64,000 nt of DNA from Laetmonice hystrix (taxonomy: Eukaryota), in NCBI GenBank assembly GCA_965235115.1, contig OZ249451.1, positions 20,150,001 through 20,214,000 of the forward strand, read 5' to 3'. Position 1 is the first letter of the stretch. Each line of letters starts with the position of its first letter. Below are positions 1 through 64,000 of the stretch, piece by piece. The notes under the pieces are model-generated. The model made no database searches. It was given only the letters and a program-made list of their open reading frames with translations, and was not told where the DNA came from. A program made the translations under genes and the position numbers.

Positions 1-716
1 CTCCATCTAAGGGATCAACCCTTTGGCAGCAATAATACGACACTCGATATTGTTTTTCATATCACGTTTATCTTTTATTTGGGTAAAATGGGAGATTATC
101 ACCTCGCACGTCTTGAAGTGAGAGGGATTTGGTCCGATGGTATAAGACCATTAATGTAAGACTGCAGGCTTAAATATGTATTGTAGATCGACATTAATCG
201 GTCTAGTTCCAAATCAGGTTACCTCGGAAGCCATCGGAGGGGGGGGGGGGGTGCCTTAGTCGGCGGATTTATTGCCCTATAGGGGCAAAACGTCCCGATC
301 GGGAACGATCGCTGATTGGCTGACGCGACCCACATGGAGGTCCGCCTGTTCCGGAGACTGCCGAATGAGAGGCCGTCGGGTGTTTTCGTGACCCGGATGG
401 AGTTCAAAGGTGACAGTGGCTGGGTGGGTGTGGTTGAGAGTGGGAGGCAGCTGGCGGCGGTGGCGATGACAGGAATTGACGACATGTGGAACCATGGTGA
501 CACCCTCAACCCCGCCATCCTCGCCCTCCCCCCTCCCACCCGCTTCCTAATTAATGCCACCGTCAGCGCAATCCTTAATTACACCGGAACCATTAAAGGA
601 ACCTTTGTCAGCGCCTGTCACCTTGCGAGCTTGCTTTGCCAGCTCACGCGACATGTCGTTGTCAAAGCAGTCGGAGAACCTTGGGAGCACTTGGCTCCGC
701 AACCTGTCATTTCTGT

Positions 717-792
717 GAGTGGGGATGGGTGGGGAGGGGGGGGGGGGGTGAGGGGTGAGGGGGGGTGAGGGGTGGGGGGTGGGGTTGAGGGT
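717..792 (+). repeat. G-rich low-complexity tract (potential G-quadruplex)
   Basis: Many runs of 3-13 G separated by short t/tga spacers (ggggatgggtggggagggggggg...ggggttgaggg). Confidence 0.75.
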
Positions 793-859
793 TACCCGTG
801 AACGACAAAAGTGTCAGGTATGGCCGTGCACGGCACGCTATTGTCTCCCTGCCCCTCTC

Positions 860-2870
860 TACCACTGAGGGACAGGTGGGGACGGGGCAGTCAGACACAG
901 ACAGACAATCAGACAGACAGAGAAGACGGGGAAGTCTCTGTACCACTGAGGGACAGGTGGACACGGGGCAGTCAGACACAGACAGACAATCAGACAGACA
1001 GAGAGCACGGGAAAGTGTCTGTACCACTGAGGGACAGGTGAGGACGGGGCAGTCAGACACAGACAGACAATCAGACAGACAGAGAGCACGGGGAAGTCTC
1101 TGTACCACTGAGGGACAGGTGGGGACCGGTCAGTCAGACACAGACAGACAATCAGACAGACAGAGAGCACGGGGAAGTCTCTGTACCACTGAGAGACAGG
1201 TGGGGACGGGGCAGCCAGACACAGACAGACAATCAGACAGACAGAGAGCACGGGAAAGTGTCTGTACCACTGAGGGACAGGTGAGGACGGGGCAGTCAGA
1301 CACAGACAGACAATCAGACAGACAGAGAGCACGGGGAAGTCTCTGTACCACTGAGGGACAGGTGGGGACGGGGCAGTCAGACACAGACAGACAATCAGAC
1401 AGACAGAGAGCACGGGGAAGTCTCTGTACCACTGAGGGACAGGTGGGGACGGGGCAGTCAGACACAGACAGACAATCAGACAGACAGAGAGCACGGGAAA
1501 GTGTCTGTACCACTGAGGGACAGGTGGACACGGGGCAGTCAGACACAGACAGACAATCAGGCAGACAGAGAAGACGGGGAAGTCTCTGTACCACTGAGGG
1601 ACAGGTGGACACGGGGCAGTCAGACACAGACAGACAATCAGACAGACAGAGAGCACGGGGAAGTCTCTGTACCACTGAGGGACAGGTGGACACGGGGCAG
1701 TCAGACACAGACAGACAATCAGACAGACAGAGAGCACGGGGAAGTCTCTGTACCACTGAGGGACAGGTGGACACGGGGCAGTCAGACACAGACAGACAAT
1801 CAGACAGACAGAGAGCACGGGGAAGTCTCTGTACCACTGAGGGACAGGTGGGGACGGGGCAGTCAGACACAGACAGACAATCAGACAGACAGAGAGCACG
1901 GGGAAGTCTCTGTACCACTGAGGGACAGGTGGACACGGGGCAGTCAGACACAGACAGACAAGCAGACAGACAGAGAGCACGGGGAAGTCTCTGTACCACT
2001 GAGGGACAGGTGGACACGGGGCAGTCAGACACAGACAGACAATCAGACAGACAGAGAAGACGGGGAAGTCTCTGTACCACTGAGGGACAGGTGGACACGG
2101 GGCAGTCAGACACAGACAGACAATCAGACAGACAGAGAGCACGGGGAAGTCTCTGTACCACTGAGGGACAGGTGGACACCGGGCAGTCAGACACAGACAG
2201 ACAATCAGACAGACAGAGAGCACGGGGAAGTCTCTGTACCACTGAGGGACAGGTGGGGACGGGGCAGTCAGACACAGACAGACAATCAGACAGACAGAGA
2301 CCACGGGGAAGTCTCTGTACCACTGAGGGACAGGTGGGGACGGGGCAGCCAGACACAGACAGACAATCAGACAGACAGAGAGCACGGGGAAGTCTCTGTA
2401 CCACTGAGGGACAGGTGGGGACGGGGCAGTCAGACACAGACAGACAATCAGACAGACAGAGAGCGGGGAAGTCTCTGTACCACTGAGGGACAGGTGGACA
2501 CGGGGCAGTCAGACACAGACAGACAGACAGAGAAGACGGGGAAGTCTCTGTACCACTGAGGGACAGGTGGGGACGGGGCAGTCAGACACAGACAGACAAT
2601 CAGACAGACAGAGAGCGGGGAAGTCTCTGTACCACTGAGGGACAGGTGGGGACCGGGCAGTCAGACACAGACAGACAATCAGACAGACAGAGAAGACGGG
2701 GAAGTCTCTGTACCACTGAGGGACAGGTGGTGACGGGGCAGCCAGACACAGACAGACAATCAGACAGACTGAGAAGACGGGGAAGTCTCTGTACCACTGA
2801 GGGACAGGTGGTGACGGGGCAGCCAGACACAGACAGACAATCAGACAGACAGATAGCACGGGGAAGTCTC
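860..2870. repeat. Minisatellite, 81-bp unit, about 25 copies
   Basis: taccactgag recurs at 860, 941, 1022 and onward. Consensus is taccactgagggacaggtggggacggggcagtcagacacagacagacaatcagacagacagagagcacggggaagtctctg. The unit is 27 codons long, which explains the periodic ORFs on both strands. Confidence 0.97.
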
Positions 2871-3189
2871 GACAATTAAAATGTTCCTTAATGTACATTC
2901 GTAGAGCTCGCTGTAATATCCAAGAGGTCGAGTTCTATCTATAAATGTCTGTAGACATTTGGTTAAATCATTTTTGTGTCGATTATTAAGTTCGGTTCGA
3001 TTCAATTATATTTTGTTTTCAAACTAATTCCAAAATCGATCAAACTAACGTTTTATATGTATGTATTAGTATAGAACTATGGATGGAAATAAGGACATGG
3101 ATCCAAGAATATAATTGATCTTTGTGTGAAGGGATATGCCGGGTACCAATGTCGCTGTCATATATTTCTATAGGGATATAATTAGCGAA

Positions 3190-6100
3190 CTTGATCTCTC
3201 CTAGATTACCACTGATTGACAGTTATCTAGAGAGGTCACACAAACCTTCATCTGCTAGATTACCACTGATTGACAGTTATCTAGAAAGGTCACAGAAACT
3301 TCTCTCTTAAGTTAGCACTGACTAACAGTTATTTAGATAGGTCACGCAAACCTTCATCTCTCCTAGATTACCACTGATTGACAGTTATCTAGAGAGGTCA
3401 CACAAACCTACATCCCTCCTAGATTACCATTGATTGACAGTTATCTAGAGAGGTCACCCAAACCTTCTTCTCACCGAGATTACCACTGCTTGATACTTAT
3501 CTAGAGAGGTCACCCAAACCTTCATCTCTGCTGGATTACCACTGATTGTCAGTTATCTAAAGAGGTCACCCGAACCTTCATATCTCCTAGATTACCACTG
3601 ATTGACAGTTATCTAGAGAGGTCACCCAAACCTTCATATCTCCTAGATTACCACTGATTGACAGTTATCTAGAGAGGTCACCCAAACCTTCATATCTCCT
3701 AGATTACCACTGATTGACAGTTATCTAGAGAGGTCACACAAACCTTGATCTCTCCTAGATTATCACTTATTGACAGTTATCTGGAGAGGTCACGCAAACC
3801 TTGATCTCTCCTAGATTCCCACTTATTGACAGTTATCTGGAGAGGTCACGCAAACCTACCTCTCTCCTAGATTATCACTGATTGACAGTTATCTGGACAG
3901 GTCACGCAAACCTTGATCTCTCCTAGATTCCCACTTATTGACAGTTATCTGGAGAGGTCACGCAAACCTTCCTCTCTCCTAGATTATCACTGATTGACAG
4001 TTATCTGGAGAGGTCACGCAAACCTTCCTCTCTCCTAGATTACCACTGATTGACAGTTATCTAGAGAGGTCACACAAACCTTCATCTCTCCTAGATTACC
4101 ACTTATTGACAGTTATCTAGAGAGGTCACACAAACCTTCATATCTCCTAGATTACCACTGATTGACAGTTATCTAGAGAGGTCACCCAAACCTTCATATC
4201 TCCTAGATTACCACTGATTGACAGTTATCTAGAGAGGTCACGCAAATCTTGATCCCTCCTAGATTACCACTTATTGTCAGTTATCTAGAGAGGTCACCCG
4301 AACCTTCATCTCTCCTAGATTATCACTTATTGACAGTTATCTAGAGAGGTCACCCGAACCTTCATATCTCCTAGATTACCACTTATTGACAGTTATCTAG
4401 AGAGGTCACCCGAACCTTCATATCTCCTAGATTACCACTTATTGACAGTTATCTAGAGAGGTCACCCAAACCTTCATATCTCCTAGATTACCACTGATTG
4501 ACAGTTATCTAGAGAGGTCACACAAACCTTATCTCTGCTAGATTACGACTGATTGACAGTTATCTAGAGGGGTCACGCAAACCTTCATATCTCCTAGATT
4601 ACCACTGATTGACAGTTATCTAGAGGTCACACAAACCTTCATATCTCCTAGATTACCACTTATTGACAGTTATCTAGAGAGGTCACCCGAACCTTCATAT
4701 CTCCTAGATTACCACTTATTGACAGTTATCTAGAGAGGTCACCCGAACCTTCATATCTCCTAGATTACCACTTATTGACAGTTATCTAGAGAGGTCACCC
4801 GAACCTTCATATCTCCTAGATTACCACTTATTGACAGTTATCTAGAGAGGTCACCCAAACCTTCCTCTGCTAGATTACCACTGATTGACAGTTATTTAGA
4901 TAGGTCACGCAAACCTTCATATCTCCTAGATTACCACTGATTGACAGTTATCTAGAGAGGTCACACAAACCTTCATATCTCCTAGATTACCACTGATTGA
5001 CAGTTATCTAGAGAGGTCACGCAAACCTTCATATCTCCTAGATTACCACTTATTGACAGTTATCTAGAGAGGTCACCCAAACCTTCATATCTCCTAGATT
5101 ACCACTGATTGACAGTTATTTAGATAGGTCACCCAAACCTTCATCCCTCCTAGATTACCATTGATTGACAGTTATCTAGAGAGGTCACTGAATCCTTCAT
5201 CTCTCCTAGATTATCACTTATTGACAGTTATCTAGAGAGGTCACCCAAACCTTCATATCTCCTAGATTACCACTGATTGACAGTTATCTAGAGAGGTCAC
5301 CCAAACCGTCATATCTCCTAGATTACCACTGATTGACAGTTATCTAGAGAGATCACCCAAACCGTCATATCTCCTAGATTACCACTGATTGACAGTTATC
5401 TAGAGAGGTCACTGAATCCTTCATCTCTCCTAGATTATCACTTATTGACAGTTATCTAGAGAGGTCACGCAAACCTTCCTCTCTCCTAGATTATCACTGA
5501 TTGACAGTTATCTAGAGAGGTCACCCAAACCTTCATCTCTCCTGGATTATCATTGATTGACAGTTATCTAGAGAGGTCACACAAACCTTCATCTCTCCTG
5601 GATTACCATTGATTGACAGTTATCTAGAGAGGTCACACAAACCTTCTTATATGTCCTAGATTACCACTGATTGACAGTTATCTAGAGAGGTCACCCAAAC
5701 CTTATCTCTGCTAGATTACCATTGATTGACAGTTATCTAGAGAGGTCAAGCAAACCATCATAACTTCTAGATTATCACTGATTGACAGTTATCTAGATAG
5801 GTCACGCAAACCTTCATCTCTCCTAGATTACCACTGATTGACAGTTATCTAGAGAGGTCACGCAAACCTTCATCTATCCTGGATTACCACTGGTTGACAG
5901 TTATCTAGAGAGGTCTAGCAAACCATCATAACTTCTAGATTATCACTGATTGACAGTTATCTAGATAGGTCACACAAACGGTCATCTCTCCTAGATTACC
6001 ACTGACTGACAGTTATCTATAGTGGACACCCAAACCTTCATCTCTCCTGGATTACCATTGATTGACAGTTATCTAGAGAGGTCACACAAACCTTCATCTC

Positions 6101-7040
6101 TCCTGGATTACCTTTGATTGACAGTTATCTAGAGAGGTCACACAAACCTTCATCTATCCTGGATTACCATTGATTGACAGTTATCTAGAGAGCTCACCTG
6201 AACCTTCATATCTCCTAGATTACCACTGATTGACAGTTATCTAGAGAGGTCACACAAACCTTCATATCTCCTAGATTACCACTGATTGACAGTTATCTAG
6301 AGAGGTCACACAAACCTTCATGTCTCATAGATTACCACCGATTGACAGATATCTAGAGAGGTCACCCAAACCTTCATCTCTCATAGATTAACATTGATTG
6401 ACAGTTATCTAGAGAGGTCACACAAACCTTCATATCTCCTAGATTACCACTGATTGACAGTTATCTAGAGAGGTCACACAAACCTTCATATCTCCTAGAT
6501 TACGACTGATTGACAGTTATCTAGAGAGGTCACACAAACCTTCATCTCTCATAGATTACCACCGATTGACAGTTATCTAGAGAGGTCACAGAAACCTTGA
6601 TCTCTCCTAGATTACCACTGATTGACAGTTATCTAGAGAGGTCACAGAAACCTTCATCTCGCATAGATTGCCACTGATTGACAGTTATCTAGAGAGGTCA
6701 CGCAAACCTTTATCTATCCTAGATTACCACTGATTGACAGTTATCTAGAGAGATCACAGAAACCTTTATCTATCCTAGATTACGACTGATTGATAGTTAT
6801 CTAGAGAGGTCACACAAACCTTTATCTCTCCTAGATTACCACTGATTGACAGTTATCTAGAGAGGTCACGCAAACCTTCATCTCTCCTAGATTACCATTG
6901 ATTGACAGTTATCTAGAGAGGTCACACAAACCTTCATCTCTCATAGATTACCACTGATTGAAAGTTATCTAGAGAGGTCACGCAAACCTTCATCTCTCCT
7001 AGATTACCACTGACTGACAGTTATCTAGAGAGGTCACACA
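3190..7040. repeat. Minisatellite, 56-bp unit, about 69 copies
   Basis: Consensus is ctagattaccactgattgacagttatctagagaggtcacacaaaccttcatctctc. The period is read from ctag at 4091 and 4147. Confidence 0.97.
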
Positions 7041-9158
7041 CACAGAAGGGGGCGTTTTCCAGATGATATCCATTCGTCCCACCATATTTAATTGATGACT
7101 GCCATTAGGACGAGATGACGGGCAGAAACTCGGCCCTCCCCCAGCGCCATCTTTACACCCCACCCCCACCCCAGTCATGCATTACCTTTATGTTAATTCC
7201 TTGTTTTAATTCCAGCCCAAATCTTCCCCGTGATCAAGGTGTTGTGGGTGGCATTTGCAGCTTAATTGGTTTCCAATGAGTAAGCCAGCCTGGGGGCAGG
7301 GGTGGGGTTAAGGTTATTTTAGCGGGCGTTCTCTTGATCAGCCCGCTGGGTGAGCCGTTAGCATTATCAAGGCAGAGTAACTTGTCCTTGCGGAGTCACC
7401 TTCCCACGCTGTCGACGCTGGCCTTTGTGACGACCCGGTATGAAGTCGTCATCACCCCGTGTGGGCCACTGATCTGCACGTGATTTGACATTTGGTGCCA
7501 CGTGAAACCAGGCATGTGACATTTCCTTACCGCTCGGCCCGACTCCAAACTCCCATTCTGTCCTACTACTCACGGTCCCCACAACGGCGATAAAAGTTCT
7601 CCTACCTCCGAACCATGGAGCTTCACGTTAACTGATGTGATAAAGATTCCGCTGAGACAAAACGAGGTTCATTTACTTCTGTTGCCGGATGTGATTATAG
7701 AGAGTTATAACAGAATGAGCCGAGATATTCTTTAAAAAGTCGCACTTTGAACATGTGGGGCTGGAAGTGGTCTATTTGAGCGACTGTAGAATTTCATTTA
7801 AAACCTTGGATTTTTCTTGAAAGCAGCGTTCTCTTTTTGAGAGAAACTTTATTGTTTCCTATTTCATATTTTTAACTTTTTGTAACGAGCGAAGAACTAC
7901 GGAATCCGTTTAAATGGTTGGGCAGAAATACTCGATGAGGTTTGCCAGAACTTTAAAGTTAGATATAGCCGAATGTTTGTACACAGACTGTTGGTAAATT
8001 ACAATCATATTTTCTGCTATGCTCGAACGAAATGTCATTTGTCATAGAAAACTGTGGGGGCGTGCGCAAGCGACCAGTCCAATTTCAATATGTCATTTGT
8101 ATATCTTAACTAAATTTATTCTTGAGAATTGACCTTCAGTGGTTTCATCTGCATGTGTATCAGTTTATATAGTAAGGCGTATGGAGGTGGACTAACGGAT
8201 TATAATCCTCATTTACCGTTTATATATCAGTGTAATGGTCAAAAATATATATATTAACAAGGACGAAATAATGAATATCTGTCGGCTAAATTATTAGTCA
8301 TAATGTCCCTCCAAGCCAAAATTTTCTTTTTTCATTTTTCTGTCCACTTTCCGACCTTTCCGTCTTTTTTTAACTATATCAGTTGTAATAACGCGTGCGA
8401 ACAACATTCCTTTGTCTTTATATGACTTTTATTGTGATATATTGTCTGTCCTGTAGGTAAATATACCCATGCCTTACATACTTGAGTTGCGTCACTTCTC
8501 ACATTTTCAGCCCGTGCACGTTCCACTGGTTTACGTTGGGTGGCCTCGCCTCTGTAGTAGTTTGGTGGTGTGGGGGCGGGGGGGGGGGGACTTCGGTGGA
8601 AATGGCAAACTCACTTAGCGCGACTCAACATCCATCCCCGGTGACACGGTCATTTGAAGGGAATTTATGACACGAGGTTGTCAGGACGACTTGGTTGAAT
8701 CGTTTGTCTCAGCCACGGCTTTCCCTGGCCACCGGCAACATGTCACATGTTGACAGACTCGCAATTTGTCTGAAAGTAAAATATTGTGGCAGCTTGTAGA
8801 TTACCTATGTATGTAAATGCTTACATATATCGATGTATTGGTTGATATAGGCATGAATGACAATGGGTGTGTGTAGGAATACATTTGTGCCTTTAGAGGG
8901 TTTTATATGCCGCTGGAAGTACAAATGTGGACTAAATTTACCTCCTTGAACGAGCTCAGCGTTGTTCAAAGATGTCGAATACGCTATATCGACAAATACT
9001 AAATCCCCTCATGTCTGCTGTGTTTATTAATGATAAACATGTATTTTTAAATTTTTCTCCAGCTCTTTCCCATGCTGATTTTATGTAGTAATTGCACTCC
9101 TGTACCCCTCAAGGGTATAGGTTGTGCTTAGACTATTGCATACTCCTCAAAACTTTTG

Positions 9159-9270
9159 AGATCGTCAGTAGGCAGTATTTTACCGATAAATCCCATGACC
9201 TTATATTTCCGTTTAGATCGTCAGTAGGCAGTATTTTACCGATAAATCCCATGACCTTATATTTCCGTTT
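9159..9270. repeat. Tandem duplication, 2 x 56 bp
   Basis: agatcgtcagtaggcagtattttaccgataaatcccatgaccttatatttccgttt occurs at 9159 and 9215. Confidence 0.9.
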
Positions 9271-11276
9271 ACGATATATAATTACGGCATTAAGAAACAG
9301 TGTTTACCCGATTATTCTGGCGTTTATGATCGCACCAAAATTATTGTGATTTATTGCTTCTTTCTGTTGTAACTTTTATTAATATATATAATATAATCAG
9401 TTCTATATAAATTTGAAAGATGCACGATCACGCTTAGAGACTCTGGGTTACCTAATACTAAACAAATATATGTAACTGTAAACCAGTTTCTTCTGGTCGC
9501 GTTTAATTTTTTCACGGGTTTATGAACGGACGATTTGATTTATTGACTCTGATTAAAGTCAGAAACTTCTCGTGGCCAGGAAAATTTTGTTTGGTGAAAT
9601 GTATTATAAAAATAGTTACAATTTTACCAAACTTTAAACCATAGAAACCTCGACTGAGCTAAACCATTCAAAGATAATATAAAGTTAATCGTTTGGTATA
9701 ACCAATAGAATAATTGTGAATTCGGACTTAAAGTCTGTCAAACTTGAAGGACCCGTGTCTGTGTCCACTTAACAATTATATATCCAGTCCATGTAAAAGA
9801 GTCATGACGACATTATTTCTGACAAGAATTTTGCTATACAACCAACTTTAGAAATAGAGAAAATGCATTAAATCACGTACATTGTATTGCTGATTTAGAC
9901 AAGACAGGGTTTGGGAAATGTTGGGAACTTTCTCCATAATCTATATCACACATAATCTATATCACTTGAGAGATTTGAAAGAGTCTTAAGTTATTCGTCT
10001 TCGTATCAGACTTTGAGTAGAAAAGAACTCTTAGATCTTTTTCATATTTGATCATATTTATAAGTCTATAATATTATCTATTCTACAGCCTAATACTCTT
10101 TTTATCTTGAAGTGGTGCTTAGGTAATCCTGGATTTTAGAAGATTCTCTTGGTTAATTTGTTGTAAATACCAATAATTAATTCACTAACAAAAGTACGTT
10201 TGATTTTTGGATTCGTCGCAGCAACATGTGTAAGTGCATTCCATTTTATGGCACGTATAGGTATGCGATTTGCGTGTCCTACACATACATCACAATACAT
10301 GTATACATAAATACATTTGTGTAGAAATGTGATGATGCAGACGTTCTAATTGATGGATCGATCTGCATATCCTACGTCATAGAAATGGAACAGTGTAGTT
10401 TCCAGACATATAGAAACGGGAACAGTGTGCTGGAAAGGCAAGTCGGAATCCTCTTTTCATATTAGGATTACAATCATTTAGTGATGTTACAAAATGAAAG
10501 ACAGATCGAACTGTCTGTTTCACATGGGCGATTTTGCCATGCAAATGAGTGTTATTTGTGAATCTGCAAGGCATTCTAAAAGTTCTAACTAGCCGCGGAC
10601 TGTCAGCAGGCCGTCTTGAAGACATGAATCAGTCGTTGTTGATGTCAGCAGTGAATAGCAAGAATTATCTTGCGAGAAGTCGCAATATTTTAGAAATTCT
10701 CCTCGAGTCTGTGGCTTTCTGCGTGGGAAAAGATTATTGGCTTTCAAACAAAAGCTGTCGGGGCACTTTGTCTCGGGAACTGTAGCTTCGGGTGGAGGTT
10801 GGATTAACTTAAGCCGTGAAGGCAATGGATCGTCCGAGCCAGTCTTTGGAATTCGGCTGAATACAATGATGTCCAAATATTACTTTCAAATTAGATTTTC
10901 TGATCTACAATTCAGGGCACGTCGTGGTCCGGGCCCTACATGGCCATCCAATCCATTCTTGTTGGGCAAAGTCAACATCATTTGGGAAATTGCCCTGAAG
11001 AAAGATCGATAGCTCCCCGCCATGCGGCCGAGCTTGGAATACCTTACACTTGGAAGCCCCCCCCCCCCCATGTAAAATCTGTCGCTGTCAGTAGTGAACG
11101 CCACGCAGCGAAACACCGCCCTAAATTGACTGACGTCCCGTGGAAAATCCTCCAGTATGGCCACCTACCGGCCGAACTGATGCCACCACGTGTGGTTGTA
11201 GTGTGGATGGGGAGGGGGGGGGGGGGTATCCCCGTTTGGATGCTGCGAAAGTTACTTCGCGCCCTTTCCAATGTGC

Positions 11277-11358
11277 CTGATTGGCCGAAAGTCTGTTCGC
11301 TCGCTTCCCGCTAGGTGGCTGCAGTGAATTAACCTCACCACGACCTGCGTCACGTGGT
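11277..11358 (+). promoter_or_regulatory. Candidate cis-regulatory element: CCAAT box, CTCF-like motif and E-box
   Basis: ctgattggc (reverse CCAAT) at about 11277, ccgctaggtggc at 11308-11319 (fits the CCRSYAGRKGGC core) and gtcacgtgg at about 11349, in a CpG-rich stretch. Confidence 0.4.
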
Positions 11359-12082
11359 TTCTCTGCGCACGCCTCCTTTCGCTATCGGCCTGAGAGTTTA
11401 CAGATGTTCTGGGTCAGAGAATTGCCTTATTTAACGGCAACACATTATTTCCATTATAGAAGCCTCCATTGAAGTGTTCGGCGTAGCGTGCATACCCCCA
11501 GCGCCCGCCCCCTCGACCGGCGAGGTGGAATCAAAGCGGGGAGTCGCCTGATATGAGAGAAAGTAGTCCCTTCACCCAGTTCAAAACGTAAATTAATGAG
11601 CGACGTTGCGATGGTGTGGCGTCCCTGAAGGCGTGTGTTCGCAATCTGATGTGGCTGTCTTGTTGTTGTTTGATTTTTTTTGTATGTGTAGTGTTACAAG
11701 TCAGTGTCGGTCATCCCAAAGTGGTCCATACCTAAACCCGCTTTGTTTTTATGCTATAAGGTAAGTGGAATGCACTCAGAGAATAGCTTAGCTGGCAATG
11801 TTGTTGATTTTTTTTGAATGGGATTCGGCCGTTTATCACCTTGGTTCCAGTAAACGTATCAGTTGGACCACACGACCAGTTGAGAAGTCCATCTTTTACC
11901 AAAGTCAGCATATTTTACCTGTAGCCTATCTTTAATTAGACAAAGGTTTGTGACCCTGTAGCGGAACAGACAGGCTGTGCACACCGCCAGGAAGATTTGG
12001 GGCTGGGAGTTTTTGGTGCACGGGAAACCCTCACGTGCTCCCTGCCAGCCAGCTGTCGCCATGTTGGAGCGAGGACAGTGAA

Positions 12083-12096
12083 GGGTCAAGAGGTCA
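12083..12096 (+). promoter_or_regulatory. Nuclear-receptor DR2 element
   Basis: gggtca-ag-aggtca, with another aggtca at 12109-12114. Motif match only. Confidence 0.35.
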
Positions 12097-12391
12097 TCCT
12101 CCAGTCAAAGGTCAGGCCTGGCGGGCCTATGGCATTTACCGCCAAACCTGCACGGTATGGTGTGTCTAGGTGGGTGTATGTTATATGTGTGCTTGTCTTG
12201 TGGAAGCGCACGCGATGCAATTGCTGATGGCGAGAAATTGCTAATAAATTACCCAGCCTGGATTGTTTAACCCAAATATCCCAGTCACTATGGAGGAACA
12301 AAATCTGCAGCTACATTATAGAGACATCAGTGGGACTGAGTGATTCCATCAAGTAGAGAAAGGTACGTGTTAGTTCGCTCCAGAACCCTTC

Positions 12392-12822
12392 CAACAACCC
12401 TGAACAGTCAGTAACCCTGCCCATGTTAACACAACAACCCTGAGCAGTCAGTAACCCTGCCCATGCTAACACAACAACCCTGAGCAGTCAGTAACCCTGC
12501 CTATGGTAACACAACAACCCTGAGCAGTCAGTAACCCTGCCCATGCTAACACAACAACCCTGAGCAGTCAGTAACCCTGCCCATGCTAACACAACAACCC
12601 TGAGCAGTCAGTAACCCTGCCCATGCTAACACAACAACCCTGAGCAGTCAGTAACCCTGCCCATGCTAACACAACAACCCTGAGCAGTCAGTAACCCTGC
12701 CCATGCTAACACCACTCTCCGGTTTGACAACCCTTAGCAGTCAGTAACCCTGCCGATGCTAACACAACAACCCTGAGCAGTCAGTAACCCTGCCTGGGTT
12801 AACACCACTCCCCGGTTTAACA
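12392..12822. repeat. Minisatellite, 40-bp unit, about 10 copies
   Basis: Consensus is aacacaacaaccctgagcagtcagtaaccctgcccatgct. Two units near the 3' end carry a caccactc..ccggttt variant. Confidence 0.95.
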
Positions 12823-15432
12823 ATGACGACCTAGGCCTATACAGATAGCGCACCGTTCTCGGGATTCTTCGTTACTTCGTTGTCTGTCACGAGTCTGGCC
12901 TTCCTTATATTAAGGTAACCTAACGGACTGTAGGAATTCCGTTAAGCCCCAGGACAGAGGGCCCCTATTTACGGAAAGGTGTGGCACTACAGACCGACAG
13001 GGACTTGAAAGAGGCTCCGCTTGGAACATTATCGTTCGACACCACACAGTGAGCGATAATAAAGTAGTTCACACCCAAGGCGCCGAACCTGACCAGGATC
13101 TGTCTTTGAATGGCCTTAGTCTCACTTTATATGTGAATGGGGGAACTAATGTTCAGGGTAGCGAAAAAACAGAAATACAAGAGAGATAGAAAGAGACAGA
13201 GAGATAGAGACAGAGAGATAGCGAGGAGAGAGACGGAGAGAATGGGGTGGGGAGAATCCATGTTGATACCTCACCGATTCATTCCCCCAGTTTGAAGCCA
13301 ACCACTGATGCCACACTTAACGACAACGTGTTTGAATGACAGGTGACTCAGATTCTATTCGCCGTGTCCTCGCCAGCAGGCTGTCCACGCCACCAGTGTA
13401 GTCGTTGCCAACAAGTTGGCCATGACGAGTGGTGGAGTCAAGGTGCCTGACCCACACGTCATAAATAAAGGAAGCTTTGCCTCGCTCAACGATAAAACAC
13501 CACCAGGCGATAAGCTGCGCCCATGCCGACGTTTTATACGCCGTGGTCCACAATTACCTTGTAATGCTTTTTAAATAGGCGACATAAACAAGCAGCACTC
13601 ATGTAAATAATACCAATGATTATGTTATGAGATTGTGCAATAAAACGGCAATGACTGTCGATAGTTACACAGTTGTTACGCCTGATGGCCGCTCGGCTTT
13701 AAAAGAACGATGAAAACGTTTGGCGAGGAGCAGCGTTGGCTGCCATTTTTTAATCACCGTAAGGACATTAGGTTTGGTATTTAATTAGGTGCCGAAGTCT
13801 GACTGTCGTATGATATTGATATAAATGGTTGTTACCGCCTCTTCATATACAATAATAGGTTGTACATGGCTTCATAACAAAGGGGCAATCCTCGCTCGTC
13901 GCTCCACTAGTTTTTCTTTCTCCCGTTTAGTGAATTTATTTGGCTACTTTTATTTAACTAAACCGATCTGAAGTAGTCTATCCTTATTTTTGTTTATAAT
14001 TATTTGCTAAAATTATGTTTTTATTTATTCATTTATCTTTTAGATCAGTAAACTAGTTCATTGTAAGTCTTCAGGGAATATCACAATATGCATGTACATT
14101 TATTTTTTGAGGAAAATATTTATTCGCCATGACACTGAACGCAAATTTTGAGTTTTACGGGTTGAGGACATAACATATTGTTCCGCCGTCTATCACGGCC
14201 GTGTGTCCTGGCCCCTACCTGTTGTTCAAACGTTGCCTTTGTCTCCCCCATAGCCTGACTCATCCTCCCCCCTTTTTCTTATTTTGGTGGGCGTTTTTCC
14301 CGCCGGATTTGACCGAATCCCCACCATCGTGTTTTGGATGCAGGCCGGGGCGGGTATTAAGGACGAGTCCGGGGGCCGAGGTCTCCCGGCACACACCGAC
14401 CCACCCCCGGGCCCGGCCTGCAGGCCTGCCGGGCGGCCACTTGCTTAAGGAAACCAAAGCTGTACAGTCTTCTGGGACCATTCCATCACTCCCGACCTAC
14501 AGGTTGTCACTTACCCAGTAATCCTTGTGGGACAAAAGCGCTGCCTCCAATTTCCAATATGTCGGCGGTACACTAAATTCAATACCTAAGCGTGACGTTG
14601 GAGAGGCTCTGGAAATTAGGGGGCCGGAGGAGTGCCACCCAGGCCCTGATCTATAAATTAGGCCGGGGGTCAGGGGGTACCTTTGTGTTTGGGGGTTTTA
14701 GCTGGGGAGAATCGGTGTGCACCCTGAACATGTTGGTTCCCTGATCAGACCTGCCAGGCCTGAGATCTGAGGGGATTAGGGCCCTGTGCGACCCGGCGCC
14801 CGGAGAGGGAAACAGGCCGCGGTACGATAAGGAAAGCTACCTTTGGGGTTGGCCGGGGTGGATTTAGGGCTGCCTTCCCTCCCCACGCCGGGGCCACATC
14901 GCCACCGTAACCTCCGGATGCGCGAAAAAGAAAAATGGTCCAACTAATATCTAACGGTCCATTTGTAACGGTCCCTTGGACCGAGACCCTCCCGTGACCC
15001 GATGTTGACACCGACACTATAAAGAACCCGCGCAGTATGAGCGTCTTGAGAAATAGCTCGGCAAAATGCTTATGATTTATTCAAATACCAATGTTGAATG
15101 CTATCTCAGCTAGTCTCCTTGTGAATAGAAACTTTCTATGCGTCATGAGGTGCTGCATAATTCAATTTGAAGCATCTCCTTGAACCCGTTTATTTGTGAT
15201 AATTAATGAGGTATATATAATTACATTATATCATTAAAAATGAACGTGTTTGTTTACTGAGATGTTGTGTGAGTATGTATACACACAATTCATTTATTAT
15301 GAAACTGATGGCTGTGACGTATCTAGTGATGTATGTAAGCCTGTGGCGATGACACAGAAGGCAGGATCATTACAAACCTATTACAGCGCTATTGTTTGCT
15401 GATATCGCAAGGTGTGAAGTCAACAAACGCCA

Positions 15433-16032
15433 TGTGGTCCGGGTTGGCCCGTACGGCACACACTCGGAAAGGTCACCACGCATGCCCAGTTGTGTGATCC
15501 TGGTTGGCCCGTACGACACACACTCGGAAAGGTCACCACGCATGCCCAGTTGTGTGGTCCGGGTTGGCCCGTACGGCACACACTCGGAAAGGTCACCACG
15601 CATGCCCAGTTGTGTGGTCCTGGTTGGCCCGTACGGCACACACTCGGAAAGGTCACCACGCATGCCCAGTTGTGTGGTCCGGGTTGGCCCGTACGGCACA
15701 CACTCGGAAAGGTCACCACGCATGCCCAGTTGTGTGGTCCTGGTTGGCCCGTACGGCACACACTCGGAAAGGTCACCACGTATGCCCAGTTGTGTGATCC
15801 GGGTTGGCCCGTACGGCACACACTCGGAAAGGTCACCACGCATGCCCAGTTGTGTGGTCCGGGTTGGCCCGTACGGCACACACTCGGAAAGGTCACCACG
15901 CATGCCCAGTTGTGTGGTCCGGGTTGGCCCGTACGGCACACACTCGGAAAGGTCACCACGCATGCCCAGTTGTGTGGTCCTGGTTGGCCCGTACGGCACA
16001 CACTCGGAAAGGTCACCACGCATGCCCAGTTG
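15433..16032. repeat. Minisatellite, 60-bp unit, 10 copies
   Basis: Consecutive 60-nt lines are near identical (catgcccagttgtgtggtccgggttggcccgtacggcacacactcggaaaggtcaccacg). This explains the 20-aa periodic ORFs. Confidence 0.97.
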
Positions 16033-16552
16033 AATACCTACCGCTACAGGCGACATTATCACACCTTTCCCACAATTCCCTCGCCAACGGACGCCCCAAA
16101 TTGTAGATTATACAGGTGCGACGTTTGGAGGCGGGAAAGGTTGCATGGGAAGTCACGCAAATATGTGTGCGACTACAGCACGATACCAATCAATAATAGT
16201 ACTGTAGGTTTCTCTCGATAATAACCCCCCCTGGCAACTTCATTTACCCCCTGGCAACGGTCCATAAAGTCGGCCAGTATACTTTGGTACGGTGACAGGA
16301 AGTAACCTGGAGGTATATAAGTGAACCCCTGATATACCTATCTGACAGCCCATATCTGCCGGTATATATAACAAACATTGTATACCCGTCTTTAGTTACC
16401 GTGCTCGCACACATACACAGCAAATCAAATAGATGATGAATTGGAGTAAGATCACTGGGGTCAAGCTTTGATATAGAAGACTTGGCAAGGACCGACACAG
16501 ACACATTCCGCGACAAAGGCGCACAGTCTCTACGGTTATACCCAGCCCACTA

Positions 16553-16592
16553 TGACGTCATCAATCAGTAGTTGTCGTGATTTATGACGTCA
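16553..16592. promoter_or_regulatory. Inverted pair of PBX-HOX/CRE composite sites
   Basis: tgacgtcatcaatca (reverse complement tgattgatgacgtca), a 10-bp spacer, then tgatttatgacgtca. The arms are 14/15 identical. Confidence 0.45.
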
Positions 16593-16734
16593 GTTTGAGT
16601 GGTTCTATGTTAAGTTTTATGATTGATGGGTCCTCTCCCTGCCGTGTCCTTGACCTCGGTACAGATGTTCCGTTATCTATTGTTCGGATATAATTTCAAT
16701 TTTGGCCTCTATTGATTTATAATTGTATATGTAT

Positions 16735-16926
16735 NNNNNNNNNNNNNNNNNNNNNNNNNNNNNNNNNNNNNNNNNNNNNNNNNNNNNNNNNNNNNNNNNN
16801 NNNNNNNNNNNNNNNNNNNNNNNNNNNNNNNNNNNNNNNNNNNNNNNNNNNNNNNNNNNNNNNNNNNNNNNNNNNNNNNNNNNNNNNNNNNNNNNNNNNN
16901 NNNNNNNNNNNNNNNNNNNNNNNNNN
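16735..16926. other. Assembly gap or masked run (192 N)
   Basis: N run followed by a CT-rich microsatellite-like tract to about 17050. Confidence 0.98.
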
Positions 16927-17052
16927 TCCCTCTCCCTCTTTCTTTCTCTCTTCCTCTCTCTTTCTCTCTCTCGCTCTGTCTCTGTCTCCCTCTGTCTCTC
17001 TCTGTCTGTCTCTCTCGCTCACTTTTCTTTCTGCTCTCCTCCTCCTCTCCCT
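16927..17052. repeat. Degenerate (CT)n polypyrimidine tract
   Basis: tccctctccctctttctttctctc...cctcctctcc. Confidence 0.85.
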
Positions 17053-20000
17053 TACCTCCATTGTTAGTTTGTCCTCTCTATCTGAGAGTCCACTCGTAGA
17101 AACGAGAGAACCCACCTTTTGTTGCCAACCTATAGTGTCGTCATAATTTTTTGCCATTTTGTCAAAAGGTGCTCACCGATTGCTTGCCTATATTACGTGA
17201 GGTACTTTCTTGATGTGTGGCATTGTTCCCTCCTTTCACACAAACCCTCCTTTGTTAATGACTCCACAGATAAATCACCCTCTCAGTACTGTCGTGAGAG
17301 CCTATATCTGTACCTGTACCTGACAGTTTCTGTCAAGGTCATAGAGGTCGGAGGGTGACGGCTGTCCTAAAACACTGCTCCATTCACGAGGGCAGGGCGG
17401 GAAACAACGACCGCTATCACTGGCAGCCTTGGGACAAAAGCAGGTGTGGTCTTCCCCCACACGCAAGCCCCTCCCCTTCCCCCTCCCCCTCCCCTCCCAT
17501 TCTCCCCACCCCCATCGCCTACCCAGCCTATGTGGCAGTATACACACCTGAGAGAAACGAAAACCACCTTTCAAAGAGGTGACTTAATACCGTTGCTAAT
17601 GATACCAGGCAGTAATTTATGTGACTTAATGAACCTGATATTAAGGCGTGGTCAGCATACACTGAGCCACGTGACCTCAGTTTAACGGGAACACGTGCCC
17701 CACCTGAGTGAGACTTACGCCATGACAAACGGCCCATATTTTACCAGCACGTGCCCACTATATCACACGGCAATTTGCACGAACATGAAAAGAATTAATT
17801 GAGGAAATTAAACGAGAATAAAAGCCAAATTGGTTAAACAAATACACCCATATTTTCAGGCCCGTCAAGGGCCGCGCGAAAATTCCTGCAAGTTCATTAA
17901 TTCCGAAAGGATGTTAGATTTATCCTCCGCTAACGAGTACCATTACCCAAAGATAATAGCGCTATTAGGTCTATCAAGTGTCACAATTCATACGTTTCTA
18001 CATTGCCATAACCTGATATGACTTATCGCTATACTAAACCATTAATCAGGCAGTGCTGACTGAATTCCAATCTCATATGCATAAAGCTTTATGAGTAGTG
18101 TCGAATGTCGCCGATAGGGGGAGTGACGTCGGAGAAGACCCAAACGAAAGTTACTCGTTTTCAGGTGTTGTTCGCTATCCAGAAACGAGATTTTGGTTCA
18201 TTTGACATATTTCGTTTATGTTAACTCTTATGATACTTAAATCTATACAACTTAGGGTTTGACTATAAACTAGAGCAAGGTGTATTTTGCAAGGTTTGTC
18301 ATTCAACCATCTTGCTGAAAGGCATGTAACTGCACCGAAATCAGGGCAGATTTGGTTTTATCCAAAATATGAATAAGAATGATAAACATGTAAAGAGAAA
18401 AACGCACAATGAACAGTTGCTAAGTGTGACATATCTACACCCGGGAAACGCTGAGCTCTGCCATTCATTTGTGTCGGGACCAATGGAATCCGTCGTTAGT
18501 TCTCTGATTTGATATGTGTCTAACACATTGCATTACTGGTGAATCTGAGAAACCAGTCAGTCAGTACTTGTAGGCCATATTGTCCGGGAGTTCCGGGAGT
18601 TTCGCTCAAATGGGAGAGTTAATTAGATACAACAAGAACTAATGCGTTTTCTTTGGTAATCCTTTACCCTGCTCGTCGATGGGCGGATGGATCCTGCCAG
18701 GCAATTACATGTGAACAGGCCCAAACATTGAATTCCTGGTCACGTGACCACCAGTGGAGGACTCCCACCCTCACACCCGGCCCCATAGGGGGTTGTTATC
18801 GTCTTTAGTTCCATCGGGTGTCGAACCCGTATTCTTGGGGGTTCAGGGTTCTCGGTGCATATCGATCCCATTACCATCCGTTGCTAATGGTAACCATCAA
18901 TCATTGTGTTGGGGTGCAGGAGATGGGATTGGGAGGGGGGGGGGGGCACCCTGGCCATCTTTGTGGGAGAAGACGCCACATACCCCATGGAAACTGATTA
19001 GAGTTTGCCACAGATTTCTTATCTGAGATTCCACTGTTGAATGTAAATAAATCGCGAGTGTCTGTCGGAGACCTTGACGTTTCGTATGATAAGCACATGT
19101 AGATTTCCTGTTCATCTTTGCTCCAAGCTGCCGCTGTTGGGGTATAATAAATCGTTACCGAGATGTAAAACAGCTCAGAGCGACACGGCTTTTAGATCTG
19201 CCGAAAGCATTAGACGGTGAGAGGAACTCGCCAAGGTGCAGTCATTTGACCGTTACTGATCTGTTGTAGGGGGCATCGCCCCGGAATGGTCCCTATGGAG
19301 TGTTCGTGGTTGTTGTAGGCTCTGGGTTGCTTTCACATCATTAATTTTACCGATCGACAAGGCGACAGGATTGATCACGACAAATTCTACCTCGTATTCA
19401 ATACCTCGAGGTTTTTCTGCCTGACGACATCATAAATTTACCCGCATTACCTGAAGAGAAAAAATAAATCATGGGGTCATTAATTTCCCATCTTGTCGTC
19501 GGCTATGAGTACCACAGACGCAACAGTGCGTGTTGCGGAATTTTGTTCCCCCTTTCCCCATGAAATTGCGAATAAAAAAGATACAATCTATCAAGCGGCC
19601 ATATTGAAAGAGTTTGTAAAAGCGCGTTCATTGGCTGGCACAGGGTTGGAACATCTCGGCGAAGCTACCCCAGCATCCTCCGGGAGCCTTTGTTGAGGCG
19701 GGAGCACGCACCTCTTAGCTAATCCATCAAGTTAATGACTATAGAAGACAGACCATCTGTCAATACGTTCCCGTGACATGTCTGAAGTATTGGGGGTGTC
19801 AGTCCGGTCCGACCAAATGTTTTGGTCATCGCTCGAACAGACAATTGTTTTAACTAGGAGACTCGGAAAAAGGCCTGGCTCAGACGTCCGGACGTCGTCC
19901 ATGGGGAGGTTGGAGCCAGAGGTCCAAGCGTTGATCTATAGTCACCACGCCTCCATCCATCCTTCAGGGTATAGAAAATAGCCGCAGCACTTGTAGCCAG

Positions 20001-23000
20001 GCAAAGATTCCAAACACTCTTTACTAACAGGCAATCCAAGTACACAAAGGCTATGGAGAGGATGATCAGAATTCATGGATTGGCAGCAATGGGAAGCAGG
20101 GGATGTTGTATAGCCATTATCAATTGTAACGAGCTTGGTAATTGTACGACAGAGATGGATATAATATAGCAAAGGCATAATTATTCTAGTGTTGATTTCC
20201 TTTGGTCTTTCTTGGCCGCCAGAGATATGTTGCTTTATAGATACAGATACATGGCTTTAAATACTTTCAGTGAGCCCATGTATGGTGTTTCTGTCCACCA
20301 AGCGTCATATTATACCCATAGTAATATTTCTGTGGCGATCTCTGGGCGATATAGATGCTCGGATCTGGCGGACTATATAATTGGTTCTTAAATTAGTGAT
20401 TAGAACATGCAGTGTCGTTTGTTTCTTCAGCAGCTGAGGGAAGTTTCCGTTAATTATAGCATTTTGCCGCTGCCTATTATTGCTATAGGGGGGATGCCTC
20501 CTCCCGAGGAACTCTCACAAGGCGAGCTGATCTTAGATCCTCGCTACAGCTTGACCCTCGCCGACCCTTCCCTGAGCCGATCTTTAATAAATAATGCCGC
20601 GTATCTACGTGCCTTGATAATAATTTATGACAGCAAATTGACGCATATGCACCATCTATCGTGGATCAGATTGGTAAGCGTGGGAAACTCCGGATGCTTG
20701 CAATTTGCCGATGCCTTAGCAGTAATGAGAGGGGGTACCCGACTCGGAGCGACAGTCGGGCGACGTCAGTCGCTGTCCGTCTCTCCGGAATTGGTGTTCA
20801 GCTTTAATTTGTCCGACCTGCCTTACACAAAGAGTGTGTGTCGTTTGTAGCGGCCTCCAAAGAGCACCCTTTGAACTACCGTAATGACGCTCTGTCACAT
20901 TGTGAGTGATCATTGTGTCCTTCCGCAACGGTTTACACCCACTCCCTTCCCTTTTACCCCCTACCCCCTCTCTCCTATACCTCCGCCCTGAGGAATGCTC
21001 TTCAGGGTGTGTTACGTGCAGAGTCGTACACGGTCTATACCCCCCCCCCCACCCCCGGCCATCCCTACCCCAACCCTCCACCCCGCTCCTGGGTGCTGAT
21101 AGTGATGTCCACAGAACGAGTCGGGTGTTTACTGGTAAACTAAAGGCAGAAGAAATTACCGCATTGTCCTCCATCTTGGTGATATACATCCTACCAACCC
21201 GCTCAGCGAATCTGTGTCAACCAAAGAGACATGCTGGCCGCCTAATTCACCGTTTGTACTTTGGGGCATTTTCCGGCAATTTGGCAGAGCAGTTTTTGTC
21301 GGTGAAATTGGTCATAATCTATCGGTTTTCAGACAAACTGTGTGGTTTTCACAGTGAATCTTATTATTCGATAAACTACCAGTGTAGGACAGAATGAATC
21401 GTTGCCCTAGGAGCCAGTAGAGGGCGTTGAACCTGGCCACACTACATTGTCTGGTTGAGGGCATGGCTTACGTAATTTGTAAATGTCTCCCATAGATCTT
21501 TATCCGCGTATCTATAATGAAAGCCTACCTTGTATTATTCTTTTTATATGTTTATTTCTTCTTTGTTTATTATATCTTTTTTAAGGAGAACAACATGTTG
21601 ATTACGTGTGGATCAGTCAGTTGCCCGTTTGTCAGAATTAATTTTACCCCCGAGGGTATAACCTGGGGTGTGTGAAGCTATGTGGAGGGGGTTATTGAGT
21701 GTACCCCTCTGAGGATAAACGTATATTTTATCAGATAGAGGGATCGTCTTCAAACGATTTCACCGCCTTCAAAATCTCGTATTTGAGGGAGGGGTTGGAT
21801 TATATAGTTTGTGTGATTTGGTGATAAGACTTTGAGTTGGCGATTCGACTCGGGAGTTGCGAGTGGTCGGGAGTTGTGGGTGCTGACGTATGAGGGTATA
21901 CGTACACACAAGGCGGCGAGGTCGTGCATCTCCCTGGCGGCCATCGTTTGTCATGCTGTCACAGCCTTCCTGCATACGGCACATCCTTCCTGACAATTTG
22001 ACAGCACACTTTTCTCTGAGCCCAAGGTGAGCCGACCTGTTCCTAGCCCGGTTACAGTGGCTGGTTACAGTGGCTAGGTTTTTGACTGTGCTCTGATGAT
22101 GCGTTGTATGGCGAATATTTCTGCCGGCCAAGCGGTCGCAGATGGGAGACAAGCGAATCGCACCGCGTGGGGCGTGAATTCTCATAACTCGATCCGCCAA
22201 CACACACCGGTCGCCACACACATGCATGCCAACACCCCTCGCATGCATGCATGCATGCATGTCGCAGGCAACACATGATAATGGAGAAATACTGCACATG
22301 CAAATCCGATTTCTCACCTGGTTTGGCACGTTGCTGTGAAGGTTTGAGACGCCGGATTCTGGCCAGGGGGGTCTGGGGGGCCGGGGGGGGGGGGGGGTCG
22401 GTTGATATGGTCAGCTCGACATGTCCACTTACTCATTCTGAACACGGCGGTCACATCACTGAAGTCCGGCCTACTTAATTTCCATTTTCCATTACAGAGG
22501 ACTCGGGCCCTCAATTCCCTGTTGGTCAGAACCCCCGCCAGCGCACACAGGCCATGCATGGGTGTCCACTTTAATAAAGGTGAAAAATGGCTCTGGCTGT
22601 CATTATTGTCGTACCCGTCCTAACCATACGTTGTTAGGTCCATACACGACCCCCCCCCCCGTGCCGCGTGAGCTGACTTACGTATATTACACAGTGTTCT
22701 GTCAACGGCAGAAATTCTCCAACATTCCCAGATTTATTTGTGACATTCCATCTCTCTCTTCTTTTATATTTATTTCAATTAGCCTTATACATATATTCAT
22801 CCAGCATGAATTGTTGGATAGTCTTCCTTAAGGTTACTTAGCATATCGATCGGTAAGTTGTATAGAGATGCTGCCCCCCCCCGCCCCCAGCCCCCCCCCC
22901 CCCCCCGCCAGGCCCTGCTATCTGTACGCCTACAGCTCCTGTTGAATGAATGCATGTCCCTACGGATCTAGATTTTCCAACCTGATTTACATATCAAAGA

Positions 23001-25158
23001 GGCAGGGGGGTCAATATGCAGGCAAGATTTCAGGTTCGATCTTGAACGAGCCTTTGACTGATCCACAGCGGATCTTATTGTATAATCAATGTGGCTATGA
23101 CCCTGGCGGATTGTTGATCGCCTGGCTTGTCCAACTAGTGAATGCTGCATACAGATAAACTCAGTCAGGCTGACAAGAAAGGAGGGGGAATCAAGGGTTT
23201 GACCCCCACCCACCCACCCACCCACCATCTTACCCCCCCCCCCCCACAACGCCCCTCTACCCTTGACCCCAGTATTGAACCATGACCCCACCACCACCAC
23301 CACGACCAGTACCACGATCACCCCTCGGTCCTTCCTGAGTTAAAGTCCCTCCGCCGCACAAAATAGTCCCTTTCTTTCATACCTAACGTACTTGAACGCA
23401 CATACAGATTACAAAACGAGCATGAATGGAAGTTCGCACCGATACGTGCCCGTTTGGGGAAATAAATGAGGTATATGGGAGTTTATATATAAACATTATA
23501 AACATTACGTAATAAGTTGGGTATTTCAGATTTCAGACCAGTGGCGTTCCTTTCCTGATTTCTTATAATCATCATCTTCATTGTGGTATCCTAAGGCGCC
23601 CTGGCAAACGGCCCAGCACCAAAAAATTAACGAATTATTTACAAAAGAAACTTGTTCTTCCCCAGAGGACATCTCTGTCGTCACCATGGCGTAAAACATT
23701 CGCTGTACGCGAGCGAAGGTTTCTCTCGAAGCGCGTGTTTTATATGCAAACACTCACAGTCTCCTCTGAAAGTACTGACAAAACGAACTTCTCCGAACCC
23801 TTGTGGGGGCGTGGGGGTTGAGCCTATCCAATCCCCCCTCCCCCGGACTTCCCCACGTACTCGCTGGGGTGTGCCTGGTGTGTTTTTGAGGAGTATTTTG
23901 ACAAGAAGAGATCGCTAACGTACTGGTGTATGTTCTGGTGCCGTATGGCGAGCGTCTGACATGAGGTATACGTCCGGAGCTTGCTTATTCCATGTTTACT
24001 TTACCATGCATCATAAACCTCGTCGGCAACGCCGCGTTTATCGGCCGCAAGACGCTAAATGGCAATAATGGCAACGCCGGCGACAAAATGCTCAATTAAT
24101 AGCGCATAATTCAGGGCTGCTCAAACAAAGGTCGACGCGATATGAGTTATTGGGAGGCTAGTGGTTGGAAGTGATTGGGGGATGAGTAGGGGGTGGGTGA
24201 GGATGGGGGTGATGATGACAAGGCACCCCATCTAAACCCTGATCTGTCCCTCTCTAGGCCCAGGTTGTACCCCACTGATCCAGGTCCATGTCCCGGTCCC
24301 TCACCCGTGACGACCCCCTCAGTCGGGCCGTGTCTAGTCGCCTCGCGCCCATCGCTCGCTCGCTCGCCCGCCGCACACAGCCCAAACACCGGCTGCGATT
24401 GATTGCCGACCCACCACCTTCGCCGGGTCTAACGACTATTTAACGGTGTTGCATCACAAGCTTATGCGATGCTCTCTCATTACAAGGCGATAAAGTGCGT
24501 AAGGGCAAGTATCGCATAAAACAGTAGCGGGTGGCGAGGCCGACGAGTTTGGTTAATAAATCAACTTTATTGGCTCGGAGACGGCACGATATGTGAGACC
24601 GGCCTCTCAACCGGCGGGCCAGGCCGGGCCTCGGCCGGCTGACCCTGGGCGGCCACCCCCCACCCGGCCCCCGACCACTACTCTCTGCTGGCATATGGTG
24701 CCAGTCATAACGGGACCTGTCCGTTATTAGTTACCCACCAACCCCTCGCCATGACCGCAACGAAAAAAAGGAGCAATTCACGACGGCGATGGACTGTTTA
24801 TGTGTCGTGTTGAGTTTATTACCAAGACAGGAGTCGATTTACACACACTACAAGCCAAGCCACACATTACCATTGACTGGAGTCATAAAGAGCCACCACC
24901 ACGTGGTTTTGTTGATGTTTTCGTGTTTTTTTTTCTCTGGGACACGTGACCGTCCATACATCCGGGCATTGACGGGGCAGTGATAAATTCCACGGAGCCC
25001 GCGAGATTGCGGGCGGGAAGTGGGTGTTAGCAATGAGGAAAACGGTGACAAAGGTTAACGGAGAATCATTGATTAAAACAATGTGGCATTTAATTGAACA
25101 ATTAATAAAAGAAAACAAGATGGTCGATAGTTAAAGTGCCGCGTGTCAGCAGTAATTT

Positions 25159-25161
<3 letters not shown>

Positions 25162-25228
<67 letters not shown>
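25162..25228. repeat. (AG)n microsatellite
   Basis: Pure ag repeat of more than 30 units, with a degenerate tail to about 25278. Confidence 0.97.
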
Positions 25229-25233
<5 letters not shown>

Positions 25234-28200
25234 GAGAGAGGGGGAGAGAGGCAGAAAGACACAGAGACAGATAGAGAGGTGTAGATGATTGTGAAAGTTC
25301 ATTTTCATAATTCACTATTGCGTTGTTTAGATGCAATCTTGACAGGAATTACTTTCACCTGTCTAATATATTTGACCGGGTAATCTCCAGGAAGGTGTAC
25401 CACTATTTACGGCAAAGACTTGCAAGATGGGAATTCCACATCGTCAGCTAGCCCTCCCTTTCGTGGCAGTTGTTTGTATTAAGGCAAAAAGGAAGAAAGG
25501 ATGGAAATGCCACTTAGAAATTTGAGGTTAGATTTAAAGGTCTATGGCTAGAGAAACGACTAGGCTGTCGAATGTCTGTTGATCAGGATAGCATATTATC
25601 ATATATCAGTTTATAGACGCAACAAACAACTCACAAATATATACTTGAGATGTAGAAACACCAAGGCGGAGAAAATCAAGACGTATTCAATTATATTTCC
25701 CTTCTTTTTAATTTATTAAAGTCTGTAAAGTAATTGACAGCAAGCTAGGTGTGCGAGTTAATTACAAGGGAGATATTTATGGTCCTTTATATGTATGAGA
25801 CAGATTGATATATGTATTGTTGGACCAATCCATTATTTCTCCAAGATGCATTCAATACTGAATATGGTTTGCACGAGTCACAAGCTGCCTATCTTAATTA
25901 AAACTCTGAGATATTGTATTCCGAGCGTGAACCTTTGACCTAGTGTCACCCAAGTGGAAACATCCCGAAGCATGCGCCCAGCAGAGCGTAAGAAAAGAGT
26001 CCGTGTTTATTTTCCAAATTAGAAGCAAGATAAGGACAGCAAGTGGGGTTCATAATAAACTGAGCCAGTCGCCGGGCTAAGTTCACCTACGGACATCCAA
26101 TGTGGCGTGATGCCGCCACATCTATTGAGTGAACGTGGCGCCGCCACGCATGCGCAATAGGCGTGGTGAAACATCAGACGCATCGATGCGAAATGGAGGA
26201 GGGCGTGATGAAATCAGCAGGAAGAACTCATCGGAGTTCGTATCACATCTCACTGCACTGTTGTCACAACGATTCTTGTGACGTCATACGTGCACGCAGA
26301 GCTAGCCGATAAGACGCCGAAGTTTCGCATTGCGTTATCTTGTAGAATCAGGCCGAAATTCACGTCACGACATTGGAAACCTTGGTTTAATCCGACGGTG
26401 ATGTGAGGTAACTCGTTGTACTCCTTTGATGCCTCAGTATTTTGGGATCGGATAACGACGATGTCCTGCAGGATGTGGTCAGATGAAATTCAAGAAGTTG
26501 TTGTAGCCAGAGGGAAATGACAATTGGCTCATTTTCACACCCATTACCTCCACGAGTCTCTCACTCTGAGAATCTGTGGTAAGAAAAATCTTATATCAAA
26601 CCAAGAAACGATGATTTAAAATGATCTGATATGGTACTCTTCGTTACCAACTCTCGGTCAGTCACGTGACATGGCACTGACTCGAGATTTGAAATCCTTC
26701 TCACTGAAATATATCGCACAAAATACCCCACAGGCCTTCGCTCCCAAGGTGTCAAAAAAGGGAATCAGATCCAGGCAGAATGCAAGTTAATACGGGATGT
26801 AAGTTTTTAGTTCCCAATTAGTATGCCATCTTGTCGTATACCGTTTGGAGCGCAACTGTCGTGGTGGTGAAAATGGTAGCATCTAATGGGAAAACATCTC
26901 CTTCATCAATGTTGCATTCACCTTTAGACAAGAGGATACAAGGGGATGGAGAATTTCAAAGGCATTGACAAGCCCCCGCCGGGATATGAACTGTAATTTA
27001 GTGTTGTCGTGGATTACTGCCATGACAATATGCAAATAAGTTCAGGTGTTTAGGAAAAGCACGTAATGCTTATATTTACATATACACACTTGACTGATTA
27101 CTTCGACTTTCGATGTCAACAAGAACGTTCGAACGTAGAAAACGAAATGCGACAAGACTGCGGATAGATATTATAATAAATACTTCTTTTCTTTTATACA
27201 ATAAGTGCTTTCTATACATGTCGCTACAGGGCCAATCATACAGCATTGTGATATAGAGAGCGACCCTAAAAAATAACCTTTCGTGGTAAACAGGTCCACG
27301 ACTGCCTTTTCACGCCCTGCCTACGCCAGCTCCATCCGCCAAGGGAAAGGTTCAGTGCAACTGTTCACCCTTGACTCTCACCGCCTCTTATCGGCACCCC
27401 ATTTGTCTTACCCCATACCTGTCTGTCCCCCAACCTGGGTACGTCTCCCTAACGCCCTGAGGTCGTTAGTATTCATTCAATACAGAACGTTATTTCAAGA
27501 AACCTTTATGTGAACTACAATGGCGGACACTACACACCAATATTACGCATTGAAAACTGCTTTAGTTTAGTTTTAGTAAAATAGTTTTAGTATTGAGAAA
27601 GCATCACCTCATAAGAACGAAATAGAAGAGGACAGTCAAACTAGACTTATTTTCTTTGTTCGCTGTCATAATGGTTTTAACATGTACAACTTAAGAAAAC
27701 GACCTTCTTTAGTCGTGTCGTTTTGAGGACTGTCACCTGGGACAGAAATGTTAGGGCGGATGTGGGGTTTTAGTTTTACCCTACATGTACCGGTGGCAAT
27801 GTTTGCAGTATTTTATCCGTCGTTTGGGTACAGTTCAACCACTTAAAAGTGACCAAGAGGCCGCCATTTGCAAAAACCTTGGCTGAATCAAATAGAAGGT
27901 CAATTGACATTCTCCAATTTCGTTAATGACTCCAAAACGCCTGCAAGACGCTTAATGGCCTTCTTTATTCGGCGTTCTCTTCTTGGCACGGAAAGTCCAT
28001 TAGGTCCTGGCGGCGTGGCTACTTTTCGTTTCCTTCTGCCGGCGCACTAACTACGACTGAGCGGTAGCACGGTGCCCCGTTGACCGGCTCACCCCCAGTC
28101 CAGCCTAATATTCGTCCGCGAGACGCGATGTTTGTCCGGGTGCAGCTTCCGTCCCAAGTTTCCGGTCAAGCTGCCTTTGGTCGAAAACTTTTGTAATAAC

Positions 28201-31200
28201 AAATTAAGGAAGCGATCGCTCATGAATGTCAATGACTTGCAGATCTGTGGGGGCTTTTCCGATGGACGGAGGGGGCTCTCAGAGATATTGCCTGGCCTGG
28301 CCGCCTGTAATTCTCGCCAGTGTGGGCAATCGGGCGCGCACGCTCCGAGCATGCGCATTGACCGTCTTGCGCAGATTGCGTCAAATCCGCCGCCTCTGCG
28401 CACCGGGCGATAATGGGGCAAACCGGCCTAGCTTCAAAGAGGGTGTAAAGACCTTGATTAGACGTTGATTTTCGAGGGAAAATGAGCTGGCTTTGTGCGG
28501 GGTGCGGGTCTTAGGGCGTGCGGTCCATTGATCGGCTAGGGTCAGCACGGTTATGCCGTATTTGGGCTACTTTTGCATGGGCGGACAACCTTTTGGGAGG
28601 TGGCCTCGGAGAGCGGATTTAATTAAACCGAATGCGGCCGAATTAGACCCGTTCCTTCGGTAATCTGGATGTCTTAGTGCTAATTGAATTAAGACCAATT
28701 GTTGGTAGAGTCCCTCGTGAGCGCGATCCAGTATAAAAATCACGTTTCTACCCTGAGGCTGAAAAACGTTCGTTGATATTTCAAACATCGCAGGATGTGT
28801 ATAGTTTTCGTGAACGTGGCGTTTTTCTGAGGCGGCGGCGGGGGGGGGGGGTCAATAAATTATTATTTGTTTATCTATTTGTTTTTGACCGGCGCCCATG
28901 GCAATGTAGAATTTGTACAATCGGCCTATCTCACCTCTAATTGTGAAGGGTGTCGGCCAATAAAAGCCGGCGTGTGATTGTTAGCCGTTAGAAGCAGGTG
29001 TCCGACTGTTGAGATGAATATCCATTCCTAGAATGTTTCCAAACTTTCAAATTCCGATCCACAACTTTCTCCAGGCAACCAAGCACCAATGGTTCCGTAA
29101 ACTCAATCAACTAAATGGATCGCACTGGAGAATATAAATTTAACGAATTTAATTCCGAGACTTTCCAAATAATGCGACTAAGTCACGATAAGCATTCAAT
29201 GAATCGGGGAGTGTATTTTTCCTGTGTATACAGGCGGGCGAATCGAAGGTCATTGAAGGTCAAACATTGAGAACAATGAAGACGTATCTTCCTTATAGCT
29301 GACACCAACGAATGGTAGAAAAATAATTCCCGTTCAAGTCTGCTCGTCTCATAACGAGGCTCTCGCATGACGGATGTCAGGAAGCGGAAAGCTGAACAAA
29401 GACGCACAACCCCCATGACTATGATAAATATTTTAAGCCGGTGGACTCTGATGAGTTTGCTTGGGAAGATTAATATTTGCTTTGTCTCCGACTGAAACGC
29501 GCATAAATCAAGGGATTCGTGAAAGTATGTGTGGTCAGTGTGGGAATTAATTACGACTTGGAGAGAGGGGTCCGTTTGGGAGTAGCTGATCGGATGTGTG
29601 AAGGGAGGGGTCATGGGCTGTCAGAAGGAAGGGGTGTGTGGGTGGGTGGGGGGCTGTCAGAGGGAAGGGGTGTGTGCGTGGGGTGGGGAAGGCTGATGGA
29701 GAGAGGGGTGGGGTGGAGGAGTCGGGGGGGGGGGGACTGCGCCGATTTATGGCCGTTTGAAATAGCGGGGTTTCTTAGAGACGCTCGGAAGAAAACAGGC
29801 TCTGGGGGTGCGGGGGGCAGGGGGAGTTCCAGTCCCGACAGGGGGGAGGTGGGCGTGTTTACGATAACACACAGACGTTAGGAACGCAGGGTTGGACACC
29901 ACTGTGACGAACGGACCATGACGCTGCAGCACGTCGCGTTATAGCGGACCGGTCAGCACACCTGACCACAGGGGGGTTGTTCGTCATCCCCCTCCATAAC
30001 CCCCCACCCCTGTCACCCTCCGCGTCCAGCTGCCAGGCTATCGGATGATACCACCAGACTGACAGGTCACGTGACCATTCAAAGCCTCGTTTTGATAGGA
30101 GTGACCCAACCAAAAGGAAAGAGGAACGAAAACCCCGACACAGACAAAGTATACTCGGCGAATCCTGACATAGAGCAAATATCAATAATCCCTCAACACA
30201 ATAGCCAACATCTCAATCAATCATTTATTTGGACATTCGAACCGGACACAGCGTTCGTTCTGTCCAACCTAAACGACTGCTACTCAACCCATGGACCAAG
30301 GACCCCCGCCCCGCCCCATGTCCTATCGCATGTTCCAGGCACCAAAAAGAAATTAGACGTTTCTAGCGACAACAACTGCAAATCGACCCTTATTGTGGTC
30401 ACTGGGAACGGGTCAGGGAGGTTCAAGTAGACAGGGTGATTGTTTACAACGACGTCCAGCGACAAAATCAGCTTGACCTTTGTGTCTCGAATAACCTTTC
30501 ATCTATAAGGGGAATCTCGTTAACGGTTCCCTCAGAAACAAACTCGCTGTCGCTGATAACGACGGAAATGTTTCCTTTGTGGAACGTTTCAGAGACTTCG
30601 GACGGGGTGGAACGTTTCAGAGACTTCGGACCGTGTAACAAATTTGTCATCTAAAGGGGCCTGCGTATTAAAACACACATACACTTATTTGTTATAAAGG
30701 CGTCAATTTATTCCATTTTCTTCTTTTGATTGAATGTTTTAGGCAGACACTTTAACAAAAGTTTCTGTCTCTTTAAGTGCGGATGACTTTTTTTCAAAGC
30801 TAAGTTCACGACATGTCTGTGTGACCGTCCGGAGCAAATCCGGCCAGCTTGTATTCTGTGTCCAATATATAACAGCACGTCAATCAATGTACAATAGAAT
30901 GACATAAAGTTATGTAGACTCACATGCAAAGTGATGATACATAGAGTGTATAACATGCGGAACTGACAAGGGTGACTACCGACCTTACATTGTGTCGGAC
31001 AGTCTGATCCCACAGTCAGACCTCAACCAACATGAGCAGACGTCAGTATGAATCATGTCACATATCTCAATCTGACGAACGGACGGCTAGGACAGACTGA
31101 CAGACTGTAAAGTTAGCGTTGAGAGAAATGTGGAACTTATTAAATATCGTATTGAGTTTTATACCAGGCGGTATAGGACCAGAGATAACATGTACTTGAC

Positions 31201-31316
31201 GGAGTGTTTAACAGAGGTTATGGTTCCGTCAAACGGGTTTGAATTAACTTTATGAGGCAGCCCTCATCCTATACTCCACACCGTGGTGTCGATATGCCCC
31301 ATGAGGTAAATTGATG

Positions 31317-31707
31317 NNNNNNNNNNNNNNNNNNNNNNNNNNNNNNNNNNNNNNNNNNNNNNNNNNNNNNNNNNNNNNNNNNNNNNNNNNNNNNNNNNNN
31401 NNNNNNNNNNNNNNNNNNNNNNNNNNNNNNNNNNNNNNNNNNNNNNNNNNNNNNNNNNNNNNNNNNNNNNNNNNNNNNNNNNNNNNNNNNNNNNNNNNNN
31501 NNNNNNNNNNNNNNNNNNNNNNNNNNNNNNNNNNNNNNNNNNNNNNNNNNNNNNNNNNNNNNNNNNNNNNNNNNNNNNNNNNNNNNNNNNNNNNNNNNNN
31601 NNNNNNNNNNNNNNNNNNNNNNNNNNNNNNNNNNNNNNNNNNNNNNNNNNNNNNNNNNNNNNNNNNNNNNNNNNNNNNNNNNNNNNNNNNNNNNNNNNNN
31701 NNNNNNN
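31317..31707. other. Assembly gap or masked run (391 N)
   Basis: N run about 1.1 kb upstream of the homeobox exon. Confidence 0.98.
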
Positions 31708-32447
31708 GTGTAATTTACCTGGAGACCTAAATATGTGATGTCACTCCTAACTTTAATCAAATCCAATCACTTACAAGAATATCATTGTCATGATTGTATA
31801 TAGCACACAGATATAATCGAAAGTGATCTCTGGATAAACTGTACATTCTTTTCCCACGCCTACTTTGTGAAAAAGAAATATATATGATATATAAGGCGTT
31901 CTTGTGTTGTCTGCCGTAGCTGGACAGCTGTTGGTTTGGTGACGGTCAGTCTATAGGGCGGGGTAGGGGTCAGTTAGGTCATGTGGTTCGTGACGGTTCT
32001 CTAGACAGAGGTTTAAGGTGAGGGTCTGTCTAATGTCAGGGTATGTCTATCACAGGTCGGACACGCCAAGGAACGGTTGAGTGACCGACCAAGATGTAGG
32101 AGCTATCGTAGATTGATACAAGTCGAATAACATTTAATAAATGTGATTCTTAACAATAACCTCGTTATCAGTGTGTAGGAATCGAATTAGTGAGTGAGTT
32201 GGAAAGAGTATATAATCGAATACACCACCTTACCGAGTTCATGCCGTGCGTGCGAAAAGTCATTTTGTTTTTATACACAAGTATTTCATCGGAAGTCGTT
32301 GAAGGTACTTGTAGCATATGTGATTAACTCGATGGATTTCCCCCGGTGCCTAGCTGTATCCTGGTTAAGCGTTATGCACGATGTATGCATCAGAAAATGC
32401 AAACTTTCTCTAACCTTGGCGTTTTTCGCCGCAATGTATCATGGACA

Positions 32448-32568
32448 CCAGAGACAGCCGAGTGGTGAGGCTGTGTCGTTGGTTTGCCATACACACCAGT
32501 CTGGGATTACTGTCCCTGCCTGGGAAACAAAAATTAATGTCTATCGGCCTTACTAATCTTCCTTCGTT
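32448..32568 (+). mobile_element. Possible degenerate tRNA-derived SINE head
   Basis: A-box-like agccgagtgg (32456-32465), an anticodon-arm-like segment and a degraded B-box gggattactgtccc (32503-32516). ccag...ctgg could pair as an acceptor stem. It runs into an N gap. Confidence 0.4.
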
Positions 32569-32743
32569 NNNNNNNNNNNNNNNNNNNNNNNNNNNNNNNN
32601 NNNNNNNNNNNNNNNNNNNNNNNNNNNNNNNNNNNNNNNNNNNNNNNNNNNNNNNNNNNNNNNNNNNNNNNNNNNNNNNNNNNNNNNNNNNNNNNNNNNN
32701 NNNNNNNNNNNNNNNNNNNNNNNNNNNNNNNNNNNNNNNNNNN
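32569..32743. other. Assembly gap or masked run (175 N)
   Basis: N run in the intron before the homeobox exon. Confidence 0.98.
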
Positions 32744-32789
32744 GTTCGATTTATTTTTACATCGGTGTATTTTGTTATAGCTTTGATAG

Positions 32790-33101
<312 letters not shown>

Positions 33102-34336
33102 CCAAGATGTCCTCATGACTCTGTCTCGTGGTATGACAACTGACAGTAAGAATTAAGTTTGGGAGAGTATAACGACATGGAGATTGACTTTTTTTTTACT
33201 GCTGACTCCAAACTGACATGACTGGAGAGAGAATTAACGAATATTTTGTTTAAAAGAATGTGGTTTGTTTCGATGTGGTGTTCCATATGTCTTCTTGGGG
33301 TAATAATTATACTCTCCGGCGAGTCAGTGAGCTGAGCACAAATGCGGAGGATCATAGGCACCCATATAATGTAGGGAAACTTCGTAAAATGTCCAATCAG
33401 CAAAAAAAGACGGCATTATTATAGAAACGTGGTAGAAAGGGTAAAGTAAAACGCTGTATTTTTATTTTTATTTTTCCCCTTTATGAAAGTATAAAAGAGT
33501 CGTTTTACACGATCAATATTGTAGCCAGTAATATCTATTCTCATGGTATGTTATCCCGTATCACATTACGTCCTTGATACCGTCCTGTGTTTCGGAAGCA
33601 ATGGCGAATTATTGCGCAGGAAGTTGAGCGCTCATAACCCATGCGACGGAATATGAGTCTGTGTAACTTGTATATCGGTCAGCAAGCGAACGTATGGACG
33701 TACGTCCACCCCAGCTAACAACAAGGCCCGTCTAGAAAAGGGGGAAACATTGTAGTTGTCAAGGTAGCGAGGTGCTGACAAGGACTGGTTTTGAACTGCT
33801 GAGGCTCTTCCAATCGTAGAAATCATTGATCTTTAAGGCGAAAAGACTCGGCGAGTCCCGCGAGCAAGACTTGAAGTGGAACTTGGGAATCGTTGGTAGG
33901 CAATTCACCGTCATCGTCGCTGTTATGATCGCTACAGTTACCGCTTGGGACTACTTCTCGTTCTATGCAAACATCTCGAATCTGGACTGCGAGGGGGGAG
34001 CATTTCTACGCATGCGTGGTGGGTTTAGGGGGGGGGGGTTCTGAAGTAAAAAGTAAGTGGACTTCATGGATGGAAAAGTTGTCAACGGGAAGCCGGCGGC
34101 GTCCCTCGCCTACGCACACGTTCGCAGTGACTGTTTGTTGATTGCCGTAGGGTGTTCGATGAGGTCAAAGACAGGGTCATATTATGATATGCCAGGCAAA
34201 AAGGGTAAAGGGTAGCCTTTCAGAAAGGTTTCTCCGCGGTTTATATACAAACACATAATGTCCTAACAATCCGTATGTATTCAGTATGGGCTCTGCAAGA
34301 GTAATACGCCAAACTATTTCAGAGCAATGCAATTGC

Positions 34337-34342
34337 AATAAA
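34337..34342 (+). terminator. Candidate polyadenylation signal of the Antp-class gene
   Basis: First AATAAA I found after the stop codon (about 1.24 kb downstream), followed by AT-rich sequence. Not confirmed without transcripts. Confidence 0.35.
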
Positions 34343-35256
34343 CTTATTTAGTATTTAGTCTCAGTAACCTACTTAACTTGAGGCGCGGGGCTGCAGACTT
34401 TAAAACGAACAACAAAAATGTTCTATCTGTATTAAATACTTTTTTTGTGTTCTTTGGTGCCTGAATAGCTCTAAGAGTGATTGTCACCGGGATCCCGATG
34501 TAGCAAGAGGAAACCGAGTTTCCAGGTTTATACTTTGGGGTTGTGGGATATTTGTAGATCTTAGGGCAGTTTACCACATGTAACATTAGGCTGTCGAGTC
34601 TTTATAGTGCATTCAGTAATTATTGGCGGCGTAAAGCCCAATACAAGGTGATTCCTTAACAAAATCACACCTTTGTTTGACAGGGTAAAGTTTGTTGTTG
34701 TAATTGTTGTTATTAAATGACCTTTAGTATATACATAACACTCCCTGTTGTTATCAATGTATATGTCATGAGGTTTCTACCGTTTCACAGATAAATACAT
34801 TGTGTATTAGTGTATGTGTTTAGGGTCTCACGTAGTTTCACTGCGTCGTTCGATAGACAAATCCCGAGTTCGACGATCGGCGATTCATTGTCATTTAGAT
34901 TAATTTTTGCACCTACTTAATGAGGTTGGCAACTCTTTTCTGCGTGTTCGCATAATTAATCAACCATCTGCTGTCACCCACCTACGTCTTTCCCAACACA
35001 ACGCCATGGGAAGAGAACAAAAGAGAATGCGCCCAACGTGCCAGCGTCCAAGGAGACGATGGCTGCTTGTTTGCTGGGTTTGTGTCTCCAACGAAAACAA
35101 CCAACGGAAGGAAGCCACGTGTAACGCCGCCATCGACACACAGAAGCCACCGGACCGCGAGCCAGTATCCATGGGAACGGGAACACGTGAGAGCAAGAAG
35201 GGTTCGGGCGAAACTCAGTCAGCATGTGAGAGCGTTTCCATGGGAACAGGGGATGC

Positions 35257-35325
35257 CCATGCACCCTGTAGAACCGAGCTTGTGGTACACGCTTCCCTCA
35301 CAAGCCTGTTCCACAGAGTTCATGG
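35257..35325 (+). ncRNA. mir-10: miR-10-family microRNA precursor
   Basis: 5p arm caccctgtagaaccgagcttgtg (35262-35284) matches miR-10b (UACCCUGUAGAACCGAAUUUGUG, from memory) at 20/23 positions. It pairs with cacaagcctgttccacagagttcatgg (35299-35325) across a 14-nt loop. UGUG is at the loop base and CNNC (ctac, 35339-35342) lies 17 nt after the predicted 3p end. Confidence 0.88.
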
Positions 35326-36483
35326 TGCGTTTGCTATGCTACTTCCTGCACGCATGCTGCACAGCTTTGCCTCCAAAAAACAAAAACCAAAAACAAACAA
35401 ACAAAAAAACCCTTCGCTTCTCTTCGGCGTGGGTGGTGTAAGTGCTTCTCATAGTGGTTTCAATCGTGGCGGGTCAATGCTGACTTTTTCACAAAGTCAG
35501 GCAAAGTGATGGCCATCTTGGGTTTCCGTACTTGCTTCGTTATGTTTGATTATGCATTTACTAGTGCCGTGTTGGGGTGTGTGGGTGTATGTGTGTGTGT
35601 CCCGCCGACCAGTAACATTGTGCTGTCGGTCATGACCGTAACATGCAGAGATATATGTGATATTGCTATATGTGTATACAAACTCTTAGCCTCTACCAGA
35701 CACAGGTGCTAAACAAAGCATATTTTCAGATATCTCGGGTGAATGGCTTTGACTAATCCTTTGCTTCTCTCTCTCCCGTTTTCCCCTTTAAAAGATCATT
35801 TTTTACATTCATATTCGATTCCCCTTGCTTCTACTGCCTATTTTTCTATTTCTAAATCCGCGTCCTTGACATTTTGAAAGGTTCAGGAATTGCCTCAAGT
35901 GACAAAGTGCAATGTTGTAATGGACAGCAAATCTGGATTTTTAAAATAAAGCTTCCTGCCTTTGTACAGAAAGAACGATTCATCATTCTCTTTAAACGAG
36001 GTAAATCGACGAACTCTATGCACCTACCACGACACCTATCACAATACTGATTGGTTGACCCTGGTCACGTGACCCCCCGACCCTTGGTCCTGACATTTTA
36101 GCATGCATGTGGTAACTACAGGATGTGTTGTGCTCCCGTCCCAGATATGGGTCAGTGGGTCTTGACCAGCAAGGTCTAGTCACAGACAAATATGGGGATT
36201 TAATTACCCATGATGTGCATACTTAGAGTGCCTTAGTGTGAGTTTGGAGAACATCGACAACAATAATTTACGGCTGACAACTATTATAGAGTAGAGCTGA
36301 ATTGTGTGACAAACTCGGAGACTGCCTGAATATAAAACGGCTGAGGGTCCTTGAACAGTATTACCTGAACTACTCTGTGGTCCTTTCACCAACACAAAAC
36401 CCTGGCAGTCTGCAAACATTGCTATAATCTATAAACACGAGTCTCCCTACTAGACGTATGGTATATATGCAGCGAAGTTCAAT

Positions 36484-38000
36484 GTGATGGTTAGCGCTAA
36501 TCATCATCACCACTATACAAGTTGAGTGTGATTGTTAGACCTAATCATCATCACCACTATACAAGTTGAGTGTGATTGTTAGACCTAATCATCATCACCA
36601 CTATACAAGTTGAGTGTGATTGTTAGACCTAATCATCATCACCACTATACAAGTTGAGTGTGATTGTTAGACCTAATCATCATCACCACTATACAAGTTG
36701 AGTGTGATTGTTAGACCTAATCATCATCACCACTATACAAGTTGAGTGTGATTGTTAGACCTAATCATCATCACCACTATACAAGTTGAGTGTGATTGTT
36801 AGACCTAATCATCATCACCACTATACAAGTTGAGTGTGATTGTTAGACCTAATCATCATCACCACTATACAAGTTGAGTGTGATTGTTAGACCTAATCAT
36901 CATCACCACTATACAAGTTGAGTGTGATTGTTAGACCTAATCATCATCACCACTATACAAGTTGAGTGTGATTGTTAGACCTTATCATCATCACCACTAT
37001 ACAAGTTGAGTGTGATTGTTATACCTTATCATCATCACCACTATACAAGTTGAGTGTGATTGTTAGACCTTATCATCATCACCACTATACAAGTTGAGTG
37101 TGATTGTTAGACCTAATCATCATCACCACTATACAAGTTGAGTGTGATTGTTAGACCTAATCATCATCACTATACAAGTTGAGTGTGATTGTTAGACCTT
37201 ATCATCATCACCACTATACAAGTTGAGTGTGATTGTTAGACCTTATCATCATCACCACTATACAAGTTGAGTGTGATTGTTAGACCTAATCATCATCACC
37301 ACTATACAAGTTGAGTGTGATTGTTAGACCTAATCATCATCACCACTATACAAGTTGAGTGTGATTGTTAGACCTTATCATCATCACCACTATACAAGTT
37401 GAGTGTGATTGTTATACCTTATCATCATCACCACTATACAAGTTGAGTGTGATTGTTAGACCTTATCATCATCACCACTATACAAGTTGAGTGTGATTGT
37501 TAGACCTAATCATCATCACCACTGTACAAGTTGAGTGTGATTGTTAGACCTAATCATCATCACCACTGTACAAGTTGAGTGTGATTGTTAGACCTTATCA
37601 TCACCACTATACAAGTTGAGTGTGATTATTAGGCCTAATCATCATCACCACTATACAAGTTGAGTGTGATTGTTAGACCTTATCATCATCACCACTATAC
37701 AAGTTGAGTGTGATTGTTAGACCTTATCATCATCACCACTATACAAGTTGAGTGTGATTGTTAGACCTTATCATCATCACTATACAAGTTGAGTGTGATT
37801 GTTAGACCTAATCATCATCACCACTATACAAGTTGAGTGTGATTGTTAGACCTTATCATCATCACCACTATACAAGTTGAGTGTGATTGTTAGACCTAAT
37901 CATCATCACCACTATACAAGTTGAGTGTGATTGTTAGACCTTATCATCATCACCACTATACAAGTTGAGTGTGATTCTTAGACCTTATCATCATCACCAC
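36484..38000. repeat. Minisatellite, 44-bp unit, about 34 copies
   Basis: Consensus is ct(a/t)atcatcatcaccactatacaagttgagtgtgattgttagac. A few units have 3-bp deletions. Confidence 0.97.
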
Positions 38001-39232
38001 GATAATTCGATTCGGCTGCATGCCCAAGCTAAAAAAGCTCCAAGGAATGTTTTGTTTGAGAAACCGACAATGTGCGTTGATTCCAGGCGTCGCGGGCTGT
38101 GATTGTCGATAGTATCGCATCTACTAATTATTGCATGTCTGACGATGAAAGGAAAGATGTTGTAATAAAAAGTTACTTGGTCTCATTCCCTGTTCTGACG
38201 GATGGTAAGAGTTTACGGACACGGACGACAGGGGAAGTGGGGCAGTAGAAGATTATTACATCGCAAGCTGTTCTTTTTTCTAGACGCTTTTCAAAATATT
38301 TATGCCAAGCCCATATTAATTTTAAGTTGGGAGTTATGCGCTTATGAGCTAGACAAGACATTTTGTAGCGCCCCCTCCCACACAAGATATTTATAGACCC
38401 CCCCCCCCCCCGATTCCAAATGGCCCGACCTGCCAATTTCTACGGGGTTCTAAATCTGAGAAACTGTAATTGTGATATCAGGGCCCGTCAAGGGAGTCTT
38501 CGATAACGGTTGTTGTTAGCTTATCAGGTCAACAGGCCGTGAAACGGGCGCGTTTCTTCGGCATTAATAGCGGCGCTCGTTAGGGGGCAAACCTTCGTTC
38601 GTTCCCGCATCGTTCGTTATCAGCTAAACCATCTTGTCTGGGCAGGACCCCTGGTCGTTGTGAATGTGCCGAACCCAACCTCCTCCAATCACCCTCAACA
38701 CAATGGTCTGTTAATATCCCCATGCGCAGCATCCCTTGACACCCCCTGCCCACCTCACCCTTAATGTTTATTAGACCCATTGAGTTTTACTTTTCAATTT
38801 ACATTTGTTTCAATTTAGGTGGCTCGTTACGTCTCAAGTCACGTGCTCGTTTAAATGAACTAATAATTAAGTAAGGGAATGACCGCTCGCTTGCTTCTAT
38901 TTGGTCAAGTACAACATGTACTGTCCACTAAACGGTGACCGGCCGGCCAGGCATATTTATGCGACCCGGGAAAACAATTGGGAAGAGTCCCTGGTCAACT
39001 GGACGATGGGGGGCTGAGGAGAAATAGCCACTGGTCACTTAAAGTGCAGACTTAATAAATGACCTTGGTCTCCACAGGGATCGGGAAATGACTGCTTTAA
39101 GACTTAACGAAGCAAATGTAATCAAAGCCATTCAAGGTGAAAGGGGATCAGATGTTGTCATTTCACGAAATGTACGAGTAATTGATTCCCCCGACACCGG
39201 GTCCTTCTGTATCGAGCGAACTGATACTAACG

Positions 39233-39249
39233 GGTTCAATTAGAGTTCA
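39233..39249 (+). promoter_or_regulatory. DR5 RARE-like element
   Basis: ggttca-attag-agttca, the same GGTTCA-n5-AGTTCA form as canonical vertebrate DR5 RAREs. Motif match only. Confidence 0.4.
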
Positions 39250-41375
39250 AACCTGGCGCTTAATTCACGTCGGCCGACGACGCCAAACTCATCACGCAAA
39301 TGGTAAACTTTTCGCTCGCTCTAAGCCGCTCAGAGACACATTGTTTTGTTTGAAGGGGGAGTGGTCGAACGCTTTGAAAGGCACGAACGAAAGGAGGACA
39401 ATTTTATAAGTCGTTCTACTGAAAGCGGTAAGATTGTCTTTGGGAGTCGTTGATCCCATGGACTGGGAGCCCTCGGTGGCGGTGTCCGGGCATGACATGT
39501 CATCTATCTTGTCTGACGCTCTGTATCTTGATCCCTTTGAAGGTTCGCCACCTGACCCCGCCGTCGTTGTCAGGGTCGGTGGCCGGGCTCGCGGTGGATC
39601 CTTTCAAACGGCCTTATCAAGCGGCCCTGAAAACTTGTTAACGCCATGCCAGTAACGTGATCCCCGTCCACGATACGGGGTCTTGTCAGGGCTCCCGTCT
39701 TTTTACAATACCTTGGCTCGACTCCGGCTGAGGGACGGGGTGGGGGGCGTTCACAAAGGTCTCATCTGTATCTGTTCAACCCCCCGCACCCCACCCCTCC
39801 CGCCCTCCCAAACATACAACACTCCAGTCGATGTTCGCATTTCACGCTCACAATCAGCACCTATCGGCATTCCTCGTTTATCAACTTGGTGCACGTTAAA
39901 ATTTGTGCGAGTGATACGGATTACTGAGTCGTTTTAACTTATTGTTCGGATTACTGAGTCGTTTAAACTAGTTGTTCGGATTAAGGTATACGGATTACAG
40001 AATGTACGCGACACCCTATGCCTATAAACATCAATCTGTAACTATTTGTTGATGTGGACACATTCTAAACCTTTTTAACAGAATCGTCTGTCCATTGTAA
40101 AATTAGGTCGTCCTACGTGTCCAAGGATAATACCCACGACCTCCTATATATTATAACGATTTTCGTTTCAGAAAAAAGTGTTAAATAATCCATTCCACAT
40201 ACCCGTATAATTTAGTGCTGTCTTATTTATTGTAAAAGAAATCTCCTAAGAACTGAATATGTTAATGTGGACAGGCGAAAGATCTTCTTTTATTTTTACC
40301 CACAAAGGGGATCTAAATCAACGCAGCATGAAAGTCAGGCAAGGGGAAGAATGAGATATTTTGCTTGCTTATGCTAACGGTATTTACTGGCAAGGTGTCG
40401 GTCACAGCGGTGGTTGTGTATACTTGCAGCTGTACACAGACTGGCTCCAGACTGACGACTGAATATTTCATCTTTCTGCCCTCAGCCCGTCCACGCTCCT
40501 TTCTCGGCGCTCCCAAGTCCCGGATTAAAAATGCATTGAAAGTAACAGTTCGTAAGCATGCCATCGGCACCGCAACCGATTCACACTTTGTGCTGTACCG
40601 TTCATCATATATTACAGGCCCCGTAGCGTACGCGCGCTGTAGTAGCGGCAATTCGTCAGCGCTTAACGGAATCATGGTTTAGCCGCAGACTGGCGTCCAC
40701 ATAGATCATTTCTAACAGTATTATATCTGCCCGTCCCATCGACATATGGCCCGCCCTCGTTGTCCCTTTGGGCAACCCAATTTTTCTTGCCGACACCCTC
40801 TGAGCAGGAATTCCTCCATGAATTGAATTCCCACCAATGCATTTCCTGACTCATGAAATATTTCTACTCAAGTCTTGCCCTCGCATCGGCTACACACCCA
40901 CCCAGGGGACAAAACTACAGTCGTTCGATTAATTCCGCGTTTTACGCCTGACTATGGCTATAGATCATGATCAGCAAATCTGTGTCGATTGTCGCTACCA
41001 CTAAACGCTTTCAGAAACCTAATTGCTTTGGCTATATTTTCGAATAATCAAATATTGGCCTCCTGAGAATCTTGCGAATATTTCGTTTGCTCCACCCACA
41101 ATTCCCGTGCCCCCTCGTCCTCCCTTCATCTGCACTTTCACCCTTGTGACCTACTTTCTCCCAACCACCTGTTTACTGTTTCCAACGCGTATACCCCACC
41201 CCCCCTCGTCGACCCCCCCCCCCTCCCTCCATCCATCTATACTCATAAAGTCATTAAAAAACGACCGAATGATATCAATTCGATCTCCATAGATCTTACT
41301 TGTATTCATGGCCAAGAAAAGTAATTGAACATGCACTTCGTCAGATGTACGAGTTATGAAATTCAGAGATATGCC

Positions 41376-41925
41376 TGTTCACAAACACACAGCTCTCTCG
41401 ATGTTCAGAAACACACAGCTCTCTCGATGTTCAGAAACACACAGCTCTCTCGATGTTCAGAAACACACAGCTCTCTCGATGTTCAGAAACACACAGCTCT
41501 CTCGATGTTCAGAAACACACAGCTCTCTCGATGTTCAGAAACACACGGCTCTCTCGATGTTCAGAAACACACAGCTCTCTCGATGTTCAGAAACACACAG
41601 CTCTCTCGATGTTCAGAAACACACAGCTCTCTCGATGTTCACAAACACACAGCTCTCTCGATGTTCACAAACACACAGCTCTCTCGATGTTCAGAAACAC
41701 ACAGCTCTCTCGATGTTCAGAAACACACAGCTCTCTCGATGTTCAGAAACACACAGCTCTCTCGATGTTCAGAAACACACGGCTCTCTCGATGTTCAGAA
41801 ACACACAGCTCTCTCGATGTTCACAAACACACAGCTCTCTCGATGTTCAGAAACACACAGCTCTCTCGATGTTCAGAAACACACAGCTCTCTCGATGTTC
41901 AGAAACACACAGCTCTCTCGATGTT
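41376..41925. repeat. Minisatellite, 26-bp unit, about 21 copies
   Basis: Consensus is gatgttcagaaacacacagctctctc. It accounts for the periodic ORFs in three frames. Confidence 0.97.
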
Positions 41926-42298
41926 GTGATAAGTGCGTCCAATCCTTCTTTAACCCAGGATGCTATTTTTACCCGACCAATAACCCGTGCCCTAGTTGGC
42001 AGCTGCGGCGGCCTCTCATGCCAACAACGATTTCTAGGGGCGATCACCACTCGAGCCCGAGTCAGTGTATAGCGGATTTGCACTCGTCGGAACTGAGAGG
42101 GATAATATAAGAATTATGGCAAAGCCAATCGTGATTTGATCCTGTGGCAAAGTTATCGGGATTCTAAACCGGGCACTGAATGTGTGTCTTTCACAAACAC
42201 CACGGAAATGTTCAGAAATAATGTGTGTTCGTTTCTTTTCATCTCGAGTTGGTTTTGTAAACACACGATGACATTTGTCAAGGTAACGAACAGGGCAA

Positions 42299-42356
42299 TG
42301 TATCATGTATTATGTATCATGTATCATGTATCATGTATTATGTATCATGTATTATG
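42299..42356. repeat. 7-bp tandem repeat (tgtatca/tgtatta), about 8 copies
   Basis: tgtatcatgtattatgtatcatgtatca... Confidence 0.9.
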
Positions 42357-43574
42357 ATTGAGGTGAATACAGGATCATGATGCTTTCATAGACCGGGTAG
42401 TAAACTCGACTGAGATCGGGTCAGACCGGGCACAGTGGGGTGAGATATAGAAACGTCAGGCGTCAGGTTCACACAAGGCCGTGTGGAGAGTGCGCTGGTT
42501 GTAGTGAATGACTAGATAAATTATACGAACAGTTTCTGACCTCCCAACCTGCTCAGGTTAGAGGGAAGTTAGTAAGTCAGGGCACGTGACGACAGTACTC
42601 TAAACTATCTCTGCCACCTTGTAACATCTACAGCCAGGACCAACAACTGGGACGGGCGATATAAAAGTGGTTACTGATAGTTTGTGTGCACCTTCCGAGA
42701 AAAATAGAGAGAGAGAGAGTGAGAGAGTGAGAGAGTGTGAGAGAGAGTGAGAAAGTGGCAAACATTGATCCGTTTGTATTGCGGTGTGTGTGTTATAGAG
42801 TACGCGGTTGTATAGTGTAGACGGCCTGCACTTACTCACACCGCCTGGGACGGAGGAGCAAAAATGTTTTTTCTGAAGAAAAATATGTAAGGTTGATGCA
42901 AAGACCCTACGTACAATGTTAGACGACGCCATGCGGCAAATATAGACGGCCAGAATGGATGCTAAGCTCTAACAATCTCCGATTAACGTAGTGGGTTTGG
43001 GACGAACACGAATTGGTGTTACCTGATTACAAGGCGAAATTAATAATTTATTTGGGAATAATCAGCTTTTTTGCCACCAAATTCCACCTGTCCGCCAGGA
43101 CCTGTCCGGGACTGTCCGAGTCCTCGGCCAGGACCTGTCCGGGGAGCCGCGGAGTTCTCGGCCTAGACCCCTACCCCACTTAACACCAGCGGCCTGACTG
43201 CTCACGTGTTAAACAAAGTATACCACTCGCATACCTCTCAATATGTCTGTGTATTATGTTTGTATATATCATAAGATATACATTCTATGTTATATGGAGT
43301 GTTTGTATGGTCAGAGTCGCAGGATTTCGTTGCGAACCGTGAACCAGGAGCATGGCGCCAAGCTAAGGTCGAGATGGCCAACCCAACACGTCCTTTGTGG
43401 TCTAGATGGCGCCCTTTACTCTGGTTGGTTTCCGAGACTCAAACCTTGCTAGAACTGAACTTAGGGGGTTCTTTTAAATGTATAATGTTGCTGGTCCATG
43501 TCATTTGTGATTTGGTGGGAATGGCGGCGTCTGTGCAGGTCCTGAGGTGACGGTGTTAGAGGTGACGGGAGAGG

Positions 43575-43745
43575 CGGGGTGGGTGGCCCGGGACCCGGGG
43601 TCCCCGGGCCCCCGGCGGCGGGCCGGGCAGGGCCGGGCCGGCCCGGACCCCCGCCTCCCCCACCTCGGCCTGGACCCCCCGGCCCCCGGACCCACAGCCC
43701 GACCCGGCCGCCCCACACACCGCTCTCCTCCACTGAGGGCCCCAC
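43575..43745. other. GC/CpG-rich island
   Basis: Almost entirely G and C with many ccgg/ggcc motifs. Confidence 0.7.
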
Positions 43746-44249
43746 ACCAACACCGATTGTATTTTTTTTAACCACAACTCCCCCACCCACCAATAACTCA
43801 CCTCACTCCCACTCCAGCTAAACTAGATGACAGCCCTGGCATCGACTCCTACATATACATTGCCGTCCACGCCAGGCCCGACTGGCAGGAGCCGGTCATG
43901 ATTTTCATTCACACATTTCTATCATGACACTGATCGACCTCCGTGCTTTGTGCTGACCGCTGGACATGACATGGCATGACACCTTGCCCCACCGCCAGGG
44001 GACAGGCGCCGGGGAGACATTGAACGGGAAACGAATCGAGTAACATTCAGGTCAATTTGAAACGAATGTGCAGCACAGCAAGACGTCCGATATATTCCTA
44101 CAGTCTATGGGGCACGTAGATGACAATATTGTGGAGTTAATATCGCCATGGCGTAGGAATCTGTGAGTTAGGGGGAAACCTCACCCTGTAGTTTGTAGTT
44201 CTGAGGTCAGATGTGAGGTCAGTACCTCCGGGTTTGTCTACCCATCAGC

Positions 44250-44440
44250 GTTCAGGCCAGGGGCCCAGGTCAGGGGCCCAGGCCGGGGGCCCAGGCCAGG
44301 GGCCAGGCCAGGGGCCCAGACCAAGGGCCCAGGCCAGGGGTCCATGCCAGGGGACCAGGCCAGGGGACCAGCCCGGCGGGCCCAGGCCAGGGGCCCAGCC
44401 GGGCGGGGCCAGGGGCCCAGGCCGGGGACCCACACCGAGG
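44250..44440. repeat. Degenerate GC-rich short repeat (ggcccagg/ccagggg)
   Basis: Reiterated caggccaggggcccagg-like units. Confidence 0.75.
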
Positions 44441-44862
44441 CAGCCCGACCCTGTCCGCCTATCACACCATTCAATCAATCTACCCCGACCAACTAAAACA
44501 CCTGCACTCCAGTCAACCCCTCCTGGCCCAGCAACCCCGTTCCTGACCCCTGACCCCCCTCCCCTCCCCTCCCCATCCGGCCAAGCCCCCCTTTCCCCTG
44601 CCTTTCACCCTGGTCATTTCCAGGGACGGACAGACCTATATCATCTGCTCCATATAACGCCGTTTGGAAATTCGCTTTCAGCAGAGATGAAAAGTTAGTT
44701 TGATTATACCCCCACCCTGCCGTCCTTGTTCTCACGCCTCGCGTTCCCCTGGAGGCAGGGTTCATCCTCCAGTGCCTGACTCAGAAACACGAGAACCAAC
44801 CCCTCTACCGATACTTCTTATGTAACGGCAACCGACTCCAATGGCCGACTTGGAGGACGAGT

Positions 44863-44879
44863 TGACCTTCCGGTGACCT
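44863..44879 (-). promoter_or_regulatory. DR5 RARE-like element
   Basis: The + strand reads tgacct-tccgg-tgacct, which is AGGTCA-CCGGA-AGGTCA on the minus strand. Motif match only. Confidence 0.4.
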
Positions 44880-45903
44880 TGCTGCTGTCTCCGAGCGTTC
44901 AATGCCTTCTACAGAACGCTCGTGCTCTCGGCATTAAAAAAAACACACATGTTTCTACTTTGGTGAGCCACATGCTCCGGCTGTGTTTATTCTGCGAGCG
45001 TGCAGACGGGTTGCCCAACTCTGTCCAAGTGTTTAAAGATGTCTCAGCATCGCAGACCGCTGGAAGCCGTGACCTTCAAATTTAACCTCTCAAAAACGCT
45101 GAGATGAAACTTGAAACATCAAACGAAAGGTTGACTTTTTAAAACTCTAAGAACCTATCGACTCACTTTCCAGTCTTGAAACCCCACCCGGGAACGAATT
45201 ATTAGTTGTGTGGCCTCGTTTTTTGGACCCTGAGGAAGATAAAGAGAAAAAAGGAAGAAAAGATAAATGATTCAGGTGAGGTCAACACGTGTGTGGGATT
45301 CGTCATCAATTTGATGTCAGTGAGTACTCGCCGATCACATGTCGTCTGCTTACCTGTCACGAACAAAAACAAAAAAACACTGATCCTAATTGTACCTCAT
45401 TATTGACCGAGGTTACCTGGAGACTGTGACCGACTGTGACCTCTGAGGGAAAAAATAAAAACTGGCACAGACCGAATTCAGAGAACCGACAAGGCCAGTC
45501 TCTCCACGTACCGTGACCCACTGAGGCTTGGACTCGTTTCTACACCCCCTCCCCCTCGCTCTTCAACTTCTGGAGATAGTGGAGGTAGAGTGGGAAGTTG
45601 TGAGAAAAAGGGTTTGGAAGTTATATATAAATAAAGATACAGCAAAGCAGCGTCGATCACCATCAAGTAATTTAACAATGAATATATCGATGTATTATTT
45701 ACATACATCACAACCGCCAAGGTCACAGGGTCATGTAGAGTGCTATGACCACAAACACGTAGGTTGGAAAGATACATATCTAAATGTCCTAACGTTGACA
45801 TATATGACACATATGAATGGATACAGACACGTATACATAGTGTAAACTTGGACCGGCTACTGGACAACAGATGTGTGCAGAGATATCGAAACACGCCTTG
45901 AGC

Positions 45904-45998
45904 GGGTTGGGTCGGGTTGGGTCGAGTCGGGTCGGGTTGGGTCGAGTCGGGTTGGGTTGGGTCGGGTTGGGTCGGGTTGGGTCGGGTTGGGTCGGGTT
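45904..45998. repeat. Pentamer array (gggtt/gggtc/gagtc), 19 units
   Basis: gggttgggtcgggttgggtcgagtc... with regularly spaced GGG runs. Confidence 0.92.
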
Positions 45999-46398
45999 AG
46001 CACACTCCCCCTGTGAACCATTGTAGATCTATAGCATGACAGACATAGCGTGCCGCTGTATGCTGGTCGGGGTCTACAGCCACAGAACATTTCAATAAAA
46101 CCCAAAGATATCTTTGAAAAGCTCGCTGGAGCCAGGTGCGAGGTTTTCATTGAAACACTCGCTCTCTCCCCATCCAGACTGCAGACATCTTTGGCAAAGA
46201 TATCTTTTGATATTGAAACGAGTTTTTCCCCTTCGTCTTCCCATGTAGGGTCTACATTATACTGAGTGGTCTTGTCAGGAAAGTTCAAGTCGGTCACTGT
46301 ATAAATTCCGTGCAATGTTCCAATACAAGTCGTACTTTTCTTTCAGAGAGTAGGGGGAGAAAATGGTGTTATTACAAGGGTACGGCTGGCTTGCTCGG

Positions 46399-46429
46399 AG
46401 GTCAAAAGGTCAGACCCTGTGATTGACAG
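46399..46429 (+). promoter_or_regulatory. Composite DR2 plus PBX-MEIS/PREP decamer
   Basis: aggtca-aa-aggtca (46399-46412), then tgattgacag (46420-46429) after a 7-bp gap. Confidence 0.45.
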
Positions 46430-48024
46430 GCAGCCGGGGTCGGTTGCATGTTTGTGAGAAGTCTATTGAAAACGGGTACATCCAGGGACAACAGGTGCTC
46501 TCAGGTGATATGTGGGCCCCTGTGGCAGAACGGAGGCAGGTATGCACTGGGTTGTTTCTAACACTTAGATCTCATCAGAACTGCTGTTATATGCATATTT
46601 GGCCCGCTTTCGGGAACGTTCCCTATGTCCTGTCATTGCTAGATCTTAGGGAAAAGAAGGCAGTGTCGTGAGAACTGCGATCCATACAGGTGGGAGGGTG
46701 TTTGAGGTATGAGGGAGGGTGTGTGGGGTGTAGAGAAGGGGTGTTTCTATAAGGGGGCACCCTGCAAGACGAGGGTAGACGTGTTCTCGAGCAGAGACGG
46801 ATGGAGGTCGACCTTCCACCATGACCAACAGCCTGTCTCCGACCGTCCCCTCCCATACACTCGCGCCCCATCTCCAACATCTATTTTTGTTTCAAATGGG
46901 AAATGAAAATTTCATATATTTGCCCCAACCGTTCTGAGATCAGTCAATCTATGATTGAGTAGCCTACCGGGAAGGCTGGCGCCTTGTCAAATGAAGACAT
47001 GGTGGCAGACAAGGGACTATAAATCAATAATTTTTTTTCTCTCACGTGTGTGTCCTCCTATTTTGGTTTGCAATACATGCCATGTTTGAAGATGTAAACA
47101 AACTTTATCTCACTTACGATGTAGAAAACCGTATCACATTGCGTGACACGACCTAGGAAAGTCGGATTTCTTTAAACAGTTTTTTTCATATTTGTCTCTG
47201 TCATGGAGTTGAAATATGTCTGTTTATTTTATTGGTTTGTTCGGTTCGACCCCGGAGCTATTGACATTTGTACTACATACGGGATTATAGCTTCATTGGC
47301 CGCAGTTTTTATGTAATTGATACCGTGCCCCCTACCTCCAGTAATGGCATTGGAAGCATTCAGCCCATGCAGTGTACACATGGAAGCCTTTGATTGGCTC
47401 AAGTGATCACCCAAAAGTCAAGCTCCCATGCAGTCACAATAATACAGTGAGACCACTTATTGGGATCCATTAAACGTCAAGCCATCACAGTACTCTACCC
47501 CACTTAAACCCCCTCTGCCCCACCCCACCATCCCTCTACTCTACATGACCCACGTTCTTTATAAATAAATAATACATCACCCCAAACGGCAAGACTCAAG
47601 GTTTGATCTCAGGTGAAGTCTTTGCTTCACAAACCCTTCCATGGTCATGCCATGGCCGGGCACGTATAGATCTTACACCGACCCGGCTATGAGTCGCTCG
47701 CACGCCACCGTCGGTGGTTGGAGATTTGTCGAGGCGCGTTTTCTAGCGCGTACATTTAAACGATGTGTACCTTAATGTTACAAGGACACGGCAGGCAGCT
47801 ATTCGAGAGCAGAGGAAAAAGCAAATGGGGGAAACCGCTGAATAATGCGAGCAGGGCAGCGCAATTTGTACTTCTTTATCGATTTCATCGGTGGCGATTT
47901 CACGGCGGCTTGGATGTGTACGTTTTGAATCGAATATCAAACGTCGATTACGTCATGATATCAATGCCCAATGATACTTGTACACACTCAAAAGCTAATT
48001 TTAGATAAAGGAAAAAAATGGGTG

Positions 48025-48312
48025 GGTATAGGTTTGGTACGCCTGCCGTTGGGTTGGTATAGGTTTGGTACGCCTGCCGTTGGGTTGGTTTAGTTTAGTA
48101 CGCCTGCCGTTGGGTTGGTTTAGGTTTGGTACGCCTGCCGTTGGGTTGGTATAGGTTTGGTACGCCTGTCGTTGGGTTGGTATAGGTTTGGTACGCCTGC
48201 CGTTGGGTTGGTATAGGTTTGGTACGCCTGTCGTTGGGTGGGTATAGGTTTGGTACGCCTGTCGTTGGGTTGGTATAGGTTTGGTACGCCTGCCGTTGGG
48301 TTGGTTTAGGTT
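48025..48312. repeat. Minisatellite, 31-bp unit, about 9 copies
   Basis: Consensus is ggtataggtttggtacgcctgccgttgggtt. Confidence 0.95.
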
Positions 48313-49407
48313 GTTCCTCCGCTGTGTGGCGACTAGAGTACAGCGAGGGGGATCTAGGGTAACATCACTACAAACACAGGCACATCGCCTGGCACTAACC
48401 TCTTGTCCATATCACCACATTCAGATTCGAAAATTCATTATTATTCCTTTAGAGACGTTCTCTATACTTAATGCCAAGTCTCACAAATTCCCCACCCAGG
48501 TACATGAGGGGGGGGGGGGCGGAGTGATGAGAAGTTTTTACCGGTGGTCTCCCCTCTTGGGTAGGTACCTCCCGGAGTGAGTGGGGTAGATCTCTAAATA
48601 TCCCAAACCCCATGAATCTTAATTCTGGGAGCGCTTCGCGAATTATAGAAATCTCCTCGAAAGTCGACCCACAGGGTTCGAAGTTTACGCTACCAATTAG
48701 ATCGGGTTAAAAAACGGTGAAGTTTTCATCAAATAATTAGATTTCCATCACCATGGCGGAACTGTGCTCCCATCGGGCAGGCGGCTATAGGTTGCCATGG
48801 AAACACCCTAATCTCATATGAAATTAAGTAGGACTCTGGCAGCCTGACTATTGGTAGACGACGTGGGTCCCGGAGGAAGCGTTCGATTTCGTTCGTATAT
48901 TGATGTAAACAGAGTGCAATATCATGAATTAATGCACGGTGCATACACAAGGAAGGTGAATATATAGAATATTGCACAGAAACACCTTCGATCAAACATT
49001 CTCACTCGGTACCGGGTACACTGAGGTAGGGCATGTCGGCTATGATTTATTTCATGCAACCCGTTGCATATTGCTATGGTGATATCGACCCAGAGAAAGG
49101 AGGCGGGGGTGGATGGGGAAGGGGTGGGGGGTTAGTAGGGGTGGGGTGGGGTGGGGTGGGGTGGGACACAGCGGCATAAGGTCACGAGGGAATGACCACG
49201 AGCAGGATAACCCCATCTCGGCTTCGTTACAGCCACCTCATTCTGCGAAATGAAATTTTCCTCAGAGTATCTGGCCGATTCTTTGACAGCTCCTGGCGGA
49301 TTTTGCATTTGCTCTCTGTTCAATAACTTTTGGGGCCAATTTGTTTCTTTTCTCAAATGAAAATACCTGATCTTTTTACCTTTATTCTATAATTTTCGTT
49401 GATTTAT

Positions 49408-50901
49408 ATCCAGTGAAAGGTTGACCATGGGCCAGGTCGACTGACCCTCATATCTACAGATCCAGTGAGGGGCTGACCATAGGCCAGGTCGACTGACCCT
49501 CATATCTACAGATCCAGTGAGGGGCTGGCCATGGGCCGGGTCTACTGCCCCTCATATCTACAGATCCAGTGAGGGGCTGGCCATGGGCCGGGTCTACTGA
49601 CCCTCATATCTACAGATCCAGTGAGGGGCTGACCATGGGCCAGGTCTACTGACCCTCATATCTACAGATTCAGTGAAAGGTTGACCATGGGCCAGGTCTA
49701 CTGACCCTCATATCTACAGATCCAGTGACGAGCTGACCATGGGCCAGGTCTACTGACCCTCATATCTACAGATCCAGTGAGGGGCTGACCATGGGCCAGG
49801 TCTACTGACCCTCATATCTACAGATCCAGTGAAAGGTTGACCATGGGCCAGGTCTACTGACCCTCATATCTACAGATCCAGTGAGGGGCTGACCATGGGC
49901 CAGGTCTACTGACCCTCATATCTACAGATCCAGTGACCAGCTGACCATGGGCCAGGTCTACTGACCCTCATATCTACAGATCCAGTGACGAGCTGACCAT
50001 GGGCCAGGTCTACTGACCCTCATATCTACAGATCCAGTGAGAGGCTGACCATGGGCCAGGTCTACTGACCCTCGTATCTACAGATCCAGTGACGAGCTGA
50101 CCATGGGCCAGGTCGACTGACCCTCATATCTACAGATCCAGTGAGGGGCTGACCATGAGCCAGGTCTACTGACCCTCATATCTACAGATCCAGTGAGAGG
50201 CTGACCATGGGCCAGGTCTACTGACCCTCATATCTACAGATCCAGTGAGGGGCTGACCATGGGTCAGGTCGACTGACCCTCATATCTACAGATCCAGTGA
50301 CCAGCTGACCATGGGCCAGGTCTACTGACCCTCATATCTACAGATCCAGTGAAAGGCTGACCATGGGCCAGGTCTACTGACCCTCATATCTACAGATCCA
50401 GTGAGGGGTTGACCATGGGTCAGGTCTACTGACCCTCATATCCAGTGAGGGGCTGACCATGGACCAGGTCTACTGACCCTCATATCTACAGATCCAGTGA
50501 GAGGCTGACCATGGTCCAGGTCTACTGACCCTCATATCTACAGATCCAGTGAGAGGCTGACCATGGGCCAGGTCTAGTGACCCTCATATCTACAGATCCA
50601 GTGAGAGGCTGACCATGGGCCAGGTCTAGTGACCCTCATATCTACAGATCCAGTGAGGGGCTGACCATGGGCCAGGTCGACTGACCCTCATATCTACAGA
50701 TCCAGTGAGAGGCTGACCATGGGCCAGGTCGACTGACCCTCATATCTACAGATCCAGTGAGGGGCTGACCATGGGCCAGGTCTACTGACCCTCATATCTA
50801 CAGATCCAGTGAGAGGCTGACCATGGGCCAGGTCTACTGACCCTCATATCTACAGATCCAGTGAGGGGCTGACTATGAGCCAGGTCGACTGACCCTCATA
50901 T
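49408..50901. repeat. Minisatellite, 52-bp unit, about 29 copies
   Basis: Consensus is atatctacagatccagtgaggggctgaccatgggccaggtctactgaccctc, with a variable block (gggg/aaagg/gagg/cgag/ccag) after cagtga. Confidence 0.97.
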
Positions 50902-52539
50902 TGCCCCGTCTCTGGACCCGTCCCAGCGCAAACTCCTTCCAATGAGCCTCTCGGTTCCCTCAAGAAGAGGCTCATGGGAAGGAGTGTGGTCCCCACGGTG
51001 GCACAAGTCAGTAGGCTGCCGAATAGTCCGGTGGAAGGACTTCCGTTTTCGTAACGCTATGGTGTGTGAGTGATACGGCCGTGGGGGATTCTATATATCT
51101 ATATTCTTACCCGTGACATCACGGCAGTTCACTGACTTGAGCCCCAGCGGTCATTCTAAGGTTACGAAGACACGCCCTACTGACCTACATGTATATACCC
51201 CAAGATGTCTTCTAGCTCAAAGTTCCCTTGTTTATATGACCTAAATGTAATGTAAGTTGCCCTTGCTGTGAACTGTTCATTGTCAGTTTATTTCTTATTT
51301 TGTCGTTCATTACAAATACCTAATTATAAAAGGCTCCTACACGTTCATTTACGTATTTGTATATACACCGATTTATAGCTGCGAACATGTTTATTCCGAG
51401 CAGGACAAGCTGTGGGCTTATATAACGCCATTCTTTCATAAATCAGTTTTAGGCAAGTACTTTGTCATCATCATACTTCCATCATGTCGCTAATTTATCG
51501 GTAATAACAAGAATGGCCTTGCTCGGCAACACCACTAAAGAAAGAAAGAAAAAAAGGGAGAAAAACTTAAAACGTTTACGATGGTTTGGATTCGTGGAGA
51601 AACGCACGTGGCGTGGGAAATATAGAGATATAACGGTTTCCCAAATCATCCCCGCCTTCTCAACTAAAAAAAAACGAAAGAAAACCCCTTAATTTTGAAC
51701 GTCTTTGCGGACACAACGATATATACACTGCTTTGTAAGACATCGGGCTCCTGTTCGACTGTGTACCAACTCTTATCGATACAACGTTCACAAAGAACCT
51801 GTAATTTTGTTTTTTCATGGTACACTTAAAGCGAGGCCCGTCAAGAAATGATGGCCGTGTTTGTAAAACTAAACGATCCAACAATGGCACAACCATAATG
51901 GGTAAGTTATCTGGCAGTTTTACATCAGGAGCACACTAGTCTGTGTATCGATTGGTTTGCCTATCTGGGTCAGGCCACTGAATGGCGTTTTTTTATCCGG
52001 CGTTTGCTTGGTTGTGTATTCTTGAAGAACTGCCTCAAACTGTAATGTGTTGTTTGTGTGAGTCGTAACAATGAAGAGGTAACGTAGAATGTTATTGTTC
52101 CCATGGAAACCATGCAGAGAGACCAGTCTCTTCATCTCTCGTATAGGCCGCAGTGTTCTTTCTCTCTCAGCTTACTGCGAGTGATTCTGGCTATTTGAGG
52201 TATCCAGATGACAAAATGTTCACAATTTTTAATGATATTAGTTATCGAATAATGGGGATGTATTCTGTTGATTCCTGTTAGAATATCCCGTGCGCTTAGC
52301 TTATATTCGTTGTTGTTCCGAACGCCCTGGGAAAGCGTCCTTGATTCCAACACTTGCCCACCATATGCCGTCTCCCATCATTGTCATCGGCCGGCCACAT
52401 TTCTGGCACGTTTTACATTACTGTTAGAATCCCGTGCGGAGGTCGGAATCGAGCCAGTTGTTGTGAGAGTCCGATGTAATATTTAGAAGTGCTGAAAGAT
52501 TTCCCCGTTGATGGGTAAATCCGAGTGTCGGTGGCGGGA

Positions 52540-53010
52540 GGGTAGTGGGGGAGGGAGGGAGGGTTGGCCCGCCCTCCCGCCTGCATGCTCACGGAGGCGG
52601 GGATGGTCCGGCGTCAGGCGGGCTGAGCGCTCGGTCCGCCCGGCCCCCGGCCCCCGGTACGGTCCCCGGCTCGGCCCCGCCCGCCCCGTGCAGTCGGCGC
52701 CCCGTCCCCGCTCATCCATCTCTGTCCCCCGGCCCAACACCTGGAGCTCCCCGGACCAGTGATCAACGGCAGCGTCGACGATGGAACCTCGGCGGCCGAT
52801 TTGTCTGACGCCGGGCCGCGCGGGCTGAGGTCGAGCGGGAGGGCGGGGGCCACACGTACAGCCCTGACGGGGCGAAGTGAGGCGGAGCCCGGTCGCTGGT
52901 CGTCAGCCGGCCCCGGCCGGCCCCGGCCCCGGCCCCAGCCCCGGTCCGGCCCCCGCCCCCGCCCGGTCCCGGCCCCGGCCGCCTGCCTGTCGCCGGCTCC
53001 CACCCACCCC
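52540..53010. other. GC/CpG-rich island
   Basis: Dense ccggcccc/ccgccc runs and many CpG. The overlapping Pro/Arg/Gly ORFs reflect base composition. Confidence 0.75.
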
Positions 53011-53306
53011 CTCCCGACCTTCCCACCTGCCATACATTCATCATATACACGTGCACGTTTCCATGTTCTAACCAACGAGAATTCTAACCAAGCCGAGGCG
53101 ACTGTAGCTTATTCCGAGATGGACTGACCTCAACCTCTCCACCAAATTCTCCCCTTCACAACTTGAGCAAACCCCGCCAGGACAAGGTTACAAGCACAGG
53201 GCGGGAACCCATAATTATTTGTGTTCATTTGTTTATCTTTCTCTATTATTATGTTTTCTTTCTCTCCTATATTTGTTTCTGCATGTTTCCTTTTTGTTTT
53301 TCTGTG

Positions 53307-53309
<3 letters not shown>

Positions 53310-53363
<54 letters not shown>
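53310..53363. repeat. (AG)n microsatellite
   Basis: About 21 pure ag units plus a degenerate tail. Confidence 0.96.
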
Positions 53364-53972
53364 GAGTATGAACTACCTATATGCCCCTGTTCATGACAAA
53401 TCCGCTGTTCTAAATTTGTGCTCCCTTCCAAAAAGATCTAGGTAATAAACCGGGGCTATCACTATAATCTTATCGTCTTATTGTCTGGTTTTGTATATAA
53501 TCACAGTGCCAGTTTTTATTATCTACATTGGTAATTGTTGTACCAAATAAAAGCGCGGAAAGTGATCTATGTGAACACATGGCAACATGTGTTCATTCTA
53601 TTTATACACACCGAGCGCTTTGAACCTACTTCTATGTAAATACTTTGGTAAAGACCTCTTAATAAAACAATAATTATTTACCTACCTGCAAAATAATGTG
53701 TGCAATTATTTTTTGTTAAATGGAATGAACCTATACAGTTGTACTGACATGCTACATAGATTTGGGACAACAGACAAAAACTGACATAAACGAACTCTGT
53801 GGTCATGCCTTTTGTAGCAAAATAAAATTTTGAAAAATAATGTATAATAAAACAGAAATCTGCTACACCCCTCAGGAGGAGGTTTAAGGTCGAGTTTCTG
53901 TGTAGAAACTGAGAATTTCGTACAATTTCCGTTTGTCCGTCCGCTCACACGAGCTCTGCTTCGCGTCCAACA

Positions 53973-54192
53973 CCAATCCAAAATGGCGCCCAGGCCAACG
54001 CACGCTTCGAAAATACGTTTAACGAAAACTCAAAATAACGCCAACTGATTTTAATTCTTCCTCGACGAGACCCTTTGAGAGGACGTTGCCATGCCATCGT
54101 ACAGAAATAAACGCGTTTATATTTCGAGAAATGTGAGTTTATCGACGATGTTACGTTAAATATAGGTCGCAATCGGTCCCGCCGCCATTTTG
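53973..54192. promoter_or_regulatory. YY1/Pho-type motif pair with CCAAT box
   Basis: ccaat at 53973, caaaatggcg at 53979-53988 and gccgccattttg at 54181-54192 (opposite orientation). Confidence 0.4.
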
Positions 54193-57100
54193 GAAAATCT
54201 CGCAGCGGGAGGAACACGAAATGGATGAGTTGACAGTAACGGGGCGAGCTGGTCGGGACTGGCGATAAAACGGTACGTACCTCATCCTCTACCTCATACC
54301 AACCTCACCTAGTCCTCTCAACATCTACCGACAAACAATAACACGACATTTTTTTTTTATCCGCGCGAGTTCGAATATGTCGGAGTGCCGCCCGTGTTCA
54401 AGTTGCATGAATCGTGAGGCTCGGAGGTAGAATTTTAACATGGCCACCTTCTATATGAATATCGAGCGCTCCTGAAGGTGTTTCCACGCCAGAGATCTTT
54501 TCCTCAGGCATCCCCGGACATCAACATAAATATATCAATGTCTGCCCAGTGGCTGGAGACCCGAAAAATAATCATTACTTACATGTACAAATGTCAGGGT
54601 TGGTGCTGCTATAGTGCTGCGGCTGACACAAATACGTGTCGGAAACAATGCTAACAATTAGACAATGTAGGACACGTTAAGGTCAACCTATGTTTGCTGC
54701 CCTAGGGAACATCAATAAATATATTAATATAACATGTACACCAGTCGTGGGTTTATATTTTAGTCTATTTCGTTGACGTTGTTATATTTTCTATAATGTA
54801 GCACGGCCTGTTTGGTATTGTGGATGAAATACCATGTAGCTAAACTAAAATATTTTTCTCACCCTAAAGAATACAGTATTTTATCATTTGGACTCCAAAG
54901 AAAATCGAAAAGGAGATTGAGATGAAATACTAGCCGTAACCATAGTTTGTAAATGTGTGTTATTCACCAAAGACAGTGGGATAATCAGACTATGATTCCC
55001 CAACGTGTGCTACTCGATCATTACTGTCCTCCAGGACCAGGTACTCACTGGTTGCAATCTCCCATCGAGAACACGGCCAAATCGGTTAGCAAATGATGTT
55101 AGTTGTTTATCAGGCCGTGCTCGTGCCGACATACAATATTTAGGATTTCTCCCTGGAAGGCTTTACATCAAATGTGTGGATGATATCGGGCGAGAGTATG
55201 TGCTTCCAATTTGTGCGAGGTCGAGCACTTCGGGTGCGCCTGGGTTCAAGTCCATATTCTTGGATCTCCCCACCAGTTTCTCCTCTATTCCCCTCCTGCC
55301 CCCCTACCCTCCCCCCACCCCTCCTCCCCCTCCCCCTCCCCTACATTCACTCTACTACACTGAGAAGAATCCATATTTGTTTCTGTACTTTACCACCCAC
55401 CACCGTTATGAAATGGGTAGCATGCTGCTCGCCTGAACGGGGTTCTCAAATACAGGGTGCCCCGGTCACCTTTTAACCCTCAACCCCTTCTCTCCCTCTC
55501 TCCCTCCTCCTCCTGCTCCTCCCCTCTCTCTCCTCCCCCTCTCTCTCTCCCCGCTCCGTCCCAGTCCGACGGACGCGCCAGTAATTTGGTTGCACCATCT
55601 TCCCTGCCCTCACCTCGGCTGCTGAGGCTGACTCTAGGTCACATGTATATATGCTATCACCCACCTCTCAGATCCCCATCATCTCCGAGAAGATGAATTG
55701 GTTTGGAAGACAACATCTACGTCACAATGAAGAATATCGTTTCCGTCCTTCTAGACTCACTGAAGTCAATTTGTTAAACCGTAGCTGTAGCAACTGTGAC
55801 TGTGGAGCCAGATGGAGCGAGAGGACCGGCCCCGGTTTCTCGACATGCGCCATCTGCCCCCCCCCCCTGGTATTTTTTAAAACCGCGATATCGTCACAGG
55901 GACTTGAAAGAAAACTGTAGGCGGCATGTTGTGAAGTCTTTTGTTCCTTTTGTCGGCAGTCGACTAGAAACGGCTCTAGAGGTTGACAGCAGGTTTTGAC
56001 AGTCCGTCTAACTGCAGGAATTGTTCGAAATGTTTCGTTGACACTTCTCCGGGGTTGTCTGTTCAGTCACAAAAACCAAAGCAACCTCTATAGACCTCCA
56101 TCGACATCTCTTTCATGGTTCAAGAAAAAATACATTGAATCTTATTTTTACAACTTGATATGTGAAGAAGTCCTCACTCAACAGAAAAAAGTTATTCGCA
56201 ACGAAAATTGTATGTTCTCCAGACATGATGTTTGGATATATCTGGCAGATTTAATTCAAAGAAAGAAGGAAAGAAAACACATTTAACTGAGTGAACACGA
56301 GGAAACCACTCGCGTGCAATATCTCACTTGACCTACATTCAGCTTTATTGTAGTTCCCACCAACGCTCAGCCAGACCGGTTTTTTTTATATCCTCCACAT
56401 CATAAACTCTGCATGACGCCTGTATTCTGTAGCTGTAGCTCTAGGGTATCCCTGTATATTATACAGTGTTCGGGTGTATCTGTTACATATGTATAGAGGT
56501 TCGCGTGTTGCACTGATGAGCTGGGAGCTGGGAGACCTCGTGCTAATCCATGTAAATATTGATTTTGGCATCAGGAGTCAGACCTGTTTGTGTGGACGCC
56601 ACCATTGGTTTGATAACGTTCCTCATTGAGAAATATCACCGTGTGTTACAGAATCTTTATTCTTGATGGGAAATAATTATTCCATTACTGACCTCGCTCG
56701 TAAATCAAGAATCCCCAGGCTGGGATAACTTCGTGAGATGGTATTGAGCGGGAGAAGCAGCACAAGGAAGTAGGTCACACTCAAACCCGAATTTCTTGCT
56801 GGGTACACTTGAGCGATATAGGCCTATTATACGCTCTGCGTTTATTGTTTGAGAGGCCCTTTTGCCTGCCTGGCGGTGCTGCTACATGGGCAGCAATCGT
56901 GTTTGCCGTTAATATACGACCGGCCACCGTAGCGGCCCGCTCCCCCCGCCCGCCCGCCCGCTCCCCCCGCCAGGCCGACCGGTCGACCGGTCGACCCGCT
57001 CGTCGCTTTATGTCGTTTTTAGTGCCGCACTCTCGGCCCGATCACCGTCCAACATCTTTATTTCTCGTTGATATGTTCTCTCAACCACCACAGTCATCAC

Positions 57101-57884
57101 TACAGAGATTGTGGCGGGGCAGGGCCACAGCTATTGAACGTTTCCACAATATTCACACTCAGTTTGTTTCGTTTATTTCGTTAGATGCAATATTTCCAGT
57201 TCGTTTCGATTGGAATTGGGGCTGTGGATAGAAGGTAACCATGATCTGAGAATTGTTTGTTACACCCTCTCTCTATATCCTCTCTCTTCCCTCTCTATAC
57301 CCTCTCCCTCTCTTAATCTCTCCTCACAATGAACGCATACGTTTGATGGTATACTCCCATTGAGAAACAATTGCTCATTGTTTAAGAAGTCTAACTGGTT
57401 ATGTCCTGACCCCAAAAACCGCGGAGTGCACCATTTTGTATGACCTATAGAGTAACCCACTTTTGTAAGATGTAGACCATTTCTTCATCAATCTCTGTAA
57501 ACTCGACACAGTAAATGGATTTTGCTTTGACAGTATGCAGGGATCCTGAGCGAGCCTCAACCCGAGATGTTTGTTCATCGATCACTTCCGGCAATCGTTT
57601 TACATCCGTTTTTTCCGTTATTGACTACCGTCACACTGAAATAAGGATGAAAAAAAATTATATATGTGTGCTTGGTTCTATCCGCTTCAAATTGCTTTGT
57701 GTTTCTATTTGGGTTCGTTGGAAAAAAACGTTTTCTCTCCTTTTCTACACTCATTTTTTATGCTTTCTCCTTCATCTCCCCTTTTTCATGACTGAAAATT
57801 GTAAACCGTCTTAGAAAATAGATAGAGTAATCTAATTGGATTTTCTGCCCATCACCAAGTCTTTTTCTGAGTTGGTTTTCTATC

Positions 57885-58304
57885 TTCGGACCAGGCGGTA
57901 GCGCCTAGTTTCGCCTGGGTTTGGTTTGTTCGGACCAGGCGGGTTTGGTTTGTTCGGTCCAGGCGGTAGCGCCTAGTGTCGCCTGGGTTTGGTTTGTTTG
58001 GACCAGGCGGGTTTGGTTGTTCGTACCAGGCGGTAGCGCCTAGTTTCGCCTGGGTTTGGTTTGTTCGGACCAGGCGGTGGCGCCTAGTTTCGCCTGGGTT
58101 GGGTTTGTTCGGACCAGGCGGTGGCGCCTAGTGTCGCCTGGGTTTGGTTTGTTCGGACCAGGCGGTGGCGCCTAGTGTCGCCTGGGTTTGGTTTGTTCGG
58201 ACCAGGCGGTGGCCCCTAGTTTCGCCTGGGTTTGGTTTGTTCGGACCAGGCGGTGGCGCCTAGTTTCGCCTGGGTTGGGTTGTTCGGACCAGGCGGTGGC
58301 CCCT
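57885..58304. repeat. Minisatellite, 44-bp unit with interspersed half-units, about 9-10 units
   Basis: Consensus is ggtttgttcggaccaggcggtggcgcctagtttcgcctgggttt. Each full unit has the inverted repeat ccaggcg...cgcctgg. Confidence 0.93.
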
Positions 58305-59699
58305 ATATTTTTGGTGGTCACGACCAGTTAACCTTTCGCTCGGACACAGGAGCCCGGGGAATATTGAACGTGTCATCTCGCCATGGCAGTAACCGGGCAC
58401 ATAAATCAACTTCTCCCGGGACGGGAATAAATCCACGGGTTTTCGTCCGGCCCCTACGTGTAAACAAAAGCCCGTCATGTTAAAATCGGCTAATCCTCCA
58501 CCGCTCTGCTCCTTGATTAGCGCTCCTGGCCATATGCCCGCTAAATCGTTCTTATCGCGTGGACCTGCCACACCTATTTAACCTCCGATTGGTTGAGTCG
58601 GTTTCAAGATCAAAGGTCAACAGAACGCCTTCATTTCATATTTATTTCATTAAAATTCAGCGTTGATTTTTGCCGATATTTATAGATAGTATTGGGACTT
58701 GTATATATCGAAAAAAAAACACGGAACAAGGATTTCTATATGTAAAAACGCTCACAAGAACTCGCTGGAATCGTTTCTGGGGAAGACAAACTAACAGGGA
58801 AATGGAGAAGTGTTTAAACTGAATCCTATCACCAGTTTGACATAGAATCGGGGTCAGTACACGCAGCTGGCGTGGAAACAACATTACAACCGACAAAATC
58901 TTACAGAATCACGGCTAGTATTCCCTGAACAAACGAAAGCATCGACCACCCGATCTTTGCTAGGCTACCAGATTAAACATCATTAGGGGAGAACTTACAA
59001 CCAGCCAGGCCAGGTCTTATTAAACAACTGACCCGCCCGTCGCTAAGGCGTCGCCGACTTGGACGCACTCTAATGAAATGATCTTATAAAACTAAGAACA
59101 GAGAAAAAAAAGTCACTTAAATTTCCTGTGAGCTGTGTCTTGTCTTTCTGTCTGCCGTACATTGGCTGATAAGACATGGAAAAATTTGATGTGTTTGATG
59201 TGTTCTGTACTTTATTCCCGCCGTCCGTGTCGGCCTGTGGCAGCGATTAAATATGGATACAGAGGTTTTGACTAATCCTGCCTTGTTTGAGTGGATGAAT
59301 GACGAGACAAGGGTTGCATCGTGACATAGCGACGTTGATTGCTTGCTAGATTGTCATGTGTTTTCCTATCTGCCGCTGATTACCAACACAAATCGGTCAT
59401 TTTGAAGAGAAATGGCGATATTTTGGGTAAACAATGCTGTCGACCTTTTTCACGGCTTGCTGACTGGGTGGCTGTGGCAGGGACGCTATGATGTGACGTC
59501 ACACTGATGGTATCTCTGCACATTGATAAGAACACAGTAGCTAACTAGCATTCTTTGCCCCATTGTAATGATCCATTATGTCTGTAAGGGGAAAAACTGT
59601 ATCTGTCGATCTTCTTAGAGCTGTCTTTAGTCACGTTTGGAGCGTCGCTGTAGGCGCCAGGCTATCGGGAATACATCAACTATTGATCAAAACCACTCG

Positions 59700-60022
59700 N
59701 NNNNNNNNNNNNNNNNNNNNNNNNNNNNNNNNNNNNNNNNNNNNNNNNNNNNNNNNNNNNNNNNNNNNNNNNNNNNNNNNNNNNNNNNNNNNNNNNNNNN
59801 NNNNNNNNNNNNNNNNNNNNNNNNNNNNNNNNNNNNNNNNNNNNNNNNNNNNNNNNNNNNNNNNNNNNNNNNNNNNNNNNNNNNNNNNNNNNNNNNNNNN
59901 NNNNNNNNNNNNNNNNNNNNNNNNNNNNNNNNNNNNNNNNNNNNNNNNNNNNNNNNNNNNNNNNNNNNNNNNNNNNNNNNNNNNNNNNNNNNNNNNNNNN
60001 NNNNNNNNNNNNNNNNNNNNNN
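59700..60022. other. Assembly gap or masked run (323 N)
   Basis: N run. Confidence 0.98.
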
Positions 60023-61793
60023 TTTCACACACAGGGACAGTTTCTGAATAATGTTGTTGTTCATGTGACTGGTCTGCTGAAATACCCTCCAATTTCCTTG
60101 TCCAATTAACTGAATCGTAAGCGTATCTCAGTGACAACTATCAGACAGTTGAAGGAAACAAACGGTTGATTCACAACATATCGCCAGAGGTTGGGCTTTA
60201 CATCTGCTATTTATTGTGTCAAGAACTGACACTTAAGATCAAAGTTCCATATCCGAAAAAAAATAAAAAAAGAACAAAAAAAGGAGCCTTAACTTCAGGG
60301 CATTCCAGAGTAAAATACCTCAAGTCTGCCTTCGCTACATCTTTTGTATTTGTGCATGTCCGTAGAGGACACAGTCATGCGTTTACATGTGTCATGAGGT
60401 TCGAACTCCGGGCCAAGGACTTAGATGTAATTAGAAAGACCCCAGGAAACATGATCTCGGCAGAGGGCGCACAGATAGCCCAGCCCCTGTGACTGGAGCA
60501 CCGCCCCGGCCGGTCAAACATACATACTACACCGGCTTCGGAACCCATACGGGAACCCTCAAAACCCTGACCGACGTGCTATGCGAGACACGCCAGGCTG
60601 TGTACTTGACGGACTCTGACAGGGAGGGAGGGAGGCGGCCAGGGAGGCCAGGGAGGGCAGGGGAGGGCGAACTGAGATGAACCGCACAGATGCTGCACGG
60701 TTGAGCCTGTCAGACTGCCACTAATCGCTCTACAAAGTTCTGCCCTCCACGAGAAACTCGTGAACGGGGTCAGGGTAGAGACATACACAGACCAAAATGT
60801 CCCGGATTGTTGGAGGTGGGGCTGATGGAAAACATGCCCCAAAATAAAACTCAAGGGTTCGGGAATGTCCTAAACCCGTCACATACAAATGGGAGAGAGA
60901 GAGGCAGATGGGAAGAAAGTCGGAGATTGGGCATACCGATGTAGTTCATTTCAAAACAAACCCAAAAGTTTCAAATATAAATGCGAGGTGTTACTTTTTA
61001 AAGAATAAAACAGGTGAAAGAGCATACATGTAATGGAGTAAAATGTTCGAAAGAAGCGTTGACTACATGTTTATTGTCAGGGAAACCGAAGACAGAACTT
61101 TCAGTTTATCTCCTTCAACACATAACGGTAAACGATACGTTATAGGCAGCCAAATGTTCGACATTGACAGTGACATTCGTAAAGAAAAACATGAACTAGC
61201 CACTGGATTGGGAGTTTTTAATCATTGCATCATAACAGTGGCGAATTTATCACAGACATAAAACATGTAGAACCTTTCAGACTTCATAACAAACTTTTTT
61301 TTACACAAAGATCGCCATGCTATCTTCGCAAATGAAAAACAACAAAACAACAAAGCATATACTCTCAGCATACTCTCAGCATTTTAAAACAAAAGTACAA
61401 TTGAAACACACAGAAAGAGGCCAGCGAAATATACTTTTAAACTTTCACAACTCACGCCTGCTGTAAAACAATTGTTGTTTTCCAATACGCCACGAGTCCT
61501 TGGTGCTTTGCCCTCGCAAACACCTTTCAAAGTTGAAAGTTATTCCGAACTGGCTTTCCTGGAAGACAGCATGTTAATTAGGTAGAAAGGATGGCCAAGA
61601 GGGTCGTGTGCTCTCGGGTTGAGCTGATAAGATAACGCGATACCTTTATGACTTAAGTCAGTCAAAAACAAAGGCTGTCAACGTGGCACGCGAGCACGTC
61701 AATTGCGGGTTTGTGCTTACATTTAATAAGCACGTGTGATGGACACTAACTTTCCAATGGTTGGCGTTGCCAAGGCGTGTACGGCTTCTACAG

Positions 61794-61807
61794 GTTGCCA
61801 TGGCAAC
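61794..61807. promoter_or_regulatory. RFX X-box (perfect palindrome)
   Basis: gttgccatggcaac, about 1.4 kb upstream of the Hox ATG at 63190. Confidence 0.5.
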
Positions 61808-62984
61808 ATCGGCTTTAATAATCGTAAAATCGCGCAAACACGCATGAGCACCTGTGCGTTTAGAAGCAGACGAAACAACTGTATACGTGTAAGAAGTAAT
61901 TACTTTGCTGAAAGTGCAGGAAAACGCAACTATGTAATTAAACGACCCCTATCAAATATTCTGGTTTGATACCTATGCGGTACAGTATCATCTTCCGTCC
62001 GAACCATTGTTTCATGTACGTGAAAAACGTTGCTACATTTGCTCAAAAGGATCATCAATTTTAAAAAGTAGCAATTTTACTTAATGTTCAAAAGAGAATG
62101 TGTTAAAAATTAAAAGTCCTCATGTTTCTTGATCAGCCAACAGGACCAGCCCGCTTTGACAAATGGCGAAGGGGTCAAATAATTTCACACTGCAACCACA
62201 TAAAGAATCAACCACTTGACCCGGTCTGGTTGGTTGTTTTATCGTTCCTCTCACCCCACCTCCCGACAAGATCAACACACTTTTTTCCCCACATGCATCA
62301 AGTGCATTAGGATGCGTTTAAAAGTTCAGTCCACATCAAATGATAGAAACAAACGCTATGCGGTTACAAGTGTCGCTGTCTCTTCAGAAAAAAATGACAC
62401 CTCACTAAAAACTGGCCATTTGAAGGAACATCAAGAGAGCATCGAACCTGACCAGACATACACCAAGTCGTCCTCCTGTGTGGCATATATCAGCCTGATA
62501 CTTGTGAATTTTATCACACCCAACTTGAAGGCACAGCCTTTCAGTTTCCCACTTATAGTGTCAATTAGAATTTCTGCAATGTCCAGTGAAATGTGTCATT
62601 AGTGGCGATTGCGTACAAAGGGCGCTCAGAAATGGTCAATTGACATTGTTGGGGGTCGGGGTGTAATAATATCGTATTGCCCTACACGCCTGGGCGGTGC
62701 CCCCTGAACTTTACCTCTCGTACCTCCAATCAGCCAGTTTTACAACAAAAATGCCCCCATTCCGCCTGAGCATTGCCCACCCTGACAGTGGAACCCCCCT
62801 ATAGAACGGCGCGGAATTTACAAGACCCTGGTCCCCTCATCCCTATCCCCACGACGTCACGACCATACAATGCTCCCCCAGTGTCCTCCCCCCCCCCCCC
62901 CCATCCACCCACGGAATCCCATCTCTTTGCCACTCACTAAAGCAATCCTATTCAAAACAGTATTTTGGTCAGCACGCGTGTCTT

Positions 62985-63189
62985 GACTGTAATTAATGGG
63001 TTTTCTAGTAATGTATGCCGGGATGGCCTAGTTCTGCAGGGGCCGCGGTCATGTGACCCGTATCTTATCGCTGATTGGCGGGAGGTCGTCACGTGGGTTT
63101 GATTATGGCCGATATTATTTGGTCAATCTTGTCGACATGTTTTAGAAGGCGAGCCCGGCCACAAATCATTGGACTGAATTACGGGCATT
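62985..63189 (+). promoter_or_regulatory. Proximal promoter / 5' leader of the downstream Hox gene
   Basis: taattaatgg (homeodomain-type site), ggtcatgtgacc (63047-63058), ctgattggc (reverse CCAAT, about 63071) and gtcacgtgg (E-box, about 63087), directly upstream of the ATG. Confidence 0.55.
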
Positions 63190-63736
63190 ATGAGCTCGTA
63201 CTACAGCGGTATCCCTCTGGCAAACTTGCCGAATGGTGGAACTCAGGATCCTTTCCATGTTCACGAAGGCAAATATGAGTCGAGCTACTACGGCGGCAGC
63301 GGCGGCGGGGTTGGCGGGTACGGAGACGGGGACCCGCAGCACCCTGGATTTCCCCGGTTTCCTCCCTACGATCGTATTGACATTCGGCCCATCACAGGAA
63401 AACCGGGCTACAACCATGCCCACGCAAGTCTTTCCTCCTCTACGCCAGTCAGCGGAGGAGGTATATACCATCAGAACTCCTCGCTGGGGCCACAATATGG
63501 ACAGCAGGCTCAAAACGGCAGCACGGGGCAGTATTCGGGTGAAGATCTAAGTAGTTGTAAAGTGTCCGACTCTGGGCTTGTATCGCCGCCGCACGGGACC
63601 CCGCAAACACCCAGTCCTGGCCAACCTGGGCTTGTATCGCATCCATACAACGCTAATAATGCCTTGGGGAACGTCGTCAATGGAGTTCAACCACAGAATA
63701 TCCCAATCTACCCCTGGATGAGGCCCATGAATGGAG
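63190..63736 (+). CDS. Lox5: First coding exon of a central Hox gene, probably Lox5 (Hox6-like); homeobox exon lies outside the window
   Basis: MSSYY N-terminus typical of Hox SSYF-type starts, FPRFPPYDR (Antp/Lox5-type N-terminal motif) and IPIYPWMRPMNG hexapeptide, then a canonical donor g|gtaagt at 63736/63737 (phase 1; 547 nt = 182 codons + 1). The Hox call is strong. Lox5 is inferred from position 3' of an Antp-class gene on the same strand (about 0.6). Confidence 0.88.
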
Positions 63737-64000
63737 GTAAGTTTTTTTTTCTCCTCCTCAACCCTAGTGTATGAAGTGTTTATGTATGACCTATTGACCG
63801 CCTACCGCCTACCGTACAGGGCGCGAGCGGCCGGGTACTCACCCTTACCCTCTCGGCTTGTTTTTGCCTTTCCCCTCCTTTCCCCACTTCTGAAACCCTC
63901 TGTTGTTTAGTGCCGTAACGTACACGTGGATGTTATATAAGCTGTGGCCTGCCGTGAACACTTCTTTAATGAGGAGCAGAGATTGTTTTTATGGTGTGTC

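Follow-up and report, generated by a model that had tools for sequence, protein, structure and literature searches.

Hox-embedded mir-10 genes in annelids

Extra mir-10 paralogues embedded in annelid Hox clusters have already been described in papers of 2012 to 2025 (PMC3394115, PMC6160089, PMC12257675). Capitella carries additional mir-10 copies within its Hox cluster, which Heimberg and McGlinn set explicitly beside the mir-10 duplications of amphioxus (PMC3394115). Five Mir-10-P1 paralogues are recognized in pleistoannelids, of which P7 and P8 retain the P1 seed and have their changes placed at nucleotides (nt) 13 to 16 (PMC12257675), and mir-10c, equated with Mir-10-P7, is annelid specific (PMC6160089, text and S3 Table). 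For Efe-Mir-10-P1f (efe-mir-10b) of Eisenia fetida, both mature and star reads have been reported (PMC6160089, S2 Table), and the 2018 Eisenia table files this gene as a lineage-specific duplicate of P1 (PMC6160089).

Here we analyze a hairpin 3′ of Antp in Laetmonice hystrix. Unless prefixed C21, positions are those of the window, the whole 64,000-nt stretch of DNA that was analyzed. Hairpins of this genome contain the Annelida-restricted miRNAs Mir-1996 (22 of 22 nt), Mir-1998 (21 of 22), and Mir-1997 (21 of 23), and from the presence of these three families we conclude that the host is an annelid; Eisenia-derived patterns for mir-1991 (P6) and mir-1987 found no convincing match in the same genome. 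The COI gene contains 12 in-frame TGA codons, and the longest stretches of it free of stops measure 55 aa.

A miR-10-family hairpin downstream of Antp

The plus strand from 35241 to 35352 folds into a single continuous hairpin with a minimum free energy (MFE) of −40.4 kcal/mol (z = −2.26 versus 200 shuffles). According to the MFE structure and its pair table, the full primary stem, comprising lower stem, miRNA duplex, and loop, extends from 35248 to 35335 (+). The fold agrees with an earlier reading made from the sequence alone (the sequence-only reading), which had described a well-formed hairpin whose lower stem pairs GGAUGC (35251 to 35256) with GCGUUU (35327 to 35332). Its form is that of miR-10-type hairpins, i.e., imperfect, about 60 to 75 nt long, with two ~22-nt arms, and free of large internal loops. 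Sequence and conservation mark the 5p arm, CACCCUGUAGAACCGAGCUUGUG (35262 to 35284, +), as the probable mature miRNA, with the seed ACCCUGU at nt 2 to 8, while likeness to the 3p* strand of Efe-Mir-10-P1f marks the 3p arm, CAAGCCUGUUCCACAGAGUUCA (35301 to 35322, +), as the probable star strand. The apical loop region that separates the arms in the fold (35285 to 35300, +; 16 nt) has 12 unpaired nt, or the 14 nt of the sequence-only reading once the G35285-U35298 wobble pair is discounted.

We predicted the ends of the pre-miRNA by placing the register of the read-supported Efe-Mir-10-P1f precursor on the Laetmonice hairpin, which gives a 61-nt product (35262 to 35322, +). In the fold, these transferred ends leave a 2-nt 3′ overhang, with 35321 and 35322 projecting beyond the partner of 35262, and the geometry of the Eisenia reads yields 2-nt overhangs at both ends. 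Below the predicted Drosha cut lie ~11 bp of lower stem. Both processing motifs noticed earlier are present, UGUG at 35281 to 35284 and CNNC (CUAC; 35339 to 35342, +) at +17 from the predicted Drosha 3′ cut; a basal UG at −14 is absent from the Laetmonice hairpin.

Several lines of evidence assign the hairpin to the miR-10 family. Its 5p arm CACCCUGUAGAACCGAGCUUGUG contains the MIR-10 5p pattern (ACCCUGUAGA...CCGA...UUGUG with seed ACCCUGU) and is identical at 19 of 23 nt to the canonical miR-10 of annelids and, according to the sequence-only reading, at 20 of 23 to vertebrate miR-10b. Efe-Mir-10-P1f matches at 21 of 22 nt in the 5p arm and 18 of 22 in the 3p* strand. The Rfam mir-10 model (RF00104) scores 29.5 bits on the plus strand; the E value is 8.9e-5 for a 1-kb search and 0.0125 for the whole genome. 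A search of the whole 64-kb window at Rfam gathering thresholds returned no match, the hairpin emerging only in E-value mode. However, the gathering score of RF00104 is 47.5 bits, and the undoubted canonical mir-10 of the same genome, at 44.4 bits, also falls below it, which makes the threshold uninformative for this lineage. The 627-Mb genome has six copies of the exact 15-mer ACCCTGTAGANCCGA, and every one falls within the Hox cluster and on its plus strand. The hairpin, its 5p sequence, the RF00104 match, and the Hox strand bear out the original family call, and on these sequence grounds we take the post-Antp hairpin to be a genuine miR-10-family microRNA gene.

Position within the Hox cluster

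Translations place an Antp-type homeobox exon at 32790 to 33101 (+), with its homeobox at 32910 to 33089 and its stop codon at 33099 to 33101. Within the cluster, the gene (C21:20182910) is flanked by Lox4 and Lox5, and the hairpin lies 2.16 kb 3′ of its stop codon and 36.6 kb ahead of the Lox5 homeobox (C21:20221899). The hairpin shares the plus strand with every Hox gene from Post2 to Hox1. The sequence-only reading had assigned the gene to the Hox strand, with Antp on one side and a probable Lox5 on the other, and the next homeobox is indeed identified as Lox5 by its KLTGP motif. It had also set this location against the canonical Hox4-Hox5 position, as though one stood in place of the other; that part does not stand, since the Scr-Dfd interval has a standard mir-10 (UACCCUGUAGAUCCGAAUUUGUG; C21:20342220), which lies 157 kb beyond the hairpin and on its strand. 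Given this gene and, in the Dfd-Hox3 interval, a hairpin of the mir-993 type, the post-Antp hairpin is an extra copy, an addition and not a relocation. An array of six copies lies between Lox2 and Lox4.

Orthologues and conservation

Comparison with other spiralian Hox clusters, suggested in the sequence-only reading, recovered orthologues 2.2 to 4.3 kb after the Antp-type exon in four annelid genomes. The equivalent hairpin follows this exon by 2.3 kb in Capitella teleta (scaffold KB310318.1), 4.3 kb in Paralvinella palmiformis, and 3.1 kb in one ENA assembly, which together with Laetmonice make up our conservation alignment. The position past Antp had been presented as unusual; for annelids it is not, as the distance in Capitella illustrates. 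Across the four syntenic orthologues, 22 nt of the 5p arm (35263 to 35284) are invariant, the 3p arm is almost invariant, and the loop differs in sequence in each, with lengths of 16 to 22 nt. Their consensus fold retains 27 pairs, and each of the four has a CNNC motif at +17 to +19. The base preceding ACCC is C in Laetmonice and two orthologues, G in Capitella, and U in Eisenia. This alignment, with conserved arms around a variable loop in a syntenic place, shows the usual conservation pattern of a miRNA. Within the source sample, four sequencing runs contain no variant from 35067 to 35482, against a difference of ~0.8% in the 3.3 kb on either side and around it.

No mir-10-like hairpin was found within 10 kb downstream of the Antp-type gene of the gastropod Candidula unifasciata or on Logan contigs L026 and L027, the latter of which resembles insect Antp. 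On a third Logan contig (L025), which carries a compact non-annelid cluster, only one hairpin resembles mir-10, and its 5p sequence is that of standard mir-10. These results, from a thin sample of sequences, agree with a paralogue restricted to annelids.

Identity of the paralogue

With high confidence, based on arm sequences and synteny, we interpret the hairpin as a working MIR-10 gene orthologous to the annelid mir-10 copy in the Antp-Lox5 interval, most likely mir-10c/Mir-10-P7. It is an ordinary new orthologue of an already known paralogue, and the suspicion in the sequence-only reading that the gene might be a catalogued spiralian extra proved sound, as the published Hox-embedded copies of annelids attest. 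The P7/mir-10c label was reached by elimination, since P1, P4, P5, and P6 each differ in sequence or in position. With the predicted 5′ end taken at 35262, the 5p arm shares the P1 seed and differs from P1 at nt 1, 12, 17, and 18; set against the published P7/P8 changes at nt 13 to 16, the differences at nt 12, 17, and 18 are an inexact fit. Moreover, the Eisenia gene labeled P7 (UACACUGUAGAAUAGGCUUGUG) is more diverged from the Laetmonice hairpin than is Efe-Mir-10-P1f. Given large-scale duplication in Eisenia, Efe-Mir-10-P1f may be one of two co-orthologues. A full-text literature search with the 5p sequence (in RNA or DNA spelling) and with the names cte-miR-10 and pdu-miR-10 retrieved no paper, nor did one combining miR-10, Hox cluster, Lox5, and microRNA.

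Seed, target sites, and the 5′ end

In 33 kb of sense-strand flanks following Hox stop codons, the canonical 8-mer ACAGGGTA occurs eight times versus 0.5 expected (Poisson P of ~7e-8), and once in the antisense control of these flanks. Nine canonical 7-mers were found in the same 33 kb, eight of them being 8-mers that end in A, with sites concentrated after the coding regions of Hox1, Scr, Antp, Lox4, and Lox2. This enrichment is not assignable to the post-Antp paralogue, since its seed is shared by at least six further genes of the cluster. In the probable 3′ untranslated region (UTR) of Antp, one ACAGGGTA match lies at 34680 to 34687 (+), inside a deep contig of run X4 (33713 to 34722), and has no second copy in the 64-kb window, both strands considered; the seed-site scan also placed a 7-mer-m8 match (ACAGGGT) at 34171 to 34177 (+). 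A predicted Hox1 site offers extra pairing to nt 11 to 15 (AACCG), which would favor paralogues with A at nt 12 over canonical miR-10. Most targets of the post-Antp miRNA are probably also those of its paralogues, which would leave 3′-supplementary pairing and the place and time of expression as the only differences.

Argonaute disfavors 5′ C and 5′ G, and a 5′ end shifted inward by a single base is therefore conceivable. If the mature strand of the same gene began at A35263 (ACCCUGUAGAACCGAGCUUGUG), its seed would be CCCUGUA and its targets unlike those of miR-10. The variable base before ACCC (C, C, C, and G, with U in Eisenia) and the invariant 22 nt after it would suit such a start, and seed shifting was raised by Heimberg and McGlinn as possible for one Capitella mir-10 paralogue (PMC3394115). 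However, the Eisenia reads begin at the homologous U, the P1 seed is kept by P7 and P8 (PMC12257675), and the 2-nt overhang geometry matches a start at 35262. The shifted-seed site UACAGGG is also not enriched, occurring once in the 33 kb of Hox 3′ flanks versus nine canonical 7-mers, and the sites after Hox genes are ACAGGGUA 8-mers. We consider the seed shift contemplated in the sequence-only reading unlikely and retain 35262 as the predicted 5′ end.

Strand of the product

Another question is whether the functional product might be antisense, as iab-8 is to iab-4, or come from both strands. The minus strand folds better than the plus strand (−45.8 kcal/mol; z = −3.24) and itself matches Rfam mir-10 at 24.9 bits, the read contigs carry no strand information, and conservation does not discriminate between strands. 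However, it is the plus strand that has the family 5p sequence, the higher Rfam score (29.5 bits), arms matched by the Eisenia reads, and the CNNC motif in four of four orthologues. This is also the strand of every other exact-core copy and of the whole Hox series, Post2 to Hox1. Taken together, we judge an antisense or bidirectional product very improbable and the plus-strand gene the better reading. That the hairpin is a decaying or chance miR-10-like sequence that goes unprocessed, as its Rfam score under the gathering threshold might hint, or the sole mir-10 of the species moved from Hox4-Hox5, is scarcely credible; we rejected the former on the four-genome conservation in the same syntenic place and the confinement of the exact core to the Hox cluster, and the latter on the standard copy still at C21:20342220.

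Transcription and a possible pathway

A poly(A) hexamer of the AATAAA/ATTAAA type at 34712 to 34717 (+), 1,611 nt past the stop codon, likely marks the main 3′ end of Antp mRNA, and the deep contig of X4, a run that is probably RNA, ends just past it. Shallow X4 contigs, which are without strand information, cover a stretch from 34800 to 35860, one of them lying over the hairpin (35180 to 35469). From 35902 to 36450 there is no X4 contig, while three DNA-like runs cover everything. A repeat occupies 36497 to 36982. Cotranscription with Antp, as the sequence-only reading had allowed, is possible; the low-depth, probably RNA contigs over the hairpin hint at it, although they lie downstream of where Antp is likely polyadenylated.

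Transcription on the Hox strand would begin either at a start of the gene's own or through low-level read-through beyond the Antp poly(A) site. Drosha would then cleave the stem ~11 bp from its base, releasing the 61-nt pre-miRNA (35262 to 35322), Dicer would take off the loop, and the 23-nt 5p strand would enter Argonaute and, through the canonical seed ACCCUGU, repress mRNAs with ACAGGGU(A) sites. More tentatively, the miRNA might come largely from Antp read-through past the poly(A) site at ~34.72 kb and feed back on Antp (through the sites at 34680 and 34171) as well as on more anterior Hox mRNAs. We hold this to be doubtful, but if true, it would amount to a built-in, paralogue-specific “posterior prevalence” and an autoregulatory loop in the annelid Hox cluster.

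Comparison with known systems

Laetmonice adds one more species to a known pattern, in which annelids duplicated mir-10 inside the Hox cluster and invented no new Hox miRNAs, and the position of this paralogue is now fixed a few kilobases after Antp in four genomes. For annotation, it is of value that the Rfam gathering threshold misses both the post-Antp gene and canonical mir-10 in this genome. Of greater interest than the hairpin itself are, in our view, the enrichment of canonical 8-mers downstream of Hox coding sequence and the six-copy Lox2-Lox4 array.

Canonical mir-10 (Mir-10-P1, RF00104) belongs to the same family and has the same 5p seed, Hox-strand orientation, and hairpin layout, but it lies between Hox4/Dfd and Hox5/Scr and not in the Antp-Lox5 interval, and the post-Antp gene departs from it both at the four 5p positions given above and in its 3p arm. 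Like the Laetmonice hairpin, annelid Mir-10-P7 is an extra Hox-cluster copy on the Hox strand; it has the P1 seed and changes 3′ of it, as Laetmonice would with the predicted 5′ end, although its first base is U where Laetmonice has C. The first base likewise differs (U versus C) in Efe-Mir-10-P1f, the nearest published sequence. The extra mir-10 copies of amphioxus, at Hox5/6 and Hox9/10, are also Hox embedded and central or posterior, but these duplications are independent and belong to another phylum. Finally, mir-196 of vertebrates and iab-4/8 of arthropods are functional analogues embedded in the central or posterior Hox cluster, with mir-196 and iab-4 falling outside the MIR-10 family.

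Results and Discussion

A genome search with the Antp homeodomain recovered a complete, co-oriented Hox cluster on C21 of the 627-Mb assembly, where the window spans C21:20150001-20214000. With names assigned from flanking motifs, it comprises Post1 (19.388 Mb, on the strand opposite to the other Hox genes), Post2 (19.520 Mb), Lox2 (19.599 Mb), Lox4 (19.986 Mb), Antp (20.183 Mb), Lox5 (20.222 Mb; KLTGP motif), Scr (20.278 Mb), Dfd (20.385 Mb), Hox3 (20.547 Mb), Hox2 (20.597 Mb), and Hox1 (20.633 Mb). The Antp-type homeobox occupies 32910-33089 (+) of the window and the stop codon 33099-33101, so the Antp-Lox5 hairpin starts 2.16 kb downstream of the stop. Positions 35241-35352 (+) fold as one hairpin (MFE, −40.4 kcal/mol; z-score, −2.26 against dinucleotide shuffles). 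Its pair table gives a lower stem of 35251-35261 paired with 35321-35332, two more pairs at 35248-35249, a miRNA-like duplex above, and an apical loop with 12 bases unpaired (14 if the closing G-U pair is left out). The 5p arm, 35262-35284 (CACCCUGUAGAACCGAGCUUGUG), ends in UGUG (35281-35284), and a CNNC motif (CUAC, 35339-35342) lies 17 nt beyond the inferred 3′ cut. All features described in the sequence-only reading, including the fold, 5p arm, UGUG, CNNC, and place after Antp, are present. The window returned no match at Rfam gathering thresholds; in E-value mode, the top match to the hairpin region was mir-10 (RF00104), at 29.5 bits over the full model length on the plus strand, with 24.9 bits on the minus strand. 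The Antp homeodomain itself is slightly unusual in that it departs from AHALCLTERQ, the reading shared by Capitella, Paralvinella, and most other Antp proteins, and its C-terminal tail (KKECRQLDG...) is divergent too.

Transferring Eisenia read ends onto the hairpin would place the 5p start at 35262 and the 3p end at 35322, giving a predicted 61-nt pre-miRNA with a 2-nt 3′ overhang above a lower stem of ~11 bp; the putative Dicer end would likewise be offset by 2 nt (35284 versus 35301). The first 5p base is C in Laetmonice hystrix and two orthologs; Capitella has G and Eisenia has U. Because this base varies among relatives, the mature miRNA may have a shifted 5′ end, as initially proposed. 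Against such a shift, the Eisenia reads begin at the homologous base, paralogs P7 and P8 keep the seed of canonical mir-10 (P1) according to PMC12257675, and the target sites after Hox genes are of canonical type.

These sites were sought on the sense strand of the Hox 3′ flanks, taking 3 kb beyond every one of the 11 stop codons (33 kb in total). Nine copies of the canonical 7-mer ACAGGGT are present; eight of them are full 8-mers (ACAGGGTA), against 0.5 expected (Poisson P ~7e-8). For comparison, the antisense control gave one match, composition-matched 7-mers averaged 1.5, and UACAGGG, the shifted-seed site, matched once. Canonical matches follow Hox1 (three), Scr (two, plus three 7-mer-A1 sites), Antp (34171-34177 and 34680-34687), Lox4 (one), and Lox2 (one); of these nine ACAGGGT matches, all are 8-mers except one of the two after Antp. 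The 34680 site is the sole ACAGGGTA in the 64-kb window, the others lying in C21 flank loci L029, L030, L032, and L036. This enrichment supports Hox targeting by the MIR-10 family as a whole and is not attributable to the Antp-Lox5 paralog in particular, since several other cluster genes share the seed. In an exploratory comparison, the Hox1 site at +274 showed extra pairing to nt 11-15 of those paralogs whose nt 12 is A (−25.2 kcal/mol, versus −17.1 with canonical miR-10).

Searching proteins with the Antp exon as query identified annelid Antp-type proteins on long contigs, and 10 kb of flank was fetched around several. Rfam and direct motif searches located orthologous hairpins in three flanks: 2.3 kb after the Antp-type exon in Capitella teleta (L021:18446-18520), 4.3 kb in Paralvinella palmiformis (L022:15177-15256), and 3.1 kb in an ENA assembly (L023:13400-13475). 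The synteny check that had been suggested bore out the position, with the same hairpin 2.3-4.3 kb after an Antp-type exon in three further genomes. In the four-genome alignment, 22 nt (ACCCUGUAGAACCGAGCUUGUG) are invariant and the 3p arm nearly so, the loop varies in sequence and in length (16 to 22 nt), CNNC stands at +17 to +19 in all four species, and the consensus fold retains 27 pairs. Conserved arms with a free loop are the standard pattern of a processed miRNA, and conservation of this kind rules out a chance hairpin. No hairpin of this type was found in the gastropod Candidula, in 10 kb following its Antp-type gene, or after the Antp-type gene in two short Logan contigs. A compact non-annelid cluster (L025) contains a single mir-10-like hairpin, and its 5p sequence is that of standard mir-10.

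A genome-wide RF00104 scan followed by folding of matches placed a textbook mir-10 at C21:20342220, between Scr and Dfd (5p UACCCUGUAGAUCCGAAUUUGUG; 44.4 bits), a mir-993-type hairpin at C21:20483274, between Dfd and Hox3, and mir-100 and mir-125 together on C19. Since the textbook gene is present, the Antp-Lox5 hairpin is an extra copy; we reject a displaced canonical mir-10, and the earlier wording that set this hairpin "rather than" at the canonical Hox4-Hox5 position gives way to coexistence. The exact core ACCCTGTAGANCCGA has six copies genome-wide, every one in the Hox cluster on the plus strand. Another mir-10-like hairpin (C21:20377646-20377724, L007) lies between canonical mir-10 and Dfd; it scores 31.8 bits in Rfam on the minus strand, and its plus-strand 3p arm resembles the mir-993-type 3p.

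Outside the window, the 387-kb Lox2-Lox4 interval holds six MIR-10-type hairpins, all on the plus strand (C21:19731709, 19750710, 19824645, 19853954, 19914249, and 19953892; L004, L047, L048, L049, L003, and L006). Their 5p arm reads (U)UUACCCUG[U/C]AGAACCGAGCGAGUG, with the seed changed to ACCCUGC in two copies. They are alike over the ~70- to 90-nt hairpin alone; because the flanks do not align, we reject a recent segmental duplication, and the array consists of old copies maintained by selection.

Published work assigns mir-993 and mir-1991 to the family (PMC3394115), the latter located between Post2 and Post1 (PMC4138081). In the Eisenia study (PMC6160089), P5 is mir-10b of annelids and molluscs (5′ UUACCCUG...), P6 is mir-1991, and P7 is the annelid-specific mir-10c; P7 and P8 differ from P1 in the 3′ part, as stated in PMC12257675. 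Among read-supported Eisenia sequences, Efe-Mir-10-P1f (5p UACCCUGUAGAACCGAGCUUGU, 3p* CAAGCCUAGUCUACAGUGUUCA; PMC6160089) is nearest to our hairpin, with 21/22 (5p) and 18/22 (3p*) identities. Because P1, P4, P5, and P6 differ in sequence or position, the gene is, by elimination, most likely mir-10c/Mir-10-P7. The sequence-only reading was half right: a genuine MIR-10 gene lies between Antp and Lox5, but it is a known annelid paralog at a conserved position, alongside canonical mir-10, and what is new is solely one more ortholog, in a newly assembled species.

A search for runs recorded as RNA from this organism found none. Four sequencing runs, all from one sample, contain the locus. Three are genome-sized contig sets with flat depth; the fourth (X4; 58 Mb of contigs, depth 5 to 372 on adjacent pieces) behaves like RNA. 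Its deep contigs span 33102-34722, shallow ones cover 34800-35144, 35180-35469 (across the hairpin), and 35617-35860, and none covers 35902-36450; a poly(A) hexamer stands at 34712. We infer a 3′ end of the Antp mRNA near 34.72 kb, with weaker transcription extending beyond it and over the hairpin. This pattern is compatible with both read-through and an independent pri-miRNA. Contigs reveal neither the strand nor the ends of a transcript. An A-rich low-complexity tract lies directly 3′ of the hairpin (35375-35410), and internal (oligo-dT) priming there could raise apparent RNA coverage of the hairpin region. The four runs show zero variants in 35067-35482 and differ at ~0.8% in the surrounding 3.3 kb, which is mild evidence of constraint. 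A repeat of at least 100 letters, with short words that recur >12 times in 33102-39000, first appears at 36497-36982, ~1.2 kb past the hairpin.

Three families taken as Annelida-restricted from the Eisenia S2/S3 tables (PMC6160089) were found, each in a good hairpin with the mature sequence on the expected arm: Mir-1996 (22/22 match to Eisenia; C12:9302838, L045), Mir-1998 (21/22; C18:3692382, L042), and Mir-1997 (21/23; C19:9699986, L044). Their presence indicates that the host genome is that of an annelid. Eisenia-derived patterns for mir-1991 (P6) and mir-1987 had no convincing match in the genome. A tandem array at C11:16601980-16604586 (48-bp period), whose unit comes within ≤3 mismatches of the Mir-1998 pattern by coincidence, is probably an unrelated satellite.

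The six-copy Lox2-Lox4 array and the Hox-wide 8-mer enrichment are by-products more notable than the Antp-Lox5 hairpin itself. Published tables give merely one to two genes of the Lox2-Lox4 type in Capitella and Eisenia. In position, the Laetmonice hystrix array parallels mir-196 and iab-4.
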